Shown: positions 1 to 64,000 of the stretch, one piece after another
How the letters are laid out: each line of letters begins with the position of its first letter
Position numbering within the stretch: position 1 is the stretch's first letter
Virus record (IMG/VR): IMGVR_UViG_3300037067_009374
Coordinates: 1-64,000 of that record
Length of the DNA: 64,000 nucleotides
Source of the DNA: a virus
Taxonomy: Duplodnaviria > Caudoviricetes
Direction: 5' to 3' (one strand)
Made by a program: the position numbers and the translations under genes
The notes under the pieces: generated by a model
What the model was told of the DNA's origin: nothing
Seen by the model: only the letters and a program-made list of their open reading frames with translations
Database searches by the model: none

Positions 1-17
1 AATCTTGTCCTAAAAAA

Positions 18-620
18 ATGAAGCTTATTATTAGTCCACATAATGAACAATATCGTGGTGCGTTTTTCCCAAAATATAATGATTTGAATTATATTCAGGC
101 ATTGTCTATGGCTAGGGGAAAATATGTCGTACATTTCGACGGGGATATGGCTATTTTTGGAAGGGATCCTAATAGGATCATTTCTGATTGGTTGTATTTG
201 CTTGACAGTGATAGGTATCATTATATTAGCTATCCTTCTTATTGGAGTCCTTCTCCCGATGAAGATACTAAATGGGATTATAGATGGGCTAGTACTCGCT
301 TCTTTGTGTGCAAGCAAGAAAAACTCGATTTCCCAGAAATAATTAAGTGCTTAATAAGTGATGAATATCTTTATGGGAAATACGGAGATAAATATAGAAG
401 GTGTCCGTGGTTTGAGCATATAATTGGAATAATAGCAGGAGATGATAAAGTTTATTACCCTCCAATGCAATATAAAAATTATATGGTTTTTAGTTGGGAA
501 ACATACCAGTCTGGAATTTTTTCAAAGTTGAATCAATTACCATATGATGATGTTTTTGCATATGTCAGACAGTGTGGGGGAATCAGTTATCCTTGTGATG
601 TTCGAGGGGTAAAGGTGTAA
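18..620 (+). CDS. Glycosyltransferase-like protein (GT-A fold; may begin upstream of the window)
   Basis: ARGKYVVHFDGD resembles the GT2-type a.g.y...lDxD motif; neighbours are sugar-modifying genes. Confidence 0.5.
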   Translation: MKLIISPHNEQYRGAFFPKYNDLNYIQALSMARGKYVVHFDGDMAIFGRDPNRIISDWLYLLDSDRYHYISYPSYWSPSPDEDTKWDYRWASTRFFVCKQEKLDFPEIIKCLISDEYLYGKYGDKYRRCPWFEHIIGIIAGDDKVYYPPMQYKNYMVFSWETYQSGIFSKLNQLPYDDVFAYVRQCGGISYPCDVRGVKV

Positions 621-622
621 TT

Positions 623-1018
623 ATGGTTATTCATAAAATATGGGGATGCGAAGATATTTTGGTGAATGAGCAAGAATACTGTTTTAAAAAATTGTATATA
701 CAACAACAATACAGATGTAGCATTCATCACCATGAAGTAAAGAAAGAAACATTTATTTTAGATAGTGGAATGGTTTTGTTAGAACTAGGAAATAAAGGAG
801 TTGCTTCTTTCCCATATGAATTGGTTGTTTTATCTAAACCAGGAGATCAAGTAACTATATTACGTGGTATTGATCACAGATTTACTGGAATAGTTGACTC
901 TGTTATTTTAGAGATTTCTACTCATGATTTTCAGGAAGATTCAATAAGATCGTCTAGTAGTAGTAAAATCACCATAGAAGAATTTGATGTATTGGTGAAA
1001 TCTTTTCTAAAGGATTAA
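623..1018 (+). CDS. Cupin-domain protein (sugar isomerase-like)
   Basis: KIWGCE...CSIHHHEVKKETF...G...HRF...EIST cupin metal motifs. Confidence 0.75.
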   Translation: MVIHKIWGCEDILVNEQEYCFKKLYIQQQYRCSIHHHEVKKETFILDSGMVLLELGNKGVASFPYELVVLSKPGDQVTILRGIDHRFTGIVDSVILEISTHDFQEDSIRSSSSSKITIEEFDVLVKSFLKD

Positions 1019-1020
1019 TT

Positions 1021-2112
1021 ATGAAGATTGCAATGACTGGAAATGTTTATCCAATGGGTCGCCATGTAGCATACAGTGGCGAAAGGATGATTTTTTACCT
1101 TATTGAATCACTTGTAAAACTTGGACATGAAGTGTATGTGTTTGCAAGAGAAGGTTCAGATTTTACTGGAATAGATATAAAAGATTATATTCCAACTTCT
1201 GCACTTGAAAATAAACGGGATGTTCATTATGAAGCAGTGAAAGATTATCTTTCAAAACACCCTGAATTAAATTTTGACTTATATTTTTGTGGATATTTTG
1301 GTGAGGGGTGGGATTCTGATTGTCAGTTTGCATTTCCTGGATATGTTGAGTTTCCTTGGTGTAAATGGTGTCACGGAACTTTTCAAAATACAAATCCTTC
1401 TTTCAATATTGTATCTTGTTCAAAAGTTTTGCAAAATGACTTCATGTTACATGGAATACATTCTACTGTAATACATTATGGAATTCCTGAAGATTTGCAT
1501 AAGTTTTCTTCTGAGCATGATGGATATGCTGTTTGGTTAGGTAAAATAGAAGGGGGCAAAGCCCCAGGTCTTGCAATCAAACTTGCTCTTGCTTCTAACA
1601 TGAAAATTGTAATTATGGGACCTCCTTATAATACAGGTTCTTTTTGGAAAGAAGTTGGTCCATATCTTGATAATCCAAATGTGTTTTGGGTTCGTGGTGT
1701 AAACGATGAACAAAAATATAAGATTATGTCCAGAGCAAAAGTATTTATCTCTTCAAATGATAATACCTGGAAAGAGCACTTCGGGATAACAAATATTGAA
1801 GCATTATCAATGGGAACTCCCATTATTGGATTCAATCGTATTAACCAAGATTGTGCTATCAAACTTGATCGTATTATTGAGGATGGAACGCATGGTTTCC
1901 TTTTAAATTATTATGATTCTAATAATGTAGAGGAAATACTTGAAAAGGGTGTTCCTTTGATTCAAAAGATAGATCAGATCAATAGAAAAGATTGTAGAAA
2001 TCAGTTTATGCAAAAGTTCACTGCAAAGTTGATGGCAGAACGATATGATTGGTTCTTTGATAAGATAGTAAATGAAGGCAAAAGATTTGGTTCAGTGGAA
2101 ATTCCTTTTTAA
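1021..2112 (+). CDS. Glycosyltransferase family 4 (GT-B)
   Basis: MKIAM...YSGER...LVKLGHEVYVF N-terminus and EHFGITNIEALSMGTPII (E-x7-E) motif. Confidence 0.9.
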   Translation: MKIAMTGNVYPMGRHVAYSGERMIFYLIESLVKLGHEVYVFAREGSDFTGIDIKDYIPTSALENKRDVHYEAVKDYLSKHPELNFDLYFCGYFGEGWDSDCQFAFPGYVEFPWCKWCHGTFQNTNPSFNIVSCSKVLQNDFMLHGIHSTVIHYGIPEDLHKFSSEHDGYAVWLGKIEGGKAPGLAIKLALASNMKIVIMGPPYNTGSFWKEVGPYLDNPNVFWVRGVNDEQKYKIMSRAKVFISSNDNTWKEHFGITNIEALSMGTPIIGFNRINQDCAIKLDRIIEDGTHGFLLNYYDSNNVEEILEKGVPLIQKIDQINRKDCRNQFMQKFTAKLMAERYDWFFDKIVNEGKRFGSVEIPF

Positions 2113-2128
2113 GAAAGGTGTAAATGAA

Positions 2129-2878
2129 ATGATTTATGATTTTCGAAATCGTTTTAATCAAAAAGCGAAGGTTTTAGAACATTTGGCAGAAGCTAAATAT
2201 CCAAGAGTTCTTGATGTTGGTGGGATACTTCATCCATGGGCAAGAAAATATGTAACTCATTACGTTGATCTTCTTGAAAAGGATTATGTAGCTATAAATG
2301 ATCCACATACATATGATGATGATTTTAAAAGAGCAGATTATTTTCAAGCTGATATTGGGAACCCTTTTACTTGGGATGCTGTAAAAGATGATGTATTAAA
2401 GAATGGTAGATTTGATTTTGCTATTTGTTGCCATGTTCTTGAACATGTACCTGAACCAAGTTTTGGTATATCATTTTTAACATCAATTGCTAAACAAGGA
2501 TTTGTAAGTGTTCCAAGCAAATACATAGAACTTGAACGTGGAAGTCAGTTTAGTGAAGAAGGTTTAGAACGATGTGGAGTTACTGGATTTTGGCGTGGGA
2601 CACATTGCCATAAATGGATATTAAGTTTAAGAAATGATTTTGCTGAACCTACTTTGATGTTTTGGCCCAAATATGGGTTTCTTGAATATTTGAAAGGAAT
2701 TGATGATTGGGTGCTTCCGATGTTAGCATTAACTGGGGAAGAAAGACCTGGTGATCTTAGTTTTTGGTATAAAGGTAGTATTTCACATCAAATAATTACA
2801 GATGATTTTTTGATGGATGATGTTAATCCTCAAAATGCTTGTGATCTTTATAGAGAGGAGTTGAAAAAGGGACTATGA
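2129..2878 (+). CDS. SAM-dependent methyltransferase-like protein
   Basis: RVLDVGG and FDFAICCHVLEHVPEP class I MTase motifs; start moved to the ATG after the GAAAGG RBS. Confidence 0.75.
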   Translation: MIYDFRNRFNQKAKVLEHLAEAKYPRVLDVGGILHPWARKYVTHYVDLLEKDYVAINDPHTYDDDFKRADYFQADIGNPFTWDAVKDDVLKNGRFDFAICCHVLEHVPEPSFGISFLTSIAKQGFVSVPSKYIELERGSQFSEEGLERCGVTGFWRGTHCHKWILSLRNDFAEPTLMFWPKYGFLEYLKGIDDWVLPMLALTGEERPGDLSFWYKGSISHQIITDDFLMDDVNPQNACDLYREELKKGL

Positions 2879-4092
2879 AAGATATAACTTTGATATTTCC
2901 TCCAAGTGAATTTTTGTTGAATCAAGCAGTATTCCCCCCTTTAGGAATACTTTATTTATCAGCATATCTCAGGAAATTTGATTTAACTTCTGAATGTATT
3001 GATGTTGGACTTCAGGGTTTTAATCCTGATTCAATAAAGTCAAAGTATGTAGGTATTTCTATTACTACCCCGCAAAGATTTGAAGCATACAAGATTGCTA
3101 AAGAACTTAAAAATCGAGGACATTTACTTGTAGCAGGTGGTCCTCATGCTACTCATATGCCACAAGAATGCAAAGAAGCAGGGTTTGATTATGTAGTTAA
3201 AGGAGAAGGGGAATTAGGATTAACTAAGCTTTTAAAGAACAAAACAAATGGTGATTGGTTGATTAAAGAAGATCAACTATTAGATGTAAATTTTGAAATA
3301 CCTGTTCCAGATAGGTCTGCTATCCCAATAAAAGATTATAAATATCTTATAGATAATGAACCCGCAACTGTTCTAATGTCTTCACGGGGATGTCCGTGGG
3401 GTTGCTCCTTCTGTGCTAAAGTAACAAAAAAATGCAGGATCCAAAGTTCTTTTAGGACAGTTCGTGAAATACTACATGTTAAAGAAGTATTTGGGTTTAA
3501 AGCTTTCATGTTTTTTGATGATGTGTTCACGACAGATAAAGATCGACTTGAACAAATGGTAACTCTTCTAAAAAATGAGGATTTTAAATTCAGATGTTTT
3601 TCAAGAACTCATTTGCTTGATAAAGAAACTTGTGCTTTGTTGAAAGCAATGGGGGTAGTTGAAGTAGGATTGGGAGTTGAGAGTGGATCGAATATTGTAC
3701 TAAAGCAAAATTTGAAAGGAACTACAAGAGAACAAAATACAAAAGCAGTGAAACTTTTGCATGATGCAGGAATAAGAGCAAAAGCATTTCTTATTGTTGG
3801 ATTACCTGGAGAAACAAAAGATACGATAGCAGATACATGTAGTTGGATAGAAGAAGCAAAACCAGATGATATTGATACTTCTATTCTACAACCATATCCA
3901 GGAGCACCAATTTTTAATGATCCAGAAAAATTTGGTCTTGAATTTGAATACAATGATAATGTGACTTGGTTTAAAGGAACTCCAGGTCAATATAAATGTG
4001 CTGTCAGAACCAAAGAACTTTCTTCTCAACAACTTATTAAATACAGGGACATGATTGAAGACTTGTACAAAGATAAGGAGAGATTGAAATGA
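2875..4092 (+). CDS. Cobalamin-binding radical SAM protein
   Basis: PPLGILYLSAYL and VAGGPHAT B12-binding domain; SRGCPWGCSFC (CxxxCxxC); GVESGS; IVGLPGET. Confidence 0.92.
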   Translation: MKDITLIFPPSEFLLNQAVFPPLGILYLSAYLRKFDLTSECIDVGLQGFNPDSIKSKYVGISITTPQRFEAYKIAKELKNRGHLLVAGGPHATHMPQECKEAGFDYVVKGEGELGLTKLLKNKTNGDWLIKEDQLLDVNFEIPVPDRSAIPIKDYKYLIDNEPATVLMSSRGCPWGCSFCAKVTKKCRIQSSFRTVREILHVKEVFGFKAFMFFDDVFTTDKDRLEQMVTLLKNEDFKFRCFSRTHLLDKETCALLKAMGVVEVGLGVESGSNIVLKQNLKGTTREQNTKAVKLLHDAGIRAKAFLIVGLPGETKDTIADTCSWIEEAKPDDIDTSILQPYPGAPIFNDPEKFGLEFEYNDNVTWFKGTPGQYKCAVRTKELSSQQLIKYRDMIEDLYKDKERLK

Positions 4093-4565
4093 AGGGAATA
4101 AGTAACAATGGAGTTGATTTTTTAATCAATGTTGAAGGCACAAAACTCCACGTTTATTTAGACTCTGTTGGTTTCCCTACTATAGGTACAGGACATTTGT
4201 TAACAAAAAGTGAACTATCATCTGGGAAAATTAAAATAAATGGCATATTTGTCAGGTATAAAAATGGAATGACTTATGATCAAGCTGGAACTTTATTGCA
4301 ACAAGACCTTGAATCTGTTATAAATATAGTTAATCATTTGGTTAAGGTAGAACTTACCCAAAATCAGTTTGATGCTTTAGTTTCATTTACATATAATGTT
4401 GGTAAAAATGCATTTGAAAATTCTACTCTTCTTAAACTTTTGAACCAAGGTTTTTATGATGAAGTTCCAATTCAAATGTTGAGATGGAATAAGGCTGGTG
4501 GGAGAATTGTAAAAGGTTTAACAAATCGAAGAAATGCAGAGATTGAATTATGGAACAAAAAATAG
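4089..4565 (+). CDS. Endolysin, GH24 phage lysozyme
   Basis: EG...YLDSVGFPTIGTGH catalytic E-D-T; LTQNQFDALVSFTYNVG; GLTNRRNAE. Confidence 0.95.
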   Translation: MKGISNNGVDFLINVEGTKLHVYLDSVGFPTIGTGHLLTKSELSSGKIKINGIFVRYKNGMTYDQAGTLLQQDLESVINIVNHLVKVELTQNQFDALVSFTYNVGKNAFENSTLLKLLNQGFYDEVPIQMLRWNKAGGRIVKGLTNRRNAEIELWNKK

Positions 4566-4978
4566 ATTTGTTAACTCTTTTTGTCTTTCCGGGAGACAAT
4601 TCATTGTTTGACGACAAGCAACGGATTATAGATTCCTGCAAAGATATTAATTGTCACGTAGTTTTTCTTAGCTTCAGAGAAGAACTAGAAATCCAGCAAG
4701 TTCCTGATACAAAATGGTGGGGATATTTATTTGGTAATGAATGGTTTGGGAAAGACATAACAGAGTTTCTTAATGTTTATCTGGAAAGAGCTAATTGTGA
4801 TGTACTCACATTTTTTAAGGATGTTGTAAAAGTAGATGGAACTAAAGCAGTATTTCTAGCATCGAGGATATTTCGATCATGGATTGTTCCTTTAGGAATT
4901 GAAACATATAAAGATGTTCCAAATTTATCTTTTATTAAGGTGTTGGATGGGTGGATCAAAGAAAGTAGTAAAATATGA
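4550..4978 (+). CDS. Hypothetical protein
   Basis: ORF overlapping its neighbours in operon fashion. Confidence 0.55.
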   Translation: MEQKIDLLTLFVFPGDNSLFDDKQRIIDSCKDINCHVVFLSFREELEIQQVPDTKWWGYLFGNEWFGKDITEFLNVYLERANCDVLTFFKDVVKVDGTKAVFLASRIFRSWIVPLGIETYKDVPNLSFIKVLDGWIKESSKI

Positions 4979-5538
4979 TAGGAATAGGTGTAAAACTAAA
5001 TCCACAAGATGTAAGAAAATGGCTCAAAGCTTTGAATAGTGTTGAGTATAGAGCTAGATGGTGGTTAAAGGCAGGTGGGGGGGAACTTAACAGGAGATTG
5101 TCTGTTGCTTATTCAAATAAAGTAGTAGCAAATATCCTTTCAAATAAATGGTCTTTTGTGCCTTATAAAGAACGATATGCAAAATGGAAAAAAGATGCCG
5201 GTTTAGGCTCTGAACCTTTTTGGAAGTTAAAAGGTGATTTAGTTCAGAGTATTACGAACTTCAGAGAAAGTAAAGGATGGACTGGGGGCATTCCTGCAAA
5301 TGTAGTAGATTCAGGAGGAAAGTCTTGGTTTCATAAATTGAATGAAGGAAAGATAAAAAGAAAACGAATTGCAATGATAGGCACAGTACTTGAATTTGGT
5401 GGTGATTATACTTCAAGTGGTGGGGGATTTCATCATAAAAGACCAGTTCTTGCTAATACACTAGATGAATTTGAATTGCAGAATTACAGTGGAATTCCTG
5501 GTCTTATGATGAATGATATAGAAAGGGCTTGGTCATGA
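4975..5538 (+). CDS. Putative tail completion/neck protein (HK97 gp10-like)
   Basis: GDLVQSI, VLEFG and KRPVL motifs; position before the terminator and tube genes. Confidence 0.6.
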   Translation: MIGIGVKLNPQDVRKWLKALNSVEYRARWWLKAGGGELNRRLSVAYSNKVVANILSNKWSFVPYKERYAKWKKDAGLGSEPFWKLKGDLVQSITNFRESKGWTGGIPANVVDSGGKSWFHKLNEGKIKRKRIAMIGTVLEFGGDYTSSGGGFHHKRPVLANTLDEFELQNYSGIPGLMMNDIERAWS

Positions 5539-5768
5539 GTCAGTCTTTTAAAATATTGGATGTTAAACCTGCAGGTTTTAGAGTATTTATAGAACATGAT
5601 CTTGAGGATCTAAAGAAACTCGCATTAGCCATAAATTGTGCTGAATTTGATATCACAAAAGTTGATGTAGCAGAAAGAAACGATGTAAAAGAATCAGTAA
5701 ATTGGGTGATAAACAATTTCTTTCCTGATCTCAAAAGGTTTCTTAAGGAAATAGATGATGGCTCTTGA
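5529..5768 (+). CDS. Hypothetical protein
   Basis: Short ORF overlapping both neighbours. Confidence 0.5.
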   Translation: MVMSQSFKILDVKPAGFRVFIEHDLEDLKKLALAINCAEFDITKVDVAERNDVKESVNWVINNFFPDLKRFLKEIDDGS

Positions 5769-6228
5769 TCCTACTGCCAGAAAAGCTAATGTGAAAGATT
5801 CCATAAAGAAGTTTTTTGTGGATTCTTTTAAAAGGAATGAGGGTATTTCTGTAACCTTTGATAAATCTTTAGTATCACCAAAAATTCAAGGAAGAGATGT
5901 AGATCGTTGGATATCTGTAGTACTTGGAAATATAGATATAGAATATATGTCTGGAATTGATTTGAAGGTTTTTTGCTGTACCAAAATGGATAATGAAGGT
6001 TTTCGACTTGCACAGCTAAGAGACACTGTGCTAGGATGCCTATCGGATACATCCATGTCGGATGGAATGAAGAGAATCACTTTTTATAAGAGTCACCCGA
6101 GCGAAGCGTGGACAGTTTTAGGAGCTTTTTTAGTACAGGAAATACGAGAAGACGCCGAAGATACTACAGACGATGAAACGAAGTTTTGCCTTTTAAATGT
6201 TCGTTTGAGATGGGAGAGTAAAGTGTGA
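5755..6228 (+). CDS. Putative tail terminator protein
   Basis: About 155 aa with a beta-rich C-terminus, just upstream of the tube gene. Confidence 0.5.
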   Translation: MMALDPTARKANVKDSIKKFFVDSFKRNEGISVTFDKSLVSPKIQGRDVDRWISVVLGNIDIEYMSGIDLKVFCCTKMDNEGFRLAQLRDTVLGCLSDTSMSDGMKRITFYKSHPSEAWTVLGAFLVQEIREDAEDTTDDETKFCLLNVRLRWESKV

Positions 6229-6476
6229 TGGGAAAACTTTGCTCTTGTACAAAATGTGGAAAACCACTCATCGAACGATTAAAGAATGGTACTTGGAAAT
6301 TTTTGTTTGGTGATAAGATTAGTTCAGAAATTGGCCTTGTAGTTAACATGGAGATTCTTGGTCTTATAAGAATGAAGTGTATAAGGAGGACTTGTAGAAG
6401 AAAAAACCCAGATCATTGGAACGAATTTAATGTCTTCGAAATAAATCAGTCTTCTCCCACACCAAAGAACGACTGA
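6225..6476 (+). CDS. Small zinc-ribbon protein (Com-like)
   Basis: CTKCGKPL...MKCIRRTC...HWN Cys pattern. Confidence 0.55.
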   Translation: MMGKLCSCTKCGKPLIERLKNGTWKFLFGDKISSEIGLVVNMEILGLIRMKCIRRTCRRKNPDHWNEFNVFEINQSSPTPKND

Positions 6477-6533
6477 AACTCCGGCAACACGGTGCGGTAT
6501 TAACTTTTTAATGTTGTTTTGAAAGGAGTTTCT

Positions 6534-7112
6534 ATGTCGGGACCTACCATTAAAGATTCTGGCACACTTGCTCTTGGACTTGCTCAGGTTCGTGTTATTG
6601 CTTCAGCAGCAAATATTGCAAAGCCTGGAGTAGCATCGACAGCATCAGATAGTATCGGGGCACTGGCAAGTACCAAGTTCACAGCAGAGGTTGAGTTCTG
6701 GCGTCATGAGTCAGGTTTCCCCCTCAAAGAGGATTCAATTATTCCTCTTCGTGAAAAAGCTCATCTTGAATGTCAGTATGAAGAAATTAAACCTTATACC
6801 CTCGCGCTTGCACGAGGTTTTGATCCAACTACGGAAAGTTATACTGCCAGTAGCGGCGAAGTAACACTTGGTAACATGGCTGCTCCTGAATATGTTCGTA
6901 TGGAAGCTCAGTATACTTTTCCCAGTGGTTCTAATTACATGTACATAATTTTCCCTCGTGCTCAGGTTAGTGCATCTACTGAACTTGACCTAGCGAAGGA
7001 AGACAATGCGAAACCTACTCTTACCTTCGAATCTAAACTTTCGGATTCGGGTGTTACGGGTGGTAATGCAATTTGGGATGATAAACCCCTCGGTCATATC
7101 ATCTTTACCTAA
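6534..7112 (+). CDS. Major tail tube protein
   Basis: Strong GAAAGGAG RBS; position before chaperones and tape measure; IIFPRAQVSASTELDL-type C-terminal strands. Confidence 0.75.
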   Translation: MSGPTIKDSGTLALGLAQVRVIASAANIAKPGVASTASDSIGALASTKFTAEVEFWRHESGFPLKEDSIIPLREKAHLECQYEEIKPYTLALARGFDPTTESYTASSGEVTLGNMAAPEYVRMEAQYTFPSGSNYMYIIFPRAQVSASTELDLAKEDNAKPTLTFESKLSDSGVTGGNAIWDDKPLGHIIFT

Positions 7113-7142
7113 AATCTCTTTTTAAATTAAAGGAGAAAGGCT

Positions 7143-7664
7143 ATGCCGGAGAATAATTCTGTAATGAATCCTAGGATACGAAGTGTGGAAGTTGGCATTC
7201 GTGATCTTAGGAAAATTTCTATTTACCCTCTCAGTGTTCGTGATCAATTGAAAACTAAAGCATTGATCAAAGACTCACTGGAAACTTTGCTTAAAGCAGA
7301 TACAGAATCACTAACAGAACTTTCTTTTGTGTCTCATTTTGTGAATACCATTACAGAACATATTGATACCATCTTTACATTCATCACTGATAAGGTAGTA
7401 GATAAAGATGGGAATTCCATTGATCTACTTCAAGATATGGACAATACTCAATTTGCTGAAATAGCACAAATAGTTTACGAGGTGAATTACAGTTTTTTGG
7501 CAAAAACGGTAATGAGCTTCCTGGAGAAAGCAAAAGCAAAGATGGAAGAGTTTCAGCCGATCTCGAACCCGTCTCATTTGATGAAGCCATTGCCGAATGT
7601 TGTATCCAATATGGATATCGACCCTACGATTTCTTTGGAAAAGGATTTAGAGAAGGCGGAATAA
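7143..7664 (+). CDS. Tail assembly chaperone (gpG-like)
   Basis: Lies between the tube and tape measure genes; contains slippery T TTT TTG. Confidence 0.75.
   Translation: MPENNSVMNPRIRSVEVGIRDLRKISIYPLSVRDQLKTKALIKDSLETLLKADTESLTELSFVSHFVNTITEHIDTIFTFITDKVVDKDGNSIDLLQDMDNTQFAEIAQIVYEVNYSFLAKTVMSFLEKAKAKMEEFQPISNPSHLMKPLPNVVSNMDIDPTISLEKDLEKAE
7493..7499 (+). other. Programmed -1 ribosomal frameshift site (T TTT TTG)
   Basis: X XXY YYZ heptamer in the correct phase; the -1 frame is open from about 7460 to 7933. Confidence 0.7.
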
Positions 7665-7933
7665 CCATGAATCAATTATTCTTCTTGTTTGAGTATTCCC
7701 AAGATAAGGAGAATAAAATGTTGAAAGCTTCAGCATCAATGCATGGAATACAAGTAGATGATTCGGATGGTAAAGTGAAAACAAAACAAAAGAAAAATGA
7801 TTTTTTGTTTCAAGATCCAAAAGAATACGAAAATCTCTCCCAAGAAGAGAAAGAAAGAAAGACAAAAGAAATGATGGGACATTTCTCTAAGTTTGCTTCC
7901 GATCCTATACGATATACTAGGAAAAAGGGTTAA
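7499..7933 (+). CDS. Tail assembly chaperone gpGT C-terminal part (-1 frame; includes track ORF 7667..7933)
   Basis: -1 frame reads GKNGNELPGESKSKDG...FDEAIAECCIQYGYRPYDFFGKGFREGGITMNQLFFLFEY. Confidence 0.7.
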   Translation, partial: GKNGNELPGESKSKDGRVSADLEPVSFDEAIAECCIQYGYRPYDFFGKGFREGGITMNQLFFLFEYSQDKENKMLKASASMHGIQVDDSDGKVKTKQKKNDFLFQDPKEYENLSQEEKERKTKEMMGHFSKFASDPIRYTRKKG

Positions 7934-7937
7934 TTGA

Positions 7938-10900
7938 ATGGCTAAAACTCTCAGTCTCGGTACATTATTTATAGGTGAGATTGATGCAACCTTCACAAGT
8001 GCTGTATCTGAATTAAAGAAGATGCTTGGTACTTTGAATGGAGCTTTGGGAGGTATTGGTTCTGCTGCTGAAAAGCAAAGATCAGCATTAACTTCTCTTG
8101 GAAGTGATATGACTGAATTTCAACTTGCTATGGGCAGAGCTACTAATCAATCTAAAGCATTTCAAAAAGCACTGTCTGATGGTGCTGATAAATTTCAAGC
8201 ATATTCTGGTACAGCATTAAAAGATTTAGAATCAGGATTGTATCGGACTGAGAGAGCTATTCAAGCCCATGCAAAATCTATGTCTACCATGAATCAAGAT
8301 GGTAAGACTTGGGCTGAAAACGCTGATAGATTAAACATGATGCTTCAAGAAAGGGAAGGAATACTAAGATACAACAAGAAAGGAATTGAACAAGTAGCAC
8401 AAACTCAAAAAGTTTTGGGAGATAGTACAAAATCTCTTGGAAGTGATTTAACTGAATATCAGATGGCAATGGGTAGAGCATCAAATCAATCTTCTAAATT
8501 TAGGGAAGGATTAGCAAAATTAACAGAAGTGTTTGGTAAGCAAGGAGCGGGGTTAAAATTTGCAGAGGCAATGTCATATCGGACTGAGAAAGCAATCATA
8601 GCTCATGGTAGGGCTATGAATGAAAATAAACAAGATGGAGATGCTTGGGTAAAGCATGTAGATCGTGCAAATTTAGCTTTGGATGAATATAGAGGAAATT
8701 TAAATTATACAAAGAAAGGACTAGCTGATCTTACTGAGGCCCAACAAAAAGCTTTAGATATGGGAGGTAGAGCACAAGGGGTTTTTTCAAAGCTTGGTGA
8801 TACTATTAAGTCTATGGCTTACTGGGGTATCGCAGCTTCAGCGATCTATGGGACTATTAGAGCACTAAAAGAAGGTGTTCAAAATGTAATGGAGTTTGAT
8901 CAATCTTTGAAAAATCTCCAAGCTATTTCTTCTGCTTCGGATGCAGAAATAATGGTTATGGAAAAAACAATAAAAAGACTTGCAGCTACAACAAAATATT
9001 CTGGACAAGAGATAGCAAATGGTATGACTATTGTAGCACAAGCAGGCTTCTCTGCTTCTGAATCAATAGATACGATGAAATCTATTGTGTTACTTGCTAC
9101 AGGTACATTGTCAGGAATGTCAGAGACCACTGACCTTTTAACTACTGTCATAAGAGCTTTTGAATTGAAAGCTAGTGACTCCAGTAGAGTTGCAGATGTT
9201 ATGGCAGCAGCGGTAAATAAATCGAAACTTGATGTTGATAAATTAAGGATTGCATTTGGTTATTTAGCCCCCATAGCTTCCGAAGCTGGAATTTCACTTG
9301 AAGAATCAGCAGTAGCAACAATGTTACTTGCAGATAATGGTTTGAAAGCTTCCACAATAGGTACTGCTTTTAGACAAGTTCTTGCCAGACTCATATCTCC
9401 AACTGATGCTCTATCTGCAAAGTTTCAATCTATGGGTGCAGATATGACAAGACTTGATCCTTCAACAAATACTTTGAAAACTGTTCTTACTGAACTTGCT
9501 AGAGTTGCACCAGATGCTTCAGCAGCATTTGAATTGTTTGGACTTCGTGGTGCTCCTGCTGTTGTAGTTCTCACTAGAGCAATGCAAGAAGGCGGAAAAG
9601 TATTTGATGAATACATGAATAAGGTTTACGAAGTAGGTCAAGCGCAAGAAATGTCTGATAAACAAATGCAAGGTTTAGCAAATAGATTCAAAAATTTGAT
9701 AAATGTGATTGGATTGCTTACCATATCATTAGGGGAAGGGGGATTAGGATCTTCGTTTGGATTAATTATTGATCTTCTTACTTCTTTTGTAAAACTCCTT
9801 ACCACAGTAAGTTCAAGTCTTGCTGGTTCTTTTTTTATAGCCATGTCCTCTGCTGCTGCTGTTACTTGGTTATTTGGTAAAGCACTTACTGGGGTGGGTC
9901 TTGCTGTTTGGATAGATAATCTCGTTACAACATGGACAGTTCAAAGAACTCTATTTGGTACAATGGGTGCTTTGATAGGTATCACTAAAAGGTGGACAGA
10001 AACAATTGTATCTTTTATTGCTGCAAATTGGGTAATAGCTTTAGGTGCTCTTGTTGGTGGCATATTCATGCTTATCAAAGCTGAAAGAGAACTTGCAGAT
10101 ACAGCTTCAGCAGCAGCAATAGAAACAACAAAGCACAAGGATAAACTAGAAGATTATCGAGCTTCATTGAATAAATTGAATCCAGAGTCCAAAGAATATC
10201 AAGCTACTCTTAAAAGACTTGCTACGGAATATCCAAAACTTAGAGATGAAATTGATTTAGTAACAGGCAGATTTTATGATCAAAAATCAGGGTTGCAAGC
10301 TTTAGATACTCAGATAGAGAGTTACCATATTAAAGCTATCGAACAAGAAATTGTAGCTTTAGGTGCTCTTGCAAAAGCTTACCTCCAAAGTGAGAGTGCT
10401 TTAGGCCAATGGATATTCAGTAGAAAGTCTCCTCAAGAACAACTTGAGATGTTGAAGAAAAAGATTGGGACACTCTTACCAGAACTTAAAAATCTTGGAA
10501 TAACGAATGAATCCACAGCGGAACAAATTGAATCTGCTTGGGAGAAGTTTAAACCTGGTATTTTTGATGCTTTTAATGCCAGACAAGTTGAAGCTATTAT
10601 TGATGCAACAATGGCGAAGCTTCAAGACCAAGCTGATGCAGCAATAGCAGCAGAGAAACAAATAGCAGAAGAAAGAAGAAAGTTATCAATTGGTGAAAGA
10701 CAAACAGAAGTAGCTGTTTATTCTGACATTGTAAATCAGGTTGGTGGTGAAAGAAGAAGGCAGACAGAAGAATATGCAGCAGAATTACAAAAACAAATAA
10801 ACGCTCTGGAAAATAAATCAGAACAAGAAGAACAGTCTGAAAGGGGTACTGCTTTAAAGGTATTAAAGATTTGGACAGATAATCTTAAAAAGATAGCGGA

Positions 10901-13814
10901 AGCAAGATGGCAAGATGAAGGAACATCTGAAGATGTAAATGAAACCTTTCTACAAATGTTAATGAATCTTGTAGAAAGGGAAAATGCTATATATTTCAAC
11001 CAGAGAAAGAAACTGGATGAAAATTATACGTTAAAGTTGGAGAATGCAAAAAAGAACAATATTAGTTTGAAGAAAATTCAGGAACAATATGCCCTTGAAT
11101 CAGCAAGATTAGAAAAGAAACATGCGGAAGAAATAAATGCAATAAATGATTGGATGTATGAAAATTCATTGTTTTCAGCAACAAGGGGCTGGGAAGCATT
11201 AAAGGCAGCAGTAGAAGTAGGTAGAAAAGCTTTAAAAGATTCATTAAAAGGTACTACTACAGATGCAGGTGTTATCACTGCAACTACTTCTAGTGGAACA
11301 AGTACAGGATTAAAACCCTCCACTGATGCTGAAATACTTGCAAATCAAGATAAAGTTGTTGGTACTATTGCGAAAAGACTTGAAAAAAGTGTAGAAGGAA
11401 CAGTTAAGTATCTTAACAATTTGTGGGGAAATGCTTCTGAAGTTCAGAAACAAGCACTGGAAGAAATCTTAAAAACCCTTTCTTCTAAACTTGATGATAT
11501 AGATAAACTTACCATAACCAGTGGTCAAAAGCAAAGTATGATTCGTAAAGCTTTTGGTGCAGCTATGGGTGAATATGTTGAAAAGGTAAAGGAATTAAAA
11601 GATGAACAAACACCTCTTCAACAATCAATAACAAAAACAGCAGAAAGTTTACAAAGACTTGATCTATCCCATATGACAGATCAGTTAAAAAAAGAAGACC
11701 TTGAAGCACAAAACGACATACAAAAGTACATGAAATTGTTGGATGAGTTGATAGCAAAAATTGAACTTGCAGCAATGACTGGCAGTAAAACTCCCGTCAT
11801 TAAGTTTGGTAATATTCAATTTGATCAACCACTTGATTTTGGAGAAGTTGATCCTTCAAAGCGTATAGAAAGATTTGAGGAAATAAAGAGTACTTTACAA
11901 ACCACTTTTGCTCAGTATGAGCAATTAAGGTTGAAGGATGCAGAAGAGAAAAAGACAAAAATAATTCAAAGGGAAGAGAAGAAAAAATTAGACGCAAAGG
12001 AAGAAAGCTATAGATTGCAAGGACAACTTTCTTCTATTGCTTCTAAAGATGAAATGGATTTAATAAACAAAGCACACAATGAGTTTTGGAAAGAATATGC
12101 AAGAATAGAACGCACAGCACTTGAATTACGAGAAAATCAAACAAAAGAAGGTGCTGATACGTCAATAAATATTGAACAAGAAAGACTTGATGCAATATCC
12201 AGAGCATATGCTAAATTTAAAGAAGATATAAAACTTGCTCCACAAAAGATGGATGATAAAGCATTTAAGGAACTTGATAAACAATTAGATGCTCAAAAGG
12301 CGAAACTTGAGACATTAACGAGTCTTGAAAAATATCAAGCTTTAACCCATTCTGCCTCGATGGAAGAAACATTAGCAATAGATGCAAGAGTAGCACAACA
12401 ACAATACCAAATTGCTCTTGAGAATTATAATTTAAGAATATCCCTTATAAAAGGGGAAGGGAAACTTCAAGAGGAAGAAAGAGCCAAAGCTGCCAAATCT
12501 TTAGTAACTGCTTATGAAAAACAACGCGAAGCAATGAAGGCTTATTTCCAAGAAGCTCATAAGTATGATGAACAGTATTGGAATGCAAGTATGATCAATA
12601 CTGATCAATACCATGCTTATTTGAAAGGAGCACTAGACCTTCAAATAATGGACTATAAAACTTATACTGAAAAGATGATTGAATCAGGTGATAATGTTTT
12701 TGACATGATGAAGTTAGGTTGGCAACAAGCAGCCGAGGAAAGTAAAAAAGTTGGAGCAACAATAGTTGAAACTTTCAAAGAAGCAAGGGGACAAGTAACA
12801 AAAGGCCTTGCTGCAATGACAATGGAACTTTTAGGTAAGAAAGGTGCAATATCAGATTGGCTTGAAAACTTTTCAACATGGTTATCAGACAGAGCTTCAG
12901 CACAACTTGAATCTGTGTTTGGTGGTTTGCTTGATAATATAATTCCTGGATTAGGTGGGAATAAAGGAATAAAAGACGTAAAACTAAAAGACGGTGCCGT
13001 ACCTGTTTGGATACAAGGCGGAATGCAAGGTGTGAGTGGGAAAAGTGGAACACTAACTGAAGATCAATCAAAGTATGCATCGGATTATTTTGGTTGGGGA
13101 ATGACAGGGGACCAAAGTAAGTACGCTAAAGATTACTTTGGTTGGTCTGAAGATATGTCAGGAGATCAATCAAAGTATGCATCGGATTATTTTGGTTGGG
13201 GAAATGATAAATCATTAAGTACAAGTATATTCTCTGGGTTCAAAGAAAAGTTTACGAGTTTATTTAATAGCATAGGTGGTGTTTTTGGTAGCATAGCAAA
13301 TGGTTTAATGAGTTTAGTTTCTACTGTAGGTAGTGTGATTAGCAGTCTTAGTGGAGGTGGGGGTGGGTTTAGTTTAGGTGGGGGAATTGGGGGATTATTT
13401 AGCAGCTTATTTAGTGGAGGTGGAGGTAGTGGTGGGTTTTTGAATGAAGGGATGATTAGTAATTTAGTAACAGCAGGTATTGCTCATACAGGGGCAGTAT
13501 TAGGAAAAGATGTTATTCCGACCAGGACTGTTTCTGTAGGTGCTTTTACAAATGCAGTAAGAGCACATAAGGGTATAGGTCCAGGGGAAAGGGCAATAGT
13601 TGCTAAAGATGATGAGGGTGTATTTACAAGTGGGCAAATGAAAGCTTTAGGAGCTAAGATAAATACACAAAAGACAATAGAAGTTAATATGACCAACATT
13701 ACTGATCCAAGACTTATTGATGCTTATCTAGCTACTCCCAAAGGTAAAAATTCAATGTTGAATATTATCAGCAATAATCAAACCAAGTTTCGTAGAGCGA
13801 TGGGAATTAATTAA
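7938..13814 (+). CDS. Tape measure protein (TP901-family core)
   Basis: 1958 aa; EFDQSLKNLQAIS...LAATTKYSGQEIA...GLKASTIGTAFR core; hydrophobic segments and long coiled coils. Confidence 0.95.
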   Translation: MAKTLSLGTLFIGEIDATFTSAVSELKKMLGTLNGALGGIGSAAEKQRSALTSLGSDMTEFQLAMGRATNQSKAFQKALSDGADKFQAYSGTALKDLESGLYRTERAIQAHAKSMSTMNQDGKTWAENADRLNMMLQEREGILRYNKKGIEQVAQTQKVLGDSTKSLGSDLTEYQMAMGRASNQSSKFREGLAKLTEVFGKQGAGLKFAEAMSYRTEKAIIAHGRAMNENKQDGDAWVKHVDRANLALDEYRGNLNYTKKGLADLTEAQQKALDMGGRAQGVFSKLGDTIKSMAYWGIAASAIYGTIRALKEGVQNVMEFDQSLKNLQAISSASDAEIMVMEKTIKRLAATTKYSGQEIANGMTIVAQAGFSASESIDTMKSIVLLATGTLSGMSETTDLLTTVIRAFELKASDSSRVADVMAAAVNKSKLDVDKLRIAFGYLAPIASEAGISLEESAVATMLLADNGLKASTIGTAFRQVLARLISPTDALSAKFQSMGADMTRLDPSTNTLKTVLTELARVAPDASAAFELFGLRGAPAVVVLTRAMQEGGKVFDEYMNKVYEVGQAQEMSDKQMQGLANRFKNLINVIGLLTISLGEGGLGSSFGLIIDLLTSFVKLLTTVSSSLAGSFFIAMSSAAAVTWLFGKALTGVGLAVWIDNLVTTWTVQRTLFGTMGALIGITKRWTETIVSFIAANWVIALGALVGGIFMLIKAERELADTASAAAIETTKHKDKLEDYRASLNKLNPESKEYQATLKRLATEYPKLRDEIDLVTGRFYDQKSGLQALDTQIESYHIKAIEQEIVALGALAKAYLQSESALGQWIFSRKSPQEQLEMLKKKIGTLLPELKNLGITNESTAEQIESAWEKFKPGIFDAFNARQVEAIIDATMAKLQDQADAAIAAEKQIAEERRKLSIGERQTEVAVYSDIVNQVGGERRRQTEEYAAELQKQINALENKSEQEEQSERGTALKVLKIWTDNLKKIAEARWQDEGTSEDVNETFLQMLMNLVERENAIYFNQRKKLDENYTLKLENAKKNNISLKKIQEQYALESARLEKKHAEEINAINDWMYENSLFSATRGWEALKAAVEVGRKALKDSLKGTTTDAGVITATTSSGTSTGLKPSTDAEILANQDKVVGTIAKRLEKSVEGTVKYLNNLWGNASEVQKQALEEILKTLSSKLDDIDKLTITSGQKQSMIRKAFGAAMGEYVEKVKELKDEQTPLQQSITKTAESLQRLDLSHMTDQLKKEDLEAQNDIQKYMKLLDELIAKIELAAMTGSKTPVIKFGNIQFDQPLDFGEVDPSKRIERFEEIKSTLQTTFAQYEQLRLKDAEEKKTKIIQREEKKKLDAKEESYRLQGQLSSIASKDEMDLINKAHNEFWKEYARIERTALELRENQTKEGADTSINIEQERLDAISRAYAKFKEDIKLAPQKMDDKAFKELDKQLDAQKAKLETLTSLEKYQALTHSASMEETLAIDARVAQQQYQIALENYNLRISLIKGEGKLQEEERAKAAKSLVTAYEKQREAMKAYFQEAHKYDEQYWNASMINTDQYHAYLKGALDLQIMDYKTYTEKMIESGDNVFDMMKLGWQQAAEESKKVGATIVETFKEARGQVTKGLAAMTMELLGKKGAISDWLENFSTWLSDRASAQLESVFGGLLDNIIPGLGGNKGIKDVKLKDGAVPVWIQGGMQGVSGKSGTLTEDQSKYASDYFGWGMTGDQSKYAKDYFGWSEDMSGDQSKYASDYFGWGNDKSLSTSIFSGFKEKFTSLFNSIGGVFGSIANGLMSLVSTVGSVISSLSGGGGGFSLGGGIGGLFSSLFSGGGGSGGFLNEGMISNLVTAGIAHTGAVLGKDVIPTRTVSVGAFTNAVRAHKGIGPGERAIVAKDDEGVFTSGQMKALGAKINTQKTIEVNMTNITDPRLIDAYLATPKGKNSMLNIISNNQTKFRRAMGIN
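13061..13203 (+). repeat. Three-copy DQSKYASDYFGW repeat in the tape measure C-terminus
   Basis: 41-nt exact repeat at 13061-13101 and 13163-13203 with a degenerate middle copy. Confidence 0.9.
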
Positions 13815-14575
13815 TGTCTGCTTATTCAAATATAGAAATCGAGGTATACTTTCCATTTGAACCTAATTGGAAAGAAGCATATACCTTTAATCGTGGAAAA
13901 TATAGCACAAGAATTTTAAGGTCTTTTACTGGAGTGGAACAAAGAAGTGCAAGAAGGACTTTACCCCTTTATGGTATAAGGTATACTATTGATACAATCA
14001 ATGATATGGCAAGTAAACTAAGAAGGATGATAAGAGGTAATCTTCATGCAATATGGGGAGTACCTCTTTGGCACTACGGAATGCGATTAACACAAAAGTT
14101 TGTCCCGGGGGATATGAGTATAGTAGTTGACAATGCTTCTAATTCTGAGCTTTCTACCTTCACAAGGATTATGATTGGAAATTCTTATCTGAGTCAAATT
14201 ATCAACTACGATTTTACCATAGGAATAACAGATGGAATAACAATACCTGTTTTAAGTACTGCATCACGAAATTGGGCTATTGGAACTTATTGCTACCCAA
14301 TAATGGCTGCTGAAATAGCAAGGAGTCAAAAGTTTTCTTCTGATCTTCCTTTACAATCGAAATTGGAAATTGAGTTTAATATATCGAAACAATTTGGATC
14401 TTATAAATCCATTTATAGTGGGGGACAAGTAATAGATAATCCTGATATCACTATGAATGTTCGAGGTTTATGGAGAATAGATGGTAGTGGAGTTTTACAT
14501 GAAATTACCGGTGCTGATAGGATTGACACATGTTGGGAAGTAGATGTTGATGGCAATATTGTTTCAAAATATTAA
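13814..14575 (+). CDS. Tail tip/distal tail-type protein
   Basis: FEPNWKE...STRILRSFTGVEQRSARRTLP; follows the tape measure gene. Confidence 0.65.
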   Translation: MSAYSNIEIEVYFPFEPNWKEAYTFNRGKYSTRILRSFTGVEQRSARRTLPLYGIRYTIDTINDMASKLRRMIRGNLHAIWGVPLWHYGMRLTQKFVPGDMSIVVDNASNSELSTFTRIMIGNSYLSQIINYDFTIGITDGITIPVLSTASRNWAIGTYCYPIMAAEIARSQKFSSDLPLQSKLEIEFNISKQFGSYKSIYSGGQVIDNPDITMNVRGLWRIDGSGVLHEITGADRIDTCWEVDVDGNIVSKY

Positions 14576-14586
14576 GGTTCAATTAA

Positions 14587-15198
14587 ATGATTTTTTCCCA
14601 GTATTTATCTAAATATGTTTTTCATCTGATGCCTATTTTTGGTGTATCAGCGGAAGAGACATACGAACAGAAAGGAGAAATGTTTGAAACCAATGTAGTA
14701 GATTATCCAACAGTGTTTGAAGATTATCCTACAACAAAATTAAAGCATAATTATTCTTTTTTAAGTAAGTCTAAAATATGGGAAGTAAATAATTTATTTG
14801 ACCTTTGTTACGGTAGAATGGGTGCTTTGTGGGTTCCATCTTGGAAAAGGGATTTCAAACTTTCTTCAAACATAACTGCCAATCAAAGTATTATAACAAT
14901 AGATGATGTTCAATATCCTGTTTATTTCCCCGTTGTTCCAGGTACAGGTAGACATTTGTTCATATATGATCTTGTTACGAATCAAGGGTATACAAGAAAA
15001 GTTGATTCAGTGGCAAGTGGGAATATACTTACCCTTAATTCAGCAATACCAATTGCTTTACAGGCTGAACGATCTATTATTTCAATACTTTACCTTTGTC
15101 GTTTCGATATTGATGAACTTGAATGGTCATACTATGGGCCAGAAGGAAATGCAGAAATTACAATAGATTTTATTGAGTTACCGAAGGAATATGCGTGA
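14587..15198 (+). CDS. Tail tip protein
   Basis: FDLCYGRMGALWVPSW...LCRFDIDEL pattern of siphovirus tail-tip proteins. Confidence 0.6.
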   Translation: MIFSQYLSKYVFHLMPIFGVSAEETYEQKGEMFETNVVDYPTVFEDYPTTKLKHNYSFLSKSKIWEVNNLFDLCYGRMGALWVPSWKRDFKLSSNITANQSIITIDDVQYPVYFPVVPGTGRHLFIYDLVTNQGYTRKVDSVASGNILTLNSAIPIALQAERSIISILYLCRFDIDELEWSYYGPEGNAEITIDFIELPKEYA

Positions 15199-16022
15199 AA
15201 ACTGTAACTGCTACATACGAAGCAGAAGAGATAGCAACTGAAAACAAACCAGCTGAATTGTATAGAGTTTTCACTGAAACTGGTGGGGATATAGCTCTTT
15301 ACACTGATGCCAGTGTAGCAATAGTTTATAATGGCAATACTTATTTACCAGCAGCAATAAAAAGGTCTGCACTAGAATTTGATTCTTCTATTGGTGTCAG
15401 TAAAATGAAAGTGCAGTTTGCTTGGAGTGATGATTCAGTGGTAAATTTTGTTTCGCAAAATCCAGTAGAAGTTACTTGGGTAGAAGTTTTGCGAACATAT
15501 CTTGACTTATCGCCCCCAGAAGTGAATGTTGTATTTATAGGACAGATAAAGTTAGTTTCTTTTCAAGGTTTGCAAGCTGAAGCAGAATGTGTCAGTTTAG
15601 AATATTATTTGAATGTAGGCATCCCAAACAAATGCTACCAAAGATTGTGTAATCATTTTCTTTATAGTACTGGATGTGGTGTTCTTACTGCTACATATAG
15701 AATACCTGCTGTAGTAACTGGTTTTGGGGCCACATCGAATATAGTTTATTGCTCTGCAATGACTCCTCAAGTAGCAAATTATTTTACTAATGGCTATATT
15801 GAAGCTAGAGGTACTACAAGAATGATTGTTGGGTACGAAGCAAATGCAGATCACTTTTCTTTGATCTATCCAATACCCACACTAATTGTTGGTGATGCAA
15901 TAAATATGCTGCCCGGATGTGATAGAACAGGGAAAACTTGTCTTGAAAAGTTTAACAACATGATAAACTTTTTTGGGTTTGAGTATATTCCCTTTGATAA
16001 TCCGACACTATGGACTGCTTAA
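15195..16022 (+). CDS. Baseplate hub/minor tail protein (DUF2163, Phage_BR0599 C-terminus)
   Basis: CNHFLYSTGC and PGCDRTGKTCLEKFNNMINFFGFEYIP Fe-S cysteine motif. Confidence 0.88.
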   Translation: MKTVTATYEAEEIATENKPAELYRVFTETGGDIALYTDASVAIVYNGNTYLPAAIKRSALEFDSSIGVSKMKVQFAWSDDSVVNFVSQNPVEVTWVEVLRTYLDLSPPEVNVVFIGQIKLVSFQGLQAEAECVSLEYYLNVGIPNKCYQRLCNHFLYSTGCGVLTATYRIPAVVTGFGATSNIVYCSAMTPQVANYFTNGYIEARGTTRMIVGYEANADHFSLIYPIPTLIVGDAINMLPGCDRTGKTCLEKFNNMINFFGFEYIPFDNPTLWTA

Positions 16023-16023
16023 T

Positions 16024-16473
16024 ATGAGCTATTTTGACTCCGAAGAAAGACAGAAGAAATTAAAAGCGATTCTTGATGAATGGGCAGGCACACCCTTTCG
16101 TCATAGTTGTGGTATTAAAGGTCTTGGGGCCGATTGCTTACAATCAGTAGCAGAAATAATGAGAGAAGTAGGGGTTAGTAGTATCCCGAACAAGTTTCCG
16201 GTATATGAAAAAGATTGGCACCTTCATAGGGGACAAGAAAGGATTCTTGAATCCCTGTTTAATTTAGGTCAAAGTGAAGAAATTTCGTTCGATGAATCTT
16301 TGTTAAAAAATGGGGATATAATCGTGTTTCGATATGGACGGACCTATTCCCATGCTGGTATATATTTTGATAACTTGGTTCATCATGTACAAGATGGCGC
16401 TAAGTTTAGGTCAACAACGCTAAACGAGCCACAAATTAAAAATTTGAAGAAAAAAGTATTTAGGATAAAATAA
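16024..16473 (+). CDS. NlpC/P60 family tail-associated peptidase
   Basis: WAGTPFRH...GADCLQSV...GDIIVF...SHAGIY...VHH. Confidence 0.88.
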   Translation: MSYFDSEERQKKLKAILDEWAGTPFRHSCGIKGLGADCLQSVAEIMREVGVSSIPNKFPVYEKDWHLHRGQERILESLFNLGQSEEISFDESLLKNGDIIVFRYGRTYSHAGIYFDNLVHHVQDGAKFRSTTLNEPQIKNLKKKVFRIK

Positions 16474-16475
16474 CT

Positions 16476-17771
16476 ATGACCTTAGCTGCTGCTGCTCCTT
16501 ATCTAATTTCAATAGCTATTTCACTTGCTATGGGTGCTATCAGTATGCTTTTGGCAAAGAAGTCGAGCACTGATACAACAGCACCAGCGACAAGCAAGTT
16601 GGAATTCACTGCTGCGGATGAGGGCATACCCATTACAGAACTACTTGGAACAAGTAAATTCCCTGGTAATGTTATTGGTTATTGGAACAATCGTTCAGTA
16701 GCAGTAACACAAGATAGTAGTACAGGGGGCAAAGGTGGGGCACCTGCTGCTACAAGTAATATAACAGGTTATAAATATTATTTGACTTGGGCTGTAGGTA
16801 TTTGTATGGGTCCAGTTGATGCATTATATTCAATAATACAAGATAATGATTCAGTAGTATGGCGGGGGGAATTAATTAGACCTAATGATGGTAGTAGTTC
16901 TGCTATCACTTTGACTAAAGATGAAGAGACTATTGGGAGTGCTGAGATATTTTGGGGTTCCCCAACACAGATACCAAGCACTGTTATACAAACTTATGAG
17001 GGAACAAACATACCAGCCTACCGAGGATTGTGTTACATTGTTTTCAATGATTGTTATATTGGTGATTATAACAGAGCGCCTAATTATTCATTTTCAGTAA
17101 GAAAATGTCCTGTAATAGGATTGCCTTTTGATGATAACTACCGCCAAGTAGGTGAGTTTGATGTGAACCCCGCCACAGCTATTTGGTATACATTAACGTC
17201 TATGCGAGGACTGGACCCTGATTGGTTAAATGCTACAGCTTTTAATGCTGCTGCTTTGACTATGTATGGTGAGAAATTTGGGATAGGTATGAGGATGACG
17301 GAAGTGCAAAAAACAACATCATATATTGAGGATATTCTTAATACTATAGATGGGGTTTTAAAATATGGGGCTGATGGTAAAATCGGTTTATACTTAATAC
17401 GTGGGGCTACACCTATCGTTTCACTGCCTGTATATACTGATGCTATGATGATAGAGCAACCCACTTTCCAGCGCAAGTCATGGGTTGACACTTCTAATAT
17501 GATGAAAGTGGATTATTCTGGCAGAAACGTAGTTGTTATTACATCTTTAGCCACAGGTGGTGGCCAGATATATCCTTTGGGGAAGATTTTTCTGCCACTT
17601 GGTGAAGTTCCTTATTTTAGATTCAAATCAGATGAAGGAAAACATTTGGCTCAAATAAAACAAGATGGTGTTATTATTTGGGCAGGATGGGTTGATGGTG
17701 AAGTTGCAGACAATACTTATTGGGTTGATGGATTGTGGAAAGATATAGTTGTAGAAGCTATTTTTGCCTAG
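16476..17771 (+). CDS. Central tail/host-specificity protein, N-terminal part
   Basis: TAADEGIPITELLGT, GGKGG, GICMGPVD, PAYRGLCYIVF, DVNPATAIW motifs. Confidence 0.8.
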   Translation: MTLAAAAPYLISIAISLAMGAISMLLAKKSSTDTTAPATSKLEFTAADEGIPITELLGTSKFPGNVIGYWNNRSVAVTQDSSTGGKGGAPAATSNITGYKYYLTWAVGICMGPVDALYSIIQDNDSVVWRGELIRPNDGSSSAITLTKDEETIGSAEIFWGSPTQIPSTVIQTYEGTNIPAYRGLCYIVFNDCYIGDYNRAPNYSFSVRKCPVIGLPFDDNYRQVGEFDVNPATAIWYTLTSMRGLDPDWLNATAFNAAALTMYGEKFGIGMRMTEVQKTTSYIEDILNTIDGVLKYGADGKIGLYLIRGATPIVSLPVYTDAMMIEQPTFQRKSWVDTSNMMKVDYSGRNVVVITSLATGGGQIYPLGKIFLPLGEVPYFRFKSDEGKHLAQIKQDGVIIWAGWVDGEVADNTYWVDGLWKDIVVEAIFA

Positions 17772-17780
17772 GGGATAAAA

Positions 17781-19628
17781 ATGTCAGTATGGTTTGATCA
17801 AGTTAAACCGCTGCAAGCTAATACTAATGAAGTTGCGGTTATTACTTGGACCCCGCATACTTTCTTTGCGACTGGTTCAATTGTCAGGCCCCCAGTTGGA
17901 AGTCAAAATGGATTTACTTACAAGTGTCTTACAACAGAAGTTGTTGTTTTTGGATTAATAAATCAAGGTATTTCTTCCTGGGCCGGTCCTATCGTATGGG
18001 GATCAGATCAAGGGGTATGGGGAGATGATAATACAATTGAGTACTATGATGTAGATGGCACACAATATGAAACTTGTCGATGGTGTTTATATGGTGCTGA
18101 CCCTGCTGAATCAGGAGTGTTTTCATGGACGGATCCCGATTATGGTCTCGGTTCACCAACGGTGGACAAGTGTGTAAACTTCAAAGATTCTTCAATTAAT
18201 CTAGGTGATACTGGAAACCAGCAAATAGTAGGGGGCATAAATGCTGCAAGTATAACTTGCCCTCTAGTTCAAGATATTGTGCTGGCTAGGACGATAGCTG
18301 CAAGAGAGTTAAGAAAAGCAAGTTATCCTTTAGCTGAAGGGACTTGTAAATTCAATCGTACTGTATTTAAACTGGAGAAAGGAGATAATTTTGTTCTCCA
18401 AATAAATACTATGTATGGGATAAATCAATTAGTTGTTCTTGTTACGGGCATAACTGAAGAGGGGCCTGAATCTGATGCTATAAATGTTAGTTGGATCGAG
18501 GACCCAAACTATCTTAGTCAAAATATTTTTGCAGACCTAACAAGTATAAAGCAATATGCTCTACGGGGCAATGATACTACTGCTGGAAAAACAGCACTGT
18601 CAAAAGTTAAAATATTTGAACTCCCTTATGGACTATCCGGAAATAAAATTAAGATAGGGATACTAGCAGGCAGAGAAACCGGTAGCGAATCAGGGTTTAA
18701 TGTGTATTTTAGCTCTGATGGAGATAGTTATAGGTACATAGCACGATCATCTAAGTATTCAGTTTATGGTGTTGTAGCTTCAGGTTATACCCCACCTACA
18801 ACAACAATAGATGACAGTGTGGGTTTATATATTGATTTTGCTAAACCAGATGATGTAGCTATTATTGAATCTATAACTAGGGGTCAACTTGGTTCTATGA
18901 CCAATTTAGCTCTTTTGAACTCAGAGTTTATTTCCTTCCAAACCATAACTCCTGTTGTGGGCTATACTGGTAGATATTTATTATCAGGTATCTATGGTGG
19001 TCGATTTGACACTGATAGAGTCACACACGTTGCAGGTGAACCTTTTTGGTTTCTTGGTGCAGATAGGTATCAAGTTATCACTGATGACCGTTTGATGAAA
19101 GATAGTATTCGATACATTAAAGTTGTTCCATTCACAACTGAAACTGTCGGCAAGCTTGACTGTGCTGCACAAGCGGCTTTGAATTTAACTGGTGGGGCAT
19201 TGATGCCATATTCAATAGTTAATTTGAAAGTGAATGGACAAGCAATAAATCCACGTTATACTGAGTTTGAGGATTTGGTTTTAACATGGAACTTGAGATT
19301 AAAGGATGCAGGAGCAGGACTAAATGTTCTTGAAAATTTAGAGTCCACCGCTGTACCCCCTATATATATTCATTTTGGTGCAACTATTGGAAGTATGGGA
19401 ATTATAAATGGAAAAACTGCTTTTGTTCCTGATGAAGGTAGTCCAGGATTGCCTCAAGTAAATTTATTGACAAATACATATACCATTCCGAATAGTGTTC
19501 TTAGGACTTTAGGATATACAGCTAAAGCCTTAGAGATTGTTATGTTTCCACTAGTGGATGTAAATCAAACTAGGTTCTCAGGCAAAGCCACCACACTGGT
19601 TGCTTATCTCGCAGATTGGAGACCATAG
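17781..19628 (+). CDS. Central tail/host-specificity protein, C-terminal part
   Basis: ARTIAARELRKASYPLA...LEKGDNFVL; EFISFQT...YLLSGIYGGRFDT...HVAGE. Confidence 0.75.
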   Translation: MSVWFDQVKPLQANTNEVAVITWTPHTFFATGSIVRPPVGSQNGFTYKCLTTEVVVFGLINQGISSWAGPIVWGSDQGVWGDDNTIEYYDVDGTQYETCRWCLYGADPAESGVFSWTDPDYGLGSPTVDKCVNFKDSSINLGDTGNQQIVGGINAASITCPLVQDIVLARTIAARELRKASYPLAEGTCKFNRTVFKLEKGDNFVLQINTMYGINQLVVLVTGITEEGPESDAINVSWIEDPNYLSQNIFADLTSIKQYALRGNDTTAGKTALSKVKIFELPYGLSGNKIKIGILAGRETGSESGFNVYFSSDGDSYRYIARSSKYSVYGVVASGYTPPTTTIDDSVGLYIDFAKPDDVAIIESITRGQLGSMTNLALLNSEFISFQTITPVVGYTGRYLLSGIYGGRFDTDRVTHVAGEPFWFLGADRYQVITDDRLMKDSIRYIKVVPFTTETVGKLDCAAQAALNLTGGALMPYSIVNLKVNGQAINPRYTEFEDLVLTWNLRLKDAGAGLNVLENLESTAVPPIYIHFGATIGSMGIINGKTAFVPDEGSPGLPQVNLLTNTYTIPNSVLRTLGYTAKALEIVMFPLVDVNQTRFSGKATTLVAYLADWRP

Positions 19629-20164
19629 TGGCTAGTAATATTTATGAATTTGATACGATTGATCCAAGTCTTCTTGGATGGGATGCTTTATTAGAGAATA
19701 ATTTTGATAAACTGGAAGCTTATAATCATACTCTATTAAGATATCAAGTCGCCAGTGGAGAAATAGTTGTTTCTGGCGAAGCTTTGAATTTATATAGAGA
19801 CACCTGGCGCAAAGCTTATGCAGATGGTGTTAAACAACCTGTTGCTGGTGTAGCAATAGAATCTGGTATTAGTGGGGAATGGGTTAGAGTTAGAAGTAAA
19901 GGTCCGTTCACAGCAAATTGTTTTAATTTTATTGGTAGTGGTGAATATATTTATTTAAATAATAGTGGAGAATTAACTTCTATTCCCCCTGCAAATAATG
20001 TAGAGATTGTGGGATATACATTAGCTCATAATAAACTTTTTATAAATTTATTACCAATCAGCATCATTACTGTAACAAGTAGTATTACTCTAACATCACC
20101 AAATGGAACTGTATACACACCAACTATAGATAATAATGGGAGAACAGAATGGAATCCGGTATAA
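19628..20164 (+). CDS. Putative tail fibre adaptor/structural protein (paralog of the N-terminus of 22430..23290)
   Basis: GTG start overlapping the upstream TAG; about 140-aa N-terminal domain shared with the 22430 ORF. Confidence 0.6.
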   Translation: MASNIYEFDTIDPSLLGWDALLENNFDKLEAYNHTLLRYQVASGEIVVSGEALNLYRDTWRKAYADGVKQPVAGVAIESGISGEWVRVRSKGPFTANCFNFIGSGEYIYLNNSGELTSIPPANNVEIVGYTLAHNKLFINLLPISIITVTSSITLTSPNGTVYTPTIDNNGRTEWNPV

Positions 20165-22305
20165 GAAGTAAAAACAAAGCAAAAAAAGTTATTGCATCAG
20201 CAGTGACAGTAGCAATAGCTTTGACGATGTTGCTACCTATATGTTTGACTTGGGCTGGGGTAAAAACACTTACTGATAATCCAGGTGAGTTCAATATATT
20301 TACGTCTAAGATAGCTCCTGTCGCCGGTGATATTTTGGCGATAGAGGATTCAACTAGTACCCCTCTATGGATTAAAAAGAAGATAACTTTTGGTTCGCTT
20401 GATTCTTTATATGTTCCAAAATCTTTATATGATGCTCATTCAGTCCTTGTTGCAAATTTAGATAATACTCCATATAAACTAACTCTAACCGAAGAAACTG
20501 TATTGGGTAGGGTTACTGGTGCAAATATTGCTCCTTTGGATTTGGGGGTTATCCCAGGAAATGTAATGAAAGCTCCCATAGATCCTGGAGCACATACTAT
20601 ATTTGGTTTTGATAATAGTGCAAATATATACAAGAATTTTCAAATAGGAACAGGACTTTCCTATGATCCTTTGACAGGCATATTTTCTTCTACAGCAACT
20701 GGGGTTACAGCACATTCAGCCCTGACGGAACTCGCTTATGGAGATTCGGACCATACCGGCTTTCAGATAGCTAGCTTTGTGAATGTGAAGGAATATGGTG
20801 CTATTGGTGATGGAGTAGCGGACGACACTACCGCAATCCAGGCCGCTTGTGATGTGGGGAAGGATGTTTACTTTCCAGCCGGGACTTACAAAGTATCAAG
20901 CACAATAACCCTAAGCATTGCTGGTAGATATTATGGCGACGGCAGGTTATCGACCATAATAAGAACTACTTCGGCAACGGCTGACACATTCAATATAACA
21001 GCCAATGGTGTCCACATATCCGGGATGTATTTTGACTGCACGACTACAAGGACCGGCGGATATTATATAAATAGCACAGGCATTGCGGGTTATTGTTCCA
21101 TTAGGGACTTCTATATGGATGCCCCTTACTATGGGATACATTGTGCATGGACGCGAGGCGAAATTGATGGCGGCACTATTACCAACCTAGTCGCCGATAA
21201 TGGCATAGGCATTTTAATTGATAACTATGGTGGGGCAACTATCAACAACGTAACCATAATTGGAGATAGTAACAACCAAGCCTATGCAGGAATAATGCTT
21301 ACCCATTCGATACAAATATTCATTTCCCAGTGTAGTGTGATTTATTGCGGGAGGGGGTTGTATTTTTCTGCAACTACACAGGTAATTGACTCCTCTTATA
21401 TAACGGATTGTGTATTTGATTCCAATGAATACAACATATACGTATATTCTGGAGCTTCAGGGAAAACAGTTACAAACACCAATTTGGTAAACCTTGTAGT
21501 TTTCACCTCTACCGTGGGAGCAGGCATTACAACGTATACCGCGAATAGTGGGATGATAGCAAATATTTCTATTACAAACTGTGACGTATTCCATAACTAC
21601 GGGCATGGTATTAACATAAGCGCCGGAACACATGACACTAAAATAGCGAATTGCAATATTAACAATAACGGTCTTACTACTGGCTCTGGGATCTTTCTAG
21701 CAAATGAAGTTGTCGATTATTCTATAGTCGGGAACAAAATCGGTTCAAGTGCGTTCGCAAATGGTAACACCCGCTACGGTATAGAATTTGGGGGCAGCAA
21801 CAGCAAGGGTGTAGTAATTGGGAATTACGAACTTGGGAATACATTGGGAGCCAGAAGTGGGGCACCCACCACGAACTTCGTAAATATCGGGAACTTAACG
21901 GCGACAAGCGGAACCACCTTCGGCATTCCCATTTCAGCCGCTAACAAAATCCTGGGCCGCAAAACATCGGGCGCTGGCGATGCGGAAGAACTGTCGGGAA
22001 CTGACGTTAAGGGGATAATGAGTGTCACAGTCAGTGAGGTAAGTGCTTCGAGGGCATTGGATACGGAGTATACAAACTCAACTGGCGTTCCAATGGATGT
22101 TACTATATCTCCCAGTAATGGTAGTGCTGATTGTGGTTTTAAAGTTTATATTGGATCGTCGTCTGCTAGTACCGAAGTAGCCGCAGCAAATACTCCACGG
22201 TATTATTTAATCCCGATTACATTTAAAGTTCCTGCTGGATGGAAGTATAAATGCACTGCGTCTGCTGCGGGAGGAAGCATATATAAGTGGGTCGAATCCT
22301 ATTGA
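20149..22305 (+). CDS. Tail spike-like protein with Pectate_lyase_3/right-handed beta-helix domain and signal-peptide-like N-terminus
   Basis: FVNVKEYGAIGDGVADDTTAIQAA...VYFPAGTYKVS; beta-helix repeats; basic then hydrophobic N-terminus. Confidence 0.85.
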   Translation: MESGIRSKNKAKKVIASAVTVAIALTMLLPICLTWAGVKTLTDNPGEFNIFTSKIAPVAGDILAIEDSTSTPLWIKKKITFGSLDSLYVPKSLYDAHSVLVANLDNTPYKLTLTEETVLGRVTGANIAPLDLGVIPGNVMKAPIDPGAHTIFGFDNSANIYKNFQIGTGLSYDPLTGIFSSTATGVTAHSALTELAYGDSDHTGFQIASFVNVKEYGAIGDGVADDTTAIQAACDVGKDVYFPAGTYKVSSTITLSIAGRYYGDGRLSTIIRTTSATADTFNITANGVHISGMYFDCTTTRTGGYYINSTGIAGYCSIRDFYMDAPYYGIHCAWTRGEIDGGTITNLVADNGIGILIDNYGGATINNVTIIGDSNNQAYAGIMLTHSIQIFISQCSVIYCGRGLYFSATTQVIDSSYITDCVFDSNEYNIYVYSGASGKTVTNTNLVNLVVFTSTVGAGITTYTANSGMIANISITNCDVFHNYGHGINISAGTHDTKIANCNINNNGLTTGSGIFLANEVVDYSIVGNKIGSSAFANGNTRYGIEFGGSNSKGVVIGNYELGNTLGARSGAPTTNFVNIGNLTATSGTTFGIPISAANKILGRKTSGAGDAEELSGTDVKGIMSVTVSEVSASRALDTEYTNSTGVPMDVTISPSNGSADCGFKVYIGSSSASTEVAAANTPRYYLIPITFKVPAGWKYKCTASAAGGSIYKWVESY

Positions 22306-22342
22306 GCTATTATTGTCAAAGGCGATTTGGGGGATCGGGTCA

Positions 22343-22410
22343 CCTGGAGAAAATTACAATATTAGTGGGGGGGTGGATTAAGTTGGGCAAAATGGACTGA
22401 GCAGTATTAA
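22343..22410 (+). pseudogene. Vestigial fibre C-terminal tip fragment
   Basis: Reads PGENYNISGG/GGLSWAKWTEQY* with a frameshift in a G7 run; resembles the neighbours' ends KWVESY* and GWDEAY*. Confidence 0.55.
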
Positions 22411-22429
22411 TCTATAGGAATAAAATCAC

Positions 22430-23290
22430 ATGGCGACGAATATTTATGAATATGATACAGTAGACCCAAGTCTGCTTGGGTGGAACACTCTATTGTCGAA
22501 CAATTTCACCAAAGCAGAGTTGTATAACCATACTTATTTAAGGTATCAAGTTGCCAGTGGTGAGGTTGCAGTATCAGGTGAAATCGCTAATCTGTATAAA
22601 AACACCTGGCGCAAAGCTTATGCAGATGGTGTTAAACAACCTGTTGCAGGAATATTTCTTGAGTCAGGTGTCAGTGGAGAGTGGGTTAGAGTACGTACTT
22701 TAGGACCACTAACTTCAAATGATTTCAATTTTTTGGGAAGTGGAGAGTATATTTACTTAGGAGTAAGTGGGGAATTGACTGCAAGTGTCCCTGCTTCAAA
22801 TCCAGAGGTGGTTGGTTATGCTCTAGGAAATAAAGAGTTGTTCATTAGACCACAATATCTTAACCCAGCTACAGCTATTGCAAATGGATCTATAACTTTT
22901 GTAAAGATACAAGATGTTACAACAGCAAGAGTGCTAGGGAGAAAAACTGCTAGTCCAGGGGCAATAGAGGAGCTTGATACTGATGATGTAAAAAACTTGA
23001 CAAACATCATACATCACGATGAAACAGCGAATAGGGACTTTGGTCAGATATACCAAAACACTACAGGAAGAACAATGCGAGTAACAGCCATAGGTTGGGC
23101 CGACACGAATAGTTCTTCCTTTATTGGGTATGTCAGCACAACAACCCCTCCAACAGGATTGTTGCATTGGGTGACCAAGAATGCCAATGAAAGGCACACG
23201 GTGATACTTGATGTTCCCAACAATAGTTATTACAAGATACTTGTTTCAGGTGGGGCCGTGGCTAAGGATGGCTGGGATGAAGCATATTAA
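22430..23290 (+). CDS. Short tail fibre-like protein
   Basis: N-terminus paralogous to the 19628 ORF; C-terminus (VLGRKT...YQNTTGRTM) paralogous to the 20149 ORF. Confidence 0.7.
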   Translation: MATNIYEYDTVDPSLLGWNTLLSNNFTKAELYNHTYLRYQVASGEVAVSGEIANLYKNTWRKAYADGVKQPVAGIFLESGVSGEWVRVRTLGPLTSNDFNFLGSGEYIYLGVSGELTASVPASNPEVVGYALGNKELFIRPQYLNPATAIANGSITFVKIQDVTTARVLGRKTASPGAIEELDTDDVKNLTNIIHHDETANRDFGQIYQNTTGRTMRVTAIGWADTNSSSFIGYVSTTTPPTGLLHWVTKNANERHTVILDVPNNSYYKILVSGGAVAKDGWDEAY

Positions 23291-23321
23291 AATTGCAGTT
23301 TAAGTTATAAGGAGATGAAAA

Positions 23322-23750
23322 ATGCCTACTTTCAGAAATGACAATCTTGTACCTGTAAGAGTTACTAATTTTTCTGGTGAAGCACAAGTAGTACCACCTG
23401 GACACTCTGTTAAATCTTATCAAGATTTAACTGTAGATGGATTCACAGAAACTTCTGTTAGTCCAGTTGATTCACCTACATTTAATTGGAATGTAGTAAT
23501 GATAGGAGTAGTAGGTGGGTCAGGAATAGTAACAGTTGGTAAAAGAATTACTGGATTAGAAATATTTAATAGAGTTGATAGTAGTGGGGAAGTTGATATT
23601 CATTTTAACAATGCTGCCGGTCCTCGTGCCGCTTTATTGCTTCCTGGTAGAGGTATTGAATTTGCAAAAGAAGATGTGTGGGGAAAAGTTAGTACTGTTA
23701 TAGTTGAATCTACTTTTGGTGCAGTAGTAGATATAAGAGAAATGCAATAA
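23322..23750 (+). CDS. Hypothetical beta-rich protein
   Basis: AAGGAG RBS; clean ORF. Confidence 0.6.
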   Translation: MPTFRNDNLVPVRVTNFSGEAQVVPPGHSVKSYQDLTVDGFTETSVSPVDSPTFNWNVVMIGVVGGSGIVTVGKRITGLEIFNRVDSSGEVDIHFNNAAGPRAALLLPGRGIEFAKEDVWGKVSTVIVESTFGAVVDIREMQ

Positions 23751-23818
23751 AAATGGTTTTCAATTGACAAAAAGGAGAAATTGTTTGATTACTTTTTCAA
23801 CTTTAAGAGGATAAATAA

Positions 23819-25231
23819 ATGTCAAATAAAACCAAATTTATATTATTTTTGTTTGCACTTTGGTTTGGGTTTGCTGAATTTGCAAGTGCCCAAACTTCTT
23901 TTGAAGGAATAAGAATACCCAAAACTGCTACTCAAGCAGAAGCAGAAGCTGGTACATCTACTGCTGTTAGATCATGGACACCTGATCTTGTAAAAAAAGC
24001 AATAGATGCCGCTATTGTAGGTAAAGCTGCCACAAATCAATTATTCTTCTTAGGTACAACGCAAGTCGCAATTAACAGGGGAATAGGTGCTTTATCACTT
24101 GCAGGAGTTAGCCTCGATAATGCAGGAGCGCAGTTTTATGATACGTCTGCTCCCACAAAGACTGTCAAGATAGACCCATCCAATCAGGCGCCTGGTAATA
24201 TGGGTACTATCCAGGCACCAGATGGTGGGACAGCAATACTCCCTGCTGGTACGTTGGTTACAGCAGCAAACGTCATAAATCAAGCAATTACTGGATTTAC
24301 ATCTGGTGCAGCAGCTTTAGTTGCGACTGATAGTATTTTACAGGCAATTCAAAAGCTTGATGGAAATATTGCAACTAAAGCAGCAGTCAATGCGGACACT
24401 ACGGGTTCTGCGGGTAGTATAAAATCTACTGCCACAACAGGTAAGATTACGATTTCCGGCCCTGCTGCCGGACAGACACGAGCCTGGACTGTACCCGATG
24501 CTGATGTGACAATTCCTGCTGGTACTTTGGCTGTAGTATCTGGCGCGTTCGGCACACCTTCATTTACCGCACTCAACGCACCTACGAGCGATGCCGATCC
24601 AGGAACTACTGCGGGGCAGATAAAACATGATTCCACCGATACTGCAAGCAACTCTGGTGGAACTTTTAAATGGTACGATGGGGCACAGGTACGCAATTTC
24701 ATTGATACTGGAAATAATTATACCATAATCACCAAGACAGAGTTTCTGCCTATTCGTTACGCTGAGGATGGTACAACTGCTCCAGCTACCGCGGCACAGA
24801 TTGGGACAACTCATGTCATCGGTCGATCCTTCACGGAAGGTGATGATGTTGTATTCACGTGGATTGTTCCGAATGATTATGTCGGAGGGGTGAAGTATCG
24901 AGTTATCTATGCTTTGTCAGCTAACGCCCAAGCCAATGAAACAGTAATTTTTAGCATGACAGGCTGCACAGTAGCGCACAGTGCTGCGCTTGCTTGTGCG
25001 GGAGGAACAGCTCTAACAGTTACCCACGAACTCACGACTGATGAGGACACTAGTGAGGCTATGATTACAGCCTATTCCGCTGAGTCGAATGCTGACTGGA
25101 ATGTGGCGGCGGGTAGCATAACTCGTTTAGCTTTCTCCAACGCCGCTGCTGGGGACTATACTGGCGAGCCTCTTGTAATCGGCATTGAAATCAAGTACAA
25201 GGCCAAGATTATAGGTTTTGATGGATATTAA
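23819..25231 (+). CDS. Fibre-like protein with Sec signal peptide
   Basis: MSNKTKFILFLFALWFGFAEFASA|Q; ATQAEAEAGTS and ATDSILQAIQKLDGNI fibre-type repeats. Confidence 0.65.
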   Translation: MSNKTKFILFLFALWFGFAEFASAQTSFEGIRIPKTATQAEAEAGTSTAVRSWTPDLVKKAIDAAIVGKAATNQLFFLGTTQVAINRGIGALSLAGVSLDNAGAQFYDTSAPTKTVKIDPSNQAPGNMGTIQAPDGGTAILPAGTLVTAANVINQAITGFTSGAAALVATDSILQAIQKLDGNIATKAAVNADTTGSAGSIKSTATTGKITISGPAAGQTRAWTVPDADVTIPAGTLAVVSGAFGTPSFTALNAPTSDADPGTTAGQIKHDSTDTASNSGGTFKWYDGAQVRNFIDTGNNYTIITKTEFLPIRYAEDGTTAPATAAQIGTTHVIGRSFTEGDDVVFTWIVPNDYVGGVKYRVIYALSANAQANETVIFSMTGCTVAHSAALACAGGTALTVTHELTTDEDTSEAMITAYSAESNADWNVAAGSITRLAFSNAAAGDYTGEPLVIGIEIKYKAKIIGFDGY

Positions 25232-25232
25232 T

Positions 25233-25835
25233 ATGGATAGAAGAGACTTTCTAAAAACAGTCGGGAAGACCACTACGTACATTTTTGCAGGTGGTCTGTT
25301 CGTGCCAAAGTATGATATCATTCGACCAGCAGATGCCCGAATGAATCCATATATTGCTGGGGGTGTTGGTCTTTGTGCCGGTGATATGTCTCCCGCATAT
25401 GTGGGAGACACGGTATTTGCACGTGCTCCTGACGATTGGACGCAGTATCGGGCGACGAAGTTTGTGGCCTCATGTGCTTATACCCTCAAGAGTGTAACAG
25501 TACAAATTGGTGTACAAGGAACATTTAGTACTACAGTTTATTGTTCACTTATGTCTTTTACTACGGCCCCTAGTGGTACTCTTGCAAGTGCTAGCGATCA
25601 TGTTCATCCATCCGGGAGTAGGGCTAGTTACATATTTCCTTTCGCAGGATACACCCTATCGGCTGGTACTGCTTATGCTATTGAGTTGGGGTCTAGTAGT
25701 ACTGGCGATGCATCTAATTATCTTCTTCTGGGTATATCCAATAAAACAGGTCAATGGTTGTATAACAGCAATGATGCTTCTACTTGGTATGAGGGCACAG
25801 CTAATTATCAAATAACATTTACAGTAGGTATATAA
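25233..25835 (+). CDS. Tat-signal protein with beta-sandwich domain
   Basis: MDRRDFLK twin-arginine motif, with A-D-A cleavage site before RMNPY. Confidence 0.7.
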   Translation: MDRRDFLKTVGKTTTYIFAGGLFVPKYDIIRPADARMNPYIAGGVGLCAGDMSPAYVGDTVFARAPDDWTQYRATKFVASCAYTLKSVTVQIGVQGTFSTTVYCSLMSFTTAPSGTLASASDHVHPSGSRASYIFPFAGYTLSAGTAYAIELGSSSTGDASNYLLLGISNKTGQWLYNSNDASTWYEGTANYQITFTVGI

Positions 25836-25905
25836 ATAATTTCCTGCTCATAGGAGTCAAAAATGGGAGCCTTATTCGGTGGGGGTGGCGACATTCCTGA
25901 CATAA

Positions 25906-26511
25906 CTAATTTACATAACTGATCTTATTTCTCATTTCCACAGTAAATATTTTATCTGCTGCTTTATTTACTCTCTCCACATCACTTATCATCAATATTT
26001 GAAGGTTACATTCTCTAGTCAACATCTTCGCCATATCAGAACAGTTTTCTTGTTCTTTATCTCCATGAAGATTTCTAAATGGTTCATCAGTTGCAAAGAA
26101 TAAACGATTACCTGTTTTATTCCTTTTCAAGAATAGAAAAGCAATCTTTAGAGCAAAACAAGTTACATCTTTTACACCACCCCCAACAAAATCTGTTTCT
26201 TTTCCATCTTTCATGAACAACAGATCACACTCAGTTCGGCCTCGGCGCTGGACAAATTTAACAAGGAACTGATCTGGATCTTCAAAGACTGCTGATAATG
26301 CAGTTGATACTAAATTTGAAATCCTATACTCAAGGTTTCTTTGTGTTTCTTCTGCTTTTTGTTGACAATACACTTGAGCAGCTTTAGCAGCAATTTGATC
26401 TTGTTCCAATAACTGTGTTGATTGTTTATATGTTTCAATATTCCTTAAAAGGAAATCTCGGTTTGTTTTTTCATCAGTGAATTTTTGTTTAAGTTTTTGG
26501 TATTCAATCAT
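25906..26511 (-). CDS. Rad50/SbcC (gp46-like) ATPase, C-terminal half
   Basis: Coiled coil, then signature variant VGGG, Walker B/D-loop FFATDEPFRNLH and ILMISD. Confidence 0.8.
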   Translation of the reverse strand: MIEYQKLKQKFTDEKTNRDFLLRNIETYKQSTQLLEQDQIAAKAAQVYCQQKAEETQRNLEYRISNLVSTALSAVFEDPDQFLVKFVQRRGRTECDLLFMKDGKETDFVGGGVKDVTCFALKIAFLFLKRNKTGNRLFFATDEPFRNLHGDKEQENCSDMAKMLTRECNLQILMISDVERVNKAADKIFTVEMRNKISYVN

Positions 26512-26683
26512 ATTCTCAATCCCTTAAAATGATTTATAACTTCTTTAATCAAATCTCTTTCTATAATTAAAACATCAGTCAAACTTTTTTCTGGGGAAAG
26601 CCCAAACCAAAATATTAAAGTAGTTAAAAACCATGTAATAAATACTATTACTATAAGGGGGGATGCCATTAAATAAAATTCTT

Positions 26684-26923
26684 TCATAATGGAAACACTT
26701 GTTTAAGATGGGTTAACTTCTCATTAATCTGTTTGTCAATGTTAATCATTTCTGTTTCATTTGTTGATAACCATTTAAAAACGAAATTTTCAGAACAGTT
26801 ACCAATTTCTTTTTTCAAACTTTCTTCATTTGTTTTTAAAGAACCTTCATCCTGTGCGATAGTTCTTTCTGTTTCAGTGATGGCTTTTTTATAGGACTGG
26901 ATATCTTGAATTATATTACTCAT
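26684..26923 (-). CDS. Small coiled-coil protein
   Basis: Heptad pattern; lies within the SbcCD cluster. Confidence 0.5.
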   Translation of the reverse strand: MSNIIQDIQSYKKAITETERTIAQDEGSLKTNEESLKKEIGNCSENFVFKWLSTNETEMINIDKQINEKLTHLKQVFPL

Positions 26924-27837
26924 GCTGGAATACTCCTTTCTACAAACTCGATTGCCTTTTCACTAAGTCCAGAAGTAGATAATCCTAATCTAAGATTCAA
27001 TAAATAATCAAGACCAGATTCCTCTATATTTTCATTCAGCTTTTCTTTTAGATCATTAAGTTCCTTACTTTGTTCTTTCTCCTTAGAAATCTTTTCGATA
27101 TTCATAACCTGAGAAATATCTTTACAAGGAATATAATGAATCTCACCCTTTCTTGTCTCTGTATCAAAGATAAAAATACAAGGTTTATGATCCATTTGAT
27201 CTGATTTTTGTCTCATTAAAGAACCAGTATTAAGTAGCCATGTATTTTTTTCATAATCTTGTGCTACAACTGTTTTATGATTATCTCCAGATACTATAAG
27301 ATCAAAATCATTATCCCTTAAAAACTTTCTTGCACTATCATAATTCTCTTGACCATACCATATCTTTTCAGAGATCATCATAGAATGGATAATAAGAATA
27401 TTAAATGCTTCTGGATCTTCTATTTCAGGAATGGGATCATTCCATCCAGCACCATAAATATGAATTCCTTCTTCTGGTTCGAACATATCACCATAAGTTA
27501 ATAGTTGGATTGATTTAGCTGCTGAGAATGTCATGATAGGAGTATTTTCAAGATCATTTGAATGATACCTCATATCATGTTGACCTGCTACATCTATTCC
27601 CATTACTCCTTTTTCTTTCCAATTGAGGAAAAGATCAATGTATCTTTGAGTAATAGAATAAGGCAATGTGGCAGAGTTGGTCAAGTCCCCTGCTCTTAAA
27701 ATATAAGGAATTTGATTGTGATAAGCAAAATTATAAACATAATCACATTTCCTGAATAATTCTGCTTCAAAATCATCTACTCTATTTTTAGGTGGTGTTG
27801 ATCTTAAATGCCAATCCGAAGTACATAAGAATTTCAT
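26920..27837 (-). CDS. Mre11/SbcD (gp47-like) metallophosphoesterase nuclease
   Basis: SDWH, AGDL, GQHD, IIH, SGDNH and NTGSL motifs. Confidence 0.9.
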   Translation of the reverse strand: MKFLCTSDWHLRSTPPKNRVDDFEAELFRKCDYVYNFAYHNQIPYILRAGDLTNSATLPYSITQRYIDLFLNWKEKGVMGIDVAGQHDMRYHSNDLENTPIMTFSAAKSIQLLTYGDMFEPEEGIHIYGAGWNDPIPEIEDPEAFNILIIHSMMISEKIWYGQENYDSARKFLRDNDFDLIVSGDNHKTVVAQDYEKNTWLLNTGSLMRQKSDQMDHKPCIFIFDTETRKGEIHYIPCKDISQVMNIEKISKEKEQSKELNDLKEKLNENIEESGLDYLLNLRLGLSTSGLSEKAIEFVERSIPA

Positions 27838-27997
27838 TTCTTCTCCACTGTATAAGTTATTCCTCTTTCATCTATATTGGCTCCTACCATTTTTTCATTT
27901 TCTTTTATCTCCCCAACATTTTTAAAAAGTTGTTCTAATCTTTCCCATGAGATAAATCCTACTACTCCAGTATTAGATCGTCCAATTAATATTTTCA

Positions 27998-29131
27998 TCA
28001 GAAAGGTGCCTTTCCACTTTTAACATCATCAGGTAAATTGCAAGTAATCTCAAAAATGGGGCAGGTATCAACAGAACTGAGCAAATTTTGCAGTTGGGAT
28101 TTTTTATTTTTAATGATATCTTGGTTGTCGTGGATTTTAGTTCTCAGTCTTGATACTTGCTCTGATACATTTTTAACTTTATCTTTCAAGGAAACTATCA
28201 TTCCACGCTTCTCAATAAGCAATTCTATGTCGTTCAGAACTGCTTTTGACTTCAAAAATTCATGTTTCTTTTTGATGTTCTCTTTTAGTCTTTGGACATT
28301 CTTTAAAAGTGTCCTGATATTTTGAACAGATATGGTTAAAGTATTCTTCTTGTTTAGAAGTTCCTCAACTTCTATCAATATTGGTTTACATTTTAACCAT
28401 TCATTATTATCAGTTATCCTTTCCTTTAAAAGAGTAATTGAAGTAGAAATCTCTTGCACCTTTGAAACTTTAGATTCAATGCCAATTCTTCTATTGATTA
28501 GTTCGTCAATTCCTAAGAACAGTGGTTCTATAGAATCTAAATAAGAAAGGTTCTTTACTTCTTTTTCAGCATCAGTGAGGGATTGTTTTGTTTCTCTCAG
28601 TTTTGTGGTTATTTCATCAACAAACCTTTTAACATTATCAGATACTTTGTCGATAATAGTTAGGCCACAAAACTCATTTAACTTTTTTGCCACTTCTCCT
28701 GGTGATGTGTGTTTGCTTAAAAGGAATCTATCATCTTCTTGGCCCTGAATATTTATTTCATCTATCCGAGATATATCAAAAATCTCTTCTGGTACATCGG
28801 AACGTAAAGCTTCTAACATACCAACATCATTACCATTTGCATATCTGTACCCATTTATTGCATTTTCACCGGTTGCTTCGTTTCTTTCTCTGCATATAGA
28901 ACCATTATCAAATATAATTTCCACTGATGATGTATCTTTTTTATTAACTGGATATGTTATAGGTCGAAAACTTAAACCACGAAGATTATTGAGGAAACAC
29001 CACTCGATTCCACTTTGAATCACAGACTTGCCGTTTCCTGTAGAACCTGCTATCACATTCAAGCCAGGATCAAGTTCTAGTTCAGAATCTTTATGGCTTG
29101 CAAAGTTTTTAAGTTTGATTTTTTTTACCAT
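27998..29131 (-). CDS. Rad50/SbcC ATPase, N-terminal half
   Basis: IKLKNFASH...GLNVIAGSTGNGKS Walker A; Q-loop; coiled coil ending in CPIF...C (possible zinc hook). Confidence 0.88.
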   Translation of the reverse strand: MVKKIKLKNFASHKDSELELDPGLNVIAGSTGNGKSVIQSGIEWCFLNNLRGLSFRPITYPVNKKDTSSVEIIFDNGSICRERNEATGENAINGYRYANGNDVGMLEALRSDVPEEIFDISRIDEINIQGQEDDRFLLSKHTSPGEVAKKLNEFCGLTIIDKVSDNVKRFVDEITTKLRETKQSLTDAEKEVKNLSYLDSIEPLFLGIDELINRRIGIESKVSKVQEISTSITLLKERITDNNEWLKCKPILIEVEELLNKKNTLTISVQNIRTLLKNVQRLKENIKKKHEFLKSKAVLNDIELLIEKRGMIVSLKDKVKNVSEQVSRLRTKIHDNQDIIKNKKSQLQNLLSSVDTCPIFEITCNLPDDVKSGKAPF

Positions 29132-29269
29132 ATTTTATTGTTCTCCAAAAATAGTAACAAGGTTCTCCACGAAAACAAATAGTTAATATCCATCTAAATG
29201 GGAAAAGAAAATCTACTGATCTTTGATTTATTCGGATAGGTTTCCACCATTTTATATCATCTACTGTTC

Positions 29270-29824
29270 TCATACTTGTCCTTGAATTTTTCGTGAATAA
29301 AAAAGAGTGATTAAAATAGCATCACTACGACCATCAAATATTCCTCCTCTTGGTCCTCTCAAAAAAAGTTTTGGAAAAAGATTTTCTGCTTTTCTACAAC
29401 TATCCCCTTTAGTATCTCTACCAATCGAAAAGTGCTTCTGCCATTCTTTCGGGGTTGTTTCTTCATAACTTATGCCAAGAGCATCAAGAGCCATCAAGAC
29501 TTCACCATATTGTTTACCAGTGTTGAATCCTGATATTGCACTTTGATCGGGCATGGCTTGTTGCTTTTCAATACAACATAAACATTGATAAGGTTTAGAT
29601 TTATCAGAGGATATTATTTCATCAAGAAGTTCCAATAACTTTTTTCTGTCTATAAAAACTTTTGTTTGGATTACTTTTTTTGGAGTAATAGATCGTTTGG
29701 ATCTAACTTCTTTCTTGGTTTCAAATGTTGGTAGATCATGAACATCATAAGATCCATCTGAATGAATTACTCCAATAGCCCCTTTTTGTCCTGGGTCAAT
29801 TCCAATTATGATCATTATAGCCAT
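29270..29824 (-). CDS. RuvC-like Holliday junction resolvase
   Basis: IIGIDPGQKGAIG...IEKQ...PKEWQK...DGRSDAILI. Confidence 0.85.
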   Translation of the reverse strand: MAIMIIIGIDPGQKGAIGVIHSDGSYDVHDLPTFETKKEVRSKRSITPKKVIQTKVFIDRKKLLELLDEIISSDKSKPYQCLCCIEKQQAMPDQSAISGFNTGKQYGEVLMALDALGISYEETTPKEWQKHFSIGRDTKGDSCRKAENLFPKLFLRGPRGGIFDGRSDAILITLFYSRKIQGQV

Positions 29825-29984
29825 CCTGTAGTTAATTTAAACACCCAATAAAGTAAATAAATAACTGTGAATGTTGGTAAGTAAAATAATGCTGAAAAAT
29901 CGTAAGGTTTATCACTTTGTTTAAGTGACCAATAAAGACTAAATATATATAGTATAGTTACTATGCCCCAAATTGGAACTGTCA

Positions 29985-30884
29985 TTATCTCATCCCCAAT
30001 AAGTTTCGCCATTCAATAAGTCTTTCGGCTTTAAGAAAAGAATAAAAGCCATACTTTTCACACATATTTTCAAAGTTTTTCAGATAGAATACTTCATCAT
30101 TATCAATAGTTGGAACTATTGTACCTTCAAAAGGAAGTATTACAAGCTTCTTATTACGTTCGATTATTTGCTTGCCCCATTCAGATAAGATCGCAACATA
30201 TGTTTCTCTGCTTCTTGGTAGCTTACCAAGAACATATTTTATTGCTGTCTTTACCCCTACATTTTCAATACCTTTTACATAATCAGTATTACAACCAGAT
30301 ATTGCTAAGACTTCACCCCATTTATCAGGTTGTATTCCAAATTTATCATAGAAATCTTTATCTGTAGTTTTCTCCTTTGTTTTATGATCGTAAAGGAAAA
30401 CATCAGGTGATAATAGTTGAAAAAGGTCATGATCATTTCCCATTATTGCGATCTTTTCCTTTTTAGCATAAAGATCACTATGCATTGTTAATGCAGCTAA
30501 AATATCATCAGATTCATACCCATCCTGACAAAAGATATTTTTAAATCCCATTGAAGGTAAAACATCATCTTTGATTGTAGCAAATTGACCATAACAAATG
30601 TTGTTATAAATCAAGTCTTCCTCAGTAAGTTTGTTTTTGTCTTTTCTGTTCGCTTTGTATTCTGGATACATCATGTATCTTTTTGAAGTTCTTGAATCCC
30701 AACAAAAAATAAGCTTCCTTGATTTAAATTTCTTTATGAAACTTCCAATCTGTTGGAGAAAAACATATATTACTCCCGTGTTTATGTTTTCATGTTTAAG
30801 TCCCATACCTTTCATTGAATGTTTAGCAGTATTGGCAATGTAGTTGCAATCTACTATTATTGTGAGCTTATAATTTCCCACCAT
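29985..30884 (-). CDS. 5'-3' exonuclease/flap endonuclease (T4 RNase H-like)
   Basis: IVDCN, WDS..SKR...YPEYKANR, GYESDD, DHDLFQ, GIENVGVKTA (H3TH). Confidence 0.92.
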   Translation of the reverse strand: MVGNYKLTIIVDCNYIANTAKHSMKGMGLKHENINTGVIYVFLQQIGSFIKKFKSRKLIFCWDSRTSKRYMMYPEYKANRKDKNKLTEEDLIYNNICYGQFATIKDDVLPSMGFKNIFCQDGYESDDILAALTMHSDLYAKKEKIAIMGNDHDLFQLLSPDVFLYDHKTKEKTTDKDFYDKFGIQPDKWGEVLAISGCNTDYVKGIENVGVKTAIKYVLGKLPRSRETYVAILSEWGKQIIERNKKLVILPFEGTIVPTIDNDEVFYLKNFENMCEKYGFYSFLKAERLIEWRNLLGMR

Positions 30885-31049
30885 ACTTTCCTTTCCACTG
30901 TTCTATTGGTTCAGCATCAATAGAAATTTTATCAATTCTATGATCATTTGAATGAAAAACAAATACATGAGCTACAACCATTTTATATTTATCTTGAAAT
31001 CCATTCAATATTTCTTGTATATGGTTTTCAAATATTTCTTTATCCATAC

Positions 31050-31313
31050 TTATTCTCCTAATTTATTCCAAATAATACAAGCAAAATGAGCTAATTTTAA
31101 CATATCTTCTTTTGCTTGTTCCGGACCTCTTTGTGTTGTTCCTATTCTATTTACATAAGCTTTCATATGGGCTTTAAGATCAGGTATTGACCAATTATTT
31201 AAATCATTATCTGGATCAGAAGTTGGATATTGTTTATCACAATATTCTGTAAGGTGTCTTATAACTTTTGGTTCAAATTTCTTCCATTTTTCATACCTAT
31301 CCCAAGGTTTCAT
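31050..31313 (-). CDS. Hypothetical protein
   Basis: ORF with RBS; DMLKLAHF-type C-terminus common in phage proteins. Confidence 0.5.
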   Translation of the reverse strand: MKPWDRYEKWKKFEPKVIRHLTEYCDKQYPTSDPDNDLNNWSIPDLKAHMKAYVNRIGTTQRGPEQAKEDMLKLAHFACIIWNKLGE

Positions 31314-31501
31314 TTACTACCCCTCATTCCATTAAAGATCCATAGCTTTTAGATGGTTCAGTTTTTTCGACTATTCCATAATATTCTCTCATTGCTTGTG
31401 CTGTTTCATCTTGAGATTCAAATCCATAAACTAATTGTCCATCTTTTGAAAAACACCAACCTCTTGGACTAAAATAATATACTAGATCAACAGTTTTAGA
31501 T

Positions 31502-31753
31502 TTATCTACCATTTTTTCCTTCCCATTTAATCATAATAGGACATGAATGTTCATGATAGGGAACAAGACAAACTGCCCACATTCCAACATATCGTGGTAT
31601 TCCTTTAAAATGTTCACGTAAAGAATTTTCAAAAGCATCATAAATAAGTGTATTTCTATACCCAATCCATTTCACTGCTTCAGTAGCATACCATTTACCT
31701 GATTCTTTAAAAAAGTCAACTCGTACCATTGATTCATCAATTGAATATCCCAT
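31502..31753 (-). CDS. Hypothetical phage protein
   Basis: ORF with AGGAG RBS; FFKESGKWY motif. Confidence 0.5.
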   Translation of the reverse strand: MGYSIDESMVRVDFFKESGKWYATEAVKWIGYRNTLIYDAFENSLREHFKGIPRYVGMWAVCLVPYHEHSCPIMIKWEGKNGR

Positions 31754-31762
31754 ATTAAACTC

Positions 31763-32860
31763 CTACCATTTAGATACCCTCTTTATTCTAGCTTCTTCCA
31801 TCATAGTATCCCATCTTGCTTGAATCATATCAAGTAAAACAACATATTGATCAGGGTTTTGCTCGAAGAAAGGGACAATACATTTTTCACCTTGACCCAT
31901 ATTTTCTGTTCCCCATTTGTACCAACTCCCATTCGGAACAATTATTCCTGTTTCAAGAGCAAAGTCCACAGCACTACCAATATAATCTATACCGTAACCT
32001 GCTATTATATTAAATCGAGTAGTTTTTGATGGAAGTGCAGCATGATTCTTTTCTACATCTATTTCTATTTCAAACCCTTGGATCATACCATTATCATGTT
32101 TCATTTCACCTTTTTGGTATAACCAATAGATTATTTCACAAGAATGATCAAGAGCATTACCCCCTGATCTTACATACTTTCTTTCCCAAGGTTTCCTGCC
32201 TACGTTATCTCTTATTTGAGATACAATATGGAATATACAATTAGAATCTTTGATCAGCTTTGTATTCTCAGCATGAAAGAAATTTGATAATACAGAAGGT
32301 ATTCCTACTTTATAATCCTGTTGTTCAATACCTTTCTTTGCATTCTTTTTGATTTCTCTAGCATTATCAAGGCGATCAAGAGCATCAAGGATAAGCAAAA
32401 TGGTATCATATTTTCCTTTCTTCTCAGAGAGTAGATTAATTGACCAATTACAAAACTGTTCAATTGTGTTTGAATGTTCCCATATTATATCGTTTATTGG
32501 TAAATGATTTTCTGCTGCAAGTTGATAATTGAATTTATTTTCAGGTTCGTTTACAGCTATAAGAACTTTCTTACCTTGTTTCTTACCTTCTCCATAAAAT
32601 ATATTATTTGCAAGCTCACACCACATCAATGTTTTACCAGTAGTTTGTCCTCCCACCCCATTTATGATTTTACCTTTCGGAAATCCATTATGAACATTTC
32701 CAGATAGAGCAAGGTTAAGAGTAGGACACCCTGATGTTACCCATTGTATTTGTTCTGGTACTATGATTTGATGTTGGGATTTGTCTTGGACATGTTCTAC
32801 CACTGTTTGAGCATCATCAGATGGGGGTTTTCTTCTAACCATCACCATTGGTTCTGTCAT
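31763..32860 (-). CDS. recA: RecA/UvsX-like recombinase
   Basis: SGCPTLNLALSG...GFPKGKI...GGQTTGKT; LILDAL; SQIRD; SGGNALDH; GIDYIG. Confidence 0.85.
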   Translation of the reverse strand: MTEPMVMVRRKPPSDDAQTVVEHVQDKSQHQIIVPEQIQWVTSGCPTLNLALSGNVHNGFPKGKIINGVGGQTTGKTLMWCELANNIFYGEGKKQGKKVLIAVNEPENKFNYQLAAENHLPINDIIWEHSNTIEQFCNWSINLLSEKKGKYDTILLILDALDRLDNAREIKKNAKKGIEQQDYKVGIPSVLSNFFHAENTKLIKDSNCIFHIVSQIRDNVGRKPWERKYVRSGGNALDHSCEIIYWLYQKGEMKHDNGMIQGFEIEIDVEKNHAALPSKTTRFNIIAGYGIDYIGSAVDFALETGIIVPNGSWYKWGTENMGQGEKCIVPFFEQNPDQYVVLLDMIQARWDTMMEEARIKRVSKW

Positions 32861-32875
32861 TTTATCACCTCATAT

Positions 32876-33811
32876 TTAATCCATCCAAATTCCGTTGTAT
32901 TGTGCTCTCAAAAAAGGAAGTCTATTTGCTTTATCACATTCAAGACAATACCAATATTTATAAAGAGGGTCAATTTCATACCAACCAAAACGCAGCATTT
33001 TTGCACCACAACATCCACAAGTGGGATTATTGGATTGTATCTCTTGTAAAAATTTTGATACATATCCTGTTTTGCGTCTTCGCAATTCAGCTAATTCCCA
33101 TACATAACTATAGATGTGCAAACCTTTTGAAACACCAATTGTTTCACCAGGATCAACACCTATTTGTTCTGCCATATGTTCTTTCAAGCATTGTATCCCA
33201 CCAAAATTTGCTGGTAATCCCCCCCATAAATCCCATGATCTAAAATAAGTCGTGAAATGCAATTTTCCATCTTGAATACGAGTATCAATCAATTGAAGAC
33301 AAGGAGGATCTTTTAAAAGCATATCCCCTGGTTGTGCAATACTCATACACAATTGATTATTTCGAATCTTGCCTGTTTTGTATTTGTCGATCACATATTG
33401 TACCTGATCAAAATTACATCTTTTTATATAATGTTCATATTTATCAGGATCAACTGGATTTGCTCTATTTAATCTTTGGCCGTATGTATAGTCTTCCTCT
33501 GATTTCTTTTCAGATGACATTAAATATAATACATAGGGATCACCTTCAAATCCTTCACCACCTTCAATATAACCTGGTGCAACGGGATTGGGAATCCCTG
33601 CATTTTTCATATCATCTGGAAGTTCTGGTTCAAATGGTCTTATTTCTGGATGGAGTATTTGAATAATCACAAAATCAAATTCTAATCTGTAATCTCCTGA
33701 ATAAGAACCTTCATCAATTTTAAACACCTTTCCATTATCCATGATAGACATTATCAATTGATGCCAAGCATCTGGAATTGTTGTTGCTTTAATTGAAACT
33801 ATATTCAACAT
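32876..33811 (-). CDS. thyA: Thymidylate synthase (archaeal-like ThyA) with C-terminal zinc-ribbon extension
   Basis: YTYGQRL, DPPCLQ, FRSWDLWGGLPAN (Asn implies dUMP specificity), GLHIY. Confidence 0.85.
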   Translation of the reverse strand: MLNIVSIKATTIPDAWHQLIMSIMDNGKVFKIDEGSYSGDYRLEFDFVIIQILHPEIRPFEPELPDDMKNAGIPNPVAPGYIEGGEGFEGDPYVLYLMSSEKKSEEDYTYGQRLNRANPVDPDKYEHYIKRCNFDQVQYVIDKYKTGKIRNNQLCMSIAQPGDMLLKDPPCLQLIDTRIQDGKLHFTTYFRSWDLWGGLPANFGGIQCLKEHMAEQIGVDPGETIGVSKGLHIYSYVWELAELRRRKTGYVSKFLQEIQSNNPTCGCCGAKMLRFGWYEIDPLYKYWYCLECDKANRLPFLRAQYNGIWMD

Positions 33812-33830
33812 TTAAAGCTCCTTAAAAAGA

Positions 33831-33976
33831 AAACTGTGATGGGGTGGGACTTGAACCCACAAATTTTAATGAATAATTGACTGGAGGGCGAAACCCACAA
33901 TGGGTATCTATATTCATTAAAACATAGTATGGGATAGGGATACTATACATTACCATTATGCTACCCATCACAGTTT
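33831..33976 (-). ncRNA. tRNA-like RNA 1 (non-canonical; giant variable arm)
   Basis: Acceptor TGATGGG/CCCATCA, D-arm GCAT-AATGGTA-ATGT, 9-nt anticodon loop, 12-bp closed variable arm, T-arm GTGGG-TTCAAGT-CCCAC; no CCA. Confidence 0.75.
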
Positions 33977-33980
33977 AATA

Positions 33981-34063
33981 TAGCAGGAAAAGTAACTAAT
34001 GCCCCTCATGAAGTGATTACTGTAAGCCGTCAACTCTCACTTACACTAGCACTTTTCCTACTA
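33981..34063 (-). ncRNA. Candidate structured RNA (three-way junction) between the SSB gene and tRNA-like RNA 1
   Basis: TAGTAGGAAAAGT/ACTTTTCCTGCTA closing helix with an internal TGTAAG/CTTACA stem. Confidence 0.45.
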
Positions 34064-34068
34064 ACTGT

Positions 34069-35181
34069 TTAACCTCTTCGTCTTCTTGCAATAGGTGCAG
34101 AAGCAGTTTGTGTTGGTGTAGTTTCTACAGGTTTTGCTTCTTGTGTTGATGTTTCAACAGGTTGTGTTACAACTTCAGCAGGTTTGCTGCCTTGCAATTC
34201 TTGCTGCCTTGCTGCACAAGCATCCCAAACAGAACATTTACCACAGAAACTTATCTTCTGACAATCTGCACCAAATATACCCCCAAAAGGACATGTGGGA
34301 ATTGAAGCTTGTTTCTGTTCTTGTTCTGTAAATGCTTGACCAGGTTCAGGTCTATTTTCTTGTGAAGATATCTGTGCAGTAGGTTGTTGAGTAGTAGGAA
34401 CACTATAAGTAGCAGTACTACCAGCATCTCTTGGAGTTTGTTTCCAATCTTCATAAACTTCATCAAAGGTTGGAATGTGAATGATCATTTCAAGAGATAT
34501 AGCTTTCGCCATTATTTCTGCAGGAAGTGGCATTCTACGATCAACAAATTCATGGTTAATGTACTCTGTATCTGTAACACCTTTACCACTTCTTTCAAAG
34601 TAGATTCTTTTCCCATGTTGTGCATCAGGGGACATCCAAATACGCGACCCACCTTCAATAGGTATTTGAGCACGGCGTTGGATAGTCTTCTCAAAAATAT
34701 GGTAAGAACAATCCCACAACTGAACACCTTTCGCTTCTTGTTCGGCTGGCATATGAGACCAAATATTATAAAGATTTCTTCTCTTTGGTTTATTTGTATC
34801 AAGAAGTGTCTTACTAGGATTCTGTTTGAGCTTTTCGGCATCAAGATCATCACAAATAGGACATTTTTGTCCTAATGTTCTTGCAAGACAAAGCCTTCTT
34901 TTTTCAAGAGGGCCAATTTTTTCGTGTTGGTAAAATTCAATCGTATAATGCCATTTACCTTGTTCTTTATTGAAATGGAGATTTGTTGCTACAATAAATG
35001 GTATAACATCAATAAGATATTTACCTGCAGGAGTCTTGAAAAAATCTGGAGTTCCTTGAGGAAGGGGGTCAATAAACAACCCCTGCCATTTAAGATTTGA
35101 ACCTTTTTCAAGTCTATCAAATCCTTCGTTTTGTGCCTCGATTAATTGTTTAAGGATTTCGTCTTGCGATGCATCGTACAT
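34069..35181 (-). CDS. Single-stranded DNA-binding protein, T4 gp32-like, with Cys-rich C-terminal domain
   Basis: H...CLARTLGQKCPICD zinc site; GVQLWD; GKRIYFERSGKG..TEY. Confidence 0.7.
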   Translation of the reverse strand: MYDASQDEILKQLIEAQNEGFDRLEKGSNLKWQGLFIDPLPQGTPDFFKTPAGKYLIDVIPFIVATNLHFNKEQGKWHYTIEFYQHEKIGPLEKRRLCLARTLGQKCPICDDLDAEKLKQNPSKTLLDTNKPKRRNLYNIWSHMPAEQEAKGVQLWDCSYHIFEKTIQRRAQIPIEGGSRIWMSPDAQHGKRIYFERSGKGVTDTEYINHEFVDRRMPLPAEIMAKAISLEMIIHIPTFDEVYEDWKQTPRDAGSTATYSVPTTQQPTAQISSQENRPEPGQAFTEQEQKQASIPTCPFGGIFGADCQKISFCGKCSVWDACAARQQELQGSKPAEVVTQPVETSTQEAKPVETTPTQTASAPIARRRRG

Positions 35182-35301
35182 TCTTCACCCCTCTCGAAAG
35201 ATTTTTTCTCTTCAAAGTAAGCTCTGCAAATTGACCTTGTACAAAGCTTGATAATAATCGTAGGTATTGTACAAATACCAACACCAATACAAAACAAGAT
35301 T

Positions 35302-35796
35302 TTATGCATTGCGTTTTTGATATTGCTCCATATGAGCATCTAATTCATCCTCTTGATTTGGGATACCATCTCTGATTTCTCTTGATATCCTTTGTGCATC
35401 ACCATATTTATAAACCCAGAGTGATGTAAGACCTTGACATGCTGCTCGTCTTTGGAACTTCATTGCATCTTTTGCTTCAGCAAGTATCTTGGATGTTCTT
35501 ATTGCATCTGCCCACACTTCAGAAGCTATCTTATATTTTTCATTCATTCTGATAGCCATTTTAACCATTGCTTCAGTAAGTTTTTCAGGAAGGCTAAAAT
35601 CTTCTGGACTACTTCTTATCTCTGCTTCTATTTGTGATTCTATAATTTTATAGTTTTGTTCTGCCATTTTTAATTCATAATCAGCTTGCGCTGATTTCTC
35701 TGCCCATTTCATAGCAAGAGGACCATTACGATTCCATTCTTTGTCTAAGTTACATGGATCTACAAATAAATCTTCTTGATATTCATTTTCTGCCAT
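35302..35796 (-). CDS. UvsY-like recombination mediator
   Basis: Helical; KLTEAMVKMAI..NEKY pattern; lies next to the SSB and recombinase genes. Confidence 0.55.
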   Translation of the reverse strand: MAENEYQEDLFVDPCNLDKEWNRNGPLAMKWAEKSAQADYELKMAEQNYKIIESQIEAEIRSSPEDFSLPEKLTEAMVKMAIRMNEKYKIASEVWADAIRTSKILAEAKDAMKFQRRAACQGLTSLWVYKYGDAQRISREIRDGIPNQEDELDAHMEQYQKRNA

Positions 35797-35820
35797 TTAT
35801 ATTCTCTCCTTTCATTATAT

Positions 35821-35847
35821 ATGATAGCATATTATAATGAAATTTTT
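35821..35847 (-). promoter_or_regulatory. Putative phage promoter (AAAAATTTC-N9-TGCTATCAT)
   Basis: Extended -10 plus upstream box, repeated at the same spacing at three other intergenic sites. Confidence 0.55.
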
Positions 35848-35856
35848 GTAGAAAAC

Positions 35857-36882
35857 TTACACCTGACAAGCAGTGTAACAACTCATAATAAGTCCAGCAT
35901 AACCAGAATCATAGTAATTGTTCCAGAACATTTTAGTCATCATTGCAACACGAATATGATCTGGTGTATTTGTAAGTACCTTTGTAAGATAAGTCATTAC
36001 TCCGCGTCTAACTTTTTCTGGATCAGATTGACCTTTTGAATCTTTTACTTGAGCAAGAACCTTTACCATTGATTGCCATTTATCTTCCTTTGTTTTGTTG
36101 CTCAATAAAACATCACAAATATCTTTTACTGAAGCTTCACCAAGAAATGTTTGATCAATGGTTTCAATTGCTTGTTTTTCATCTTGTATATCTATTACTT
36201 TATCAAGGAGTTTTATTGCGTTTCTTGGTGATCCTTCACAATTAGCTACTATCTTTTGAATGATAGCAATGGGGAAGTTTTTCAAAACAAAATCTATGTC
36301 AGGGATAAAATTTTTATCGTCACTCCATTCAAGTTCTTCAGCAAGAATAGTGGCAATAACTTCAGATATTTCATCCCCTGATAATGTTCCCATACTAAAT
36401 GTTGTACATCTTGATCGTACAGTTTCTGGAAGTTTCTCTGGATCAGTTGTACAAAGAATAAACCAAACATGAGAAGGGGGTTCTTCCATCGGTTTCAATA
36501 AACACTCGAAGAAATCCTTGGTTGCCCGGTGAATTTCATCGAGCATATAAACAATAGCAGAACCTACTTGAGGTGCATACATGTATTCATCTTTAATAGC
36601 TCTTGCGTTGTCAATACCTCTTGCATCTCCAATATTGTATTCTCTGAAGTCAGGGTTGTAGTCTACTTCGTCATTGAAAGCTCCAAGATGTTTTGCTATG
36701 ATTCTGGCAATTGTCGTCTTCCCGGTTCCTTTTGGTCCCATAAGTAAGATACATTTTGGTATCTTATCTTTTGGTCTTTCCATTATGAGCTTTAGGGCAT
36801 CTACTGTATGTTTATTTCCAACAACTTCATTAAAATTTCTTGGTCTATATGCTACTGCTAAGTCAGCCATATTATCCCCCAA
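35857..36882 (-). CDS. dnaX: DNA polymerase III gamma/tau-like clamp loader
   Basis: YRPRNFNEVVG, GPKGTGKTT, LDEIH, LLKPMEEPP, TVRSRC, GSPRNA. Confidence 0.9.
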   Translation of the reverse strand: MGDNMADLAVAYRPRNFNEVVGNKHTVDALKLIMERPKDKIPKCILLMGPKGTGKTTIARIIAKHLGAFNDEVDYNPDFREYNIGDARGIDNARAIKDEYMYAPQVGSAIVYMLDEIHRATKDFFECLLKPMEEPPSHVWFILCTTDPEKLPETVRSRCTTFSMGTLSGDEISEVIATILAEELEWSDDKNFIPDIDFVLKNFPIAIIQKIVANCEGSPRNAIKLLDKVIDIQDEKQAIETIDQTFLGEASVKDICDVLLSNKTKEDKWQSMVKVLAQVKDSKGQSDPEKVRRGVMTYLTKVLTNTPDHIRVAMMTKMFWNNYYDSGYAGLIMSCYTACQV

Positions 36883-37270
36883 TAATAGATTTTAATACAC
36901 TGTAGAATATATCTCCTTGATCTACAAATATTTTTGTATAATCATCAGGAATAAATTGATCATCTGCATCTAATTTATCCTGTCTAAAAAGTTGGTATTC
37001 TTTTCCTAATTTAAAACTATTAAGTTCTTTCCCTGTAGTTTGATGTGGAGTGAAACGTATTTTTTTGTCTACAATTATTCGGGATGCATTAGTAAAAGAA
37101 TTTTGTTTATATTTACTACAAAATGGTTTATTATCTTTCATTGGAATTATACTTATTTCTTTAAATTGACAATTTTCACCTTCATTGAATTTACAATCAA
37201 TAACTTTGCATTCATTTATAAATGTTCCCATTCCAATTGATCTTACTTTTCCTAAAATTGATTCTTCCAT
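36872..37270 (-). CDS. Hypothetical Cys-containing protein
   Basis: CKVIDCKFN..NC motif. Confidence 0.5.
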   Translation of the reverse strand: MEESILGKVRSIGMGTFINECKVIDCKFNEGENCQFKEISIIPMKDNKPFCSKYKQNSFTNASRIIVDKKIRFTPHQTTGKELNSFKLGKEYQLFRQDKLDADDQFIPDDYTKIFVDQGDIFYSVLKSIIGG

Positions 37271-37271
37271 T

Positions 37272-40200
37272 TTACATCTCCCTTCCTATGATTTTTTCTC
37301 TAAACCAAGGACTATCCTTCTTTGCACAATATCCAGCTTCATCTATCTCAGTTTTATAGTACCATGGTGCTCCAATCATTGCAGACTCAAACTCTAAAGT
37401 TAATGGAACATTAATCCATTCATAATCTTCCCTTATTTTCTTAGTTCCAACATAATTTAAAGTTTCTCTTACATGTTCATATTCTGGTGGAAATAGATTA
37501 GTGATAGATTCATCATGAATCTGGAGTAAAAAAGAAGATTTTAGTTGTTCCCTTTTAAGTATCAGATTGCACTCAGTAATGGTTTTACAAAGTAGATGAA
37601 AAGCTGTCCCCTGGATCGGGGTGTTCCCTAACTGATTCATACTTTGATAACCACCACGTCTAAACCCATGCTTTAAAACTACATAACCTTTCTTTCTATA
37701 GAAATCTGCTGTTCTGAGTTGCCATTGTTTAAGATCACCAAATTGTTCTCCCCACATTCTATCTTCAACAGTTTTGCAGTGTGCTTTAAAAGCTTTAAGC
37801 TGAGTGTCAGGGTGAGTGTTCCTAGAGAACATACCGATGTTAATTAGATGATCTTCAAGAGTTATTCCACTTGCAGTTTTAAGATGAAGGCAAAAGAACC
37901 ACAATTGTTCTGCACAAGCTCCATACCAGTCACCATAGAACTGAGCGAATACCCATTTGTTCTTGGCGTAAAACCTGATATCTTTTGTTACTTCATTTGG
38001 GGACAACTTCCAAAGTTCCATTGCTTTATCTTTATGCATATCAGATTTTGGATCTGTTATGTATCTAATCAAGTTCTTGTCACCAGAATACATAGCAGCA
38101 ACACATACTTCAATTCCTTTATAATCTGCAAATAATAGTTGATGACCTTTTTCTGGAAACATCCCACTTCTACAAGATTTTTTTGCCATTTCTTCACGTA
38201 TTGGCACGTTTTGTAGATTAGGATCCGAGCATGAATTATGAACATTTATTTCATTAGCAATAAAATTGTGGCAATCCTCAATCTCAAGATCATAAACTTC
38301 AACAACCTTATTTATTTTTTCTATTCCTGTAATTATATGATTGTTAGGAACAAATTCTCCATGTTGATTTCCCCATTTTCTTTTTAGTTCAATCCCATAT
38401 AATTTAAGTAAATCTTTAAATCTGTAATAATTATGACCTAATTCTTTTCTGATACTGTTAAATCCTCTTCCTTCTTCAATTGCTTTTTCTAATCTACTTT
38501 TAGATATATATTTTCCTTTAATATCATATCTAATAGCAATTTCTTTATAATCCACTTTAAATTTGCTACAGTATGTAATAACAGTGGAATAATCATAGGG
38601 TGTTTGAGTAGGTTTTCCTTTTGATTTAGCTAAAGCTTTAAGGAAAGTAAATTTCGATAATTGTAAACCTTTACCTCCAGAATTTGCATATAATTCTGGA
38701 TTTTCTTTTCTTTTTCTTTTCATTATAATTGATCTTTGTTCCCTTATTTTTGGATCAGATCCTAACAAAGAAAAATGAAAAGAAGCATGAGAGCTTTTAC
38801 TTTCTTTTGCAAGATTATTAGGAGTATGATTAAAATGATTTAAATCTTTATGATGCACTATATCTTCAATATCTAAAGAACCAACTAATTGCTCATATAT
38901 AAATCTATGCTCAAGTACCCCTGTATTATGTTTTCCTGTATGTCCTGTAAAATATAATTGATCCCCTCTTCTGTTTAAAGAAAGAACTCTTATTTTTGGT
39001 GACCTTAATTTATCTTTGTTTGTTCTATAATCCCCTGTTAAATTTTGAGCTTCAATCCATCTACCATCTGCCAATCTAATTTTATGTTCAGGGGTAACAT
39101 CAATATACCCTCTATTATTTCTATGTCCTTTCCAGTGTATTCTAATTACTTCTCTCTCACCAGTTTTACCACTCCATAACACTTTTTTAATTTGTGGATT
39201 TAATTTATCATCAAAACAAAAAACATAATCTCCTGGTACTACATTTTCAATAGGAATACCATTAGGAAATTTTGAAATATCTCTAACAGTATCAATCATT
39301 GTTCCTTTTGCAATACAAGAACGAAGGCTCCTTGCAATATTTAAATTAATACTTGGATGGATTAATCCATCTATTGTTTCTCTTATAAACCCATTGATAT
39401 AGTTACCATCTATTTTTACATGATGTTTAAGATCAACAACTGTTTTGACAAATGGTAAATCAATACGTTCAAGGGAATCAGAATCAACACTAGGTTTCAT
39501 CCCACCTGATGTAAGTTTATGTGGGGGAATTTTTAGTATATCAAATAGAATAATCCTCATATCATCATCAGATAATTGTTTCCCAATTTTTATTTCTCTC
39601 CCTTTTTGTTCAAGGAACAATTGTGCTTCTCGACTATCTTTTATCTGCTGCTTTAGTTCTGCTATTTTATCTTGGAGTCTTTTCTTTTCACTTCTGTAAT
39701 ACTCAATATCACTTGGAAAACCTCTATCAGATATTTCCATAAAACATTTTGCTGCTTCAAAGAAAAATTCTCTAGCATCAGCTAGAGATCCACAACCAGG
39801 TTCTCTTTCATTTGTTAAGGTTTTCTTTTGTTCAAGAAGCAATCTATGACCAATTAAAGAATCATAAGCACCGTATTCCAATAATTCTTCAAGATCAACC
39901 TCTTCGATTCGATTAAATCCTGTATTACCCACTTCTTGTAGGTAAGGTTCAATATGCTCATTATATGGCTCTATTCCAAATTTTAGAAAAGCTTGTTTTT
40001 TTAATCCTGTATATTTGAACCTTGTATCTTCGATGTGGGCAGCATCCATTGTACACCAATATCTGTTTGCAATATCACACCCAAAGATATTTTTCGTAAG
40101 TGAGTATTCAAACTTGAAATTATGAGCTACCTTTTTAATCTTTGGTGACAACATTATTTTTCGCCACAAAGACTTGATTCTTATTTGATCATTTGCAGAT

Positions 40201-41051
40201 AGATAGTGTCTGTATTGAAAAGGAAATGAGATGGCTTCATTTGGATTAGTAGAGAACGACTGAGTTACTATCTTGTAACCCATTCGTTGAGGTCGCAAAC
40301 CATTTGCTTCATAATCGAAAAAGAAAATTTCTGGCTGAGTGTCAAGAACTTCAGTAAGGGTTTGGCATATATCATCTATCTTGTAAAGGAGTTTTACTTT
40401 CTTTGTGTGATCATCAAATTGTGGGAACGGTCGTTCAATGCTATCAAGTGCCTTTTTCAAAGTGATATCAAAATAAGCTTGCATGTTTTCATCTTGGCTA
40501 TTTCTAATTGCATACTGGGGATGATATAAAGGAAGTAGCCAGGAATTAAACTTTCTACTAGGGATTGCCAAACCTTCCCATTCTCCTATTTTGATATTAT
40601 CTTTGAATAAAGGACCAAAGAAACTTCTACACGATGCTTCACCAAATATAATGATAGCTTTCGGATTTAATTGTTTGATGATGGATTCTACATATGGACG
40701 ACAATGATTGACTTCAAGGGGTGTTGGGTTTCGATTATTTCCATCTTTATCAAGGGTTCGGCAGTTAACACTATTAGTCAACCAGAAGTCTTTATAAAGA
40801 TCATAACCAAATGATTTAAGTTTCTTTTCTAACCATTGACCTGTTACTCCAACAAGTTGTCTGTTATATAAATCTTCTGTTTCTCCAGGAACTTCTGCTA
40901 TTATAAGTGTTTGTTTCCTACCACTACCAGTGAAAGGCATCTTTGGTGATCTTACATATCTAAACAAACCACAGTCATTACAAAATGGTTCTGTTGGAGC
41001 AGAAGTAGCAGAAGCTTCCATTATCTCTTTAAGAGAAAAGAAACCTTGCAT
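37272..41051 (-). CDS. polA: Family A DNA polymerase with N-terminal family-4 uracil-DNA glycosylase domain, 3'-5' exonuclease and intein
   Basis: UDG (CNDCGL, IIAEVPG..ED, NSVNCR, LYHP), exonuclease (FDYE, HNFKFE, YGAYD), polymerase (DPNLQN, ADYKGIE, RFYAK...FAQFYG, NTPIQG, QIHDE); start at MQGFF overlaps the upstream TAA. Confidence 0.95.
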   Translation of the reverse strand: MQGFFSLKEIMEASATSAPTEPFCNDCGLFRYVRSPKMPFTGSGRKQTLIIAEVPGETEDLYNRQLVGVTGQWLEKKLKSFGYDLYKDFWLTNSVNCRTLDKDGNNRNPTPLEVNHCRPYVESIIKQLNPKAIIIFGEASCRSFFGPLFKDNIKIGEWEGLAIPSRKFNSWLLPLYHPQYAIRNSQDENMQAYFDITLKKALDSIERPFPQFDDHTKKVKLLYKIDDICQTLTEVLDTQPEIFFFDYEANGLRPQRMGYKIVTQSFSTNPNEAISFPFQYRHYLSANDQIRIKSLWRKIMLSPKIKKVAHNFKFEYSLTKNIFGCDIANRYWCTMDAAHIEDTRFKYTGLKKQAFLKFGIEPYNEHIEPYLQEVGNTGFNRIEEVDLEELLEYGAYDSLIGHRLLLEQKKTLTNEREPGCGSLADAREFFFEAAKCFMEISDRGFPSDIEYYRSEKKRLQDKIAELKQQIKDSREAQLFLEQKGREIKIGKQLSDDDMRIILFDILKIPPHKLTSGGMKPSVDSDSLERIDLPFVKTVVDLKHHVKIDGNYINGFIRETIDGLIHPSINLNIARSLRSCIAKGTMIDTVRDISKFPNGIPIENVVPGDYVFCFDDKLNPQIKKVLWSGKTGEREVIRIHWKGHRNNRGYIDVTPEHKIRLADGRWIEAQNLTGDYRTNKDKLRSPKIRVLSLNRRGDQLYFTGHTGKHNTGVLEHRFIYEQLVGSLDIEDIVHHKDLNHFNHTPNNLAKESKSSHASFHFSLLGSDPKIREQRSIIMKRKRKENPELYANSGGKGLQLSKFTFLKALAKSKGKPTQTPYDYSTVITYCSKFKVDYKEIAIRYDIKGKYISKSRLEKAIEEGRGFNSIRKELGHNYYRFKDLLKLYGIELKRKWGNQHGEFVPNNHIITGIEKINKVVEVYDLEIEDCHNFIANEINVHNSCSDPNLQNVPIREEMAKKSCRSGMFPEKGHQLLFADYKGIEVCVAAMYSGDKNLIRYITDPKSDMHKDKAMELWKLSPNEVTKDIRFYAKNKWVFAQFYGDWYGACAEQLWFFCLHLKTASGITLEDHLINIGMFSRNTHPDTQLKAFKAHCKTVEDRMWGEQFGDLKQWQLRTADFYRKKGYVVLKHGFRRGGYQSMNQLGNTPIQGTAFHLLCKTITECNLILKREQLKSSFLLQIHDESITNLFPPEYEHVRETLNYVGTKKIREDYEWINVPLTLEFESAMIGAPWYYKTEIDEAGYCAKKDSPWFREKIIGREM
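38235..39317 (-). mobile_element. Intein (361 aa) with HNH homing endonuclease in polA
   Basis: Starts CIAKGT; block B VTPEH; HNH EHRFI...VHHKDLNHFNHTPNNL; ends VYDLEIEDCHNFIANEINVHN before Ser+1. Confidence 0.92.
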
Positions 41052-41317
41052 TATAAACCTCTTTTCCATTTACGGAATTGGATATATCCATTGCGACTGC
41101 TTATTTCACTTGCTCTAATTGTTCTATCTTCAGAGGTTAAAAGAAATACTACATTGTGTAATCCAAATTCTGTATTTGGATCTATTTCTTCAATAGAATG
41201 AGGAGTATCTTTCATTGCTGCCCAAACTATTTCTACTTTTTCTCTTGAGTCAGATAAAAGCACCCCTGTAGGATTTCCTTCAAAATCAAAACCTATATAT
41301 ATTTTCATTCTATTCAT
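41051..41317 (-). CDS. Hypothetical protein
   Basis: ORF overlapping its neighbours. Confidence 0.45.
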
Positions 41318-41525
41318 CCTCTACTGGTTTATTCAAATGACATTTCTTGAATTTTAATCCTGATCCACACGGACAAAGATCGTTTCTTCCAACTTTTGGA
41401 GGTTTTCTATTGAGTTGTTTTTCAGTTGGATCTATTTTCATTTCCATTAAAAATTGCTTATCAATTTCTTCTAATGCTTTCCTATATATTTCAGGCGTAA
41501 ATATTTCTCCTGTTCTTGTATCCAT
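41310..41525 (-). CDS. SEC-C motif protein
   Basis: [20 protein letters not shown]. Confidence 0.9.
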
Positions 41526-42037
41526 TTTATTTATCCTTTCTACTTTTCTTTAAAGCCTTAACTGCTGCTTTAGTGCAACCAGCTACTACAATTTGTTTAG
41601 AATTTTGTTCTCTCATATACCCATCTTTATCAGAGAAGATTTGTTTTCCTTTCTCTTTGTTAGTGGAATCAACAAACATTTTAGCTTGCCGCCTCAATTG
41701 TTTTGCTGTTCTACCATTCATTTTTATCTCTTTGTAATAAAATGCCAAATTAGATGAACAGCAACCACTATTGAAAGAAAACCAATCATTATAGAACCTA
41801 TAATTATCGCTGTTTCAATTGACATGTTATCTCCTAAGAATCTAATAAATTTCACTACCAGGAATGATCTTGTTCTGTGATTATCTCTTCACATTCCTCT
41901 TTTGAAATCTTGCCACACTCAACTAGAGCATTAAGGATAATTTGAGCATATTTATACCTATTTTGATACATATAGGTTTTTCCTTCCCTTAAATACTTTA
42001 ACCACTTTACTGCTTCTTCCATATCTTTTTCCATATA

Positions 42038-43096
42038 CTATCTCCTTACAAGTGGAAGAATAACTATGTGTTTAAACTCCCCAGACTTGAACAATGCAGT
42101 ATCAACAATCATTCCTTCACCTTTTTTCAATTGATGAAGGCTCATATCAGTAGACTTTTCAAGAACCTGATAGAGTAAAGAGGGGTTAATATTGATCAAA
42201 ACTTCTGGACCTTTATATTCAGATGGGACTATCTTTTCAATTGAACCTCTTTCCCTTTCAGCTTTACAAAGAATAGTCCCATCTGATTTAAACTCAAGGG
42301 TTATAAACTGAGAAACATCATTGGCATTATCTACCATGATTGCTACTACAGATATAGCGTCTTTAAGAGCAGAAGGGAGATTAAAAGTAGGTGTACCTGA
42401 AATAAGAGCAGTGAACAACTTTTCAAATGGTAGATGATTACCATTAAACTTTCTTGCAGAAAAAGTTGCACCATTCTCAGTCTTGAAGTGCAACCAATTT
42501 TCAGCAATGCAATAATGGGTTATAGACAGATTACTGAGTTCTTGGGCATCAGGTGCAGATATCAAGAACGGTTCTACTGGACCTTTCATTGTGTATAGAC
42601 TTGTCCTTATCTTATCTGATGTTGCTACAATATTTCCTTGTACTGATACAGCGGTAAGTACACCATCATTTTGATTTCTACTTGCTGAAAATGCACAAAG
42701 ATACAAAGCATCTGAAAAGTCTTCAGGTACAGATTTCCACTCTTTTGTGCTTTTGATAAGGGAATCAAGAAGGTCTTCTATCTTGTCCTTATCATCTACA
42801 ATGGTGTTGAGACTTGCTTTTGTATCCGAAGCTATTATCTTCATCTTGTTTTGTTCGACAAGAATATCTACCTTTTCATCACCACTTGCAGATAGAATTT
42901 TTTGGAGATCAGAGAACTTTACACTTGTTTTAAATGGAGTAAGAAAAGGATGAGATATCACTATCTGTCCATTTATTGTTCCTACATAAGAACCCATAAA
43001 AATAACATGCTGTTGCTGGGCTATAATATCTTTTTTTGCCACAGCAGGTTTTAATATATCTAATACAGATAGTAGATCCTTACGAATTATTTCCAT
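42038..43096 (-). CDS. DNA polymerase III beta sliding clamp-like protein
   Basis: 352 aa; ATSDKIR, INPSLL..VL and HIVILPL C-terminus typical of DnaN; dnaX is nearby. Confidence 0.7.
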   Translation of the reverse strand: MEIIRKDLLSVLDILKPAVAKKDIIAQQQHVIFMGSYVGTINGQIVISHPFLTPFKTSVKFSDLQKILSASGDEKVDILVEQNKMKIIASDTKASLNTIVDDKDKIEDLLDSLIKSTKEWKSVPEDFSDALYLCAFSASRNQNDGVLTAVSVQGNIVATSDKIRTSLYTMKGPVEPFLISAPDAQELSNLSITHYCIAENWLHFKTENGATFSARKFNGNHLPFEKLFTALISGTPTFNLPSALKDAISVVAIMVDNANDVSQFITLEFKSDGTILCKAERERGSIEKIVPSEYKGPEVLININPSLLYQVLEKSTDMSLHQLKKGEGMIVDTALFKSGEFKHIVILPLVRR

Positions 43097-43465
43097 ATCA
43101 AATATCCCTTTCTATTTTAGATCCAAAAATAAAATTTGGTTTATTTCCTTCTTCTATGGAATCTTTTGCAAGATTCCATGCAGTAAAACGTAAGTAAGGA
43201 ATATCACCATAAATTTTAACTATTAAATTAAACCATTTAAATTCTTTGTCACTCTTTGCCCAATAAAATCCTGGCTCTTTAGGAATATTATCATCCATTT
43301 ATTCCCCCTTCTTGATTTGTAAAATAGTATCTACGTCTTCTGGAAAATAATAAGAAACCAAACGACGATACTCTAATCCCATAGATTCCACCATTTCTTT
43401 AGCTGCTTTCTCAAGTTCAGGATTCTTTAACCACACAAAGTTTCCTGCAAAAAATATGTTCAATT

Positions 43466-43717
43466 CTATCTCCTTGCTTTTGGTCTAGGTAAAGGGCCGA
43501 TCCATTCACCATCAAGTTGATTAATTAAGGTAGTAAAATATATATTTCTATTTTGTGTTAAGGTGGTAACAGTTAATGGATTACCAAAAATTTGAACAAC
43601 TAGAAATTCTTCTTTTTTCATTTCTGAGTTCCAATAATAATACATACCTGGAATAGTGGGTTTTTCTTTTGTCCAAATTGGTCTAGCACATCCACATATA
43701 GGACAAACAGGATTCAT
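43466..43717 (-). CDS. Hypothetical protein (WTKEKPTIPGxYY family)
   Basis: Motif shared with 43098..43298 (PKEPGFYW). Confidence 0.5.
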   Translation of the reverse strand: MNPVCPICGCARPIWTKEKPTIPGMYYYWNSEMKKEEFLVVQIFGNPLTVTTLTQNRNIYFTTLINQLDGEWIGPLPRPKARR

Positions 43718-44012
43718 TATTCTCCCCCTTCAAAAATACAGCCCTTTATGTGATTAGGTAATAATTCATGACAACTACCACACCATTGTTTATTTTGATT
43801 ACTTTGTTTCCATTCACCAAGCAGATCATAAAGATATTCAGCAGCGGTGTTTGACAACATAAATACTTGAACACCTTTGCTTTTTCTAGCCCCAGTTATA
43901 ATTATATTTTCTTCACCTGGTAAAGAAGCAACAGATATTGAAGAATCTTCATTGCGTTCTTCACTTCTGAATCCAATTGTTCTGCAAAATAATTCCTTTT
44001 TCATAATATCTC

Positions 44013-44930
44013 CTAAAACAAAGTGAGATTATTTTTATGTTTGAAAGGCCAAGGCCACTTTGGCATACTTTGTTCTACGAACAGATAGTGTAAAAGGTTC
44101 CATCTATCTCTCATAACCCCACTATTAGATAAACCTTTGATTCTAACTATTTCAACTGTATCTTTATTCACCCAAATCTCGTCATCTTTTAAAAGGTTTC
44201 TAATTACTTTGGTTCTTGGCTCAAGAAAGCTTACTCCTAATTCAAACCCCTTTTCTTCAATATAGGATATAAACCAAGTTCGTTCAGTCAATGACATTGT
44301 GTCTATGTGTTTATCTGCTTTCATTTTTGTAGGTGATCTTGAAGAGACTTTAATAGTGTATGGTGGCAGATCATAGCGATACTTACCTTGTCTTCTTTTA
44401 GGGAATAATACCATCCCATATTTACCAAATTGTACCCAGGAAGTAGAATCACACGAAAACCAGGGATATCTGAATAAAATTGGCATAGAAGTAACACCAA
44501 ACCCATGAAACTTGATCTTTGGCATACCATCTGAATCACAAACATGATCCATACAACCGTCCAACCATTGCATCTTTTCAGCAGTTGTTCTATCATTTGC
44601 AGGGGAAAGTCCAATATAATCCATTTCATAAACCATTCTTTCTAATAATGCGAATGGCTCTCCTTGATGAAACACATGAATCAATTTTTCTTTTGGTATT
44701 CCTTTATCAACTAAATAATTATAATTTTCCCAACCTTGTTTGATACATCGTGCTATCTCTTCCTCTGAAGGGTTCTTATCTCCGTACTTACCTGGAATAA
44801 CATCAAGATTAACTATGTAATCTACTTGATCTAGTCTTTCCAAACAGAATTTAGCATATTCTTGAATGCTTATCTCAGTCTGTTTCATCCAAGCAGAGAA
44901 AGCACCACTGTCAAGTATCACTTTCATCAT
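44013..44930 (-). CDS. dpdA: DpdA-like tRNA-guanine transglycosylase paralog (inserts 7-deazaguanine into DNA)
   Basis: LDSGAFS, LDVIPG, VFHQGE, YIGL, HGFGVT, PWFSCDSTSW; clusters with que genes. Confidence 0.8.
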   Translation of the reverse strand: MMKVILDSGAFSAWMKQTEISIQEYAKFCLERLDQVDYIVNLDVIPGKYGDKNPSEEEIARCIKQGWENYNYLVDKGIPKEKLIHVFHQGEPFALLERMVYEMDYIGLSPANDRTTAEKMQWLDGCMDHVCDSDGMPKIKFHGFGVTSMPILFRYPWFSCDSTSWVQFGKYGMVLFPKRRQGKYRYDLPPYTIKVSSRSPTKMKADKHIDTMSLTERTWFISYIEEKGFELGVSFLEPRTKVIRNLLKDDEIWVNKDTVEIVRIKGLSNSGVMRDRWNLLHYLFVEQSMPKWPWPFKHKNNLTLF

Positions 44931-45231
44931 CTTCCTCGATTATAAAGACATCTTGATTCAGTAAGGCATAATTAAATCCATCACATTTCTTACATAGAAA
45001 ACTTATTTCTACATAAGGAAAATCAAGTACTGCTTTAACATCATTCATATCTAATGGTTCATTACATTTTTTACATAGCATATTATCCCTCCAATTTATC
45101 AAGCAACCAAAAAACATATCTGGTTGAAAGATCCATAAAACCAAGAAAAGGTAACAAGATAATTAGAATAAATGTATCTGCCCAATTACCATCGAACGTA
45201 AGTTGTATGTCTTTAAGCATTGTAAGCATTG

Positions 45232-45747
45232 TTACTCCTTATCAAGCAAATCTTGTATGTATTTATTGTTGGATTCAGTTATATCTTCCTCAATTTCTAC
45301 TTTATTAAGGTAACTTATTGGGGGAATATAAGAACTATCACATATAACAGTTGGGCCTATCCCCCCTCTTATGTTAAATTCACCTTTAACTCTAAGATGA
45401 ATTGGTTTCACTGTATCAAATATATCCTTAAATATTTTATTTATTGCTGTTTCCATGAAAGTATTATGATTACGAAATGCAAAAAGGTAAAGTTTCAAAG
45501 ATTTTGTTTCGAGACATACTTTATCAGGAACATATTGAATGCTTATCTCTGCAAAGTCAGGTGCCTTGGTTTTGGGGCAGAGCGAGGTATATTCGGGGCA
45601 GTCAAAGTTTACAATGTAAGGTCTATCTGTATAAAGATTAGGAAAAGTTTCCAACATACTTATATCTGGTTGATTATATTGATAATTTGTTTCCTTACTA
45701 CCCAAGGATTTAAGGCCAGAAGTATTGTCTTTAAGGTCATTAGTCAT
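45232..45747 (-). CDS. queF: NADPH-dependent preQ0 reductase QueF (unimodular)
   Basis: EYTSLCPKTKAPDFA, QueF motif ETKSLKLY, FNIRGGI. Confidence 0.92.
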   Translation of the reverse strand: MTNDLKDNTSGLKSLGSKETNYQYNQPDISMLETFPNLYTDRPYIVNFDCPEYTSLCPKTKAPDFAEISIQYVPDKVCLETKSLKLYLFAFRNHNTFMETAINKIFKDIFDTVKPIHLRVKGEFNIRGGIGPTVICDSSYIPPISYLNKVEIEEDITESNNKYIQDLLDKE

Positions 45748-45763
45748 TTAGTTTTTCCTTTAA

Positions 45764-46327
45764 TTAGTGATTATTAAGGAGAGAAATCTGGATCATTTGT
45801 AAAGCTTTAAGTTCAAGTTCTTTTTCAGTTTTAAATATCCCATCTACAACTGAAGTTGACATAAGCATATTAGGTTGCTTTACTCCCCGAAGTGACATAC
45901 AACCATGACTTGCACTCATGTAAATCATTGCACCTTTTGGTTGAATATACTTTACAAATTGCGTTATTACTTCATGACCTAATTCTTCTTGAAGTTGGGG
46001 TTTCTTAGAGTAATGAATGATACAACGAACAGGTTTACTAGCACCAATCAACAATTCATTTGGTATGTAATAGAACCATGCTTTTCCATGAAATGGAATC
46101 ATATGATGAGAACAAACAGATACAAAATCTATTCTTTCAAGCCCAACTATTTGGTTATAATGTCTACTATTTGGGAAAGTTGTGAACCCTTCAAATTCTG
46201 TGAAAGTATTACAGAGCAATTCTTTCTTGAACATCTTATTCATTCGAATTGCTGTATCTTTTAGATTTGGATCATTTAGATCAAGTCCTAAACTTTCTTC
46301 AAGATACTTTTTTAGGTGCTTACTCAT
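45764..46327 (-). CDS. folE: GTP cyclohydrolase I
   Basis: SVCSHHMIPFHG, IGASK, PQLQE, HGCMSLRGV. Confidence 0.92.
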   Translation of the reverse strand: MSKHLKKYLEESLGLDLNDPNLKDTAIRMNKMFKKELLCNTFTEFEGFTTFPNSRHYNQIVGLERIDFVSVCSHHMIPFHGKAWFYYIPNELLIGASKPVRCIIHYSKKPQLQEELGHEVITQFVKYIQPKGAMIYMSASHGCMSLRGVKQPNMLMSTSVVDGIFKTEKELELKALQMIQISLLNNH

Positions 46328-46345
46328 GATAATCCTTTAATAAAG

Positions 46346-46498
46346 TGATGGGGACAGGATTCGATACCTGCATGAAATATACTGAGGGGCACGACTCCCT
46401 CATTCTGGTCTGACCTCATCCTCAGTGTCTTTAGACGAAGTATATTTCTTACTGTGTGCACTTCAGTTAAGCGTCTATACTCTTCCGCCACCCCATCA
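46346..46498 (-). ncRNA. tRNA-like RNA 2 (non-canonical; giant variable arm)
   Basis: Acceptor TGATGGGG/CCCCATCA, Leu/Ser-like D-arm GCG-GAAGAGTATAGA-CGC, 9-nt anticodon loop, GAAATATACT/AGTATATTTC variable stem, T-arm GCAGG-TATCGAAT-CCTGT; no CCA. Confidence 0.75.
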
Positions 46499-46502
46499 AA
46501 GT

Positions 46503-47216
46503 TTATTCTCCTCGTTCAAAGCGTTCAATCAATGGATCTTTTACTCTTGCTTCTTTAAAGCCTTTTGCTCTCAAGATACAAGCAGGACATTTATCACATG
46601 GGGGATAAACTCCTTCATAACATGTATGAGAATAAGCAAGAGCTTCCATACAACCATCAAACAAAGTGGCAAATTGTACCGTATCTGCTTTAGTAAGATG
46701 CATAAGGGGGGTATGAATTTCAAAAGAGAATCCCATACCTTGTTGTAAGCTTTCTTGCATTGAAGTTATAGTGGCTTGGCGACAGTCGTGGTAGCCGCTG
46801 TAATCTGTTTGACAAACTCCAGCCACTATATTATGAATTTGATGTTTAAAAGCATACATGGCAGCAAGTGTCAGGAAAATCAGATTACGACCAGGAACAA
46901 AAGAAGCAGGTAAATTACCCACTCTGTGTTGTTCTGATATGCTGCTACTTTTATCCAACAGAGCAGAATCGTCAAATTGGGAAAACACATCAGCATTGAT
47001 TAGGTTTCTATTTGACATTGGTATATCTGCTAATGCAAGGATTCTAGCAGCAGATTCGATTTCAATCTTATGTCTTTGTCCATAATTAAATGTTACTGTA
47101 TGAACTTCTTGAAATTGTGACTTTGCCCAAAAGAGGGCAGTGGTACTGTCCTGTCCACCACTTAACAGTACCACTGCCGAATCGGATAGGTTAGTCAACG
47201 AAGACGAATTTCCCAT
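46503..47216 (-). CDS. queC: 7-cyano-7-deazaguanine synthase
   Basis: LLSGGQDS, FNYGQRH, FVPGRN, YHDCR, TCY...PCDKCPAC. Confidence 0.95.
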   Translation of the reverse strand: MGNSSSLTNLSDSAVVLLSGGQDSTTALFWAKSQFQEVHTVTFNYGQRHKIEIESAARILALADIPMSNRNLINADVFSQFDDSALLDKSSSISEQHRVGNLPASFVPGRNLIFLTLAAMYAFKHQIHNIVAGVCQTDYSGYHDCRQATITSMQESLQQGMGFSFEIHTPLMHLTKADTVQFATLFDGCMEALAYSHTCYEGVYPPCDKCPACILRAKGFKEARVKDPLIERFERGE

Positions 47217-47940
47217 CCTCAGTCTCCTTAGTAAGTTTCTGGAGTTTGTTGTATTTGGGATTCTTGGAATCTGAAAGATTTGTTGCAGTTGTGACTGTGG
47301 ACACTTCAGGAAATGCTTCTTTTACAAGAGCAACTATTTCTTTCTTTGTGTGTGTTCCTTCGCTCACGAGCTTATTCATAAGCTCATAGCGATCTTTCGC
47401 TTTCGCTGCTATCTGATCGGGCATCATTCCCTTGCGACTTGCTCTGGATTCTTTGTTTGCTTCTTTCTCAGCTTCTTTAGCGGCCTTTTTATCTGCTTTC
47501 TCTTTTTCTTTGGCAGCTTTAGCAGCTTCTTTCTCAGCTTCTTTAGCGGCCTTTTTATCTGCTTTCTCTTTTTCTTTTTCATCCTTCTTGACTTGAGCTT
47601 CAGCATTAACTGGAGGTTCAACAGTAGGTTCAACAGGGGTTGTGGGAGACACTTCAGCAGAAGTTTCAACAGGAACAGTGCTGTTGTCAGCAGGTGGGGT
47701 TTCAAGTTCATCTTTGTAAATCATGTGGAAGAAAGCAACACTTGCTTTACATTTTTCTGCAAGTTCCTGAATTTTAGTTTCCTGCAAGTTCTCGAATACT
47801 TCCGTAAACTTCTTAATCTGATCTGCTTTTGAAACCCCCACAGGTTTGATCTTTTGTTCGGGAGTGATCAATCCACAATTATTGATCTCCCCGATTACTG
47901 CTTTGAGTGTTTTACTGTCAATTTGGTCAAGAGGTATCAT
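47191..47940 (-). CDS. Lys/Ala/Glu-rich histone-like protein with putative C-terminal winged helix
   Basis: KEKEKADKKAAKEAEKEA repeat; basic C-terminal domain; own promoter. Confidence 0.6.
   Translation of the reverse strand: MIPLDQIDSKTLKAVIGEINNCGLITPEQKIKPVGVSKADQIKKFTEVFENLQETKIQELAEKCKASVAFFHMIYKDELETPPADNSTVPVETSAEVSPTTPVEPTVEPPVNAEAQVKKDEKEKEKADKKAAKEAEKEAAKAAKEKEKADKKAAKEAEKEANKESRASRKGMMPDQIAAKAKDRYELMNKLVSEGTHTKKEIVALVKEAFPEVSTVTTATNLSDSKNPKYNKLQKLTKETEDGKFVFVD
47461..47577. repeat. Tandem duplication (66-nt period) encoding KEKEKADKKAAKEAEKE
   Basis: About 50-nt exact copies starting at 47461 and 47527. Confidence 0.85.
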
Positions 47941-48009
47941 GTTGTGTTCCTTTCTAGGATTTAAATGAATTTGTTTTTGCCTTCAGACTGATTAAACTCT
48001 GACATTATT

Positions 48010-48036
48010 AATATAGCACACTAACGGGAAATTTTT
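48010..48036 (-). promoter_or_regulatory. Putative phage promoter (AAAAATTTC-N9-TGCTATATT)
   Basis: Same motif and spacing as 35821-35847. Confidence 0.55.
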
Positions 48037-48064
48037 TTAATTTTTTGCCGTTGATTGAACTTTT

Positions 48065-48718
48065 TTACTCTAAATTTAAAAACTTGTGAAGTTGTACATT
48101 TATGTAAGCATCACCAAAACCAATTGTTGATAAGTCGTTTATCAACAATTGAATATTACTTGCAAATCTACTACCTCTCAACGGGGAGAATGCAAACCTA
48201 ACAAGCTTATTTGATAGCCTTATTATGTTTGCAAAATCTACAGCTACTTGGTAATCAAAGTTATCTTTTATGACAAACTTGATGAAGTCACATTTCCTTA
48301 AACTTTTAAAAGCATCCATAATCATATGATGTTCCATATCTGAAGATGGAAGTTTATAATCTACAATAAATGATCCAACTGAATTACCAAATGGTACAAT
48401 TGATCCATTTGTTTCAATAGAAACATCTATTTCCTCTTGATATAATCTGCTTGTCAATTCGAATACATTATCTTGAAGTAATGGCTCACCACCAGTTATT
48501 GTAACTTTATTGACTTTTCTGTTTTTAATTTTTTCCATTATACTATCAATGGACATAGTTATACCATTTTTTGAATCTCTGGCTGTAGGAGAATCGCAAT
48601 AAGTGCAAGAGAGATAACAACCCGCAAGGCGAATAAATGTAGACAATCTCCCTTGACCAAAAGCAGATACTTCACCATCTATAGAAGTAAATATAGAATG
48701 AACATTCAAAGTTTTCAT
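48065..48718 (-). CDS. queE: 7-carboxy-7-deazaguanine synthase (radical SAM)
   Basis: IFTSIDGE, FIRLAGCYLSCTYCDS, ITGGEPLLQ, IETNG, QLHK. Confidence 0.93.
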   Translation of the reverse strand: MKTLNVHSIFTSIDGEVSAFGQGRLSTFIRLAGCYLSCTYCDSPTARDSKNGITMSIDSIMEKIKNRKVNKVTITGGEPLLQDNVFELTSRLYQEEIDVSIETNGSIVPFGNSVGSFIVDYKLPSSDMEHHMIMDAFKSLRKCDFIKFVIKDNFDYQVAVDFANIIRLSNKLVRFAFSPLRGSRFASNIQLLINDLSTIGFGDAYINVQLHKFLNLE

Positions 48719-49086
48719 TTAAGTAAACCTTCCCTTTCCCATGATGCAGAGCAATTACTTGTTTCGAATAGTACTACTTTCATAAGACCAATTGATATTT
48801 CTTCGAAAAGGGAAAAAAGTTCATTTACTATCCACACTACTATTCTTTCTGCTGTAGGGACAGGAAAAATGTCATTTAGATATTTATGATCTAAAACAAC
48901 AAGGATATTTTTTTGAACAATATCCTTAAATTCAGAAAAATCTAGTACCATTCCATCTGGTAATACTGTTCCGGAAATTGATACCTCGAGTTTATAAGAA
49001 TGTCCATGAATGTTAGCACATTTTCCTGGATGATTTTCTAGCTTATGTGCTGCTTCAAACTCAAAGTGTCTTGTAATTGTTATCAT
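48715..49086 (-). CDS. queD: 6-carboxytetrahydropterin synthase
   Basis: FEAAHKL...CANIHGHSY, LDHKYLND, PTAE, ET. Confidence 0.95.
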   Translation of the reverse strand: MITITRHFEFEAAHKLENHPGKCANIHGHSYKLEVSISGTVLPDGMVLDFSEFKDIVQKNILVVLDHKYLNDIFPVPTAERIVVWIVNELFSLFEEISIGLMKVVLFETSNCSASWEREGLLK

Positions 49087-49283
49087 ATATTTGTCCTTCC
49101 AATTTGGAAAGCATCACTAGCAATACAACTCTTATTACTTTCCTCTCTAAATTCAAAAAATTCTTGCTTTACTTCAGCAGGCCAATCTTTGAAAGGTCCC
49201 CATTCAATAAAAAGCTTTTTCCTCTCTTCAATGATCTTTTCTACATTCCCGCATAAACACATAATTTTCCCCTTTCTTGATGA

Positions 49284-50039
49284 TTAGAAGTTATTAATAA
49301 CATAAAATATCCGTGCCCCAAAGATTAATTGGCTTCCACTGGTATAGTGTACGTTGTCAAGATATCTAGTAAGTCCTGAATTAGACACGATACGACATTG
49401 TTCATCCTCCTTACAGAAATCTTCTTGTGCTTGAGCTACATTAAAAACATATGTGTATGGAACTTCAAACACATCAGTTGGCACAATGAGTATCGGGATA
49501 GTTGTCCCCAAATGCCCACGTATGCCCGCTACCATATCTTGAAGATTGTCCTTGTAAGCCACTGCTTTGTTTACATCTACAGTGTCTCCTTCCCCTTGCA
49601 ACCATATAAAAGCTTTGTAGGTAACTTCTCGTTGACCTACTACCCAGTCGATAATAGCTAACAGTCTATCATAGTACACGCAATCCCTACACCACTGTTC
49701 TGCAAGGTTGGTCCCCCCCATACTTAACCGTATAACTATGTGGTCATCATTTGGGTAATTCACACCGAGTTGATAAGCTAGTAGAACCTCGGGTCCAAAA
49801 TTTTGTTGGTTTGCAAAGTTATAATATCGACTTATCCAACTGAAGTTGGGATAATCGGATTCTACCCAGTATTCCACATTATCGGGCACATTCTGACACC
49901 AGCCAGGAACATCCGCAGGGGAACCAGACATGGTATTGCTCTGCCCAGCTATTATCCACACCTTTGTTGCCGCGATACCAGTAGTAGGTATCATGAGCAA
50001 CACTAACACATAAATTATCATCCTGCTTATGGTCTTCAT
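49284..50039 (-). CDS. Secreted SGNH sialate O-acetylesterase/carbohydrate esterase (SASA)
   Basis: Signal peptide; AGQSN, FGPE, GGTNL, WLQGE and DNVHY motifs. Confidence 0.85.
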   Translation of the reverse strand: MKTISRMIIYVLVLLMIPTTGIAATKVWIIAGQSNTMSGSPADVPGWCQNVPDNVEYWVESDYPNFSWISRYYNFANQQNFGPEVLLAYQLGVNYPNDDHIVIRLSMGGTNLAEQWCRDCVYYDRLLAIIDWVVGQREVTYKAFIWLQGEGDTVDVNKAVAYKDNLQDMVAGIRGHLGTTIPILIVPTDVFEVPYTYVFNVAQAQEDFCKEDEQCRIVSNSGLTRYLDNVHYTSGSQLIFGARIFYVINNF

Positions 50040-50040
50040 T

Positions 50041-50667
50041 TTATCTCTCCTTTTTATTGCAAAATTCCTCGGGTTCGTCCGGCACGATTCGGACCTTCGC
50101 GGCTTGTGACTTAAGTGAATCCCACACTTCGTCCTCATTTACAGATTCAGCCTTGATATATATTCCACCACGCGTCATCAATACGAACAGATGTCGCTTC
50201 CCGTTTTGTCGGTAGTGATTTATGCATCCTACATCCCAGTCTTGCAGACTGGGTGAGTTCCACGCATCAAGCCTGCCCTGGAGCGCGGCAAGTTCGGCTT
50301 CAACCTTCTCCTTCGCCAGCTTACTCTGCCCGGCGTGGTGAAGAAACTGCTCGTTCTCGTACCCGCAGCACTCAAGCTTGTGCTGGGTATCGGCGAGTTC
50401 CTGTTTCGCGGCTTCATGGGCGGTACGTTCGGCGATTAATTCGCCTTCGCATTCCACTGCAAGAACTTGTTCAGCCTTAAACCATCGCCAGTTATCATCC
50501 GCTCTTGCGTTTGCCTCGTCCCGTTCGCGGGTGAAAGCAGCGAGTTGGTTGTGGAGACGGCGGATCTCGGCCACAACCTCCTTGAACTGGGACGCCCACG
50601 GTTCATAGTGGTAGCCGAAGTTTTCGCAAATTTGCTGCAATCTCGCTTCATCCATCGGTTCAGGCAT
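50041..50667 (-). CDS. Hypothetical coiled-coil protein (GC-rich)
   Basis: GC content well above the genome background; RBS present. Confidence 0.55.
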   Translation of the reverse strand: MPEPMDEARLQQICENFGYHYEPWASQFKEVVAEIRRLHNQLAAFTRERDEANARADDNWRWFKAEQVLAVECEGELIAERTAHEAAKQELADTQHKLECCGYENEQFLHHAGQSKLAKEKVEAELAALQGRLDAWNSPSLQDWDVGCINHYRQNGKRHLFVLMTRGGIYIKAESVNEDEVWDSLKSQAAKVRIVPDEPEEFCNKKER

Positions 50668-50668
50668 C

Positions 50669-52198
50669 TCATTTCCCTCCTCTTACAATCATCGAATCAA
50701 GGTTAACTTGTCCAATATTCAAATTTTGCAATACGTAACAATCATCCTCTTCATCATAATAATCGTGTCGATGAATAATTGTACCAACTCTAATAATTCC
50801 CAATCTTTTATCCTCTGCTGTTTGATTAATTGTTATGCCTGCATCTACATGTCCAAGTATAGCTCTGGCACGACCTATATTATCTTGCTTTAATTTTGGT
50901 AGATATAAAGCGTTGCTTGTGATCTGAGATGGTGCAATAAGCAGATAATTCTTTTCTGATGCTCTACCAACTATCTGCATCCATGTTTCATTTATTGATT
51001 CCCAGTCTTGCTTTTTATTATGAGATGGAATAGTTATTTCAGGATAATCCCAAATAAGCACTCTATATTTAAATCCAAGTACATGTTCAAGAATATCTAA
51101 ATCCCTAAATGCATCATCAACAGATGCACCAAATCTAGGATAGCAGATAATTCTTAGATTATCATCCCCCATGAACTTCCCATATTCTCTTACTTTTCCA
51201 TAAACTGTATCATAAGAAAAAGATGGTCTTTCATATGATTCATACCAGTGTGCTCTTTCATAAGCTCTTGGATCATTTGTTCTACACCATGTACATTTAC
51301 GATAAGGAAGATCAGGGGAATATTGAGGAATATTCCCCTCTTCATTCAACAATGTATGGGCATTAGTTCTTTCTGCTCTATTGCACAAACCATTTTGATT
51401 TAGCTTGCAATCAAAAGAAGGGTAAACAAATACTCCCCCTTCTTTATCACCTGCTATAATTCTTTTATACAACCTTTTATTCATGTCCCTTTTTTTCATT
51501 TCAAAAGACATTACAGCAGTAGGAATATTTTGAGAGGAAGTAATAAAAGCAAACTCATTACAAAGATTAGTTTTACCTTTCTTGTAACCTGCTGCTACAA
51601 GAATAGACCATCCGAAATCAAGTCCCCCTATAAATTCACCAAGATCACCTGGTAACTTAACTGGTCTATCTTCTCGTTCAAAAGCATCTACAATTTGAGA
51701 AGGATCAAAAGGATTGTACCAACCCGAAGATATTTTACTTATCTTTTTAACACCATTTATTTCTGCATCTGCATCTTCAACTCTATCCTGATCACAGTAA
51801 GCAAGAGCATTTTTTGCCCTTATTTCGATCTCTCGCTTTTTGAAGTATCTTAGAGCTTGTGTCAGAAGATATTCTTCGTTGAAATAAACGAGGTTTTCAT
51901 ATTCCCTTGATATGGAAGATAAGAAGATGCTTAACAACTCAGCTTCATCTTTCCTTAGTGCTTCCTTCTTACTTTCAAAGATTTGTTGAATGTTAAGTTT
52001 TGGTGCCTCGTTATAAGCAGCATAATAATTTTCTATCCAACTTGATATTGTCTTAGCATACTCTGCTTTGAAATAAGCAGGTTCAATACAGTGTAGGGTA
52101 TTTCTTAGAAAGTCTGTGCTTACAATCATACCTGTTATGATCTGTTTCTCGATTGAAGCATCTATTATATAGCGGTCTAGCCCCTCTTCGAACGCCAT
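50669..52198 (-). CDS. DnaB-like replicative helicase with Cys-rich insertion
   Basis: AGYKKGKT Walker A, SFEM, IWDYP, PSQ motifs; inserted CxxxxxxxC...CTWC. Confidence 0.8.
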   Translation of the reverse strand: MAFEEGLDRYIIDASIEKQIITGMIVSTDFLRNTLHCIEPAYFKAEYAKTISSWIENYYAAYNEAPKLNIQQIFESKKEALRKDEAELLSIFLSSISREYENLVYFNEEYLLTQALRYFKKREIEIRAKNALAYCDQDRVEDADAEINGVKKISKISSGWYNPFDPSQIVDAFEREDRPVKLPGDLGEFIGGLDFGWSILVAAGYKKGKTNLCNEFAFITSSQNIPTAVMSFEMKKRDMNKRLYKRIIAGDKEGGVFVYPSFDCKLNQNGLCNRAERTNAHTLLNEEGNIPQYSPDLPYRKCTWCRTNDPRAYERAHWYESYERPSFSYDTVYGKVREYGKFMGDDNLRIICYPRFGASVDDAFRDLDILEHVLGFKYRVLIWDYPEITIPSHNKKQDWESINETWMQIVGRASEKNYLLIAPSQITSNALYLPKLKQDNIGRARAILGHVDAGITINQTAEDKRLGIIRVGTIIHRHDYYDEEDDCYVLQNLNIGQVNLDSMIVRGGK

Positions 52199-52199
52199 A

Positions 52200-52460
52200 T
52201 TATTTATGCTCCTTATCTGTTTGTAATTCTTTTAATTGTGTTTCAAGGGAATTACTAAGTCCTTGAACATACACATCTGAAGATGCTTTGAGTATATCCA
52301 CTACATTATTTAAAGAATAAACAAATAGATCAAAATCAACGTCACTACCACATTGATTACAATGTGGTTCTTTAGAAGAGGAATATTCTGCGATTCTCAC
52401 AATATGTTTGCCTGATTTTGTTTTAGGGCACCCACTTGATCCTTCAACAATAATATCCAT
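52200..52460 (-). CDS. Small zinc-binding hypothetical protein
   Basis: C...H...HCNQC. Confidence 0.45.
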   Translation of the reverse strand: MDIIVEGSSGCPKTKSGKHIVRIAEYSSSKEPHCNQCGSDVDFDLFVYSLNNVVDILKASSDVYVQGLSNSLETQLKELQTDKEHK

Positions 52461-52471
52461 ATTTATGCTCC

Positions 52472-53974
52472 TTATCTGTAGATTGAGAAGTGTTCTTGTC
52501 CATTACCTTCCCCTTTCAAATAATTATTAGCAGCAAGATAAGCTGGAAGTCTTCTACTAAAAGTAAGATCAGAACAAAAGAAACCAGGTGTTATATCTGC
52601 TATACTTGTTCGCATAGACTTGGTTTCTTGTTCAATAGCTAACCACAACAAATCAACTTGCTTATTAACATCTTTTGCAATCCCTGATACCTTTTTACTA
52701 TTCACTTCAAAAAAAGTACTCAGTTTTGAGGCAGCTAATATAAACTTACTCCTCTCAGGAGTAGTTGGTTCATATTCAAAACCTTTTAAAACTTCTTTTT
52801 TATACTTGCCTATAATCAGAGTAGTAATGTTTGGGTTGTAGTCAATTTCTTTTTCTCTTACAGGTTTAGGTTCATTACTTAACATTGTTATGAACAGAGA
52901 TTTAGATTTAGAATAGGGATTATAAAGAAAGTCGTGAATAGTTATCTTTTCAAGGTAAGATTTATTTAGGGGGTAATAATCAGGAGACATTGATAGCTTT
53001 AATCTATTGACTGATGATATGAAGTCTGGTAGAGTATAAGATTTAACAGGAAATTCTGTGTCTTTGAAAATATTACCGGTTATGAGATTCTTTAAAGCTT
53101 TCACTGTATAAGAAAACTGATTAGTTCCATTATGTGATACTTTAAAGCCATTAGATTCCCAAACAGCAATAAATGGTTTAATTGTTTCTGGGACAAAAGT
53201 AGTTGATGGTTTTTTATTATTTTTTGATTTTTCTGCTTGAGTTTCTTTTAGATCAGTATTACATTCGTTTATGTAAGATTTCTCCCTAGCCCCCACAGAC
53301 CCCCGAACTGTTGGGGGCTTTTCTTTTTTATTTTCTTCATTTTGATTTTGGTCATCAGAGCTTTGCTTTTCAGAGTTTTTAATTCTCTTCGAGGGGAGAA
53401 CGAAGTCCTTCTGGACTTCTTGTTCATTATCTTTTTTTGTCTTTATAAAAAAAGATAATGAACTTTTATTTACTTCTTCTTTCTGCTTATCTTTTTTGCT
53501 AATACCCCTTATCTTTTCTGATAACCCCCCTTCCCCATCCGCTTCATTAAATACTCCATCTTTACACTGTAAGAATGCTTTTGATATATTATCAAGAACA
53601 ACAAAATTCCCTGAGTTAATTATTTCATTTATTAAAATTACAACCTTTGAATATCTTTCATGGAAAGTATCATCAACAAATATTTGGCGCTCTGTTTCTT
53701 GGGTTTGATTATTTTTTTGTATATATTTTATTGTGATGTATTTGAAGTCAAGGAGATTTTTAATTGATAGAGAAACCTTAGTTGGGATTTGATTTGTAAA
53801 GTTACCTAAATAACGATTTGAAGCAAAACAACCTCTTCTACCTGATTTTGCAAGATTGTTTATAAATCCAAATAATAGTTTCTCTGTTGAAGAGATATGA
53901 GGATTGAATAAAACTTCTCCAGGAATATAGACACCAATAAAACCAGGTCGAACTTGATTGTTTTCTTCTACCAT
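52472..53974 (-). CDS. Replication initiator protein (N-terminal HTH)
   Basis: IPGEVL...ISSTEKLLFGFI...GCFASNRYLG...ISKNL..FKYI-type winged helix; lies upstream of the DnaB-like gene. Confidence 0.75.
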   Translation of the reverse strand: MVEENNQVRPGFIGVYIPGEVLFNPHISSTEKLLFGFINNLAKSGRRGCFASNRYLGNFTNQIPTKVSLSIKNLLDFKYITIKYIQKNNQTQETERQIFVDDTFHERYSKVVILINEIINSGNFVVLDNISKAFLQCKDGVFNEADGEGGLSEKIRGISKKDKQKEEVNKSSLSFFIKTKKDNEQEVQKDFVLPSKRIKNSEKQSSDDQNQNEENKKEKPPTVRGSVGAREKSYINECNTDLKETQAEKSKNNKKPSTTFVPETIKPFIAVWESNGFKVSHNGTNQFSYTVKALKNLITGNIFKDTEFPVKSYTLPDFISSVNRLKLSMSPDYYPLNKSYLEKITIHDFLYNPYSKSKSLFITMLSNEPKPVREKEIDYNPNITTLIIGKYKKEVLKGFEYEPTTPERSKFILAASKLSTFFEVNSKKVSGIAKDVNKQVDLLWLAIEQETKSMRTSIADITPGFFCSDLTFSRRLPAYLAANNYLKGEGNGQEHFSIYR

Positions 53975-54113
53975 TTTCTTTTCCCTCTGGAATCTGTATT
54001 TATAGATGAGTATTTTGGAAAAGTTAACAAATTACTTGTTTGTTTCAGAGGGATTGTGTTGAATGAAACATATTTCTTATTATTCCCCCGAATAAATAGA
54101 GTAGACATTAAGC

Positions 54114-54140
54114 ATGATACATCTTTTAAAAGAAAATTTT
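54114..54140 (-). promoter_or_regulatory. Putative promoter upstream of the initiator gene (AAAATTTTC-N9-ATGTATCAT)
   Basis: Variant of the repeated motif at the same spacing. Confidence 0.4.
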
Positions 54141-54434
54141 ATAAAAAACCGTTAGAAAAATAATATCTTGATTGTGCTTATATCCCACTCAATAGAAAAC
54201 ATCTATTTATGTGGAATAGTTGATCTGTTGCTCTGCAAGTGGATTCATCACAGATTTTGATAGTACATTTTTTGCATGACTTGGCCCAAACAATATTAGG
54301 GGAATGAAAAGAAATTATTTTCACCATGAAAGCAGAAGGGGTCATTAAAGTTCGGACAATTACTTTTCTTCCAACTCTTATTTTTTCTCCACGATCATTG
54401 ATTGCTTCTGTCATTTGGGATACATCAATTTCTT

Positions 54435-54998
54435 TCATTGAATTTCCTTCCTTGTATATTGTTTTTTCTCATAAGATTTAAGGTCAAGCAACAAAGGTCC
54501 ATCTACTATCTTAGCAAGGTTATACTGATCTTTACCAATTCTAGCCCTGATAGCAGTTTGGGATTTTTTGAGTATTTCTGACGCCTCTTCGATAGTTACC
54601 CATGTACCAGGAGGTAATTTAGACTTATTTCTGTACAGTTTTGCTTTCGAATATATTCCCATGACCGGTTCCCTCTTTTCTTTATTAAGAATTTTTGTCC
54701 ATCTTTCATATGCCCAACCTTTCTTTGGTTTTTTTGGCATACGGAAAGGTTTCTTTTTTACTATCTTTGGTTGTATTTCCTCCTTGGACAAAGGTTTCCT
54801 TTTCGATCTTCTTATTAAAGGAAGTATGATTATAACAGGTGATTCTTGTTTAATCATTATAGGTTTTGTTTCTTCTACTTTTTTCTTCTTTAGTGGTTTT
54901 GCAGCACATTTATCATCACAATAAAACTCTTTTACATTATCTGGAGCACCTGTCACATCAAGGAACATTCCACATCTTTTGCATAGTTCAACACGCAT
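54435..54998 (-). CDS. Basic protein with N-terminal zinc finger and C-terminal HTH
   Basis: CKRC...YCDDKC; VTIEEASEILKKSQTAIRARI excisionase-like HTH. Confidence 0.6.
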   Translation of the reverse strand: MRVELCKRCGMFLDVTGAPDNVKEFYCDDKCAAKPLKKKKVEETKPIMIKQESPVIIILPLIRRSKRKPLSKEEIQPKIVKKKPFRMPKKPKKGWAYERWTKILNKEKREPVMGIYSKAKLYRNKSKLPPGTWVTIEEASEILKKSQTAIRARIGKDQYNLAKIVDGPLLLDLKSYEKKQYTRKEIQ

Positions 54999-55203
54999 TT
55001 TACACCTGTTTCATATGGTCTTCAACTAAATTCATTAAGATACCTTTCGCTCCTGGGTCACATGGACAGGCTACATGTAAGCCGTAAACTGATATTATTT
55101 CTTTGCACAGTTTATTTCCTTCTTTAGCATTTTTAATTATTTCATCTTTGTTTGCTTTAAGGTAATCATAAACTTGTTCCATTGAATTTATACAGATCAT
55201 TTT

Positions 55204-56136
55204 TCACCTCCCAAATATATCCTTTCTAAGGTATTTTACTTCATCATCATTCAATTCATCAGGATCATCTTTTGGAATAGAATATCTTATCACTCGCTTT
55301 ATAAGCGGAGCAAGTTGCCAAGCAAGTTTATCTGCTCTTGCTTGAGCTAAGTCACCAGCATCATAAAGAATTACAGCAGTAGTAAGTTTTTTAGCTAAAA
55401 TAAGTAATTGAGCGGTAGTAAACTCTACTCCAAATGTTGCAAGAGCCCCATCACCAATACGCCATTGATCAAATGTGCCTTCAACAATTGCTCCAGTTGT
55501 CCCAGTTAAATCATCTATGCCGTAAACACATTCTTTGGAAAACATGATAGATTCAGCTTGTGACAGTGCAAGGTATGATTCTTCTGCAAGCTCAGTAACA
55601 TCTTTAGCAATAAAAGTTACCATCTTACCTTCTTGATATACAGGTATAATTATTCTGTATTTGTATTTCCCTGTATATCCACAAGCATAAAGATCATATT
55701 TGTCGATCACATATTCTGGATCGTATCTCCTTTTCTTTAAAAAGTTTAGATGGCAATCAAGAAACTCTTTTGAAAACTCTGGTAATATAATACTGCTATT
55801 TGGATCTTTTCTTATGATTGGTCTTTCTCTCATAAGATGAATTAATGAACGATCTTGGTACTTTTCAATGATACTTATTATTCGATCATGGCTACATCTT
55901 TCTATTATTTTGATTAGATCATAGATATTCCCTTTCTTGCCACATCTCCAACATGATATGAAGTTTCTTTGGAAACGTGAATCGCTCATGTTTATTCCAA
56001 GGTGAGTTTCGGGGTCATCCTTACAGAATGGACAAGCCACACCTATCCAGTTAGAAGAAACATCTTTACCCTCAGTTCTGTAAGGAATTCCCCTCTTTAT
56101 CAAGTATGATAAAGTATCAAAGGTTTCAATGTTCAT
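55204..56136 (-). CDS. DNA primase (zinc-binding domain plus Toprim)
   Basis: CPFC...CWRCGKKG; RIIIP; IVEGTFD; KDDPDE. Confidence 0.88.
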   Translation of the reverse strand: MNIETFDTLSYLIKRGIPYRTEGKDVSSNWIGVACPFCKDDPETHLGINMSDSRFQRNFISCWRCGKKGNIYDLIKIIERCSHDRIISIIEKYQDRSLIHLMRERPIIRKDPNSSIILPEFSKEFLDCHLNFLKKRRYDPEYVIDKYDLYACGYTGKYKYRIIIPVYQEGKMVTFIAKDVTELAEESYLALSQAESIMFSKECVYGIDDLTGTTGAIVEGTFDQWRIGDGALATFGVEFTTAQLLILAKKLTTAVILYDAGDLAQARADKLAWQLAPLIKRVIRYSIPKDDPDELNDDEVKYLRKDIFGR

Positions 56137-57160
56137 CTTTAATCTTTTGGCATTTATCACATAAATCATCATGTGGTGGAATAGGTTCATTACAAATGTC
56201 ACAAGGTCTACAGTGATCGTGACAATACCCAGGTATTAAATCTGGTTCATCACATCTATACTGAACACCATTTAGATATACAATAGCTTTACATGTCATA
56301 TTTATTTTATCTTCCTTTCACAGTGTGGACTCACATTAACTTCTTTTAAATACATTTCACTTACCCATAATGGGTATTGTTCTGGATAAAGGCAAATTTC
56401 CATGATGTGAATGTTGTGGTTGTGTTTTTGTAAATACAAGACAGAAGCTAACCCCCCATTCTGCTTCTGTTGCCTCTTTATTATATTTCTTGATAAGTTC
56501 AGGTGTCCGCGGTTTGATATAGAATGAATTAGACTTGTGACATTGCCCACATAAACAATCAATTAGATACATCAACTGTTCAACTGGTGGACATTTCCCT
56601 GGTTCACGATGATCCCCATATTTCATGCACAGCATTATTTTTTTATTCTCCTTTCATAAGTCAACAAAGTTTGATCATTATTGTTTTGGTAATTAAAGTC
56701 AAAAGTAATTATTTCTTTTATTCCATTTTCTCTCCCATCTTCCCCTATAAATTGACTACATTCATCTCTTTTGTTTATTGTTTGTTTCCAATAAAAAGAG
56801 TTTCCTTTCTTTTTACACTTTTCACTAAGAAAATTGTTCAACATACGCGGTATTACTACATTTTCTTCGTTAAATTGCCATTGACCTTTAGAATGATAAG
56901 GTGGTCCAAGCACAGTTCTGCAATATCTATCAAGATGATATTTAGCTTCCTCTTCAGTTTCGTAAGGACCACATGTATGATAAGCTTCATCATACATAAA
57001 CCATTTTCCATTTTCTTTATATGGATTCTTTAAAGGCTCGTTCTTCATTTATTTTTTCCTCTCTCCTAGAAGTATTTGTCATACATCTGCAAAGACTTAT
57101 AATCATTACTCCTATAAATATACCAATAATAAGTCCGATAATGAATGTCATTTCCCCCTC

Positions 57161-57952
57161 TCAATCTATTCTCATTAAAGCTTCAAGTTCATCAATGTCT
57201 TTTTGAGTAAGTCCTTCTCCATTATTAGCTAGAGCAAGGAATTCAACAAGCTTTGCACGGTAATCAGCATCTCTTTCATCCCAGTCAAGAAATAGTTTTA
57301 AACAATTAAACGGTGGTAACCAATAACCTTTTCGTGCATATTTCATGCATCGAAGGGTAGAAGATATAGGACAATGAATATTTTTCAATCGAAGTATTCT
57401 TGCTCCTTCATCATGTATGAAATCAGCATCGACAAGAGCAAGAGTATGGTCAAGTAATCCTGCTCTTATCACTGTAAAATCAAAGTTAGTAAGTATTTCT
57501 TCCATTGAGCCGAATGATACTACTCTACCTTCTTTCAAAGGTTTTATCAATTGTATTGGGGGTGAAGCAAAGAAAGGATGATCTGAACTTGTTGGTCTTT
57601 GGTAGGTGATTGAAATATCATTTTCATGTTTTATGGTTAGAGCAATGTCAGTTCTTTTGAAAAGTTTTTTTACTTTTTCAAATACCTCTTCATTCATGCA
57701 GTAAATATCAACATCACTTGCTGGGGATGGATCGTGTCTTGGTGAGCACATGTAACGAACATATCCGCCACAAATAAAAGCATCTCTCTTAATTTCTTTC
57801 TTTAGTTCATTGTGGAGTTGTTCAATCTCTGTAAATCCTCTGAATACTAGAACTTTTTCAAATCCTTCTTTTGATACATATTTAGGTTTCTTTCTTTCTT
57901 CTTTTTCTGGCTCTTCTGATGGAGTAAGTTCAGTGTCATTAAGATTGGTCAT
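57161..57952 (-). CDS. Nucleotidyltransferase (poly(A) polymerase/CCA-head-like)
   Basis: FICGGYVR...SDVDIY...IQLI...FDFTV...RCMKYARKGY. Confidence 0.7.
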   Translation of the reverse strand: MTNLNDTELTPSEEPEKEERKKPKYVSKEGFEKVLVFRGFTEIEQLHNELKKEIKRDAFICGGYVRYMCSPRHDPSPASDVDIYCMNEEVFEKVKKLFKRTDIALTIKHENDISITYQRPTSSDHPFFASPPIQLIKPLKEGRVVSFGSMEEILTNFDFTVIRAGLLDHTLALVDADFIHDEGARILRLKNIHCPISSTLRCMKYARKGYWLPPFNCLKLFLDWDERDADYRAKLVEFLALANNGEGLTQKDIDELEALMRID

Positions 57953-58343
57953 GCTTTTTCTCCTCTTCAATTTCTTGTTTAATTGCAATTTTTACTTTGG
58001 ATTCAATGTCATCATAAATCTTTCGAGCTAATTGGTTCCTCCAACTTGTTCTTGTCCATGTTTGTACATTCGTTATAATACCAATGTATTTTTTAATTAC
58101 TTTCAAGGTCAATAGAGATTTTTTGTTCCCACTTTCATATGTTCTAAAAAAGAAAGGTCCAAAATGAGATTCGTAAATACAGAGTCTTTCATAGAACTCC
58201 ATATAATTTGTAGCAGTTATTCCTCTCATTTTAACTGCCAAACAAGCTTGTATCACACCTGTTGTAACTTCTTTTAATTTACCTTTACCATTGTACAGTT
58301 TTTTGTAGTTGTTAACTTTTTGTAGATTCCAACTAAGAGACAT
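57939..58343 (-). CDS. Hypothetical protein
   Basis: ORF with GAGG RBS. Confidence 0.5.
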   Translation of the reverse strand: MSLSWNLQKVNNYKKLYNGKGKLKEVTTGVIQACLAVKMRGITATNYMEFYERLCIYESHFGPFFFRTYESGNKKSLLTLKVIKKYIGIITNVQTWTRTSWRNQLARKIYDDIESKVKIAIKQEIEEEKKHDQS

Positions 58344-58370
58344 AATTACACCTCATAACTTTTCTATCTT

Positions 58371-58787
58371 TTATTTCCATAATTCTGCATGTTTTTTGAT
58401 TAGTTTGATCACTGTTAAATATTCATGGTAATTTTTGTCATCTTTAGATTTTTTTCTTAAAGCTTTTTTAAATTCAGATAAAGTATTTTTGAAACACCCT
58501 GTTTGTATTACAATTTCCTTCTCTGTAAAGAATGCAATTAAGTTATCTTGTCTGGAACCTATTGGATTTATTTGTAATATAGGTCTATTTGTTTTTAATT
58601 TTCCAAATTTTCCTAAATCAGCCCATCGCAAATCCGCTCCTTGCAAATCCACTCTTTGCAAATTAGCTCCTTGCAAATTAGCCTCTCGCAGATCAGCCTC
58701 TCGCAGATTAGCCCCTTCACCATCTTCTTTACCATTCAACCAAAGTTCATGCTTCCTCAATACTTCTTGTAATTCTTCTACTTTCAT
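58371..58787 (-). CDS. Pentapeptide repeat protein
   Basis: ANLREADLREANLQGANLQ...; GSR...IQTGCF C-terminal domain. Confidence 0.9.
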   Translation of the reverse strand: MKVEELQEVLRKHELWLNGKEDGEGANLREADLREANLQGANLQRVDLQGADLRWADLGKFGKLKTNRPILQINPIGSRQDNLIAFFTEKEIVIQTGCFKNTLSEFKKALRKKSKDDKNYHEYLTVIKLIKKHAELWK

Positions 58788-58946
58788 TTTTTCTCCTTTT
58801 AAAATTAGATTTTATAGCATAGATATGTTAACAATGTACCACTACACAAAAATACAAAAGCTTGTATTAAATAACCTTGATTAGAGAAAGGTAATGATAT
58901 AACAATAGCTATAATTAAGATTATGAAATGTATTATTGTTTTCATA

Positions 58947-60455
58947 TTATTTTTCTTTTCTCCTTTTAATAAATTCCTTAATACTCATAAACTCCCAACC
59001 TTCATTCATGTAGGTACTTAGTCTTTCACCAAAATGAGAAGTAAGGAAGTAGTGGCTATTGTCAAAGTAATCAACAATTAATACCTCTGACTTTTCACTT
59101 GTCTTCCTCAATCCTCTACCAGCAGTCTGTAAAGTCTGAATTTCTTCTTTACTACTAGAAGCATTTATCATCACATCAAGAGAAGGAATATTGATTCCTT
59201 CTCGCCAAACTACGTTTGCGATGATACACTTGACTTCTTTCTTTTTCATAGATTCCTTCAAAGTATCTCGATTTTCAGTAGAAATAGCTCCTTTTATAAA
59301 AGGTACAAAGCAATTCAATTTATCCCTTAACATCCTTTGCAATTGCTCACCATGATCTATATTGGTAACAAATACCAAAACAGATAGATCATTTGCTACA
59401 AGTTCAGCAGCATCGTTTACCTTTAACAAATTTGCTGCTTCATTGAACTTTACACCATGCTCATAGACTTCTGGGTACTTTCGGAGATTCTTTACGTGAG
59501 CAGAGAAAGGGACTTTACGAATACAAATTCTTGGTTCTGCAAGCAATTCTAAATTACTTCCTTCTTGGATAGTAAACTCAGCAAGAACAGGACCAAGAAA
59601 AGATTCCATTGCTAATCTTTTTCTTGTGTAATCTTTTGGTACAGTAGCAGTTAAACCAATTCTTACTGGTGCATTGAGTTTAGTTAAGATTTCTGCATAT
59701 TCCCCATTGAAGGAACTTAGATGGTGGCTTTCATCACAAATAACCACATCAAATTTATCAGTTATAGAATCTCCTAATTCTTCTACAATTCTTGCCATCG
59801 TTTGTCTTGTAGACAACCAGATTTTAGCTTCTCTCCTTTGTTTTTTAGTTCCATACATTTCAGTAAAATCAAAACACTTGAAGTCCCTCATATCATCTGC
59901 AAGTTGAGAGATAAGTCCTGTAGTATGGGCAAGAAAAAGAATATTTGAATCTAGGTGTGAATACATCAATCCCATTGCAAGTAATGATTTTCCCATACCT
60001 GTAAAGCCTTGTAGAATGCCTCTTTTGTAGAGACAAGCACGATTAATATGATATATTTGGTCTTCTCTTAACTTTTCAAATTTTCTTCCATCAGAAAAAG
60101 TTACTTGGGGAAGTTCAGGGAACTGGAATTTTGGATAGATAGGAATAGTATCACAATTATACAAGTAACCTTTTTCTTTGCAAAACTTTTTCAATCTTGG
60201 TAAAAGACCTGTATATATTCCTATCAAATTAGACCCGAACTTTTTTGTTTTTACAAATACAGGATATTTCTGTTCTATAAACTCCTTATTAAAGGTTCCT
60301 TGTTTAACTCTTATATCATTGAAATAGAGACAATCTGTAAATACATCCAGATCATTTCTATCTCCAACTGCCCAAATATTATTAATTATCCTAATATTGA
60401 TCTTACGTAAGTTTTCGCTTCCTTTATTGTTTCCCTCAGTATTCCCTCCGTCCAT
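58947..60455 (-). CDS. Superfamily 2 helicase (UvsW/XPB-like)
   Basis: LREDQ, TGMGKS, DESHH, GLTAT, EGINIP, QTAGRGLR. Confidence 0.92.
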   Translation of the reverse strand: MDGGNTEGNNKGSENLRKINIRIINNIWAVGDRNDLDVFTDCLYFNDIRVKQGTFNKEFIEQKYPVFVKTKKFGSNLIGIYTGLLPRLKKFCKEKGYLYNCDTIPIYPKFQFPELPQVTFSDGRKFEKLREDQIYHINRACLYKRGILQGFTGMGKSLLAMGLMYSHLDSNILFLAHTTGLISQLADDMRDFKCFDFTEMYGTKKQRREAKIWLSTRQTMARIVEELGDSITDKFDVVICDESHHLSSFNGEYAEILTKLNAPVRIGLTATVPKDYTRKRLAMESFLGPVLAEFTIQEGSNLELLAEPRICIRKVPFSAHVKNLRKYPEVYEHGVKFNEAANLLKVNDAAELVANDLSVLVFVTNIDHGEQLQRMLRDKLNCFVPFIKGAISTENRDTLKESMKKKEVKCIIANVVWREGINIPSLDVMINASSSKEEIQTLQTAGRGLRKTSEKSEVLIVDYFDNSHYFLTSHFGERLSTYMNEGWEFMSIKEFIKRRKEK

Positions 60456-60718
60456 CTCATCTCCTTTTTTGCCATCTGAAAGATTTTTGTTGGTGTGATA
60501 TTTTGTGTTGGATATGTTTTCATTGAAAATTCAATCAAAGACTTAGCCCTTCGTGAGAGGTGCTTATCAGTTTTACCATTTGCTGCTTCATGTCTCATTA
60601 ATGTTTCTTCAGGGTTCAAATAAGAACTTTCAAGGTTGTCTGTTTTGTAAATAAAACAATCATTATAGAGGATATTATAAGCATCTTCAATTCCTTCTTT
60701 ACATCTATTTTCTTTCAT
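60386..60718 (-). CDS. Hypothetical protein
   Basis: ORF with RBS; NPEE motif resembles a sigma region-4 linker (weak). Confidence 0.45.
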   Translation of the reverse strand: MKENRCKEGIEDAYNILYNDCFIYKTDNLESSYLNPEETLMRHEAANGKTDKHLSRRAKSLIEFSMKTYPTQNITPTKIFQMAKKEMRWTEGILRETIKEAKTYVRSILG

Positions 60719-61083
60719 GATACTTTTCTCCTCATAGGTATGATTATTCCATTTTCTACTGGTGGCCTATACCCCCTTCTACCACTTACCACACAATCTC
60801 CTTGATAACAAGTTTTTGGACAGTCAGTGTGTTTTGTTTTTTGTCTATGAAGACACAAAATTTGGTTTATTCTAATATGATTTTCAGTACACCAAAAGAA
60901 TTTACCAGGAGTGTAATAAGAACACGCAGGGTTATTTGCTTGAATGAAATCTTTTGAAAATGGACATTTTCTTTTATGAACCCATACTGCTTTTTCCCCA
61001 TCCCCTCCTATGTTTTCTCTCATTCTGAATTTAGTTGGAACTTCCTCGTAGTAAGTACAATACTCACATAATTTTTCTCCCAT
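60715..61083 (-). CDS. Cys-rich hypothetical protein
   Basis: Nine or more Cys in 122 aa; AAGGAG RBS. Confidence 0.55.
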   Translation of the reverse strand: MGEKLCEYCTYYEEVPTKFRMRENIGGDGEKAVWVHKRKCPFSKDFIQANNPACSYYTPGKFFWCTENHIRINQILCLHRQKTKHTDCPKTCYQGDCVVSGRRGYRPPVENGIIIPMRRKVS

Positions 61084-61435
61084 AATTGTCTCCTTTTGTT
61101 AGTAGTAAGACACAAGGAAGAGCACTATTTCTAATGCTCGACCTTCTATCTACTACCTATAAGATTTGATCTTTTTCAATAATTCTATTATGTTTTTTAC
61201 TTCTATTTCCTCTTCGTCAGAATCAATTTGAAAAGATTCAATTGGAATTTCTGTAATTGTTTCAAAATCATAATCCCATCTAGGATCACAAACTATTGAT
61301 CCTAGATATCCTTCAAGATTAGTTTGGAGGAGTTTCATTTCCTTTGAAGTAAGTTGTATAGTAAATATTTCTGACATAGTTTTCCCTTTCTTTGATTTTG
61401 TTGTTTTGGGATTGTGTATAGAATTGATACTCTAT

Positions 61436-61462
61436 AGAATATCACACTATATAAAAGTTTTT
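61436..61462 (-). promoter_or_regulatory. Putative promoter (AAAAACTTT-N9-TGATATTCT)
   Basis: Same architecture as the 35821 and 48010 motifs. Confidence 0.45.
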
Positions 61463-63378
61463 GCTAAAAAAGTATTTGGAATCAACTTTTTCCTTCTGCT
61501 TTCTCTATTGCTTTCCTGAGCAATTTTGAAACAACAAATGCTGGATTATCAGTGGGATTAAGATTTTTGCCAATAATCAGTTATTACTCTTGAAGCATAA
61601 TTGTATCCATCATATCTACAGATGGTTGGAGTAGTTTTTTCCATTCCTTTAACTGATGGATGTGCAGGTCCATTTATCGCTTTGATATGACCTATACTTC
61701 CATTATAATCTTTTGCCCAAGGTCCTGGTGTATGTTTCATTTAAACCACCTCCACATTCTTGAAGTAAAGTTGATAAGTTTCTTTGGATCTTGTAGTACA
61801 ATATTAAATCTTTCTTGATTCTCCTTTCCTAAGTTTTCATAAACTTTTATCATGGTAGAAATTGTAAACGTATCAATGATAACTCCCTTAAGCATTACTT
61901 CGTTCGGTGCAATAGAAATGTATCTTTTTTCTTCGACATGTTTCCTCAGTAGATCAATGGTCAAAGACTCAATAGGTATCCCATTCTTACATTCTAGTTC
62001 TAATTCTTCAATAAATTCCTCATGTAGCTCTTCTGCTATTTTATGAGCTTTATCATCCATGCACACTCTCCTTTTTATTGATTAACTCCATTTGCTTCAC
62101 TGTGACGATAAATTCTTTTGTTGTGATTTTTTCTGTTACCGGTATAAACTTACCTTCTTTGTCTGTTATTTCTATAACCTGAACTTTTCCCCCTTTAAAA
62201 AATTCAAGTGCCCAAGCTCCTGGATTATAAGTAAAATCTTGTAGAACACATTCTGTTGATTTGTCCATAATTCTGGCAAGCTTGTAGAATGCTAGTTTAG
62301 CATCTGTCTTACTAATCATATGACGCTCCTTTACTTCTTACTCAAGGAAATCAAATAGATTAACTTCTTTAATTGATTTCCTTCTCATAGGAATAACAAC
62401 TTTTTCGGGTTCTTTATTCTTCCCTTTTAATTCTGTTGCAATTTGGTTCAAAGCTTGAATGTGAGATTCTGGAAAAAAGTTGTGTGGTTCTTTTCTACTG
62501 TTTGCTTGATCCACAAGCATAAAGAAATGTCATTCTGCCATTGCTTGAGCTTGAAATCTTGCCCATTCTAATGGGGTGTCCATTTATATTTACTCCTTCT
62601 TTTGGAATAACAAATCCGAGAAACACATGAACATTTTTCCAGTTCCAAATTCTGCTAAAGTTCTCAAATCTTTGTTCAAAATCGTGTGTGGACCTGAATA
62701 ATATTCAGATTCCCGTAAAGAGTAATCAATAATGAAAATCTCATCTCCTTCTTTTAGGTTATCCCATAAAACTTGTTCAAGCCATGATTCTGGTTTTTCA
62801 TACTGAATCGCTTCAGTTTCCATAGTTCTCCTTTCTCATCCAAGGTTAATTGCAAGTAACAATGCCAAATAGCATAGTTCTCAGTCTATGCTATTATGGT
62901 ATTATTAATTGCTTGTGTTAAGCCATCTATTCTGATATTTCTTTTTGTGTGCTTTATATCCAATTACATAGCCGACACAAAACGAAAAACACATTAAGGA
63001 TACACCTATCAATAATACAAATCCATCAACTGTTACTGGATGTATCATTCTTTTCTCCCTTATTCAGGAATTGTTTGAATAATAACAGGTTGCACTAACA
63101 CTTTTTTCTTAAACATCTCGTTGGTATTTTCTCTGAGAAATTTTGCTCTTGCCTTACAATCTTCTAAGGCAAGAGGTTCTTTATCAGGATTTGGAAAAGT
63201 CATAGAATCTAATCTATGTTCACAACCTTCCCACAACACATCATTCCTTATGTTGTGGATGATAATGCAACAACAATATTTAGAATATACCTTTTCATTC
63301 ATTATACCACCCTCCCACTCATCTGATGAACATTACGACCACCACAAGAAATCTTCGGATCAGCTTTGTAAGCCCAAT

Positions 63379-63993
63379 TCAATCTGTACCAAAAGTATCA
63401 TCTTGACATTGTTGACAGAAACCAGAAATTCTATACTCCTTCACAGAAATTTCATTTCTAAACCCACCAACTTCTTTTTTACACCAAACACAAATTTTCT
63501 TTTTGTGAGCATCTTGCCTTGAAATACCTGTTTGTGAGGTAAGTAAATCATCAATTTCTTTTGCTTTTGGAGTAGTAGTAATAATGTTTTCTTTAACGAG
63601 AGGGAGAAACTCAGCATTCAATGGGAGTCTATCATAGAAGTGTTCAGGAATTTCTCCTTGATGCCATAAGTTTCTTGTTTCAACTTCTCTTCCATCAAAG
63701 AATCCAACAATGAATTTATTCCCACCATAACCGAGCCACCTTAAACTTCCAGTAGTTACTGGACCAATTATGTAATGATGGGGTTTTCCATACATATTAG
63801 ATGCTCTGACAGTATTTGGATCGTCTTTTACAGCAATTACTTCTATCCAAAAATTACAATTGAAGCAAAGTTTTTGGTCATAGAGTTTCTGGTTGATTTC
63901 GTGAAACCACGAAAGTGTTTCTACTTTCCCACACTCGTGGCATGTTACTTTTTCTCCCATTAAGGATGATCCATCAATAGATTTTTCTGCCAT
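63379..63993 (-). CDS. Hypothetical zinc-finger protein
   Basis: CHEC, CFNC, CVWC, CQQC pairs; SGFCQQCQD tail. Confidence 0.6.
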   Translation of the reverse strand: MAEKSIDGSSLMGEKVTCHECGKVETLSWFHEINQKLYDQKLCFNCNFWIEVIAVKDDPNTVRASNMYGKPHHYIIGPVTTGSLRWLGYGGNKFIVGFFDGREVETRNLWHQGEIPEHFYDRLPLNAEFLPLVKENIITTTPKAKEIDDLLTSQTGISRQDAHKKKICVWCKKEVGGFRNEISVKEYRISGFCQQCQDDTFGTD

Positions 63994-64000
63994 TTTAATT

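Follow-up and report, generated by a model that had tools for sequence, protein, structure and literature searches.

A tRNA-Leu-like, anticodon-less RNA gene in the queC-folE gap of a phage genome belongs to an apparently undescribed family of phage and prophage RNAs

The 175-nt gap between queC and folE in the phage studied here folds in a cloverleaf-like manner and holds an RNA gene of 151 nt on the minus strand (46347-46497). We assign a probability of about 0.6 to the reading that this element is an RNA gene of a tRNA-Leu-derived family, carried as an accessory cassette, whose transcript would undergo tRNA-like maturation into a stable RNA with the variable core as its payload. The window, i.e., the whole stretch of 64,000 nucleotides that was analyzed, constitutes the first 64 kb of a complete phage genome of 91,075 bp with terminal repeats and 35% G+C, and the phage is present in landfill and groundwater metagenomes. 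The features of the element and of its surroundings are collected in Table 1.

Table 1. Coordinates of the tRNA-Leu-like element, its parts, the flanking genes, and the other tRNA derivative of the phage
Feature	Position	Strand	Remarks
Whole tRNA-Leu-like, anticodon-less RNA gene	46347..46497	(-)	151 nt; R1 66.2 bits, E 6e-20, model positions 1-128 of 128
Acceptor stem, 5' strand GAUGGGG	46491..46497	(-)	preceded by U(-1) at 46498
U8 G9 and Leu-type D arm GCG / GAAGAGUAUAGA / CGC	46471..46490	(-)	without G18G19
Lineage-specific core, hairpin followed by branched region	46373..46470	(-)	98 nt (99 including U48); MFE fold only
U48, partner of A15 (tRNA-Leu-type Levitt pair)	46372	(-)	U in 70 of 71 type-A members
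T arm GCAGG / UAUCGAAU / CCUGU, 8-nt loop	46354..46371	(-)	exact 18-mer in 15 IMG/VR contigs
Acceptor stem, 3' strand CCCCAUC, and discriminator A (46346)	46346..46353	(-)	CUU follows, no CCA
queC, upstream gene	46503..47216	(-)	Pfam QueC, E 5.9e-67
folE (GTP cyclohydrolase I), downstream gene	45764..46327	(-)	Pfam GTP_cyclohydroI, E 1.4e-42
Copy 1, a different tRNA derivative	33836..33970	(-)	RF00005 38.2 bits; canonical D and T arms

The element begins 5 nt after the queC stop codon (46505-46503), and its end lies 19 nt upstream of the folE ATG (46327-46325), in agreement with the placement given in the original prediction. All genes around it lie on the minus strand, and homologues of queF, queE, and queD are found nearby. 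No promoter-like site was detected upstream of the element on the gene strand, and cotranscription with queC and folE is therefore likely. The predicted fold of the gap had a minimum free energy (MFE) of -48.9 kcal/mol (z score of -2.71), a value equalled by 2 of 200 shuffled sequences. Read from its 5' end, the element runs GAUGGGG-UG-GCG-GAAGAGUAUAGA-CGC and, after the core, U-GCAGG-UAUCGAAU-CCUGU-CCCCAUC, with the 3' acceptor strand following the T arm without a gap. Thus, the acceptor strand at 46497-46491 pairs with that at 46353-46347, and the D stem GCG/CGC encloses a 12-nt loop devoid of GG. An eighth acceptor pair, U46498:A46346, is possible and would give the acceptor sequence originally proposed, UGAUGGG/CCCAUCA; the register of the family is GAUGGGG/CCCCAUC with A as the discriminator base, and to that extent the proposal had to be shifted. 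The window copy has both U(-1) and the discriminator A, and CCA is not encoded; the 8-nt T loop and the lack of CCA had been correctly noted before. What is real and conserved in the element is its T loop, D arm, and acceptor stem.

The lead to the family came from BLAST comparisons of the two tRNA-like elements of the phage with cultured phages, in which a 21-nt match to the T arm in Lactobacillus phage SAC12B, lying inside the tRNA cluster of that phage, was the only match; a D-arm query against cultured phages found none. In IMG/VR, the T-arm 18-mer GCAGGTATCGAATCCTGT occurred in 15 contigs, most of which showed the same succession of a 7-nt acceptor strand, UGGCGGAAGAUAGACGC, a variable middle part, the T arm, and an acceptor strand complementary to the first; the acceptor sequence itself varied between contigs. 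The reciprocal scan with the D-arm 17-mer yielded 88 stretches. Of the members tabulated from these loci, about half have a UAUCRAAY T loop (type A), and in about a third the T arm is of a second type, GGUGAAAGUCC (type B). The Leu-type D arm is the same in type B, the T loop reads UGAAAGU, and CCA was encoded in none of 29 members; this type is common in Paenibacillus prophages, and examples are L141:1021-1104, L215:2991-3125, and L200:447-588.

A covariance model, R1, was built from 24 type-A members of IMG/VR, all from other viral contigs, the window being left out. This model matched the window element from end to end (Table 1) and gave no other match in the phage genome. Full-length UAUCRAAY members scored 58 to 94 bits on it, type B members approximately 26 to 55 bits, and genuine tRNA-Leu genes 25 to 28 bits; the SAC12B element, at 31.6 bits, is a weak member. 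The frame common to the family consists of a 7-bp covarying acceptor stem, U8, a Leu-type D arm lacking G18G19 (D loop GAAGA..UAGA, with no GG), U48, and a T arm with the UAUCRAAY loop. The window element shows this D loop together with U48, a 5-bp T stem, an 8-nt loop of the UAUCRAAY type, and the ungapped 3' acceptor strand. Its exact 12-nt D-loop variant was found in 45 metagenome stretches, 39 of which were R1 matches.

The pairing of the frame was assessed in a set picked by the window-type D-arm 19-mer alone. In this set 98.7% of the cells were paired, compared with 77.5% in shuffles and 27 to 48% when the partners were slid by 1 to 3 columns, and changes on both sides were seen at all seven acceptor pairs and at three of the five T-stem pairs. 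Across alignments, the first one included, six or seven of the seven acceptor pairs had changed on both sides; as the alignments had either been selected for their pairing (A4) or been fitted to the model (A7), the percentage paired is inflated, which does not apply to the double changes. The base 5' of the T stem, a position contained in no search motif, was U in 70 of the 71 type-A members, and U8 and A14-A15 were also kept. The T loop read UAUCRAAY in 70 of the 71 tabulated type-A members and CAUCGAAU in the remaining one. The D arm reads as in bacterial tRNA-Leu except for the missing dinucleotide G18G19, and the T loop corresponds to the canonical UUCRAAU with one A added; the A15:U48 pair is a distinguishing mark of tRNA-Leu. 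Among 45 type-A members, the discriminator base was A in 24 (53%), U occupied position -1 in 22 (49%), and CCA was encoded in 10 (22%, against 1.6% expected by chance); on the grounds of established tRNA biology, these are marks of genes matured by RNase P and at the 3' end. Judged from these sequence comparisons, the structure of the frame is under selection, and we take the family to be descended from a class-II leucine tRNA.

In viral sequences, 113 matches were found in 98 loci. The D-arm 17-mer was also present in 56 loci of bacterial genomes, with 55 R1 matches therein; the carriers belong to Acidobacteriota, Bacteroidota, Bacillota, Chloroflexota, Cyanobacteria, Planctomycetota, Proteobacteria, Patescibacteria, and other phyla. 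Phage genes were recognized in two of the four annotated bacterial contexts. In one context NinG, a large terminase, and a NUMOD4 endonuclease adjoin the member, and in another a thymidylate synthase and a sigma-70-like protein do so. In one genus, 8 of 121 species genomes contained a family member, in a single copy each, and the family is therefore patchy and not part of the core genome. A canonical tRNA is missing from the vicinity of about two thirds of the viral members; the remaining ones are situated in tRNA clusters. Among cultured carriers are Chryseobacterium proteolyticum DDS-02 (L204, 74.8 bits), C. polytrichastri DSM 26899 (L172), Paenibacillus polysaccharolyticus MER 26 (L183), and phage SAC12B, whose host is L. 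brevis. The conservation of gene context, for which a covariance-model search had been proposed as a check, did not emerge: no flanking protein cluster recurred in at least four family loci. Contigs from the metagenomes in which the phage occurs had only the two conserved ends in common with the element, with 41 to 126 nt of different sequence between them.

Rfam 15, searched at the gathering threshold over the whole window, holds no family for this class, and no description was found in the literature surveyed, which left out most subscription journals. Together with the R1 match, these results bear out the central proposal of the original prediction, a structured, tRNA-like, non-decoding RNA class carried by phages. 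The family of phage and prophage RNAs thus appears to be undescribed, a prior description being possible. On one viral contig (L079), a tRNA-Leu(AAG) of normal length (6610-6694) is accompanied by two expanded paralogues (7263-7400 and 7700-7850), all three having GUCAGGG as their acceptor sequence. One paralogue keeps a GG-containing D loop and already has an 8-nt T loop, and the trio looks like an evolutionary series leading from tRNA-Leu to the anticodon-less form.

The part enclosed by this frame is of a different nature. In the tabulated members, the length of the segment from the D arm to U48 lay between about 20 and about 180 nt. No hairpin after the D arm was conserved across the family; many members had none at all, and where one was present its loop comprised 4 to 12 nt. 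In the window element, a hairpin with the 9-nt loop AAGUGCACA lies within 46470-46448 (minus strand), followed by a branched region that is closed, in the MFE fold only, by a stem of 9 to 10 bp. Both structures had been described earlier, as a 9-nt anticodon loop and as a variable arm with a 10-bp stem. The hairpin and the branched region are there, but the 99-nt core had no homologue among about 270 collected loci and is specific to its lineage; since, in addition, no hairpin is shared by the whole family, the labels anticodon loop and variable arm are not justified. In three Chryseobacterium-type members, the core hairpins are maintained by compensatory changes, and on this thin evidence of three sequences the cores appear to be structured and selected locally, within a lineage.

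Two further observations concern the cores. In L091:2720-2866 the core is itself a complete tRNA (RF00005, 43.7 bits, 2766-2838), nested in the tRNA-like frame, and the outer frame ends in an encoded ACCA. For its part, the loop AAGUGCACA of the window element contains a GUGCAC palindrome and is identical to the dimerization-initiation loop of HIV-1 (RF00175). As a kissing hairpin of the HIV-1 DIS type, it scored 16.9 bits (E of 0.99) against a threshold of 35, so that the likeness is one of the loop only, and palindromic 6-nt loops were not enriched in the family (8 observed versus 6.2 expected). The hairpin could form kissing-loop dimers.

The second tRNA-like element of the phage, copy 1, lies upstream of a thymidylate-synthase-like gene (thyA) and had been considered to be of the same design as the element in the queC-folE gap. 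This did not hold. Copy 1 was the only RF00005 match in the phage genome and had no match to R1. Its D and T loops are canonical, and a 78-nt insertion replaces the anticodon and the variable region, with a 6-bp stem bearing the 9-nt loop CCCUAUCCC and a hairpin of approximately 60 nt at the place of the variable arm. No canonical tRNA gene was found in the phage by ARAGORN or RF00005, and ARAGORN, when introns were allowed, forced copy 1 into a tRNA-Gly(CCC) with a 57-nt "intron". In IMG/VR, the D-arm 17-mer of copy 1 lay for the most part in phage tRNA genes of ordinary appearance or else in unrelated sequence, and it did not mark an expanded family. The two copies nevertheless share AAACU-N-UGAUGGG at their 5' ends (46498-46503 and 33971-33976) and CCCCAUCAC at their 3' ends (46343-46354 and 33834-33845), their acceptor registers differing by one base. 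This likeness extends past the mature ends, which suggests that the shared ends arose by duplication or by sequence exchange and not by convergence.

Comparison of the queC-folE slot among related phages showed that its content is exchangeable. In the nearest relative (L062), whose FolE is 99% identical, the 3' end of queC and the 5' end of folE are kept, and the slot contains a 58-aa open reading frame (ORF) (9726-9902) that has a good ribosome-binding site, together with some 100 nt of unrelated sequence (9903-10000). In a contig from run X4, exactly 46339-46501 is replaced by 266 other bases. In a complete relative of 90,361 bp (G001), with a FolE 68% identical, queC stands 9 nt from folE, and the whole genome contains no match to R1 or RF00005 and no thyA-like gene. 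In the 90-kb relative, the queC-like ORF (L063:8789-9991) encodes 400 aa, compared with 237 aa in the window phage, apparently through fusion to an additional N-terminal portion. On this comparison of relatives, we regard the element as a swappable accessory cassette in a variable slot.

The maturation that we propose would proceed as follows. Transcribed together with queC and folE, the element would be cut by host RNase P after U(-1), and host enzymes would trim the 3' end and add CCA after the discriminator A. The excised RNA, of about 150 nt, would then persist as a stable molecule, its tRNA-like upper half serving as a handle for processing, stability, and tRNA-directed proteins and its variable core as a lineage-specific payload, in the manner of a natural "tRNA scaffold". 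The same excision would also sever the message of queC and folE immediately upstream of the ribosome-binding site of folE. A target in trans may be a host tRNA-directed enzyme or a defense factor. Owing to the missing G18G19 and the altered T loop, RNase P, the CCA-adding enzyme, or LeuRS might recognize the RNA less well. Further points against this reading are that the window copy lacks CCA and that its core has no homologue; what we take for a payload might alternatively be tolerated filler.

A bolder form of this proposal, which we put forward only tentatively and consider doubtful, is that phages infecting many phyla use a remodelled upper half of tRNA-Leu as a natural RNA scaffold that is matured and stabilized by host tRNA enzymes, and in some members maybe CCA-tailed or leucylated, and that its core, evolving fast and exchanged horizontally, is an RNA payload acting on tRNA-directed host enzymes or on anti-phage defense. 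The window element would then be a payload carrier riding on an anti-restriction (deazaguanine) operon.

The main rival to a stable payload RNA is pure punctuation of the message, in which a tRNA-shaped cleavage signal acting in cis would let RNase P and 3'-processing enzymes separate the queC and folE messages and define where the folE mRNA starts, the excised RNA having no function. RNase P is known to process polycistronic mRNAs (PMC11143913), both tRNA-like elements of the phage end 19 to 25 nt before a start codon, and co-oriented ORFs flank about 70% of the family members at a distance of up to 300 nt on either side. However, a same-strand ORF starts within 40 nt downstream in only 23% of the members (median distance, 187 nt), the relatives do without any element at the slot, and a bare signal would need neither the Leu-type D arm and U48 nor the encoded CCA of 22% of the members nor structured cores. 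Punctuation thus accounts less well than the maturation of a stable RNA for the frame sequence, the encoded CCA, and the cores, and we consider it unlikely.

Rather unlikely, in turn, is a decaying tRNA-Leu, i.e., functionless filler or a selfish remnant that lost its anticodon arm to insertions. In favor of such a remnant are the unique and unconserved core, the dispensability of the element in close relatives, and the tRNA-Leu(AAG) with its two expanded paralogues on L079, which suggests duplication and insertion. Decay would not be expected, however, to preserve perfect acceptor and T-stem pairing through double changes across phyla, or the same altered D and T loops together with U48 in 70 of 71 members, and in the window copy the pairs of the frame are all intact at a score of 66 bits.

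The original prediction had coupled the element to deazaguanine, folate, and nucleotide metabolism, as an RNA that senses preQ0, preQ1, or folates in cis or in trans, or that binds DpdA or TGT, and regulates folE. The location inside the que operon directly upstream of folE and that of copy 1 upstream of a thymidylate-synthase-like gene speak for such a coupling. Nevertheless, the slot is occupied differently in L062, the X4 contig, and G001, i.e., in the two nearest relatives and a third, metagenomic one, and the link is for this reason unsupported. A scan of 61 other viral queC loci for long-insert tRNA-like elements gave nothing comparable, and no neighbor gene recurred among the family loci. 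The preQ1, THF, and folE-motif riboswitch models of Rfam had no match even at an E value of 10. Bacterial TGT requires U-G-U, and the 9-nt loop contains no UGU, which speaks against the suggested recognition by TGT. A metabolic role is thus very unlikely, and the element is not to be taken as a regulator of the deazaguanine pathway.

A decoding tRNA with an intron or an oversized variable arm is highly improbable. The outline is indeed cloverleaf-like, and AAGUGCACA starts with AAG, a would-be leucine anticodon. Against this, RF00005 had no match in 46300-46540 even at an E value of 10 (threshold, 29 bits), ARAGORN in its default, intron-tolerant, and relaxed modes found nothing at the element, and the family has no conserved anticodon hairpin. 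A canonical tRNA was rejected on account of the 9-nt loop, the D loop without G18G19, the 8-nt T loop, and the absence of a 7-nt loop with U33; a tRNA interrupted by a group I intron was rejected as well, no intron family or group I model matching at an E value of 10, the 99-nt insert being too short, and ARAGORN reporting none with introns of 0 to 200 nt. Finally, a protein-coding reading, in which a GTG ORF of 55 codons (46324-46491, minus strand), with its TGA overlapping the folE ATG, would be a small gene, is scarcely credible: the ATGA overlap is typical of coupled genes and L062 has a real-looking 58-aa ORF in the slot, but the RNA family explains the sequence, the closest GGAG is situated some 17 nt upstream of the GTG, no similarity between the two small ORFs is visible by eye, and member cores occur in all lengths and sequences.

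Standard tRNA finders and Rfam overlook genes of this kind, and annotations of phages and prophages therefore show empty intergenic space or small ORFs in their place. In the slot of L062, the gene caller placed the 58-aa ORF; in the window, the 55-codon GTG ORF runs through the RNA gene, and a protein annotation would easily be made. An invariant tRNA-like frame around a hypervariable core, found across many phyla, suggests that the family interacts with host machinery that is universally conserved. Should the frame undergo tRNA-like maturation, the engineered tRNA scaffold would have its natural counterpart in this family, which would also be a new class of phage small RNA for the conflict between phage and host.

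Among known RNAs, tRNA-Leu (RF00005) is the closest. The family shares with it the 7-bp acceptor stem, U8, the G10-C11-G12...C-G-C D arm with A14 and A15, the A15:U48 pair, the 5-bp T stem, the discriminator A in about half of the members, and CCA in some; it differs in lacking the anticodon arm and G18G19, in its 8-nt T loop, and in an unrelated core of approximately 20 to 180 nt. The species 1 and 2 RNAs of phage T4 (rnaC and rnaD) also invite comparison: they are stable RNAs of 139 and 119 nt encoded beside tRNA genes, with tRNA-like ends that are matured by RNase P. The T4 record gives no function for either, and the T arm of rnaC is canonical. Unlike the family, they have neither the Leu-type D arm nor the 8-nt T loop, and homology was rejected, R1 having no match in T4 68000-74000.

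In tmRNA and YrlA, as proposed here, a tRNA upper half serves as a protein handle joined to a body that is not tRNA. The Rfam models of tmRNA, Y RNA, and YrlA did not match the element at an E value of 10. tmRNA has no D stem and carries a reading frame for its tag, and the ends of YrlA form the Ro-binding stem and not an acceptor stem; a YrlA or Y RNA was rejected, since the ends of the window element form an acceptor stem. The allo-tRNAs are, similarly, noncanonical cloverleaves from metagenomes and phages, often with long extra arms (PMC5389517). They have an 8/4 or 9/3 geometry of acceptor and T stem and keep the anticodon (PMC5389517), whereas the window element is 7/5 (8/5 at most) and has no anticodon loop. 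Thus, no match was found to allo-tRNA, intron-containing tRNA, or YrlA, the described families that the original prediction had named as counting against a new class.

ROOL and GOLLD are structured RNAs of phages and prophages located near tRNA genes (PMC5737381; 10.1101/2024.12.08.627333); they are much larger and bear no sequence relation to the family, and neither was detected in the window or in 18 member loci. Phage K has two abundant lncRNA regions adjacent to tRNA genes (PMC9241854), neither of which matched R1. The nearest parallel in architecture is man-made, and processing and stabilization of the natural members would have to follow the same lines. It is the engineered tRNA scaffold, in which the anticodon arm was reportedly replaced by a structured RNA (Ponchon and Dardel). 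There, the frame of acceptor, D, and T arms secures processing and stability, and we adopt it as the working analogy for the family.
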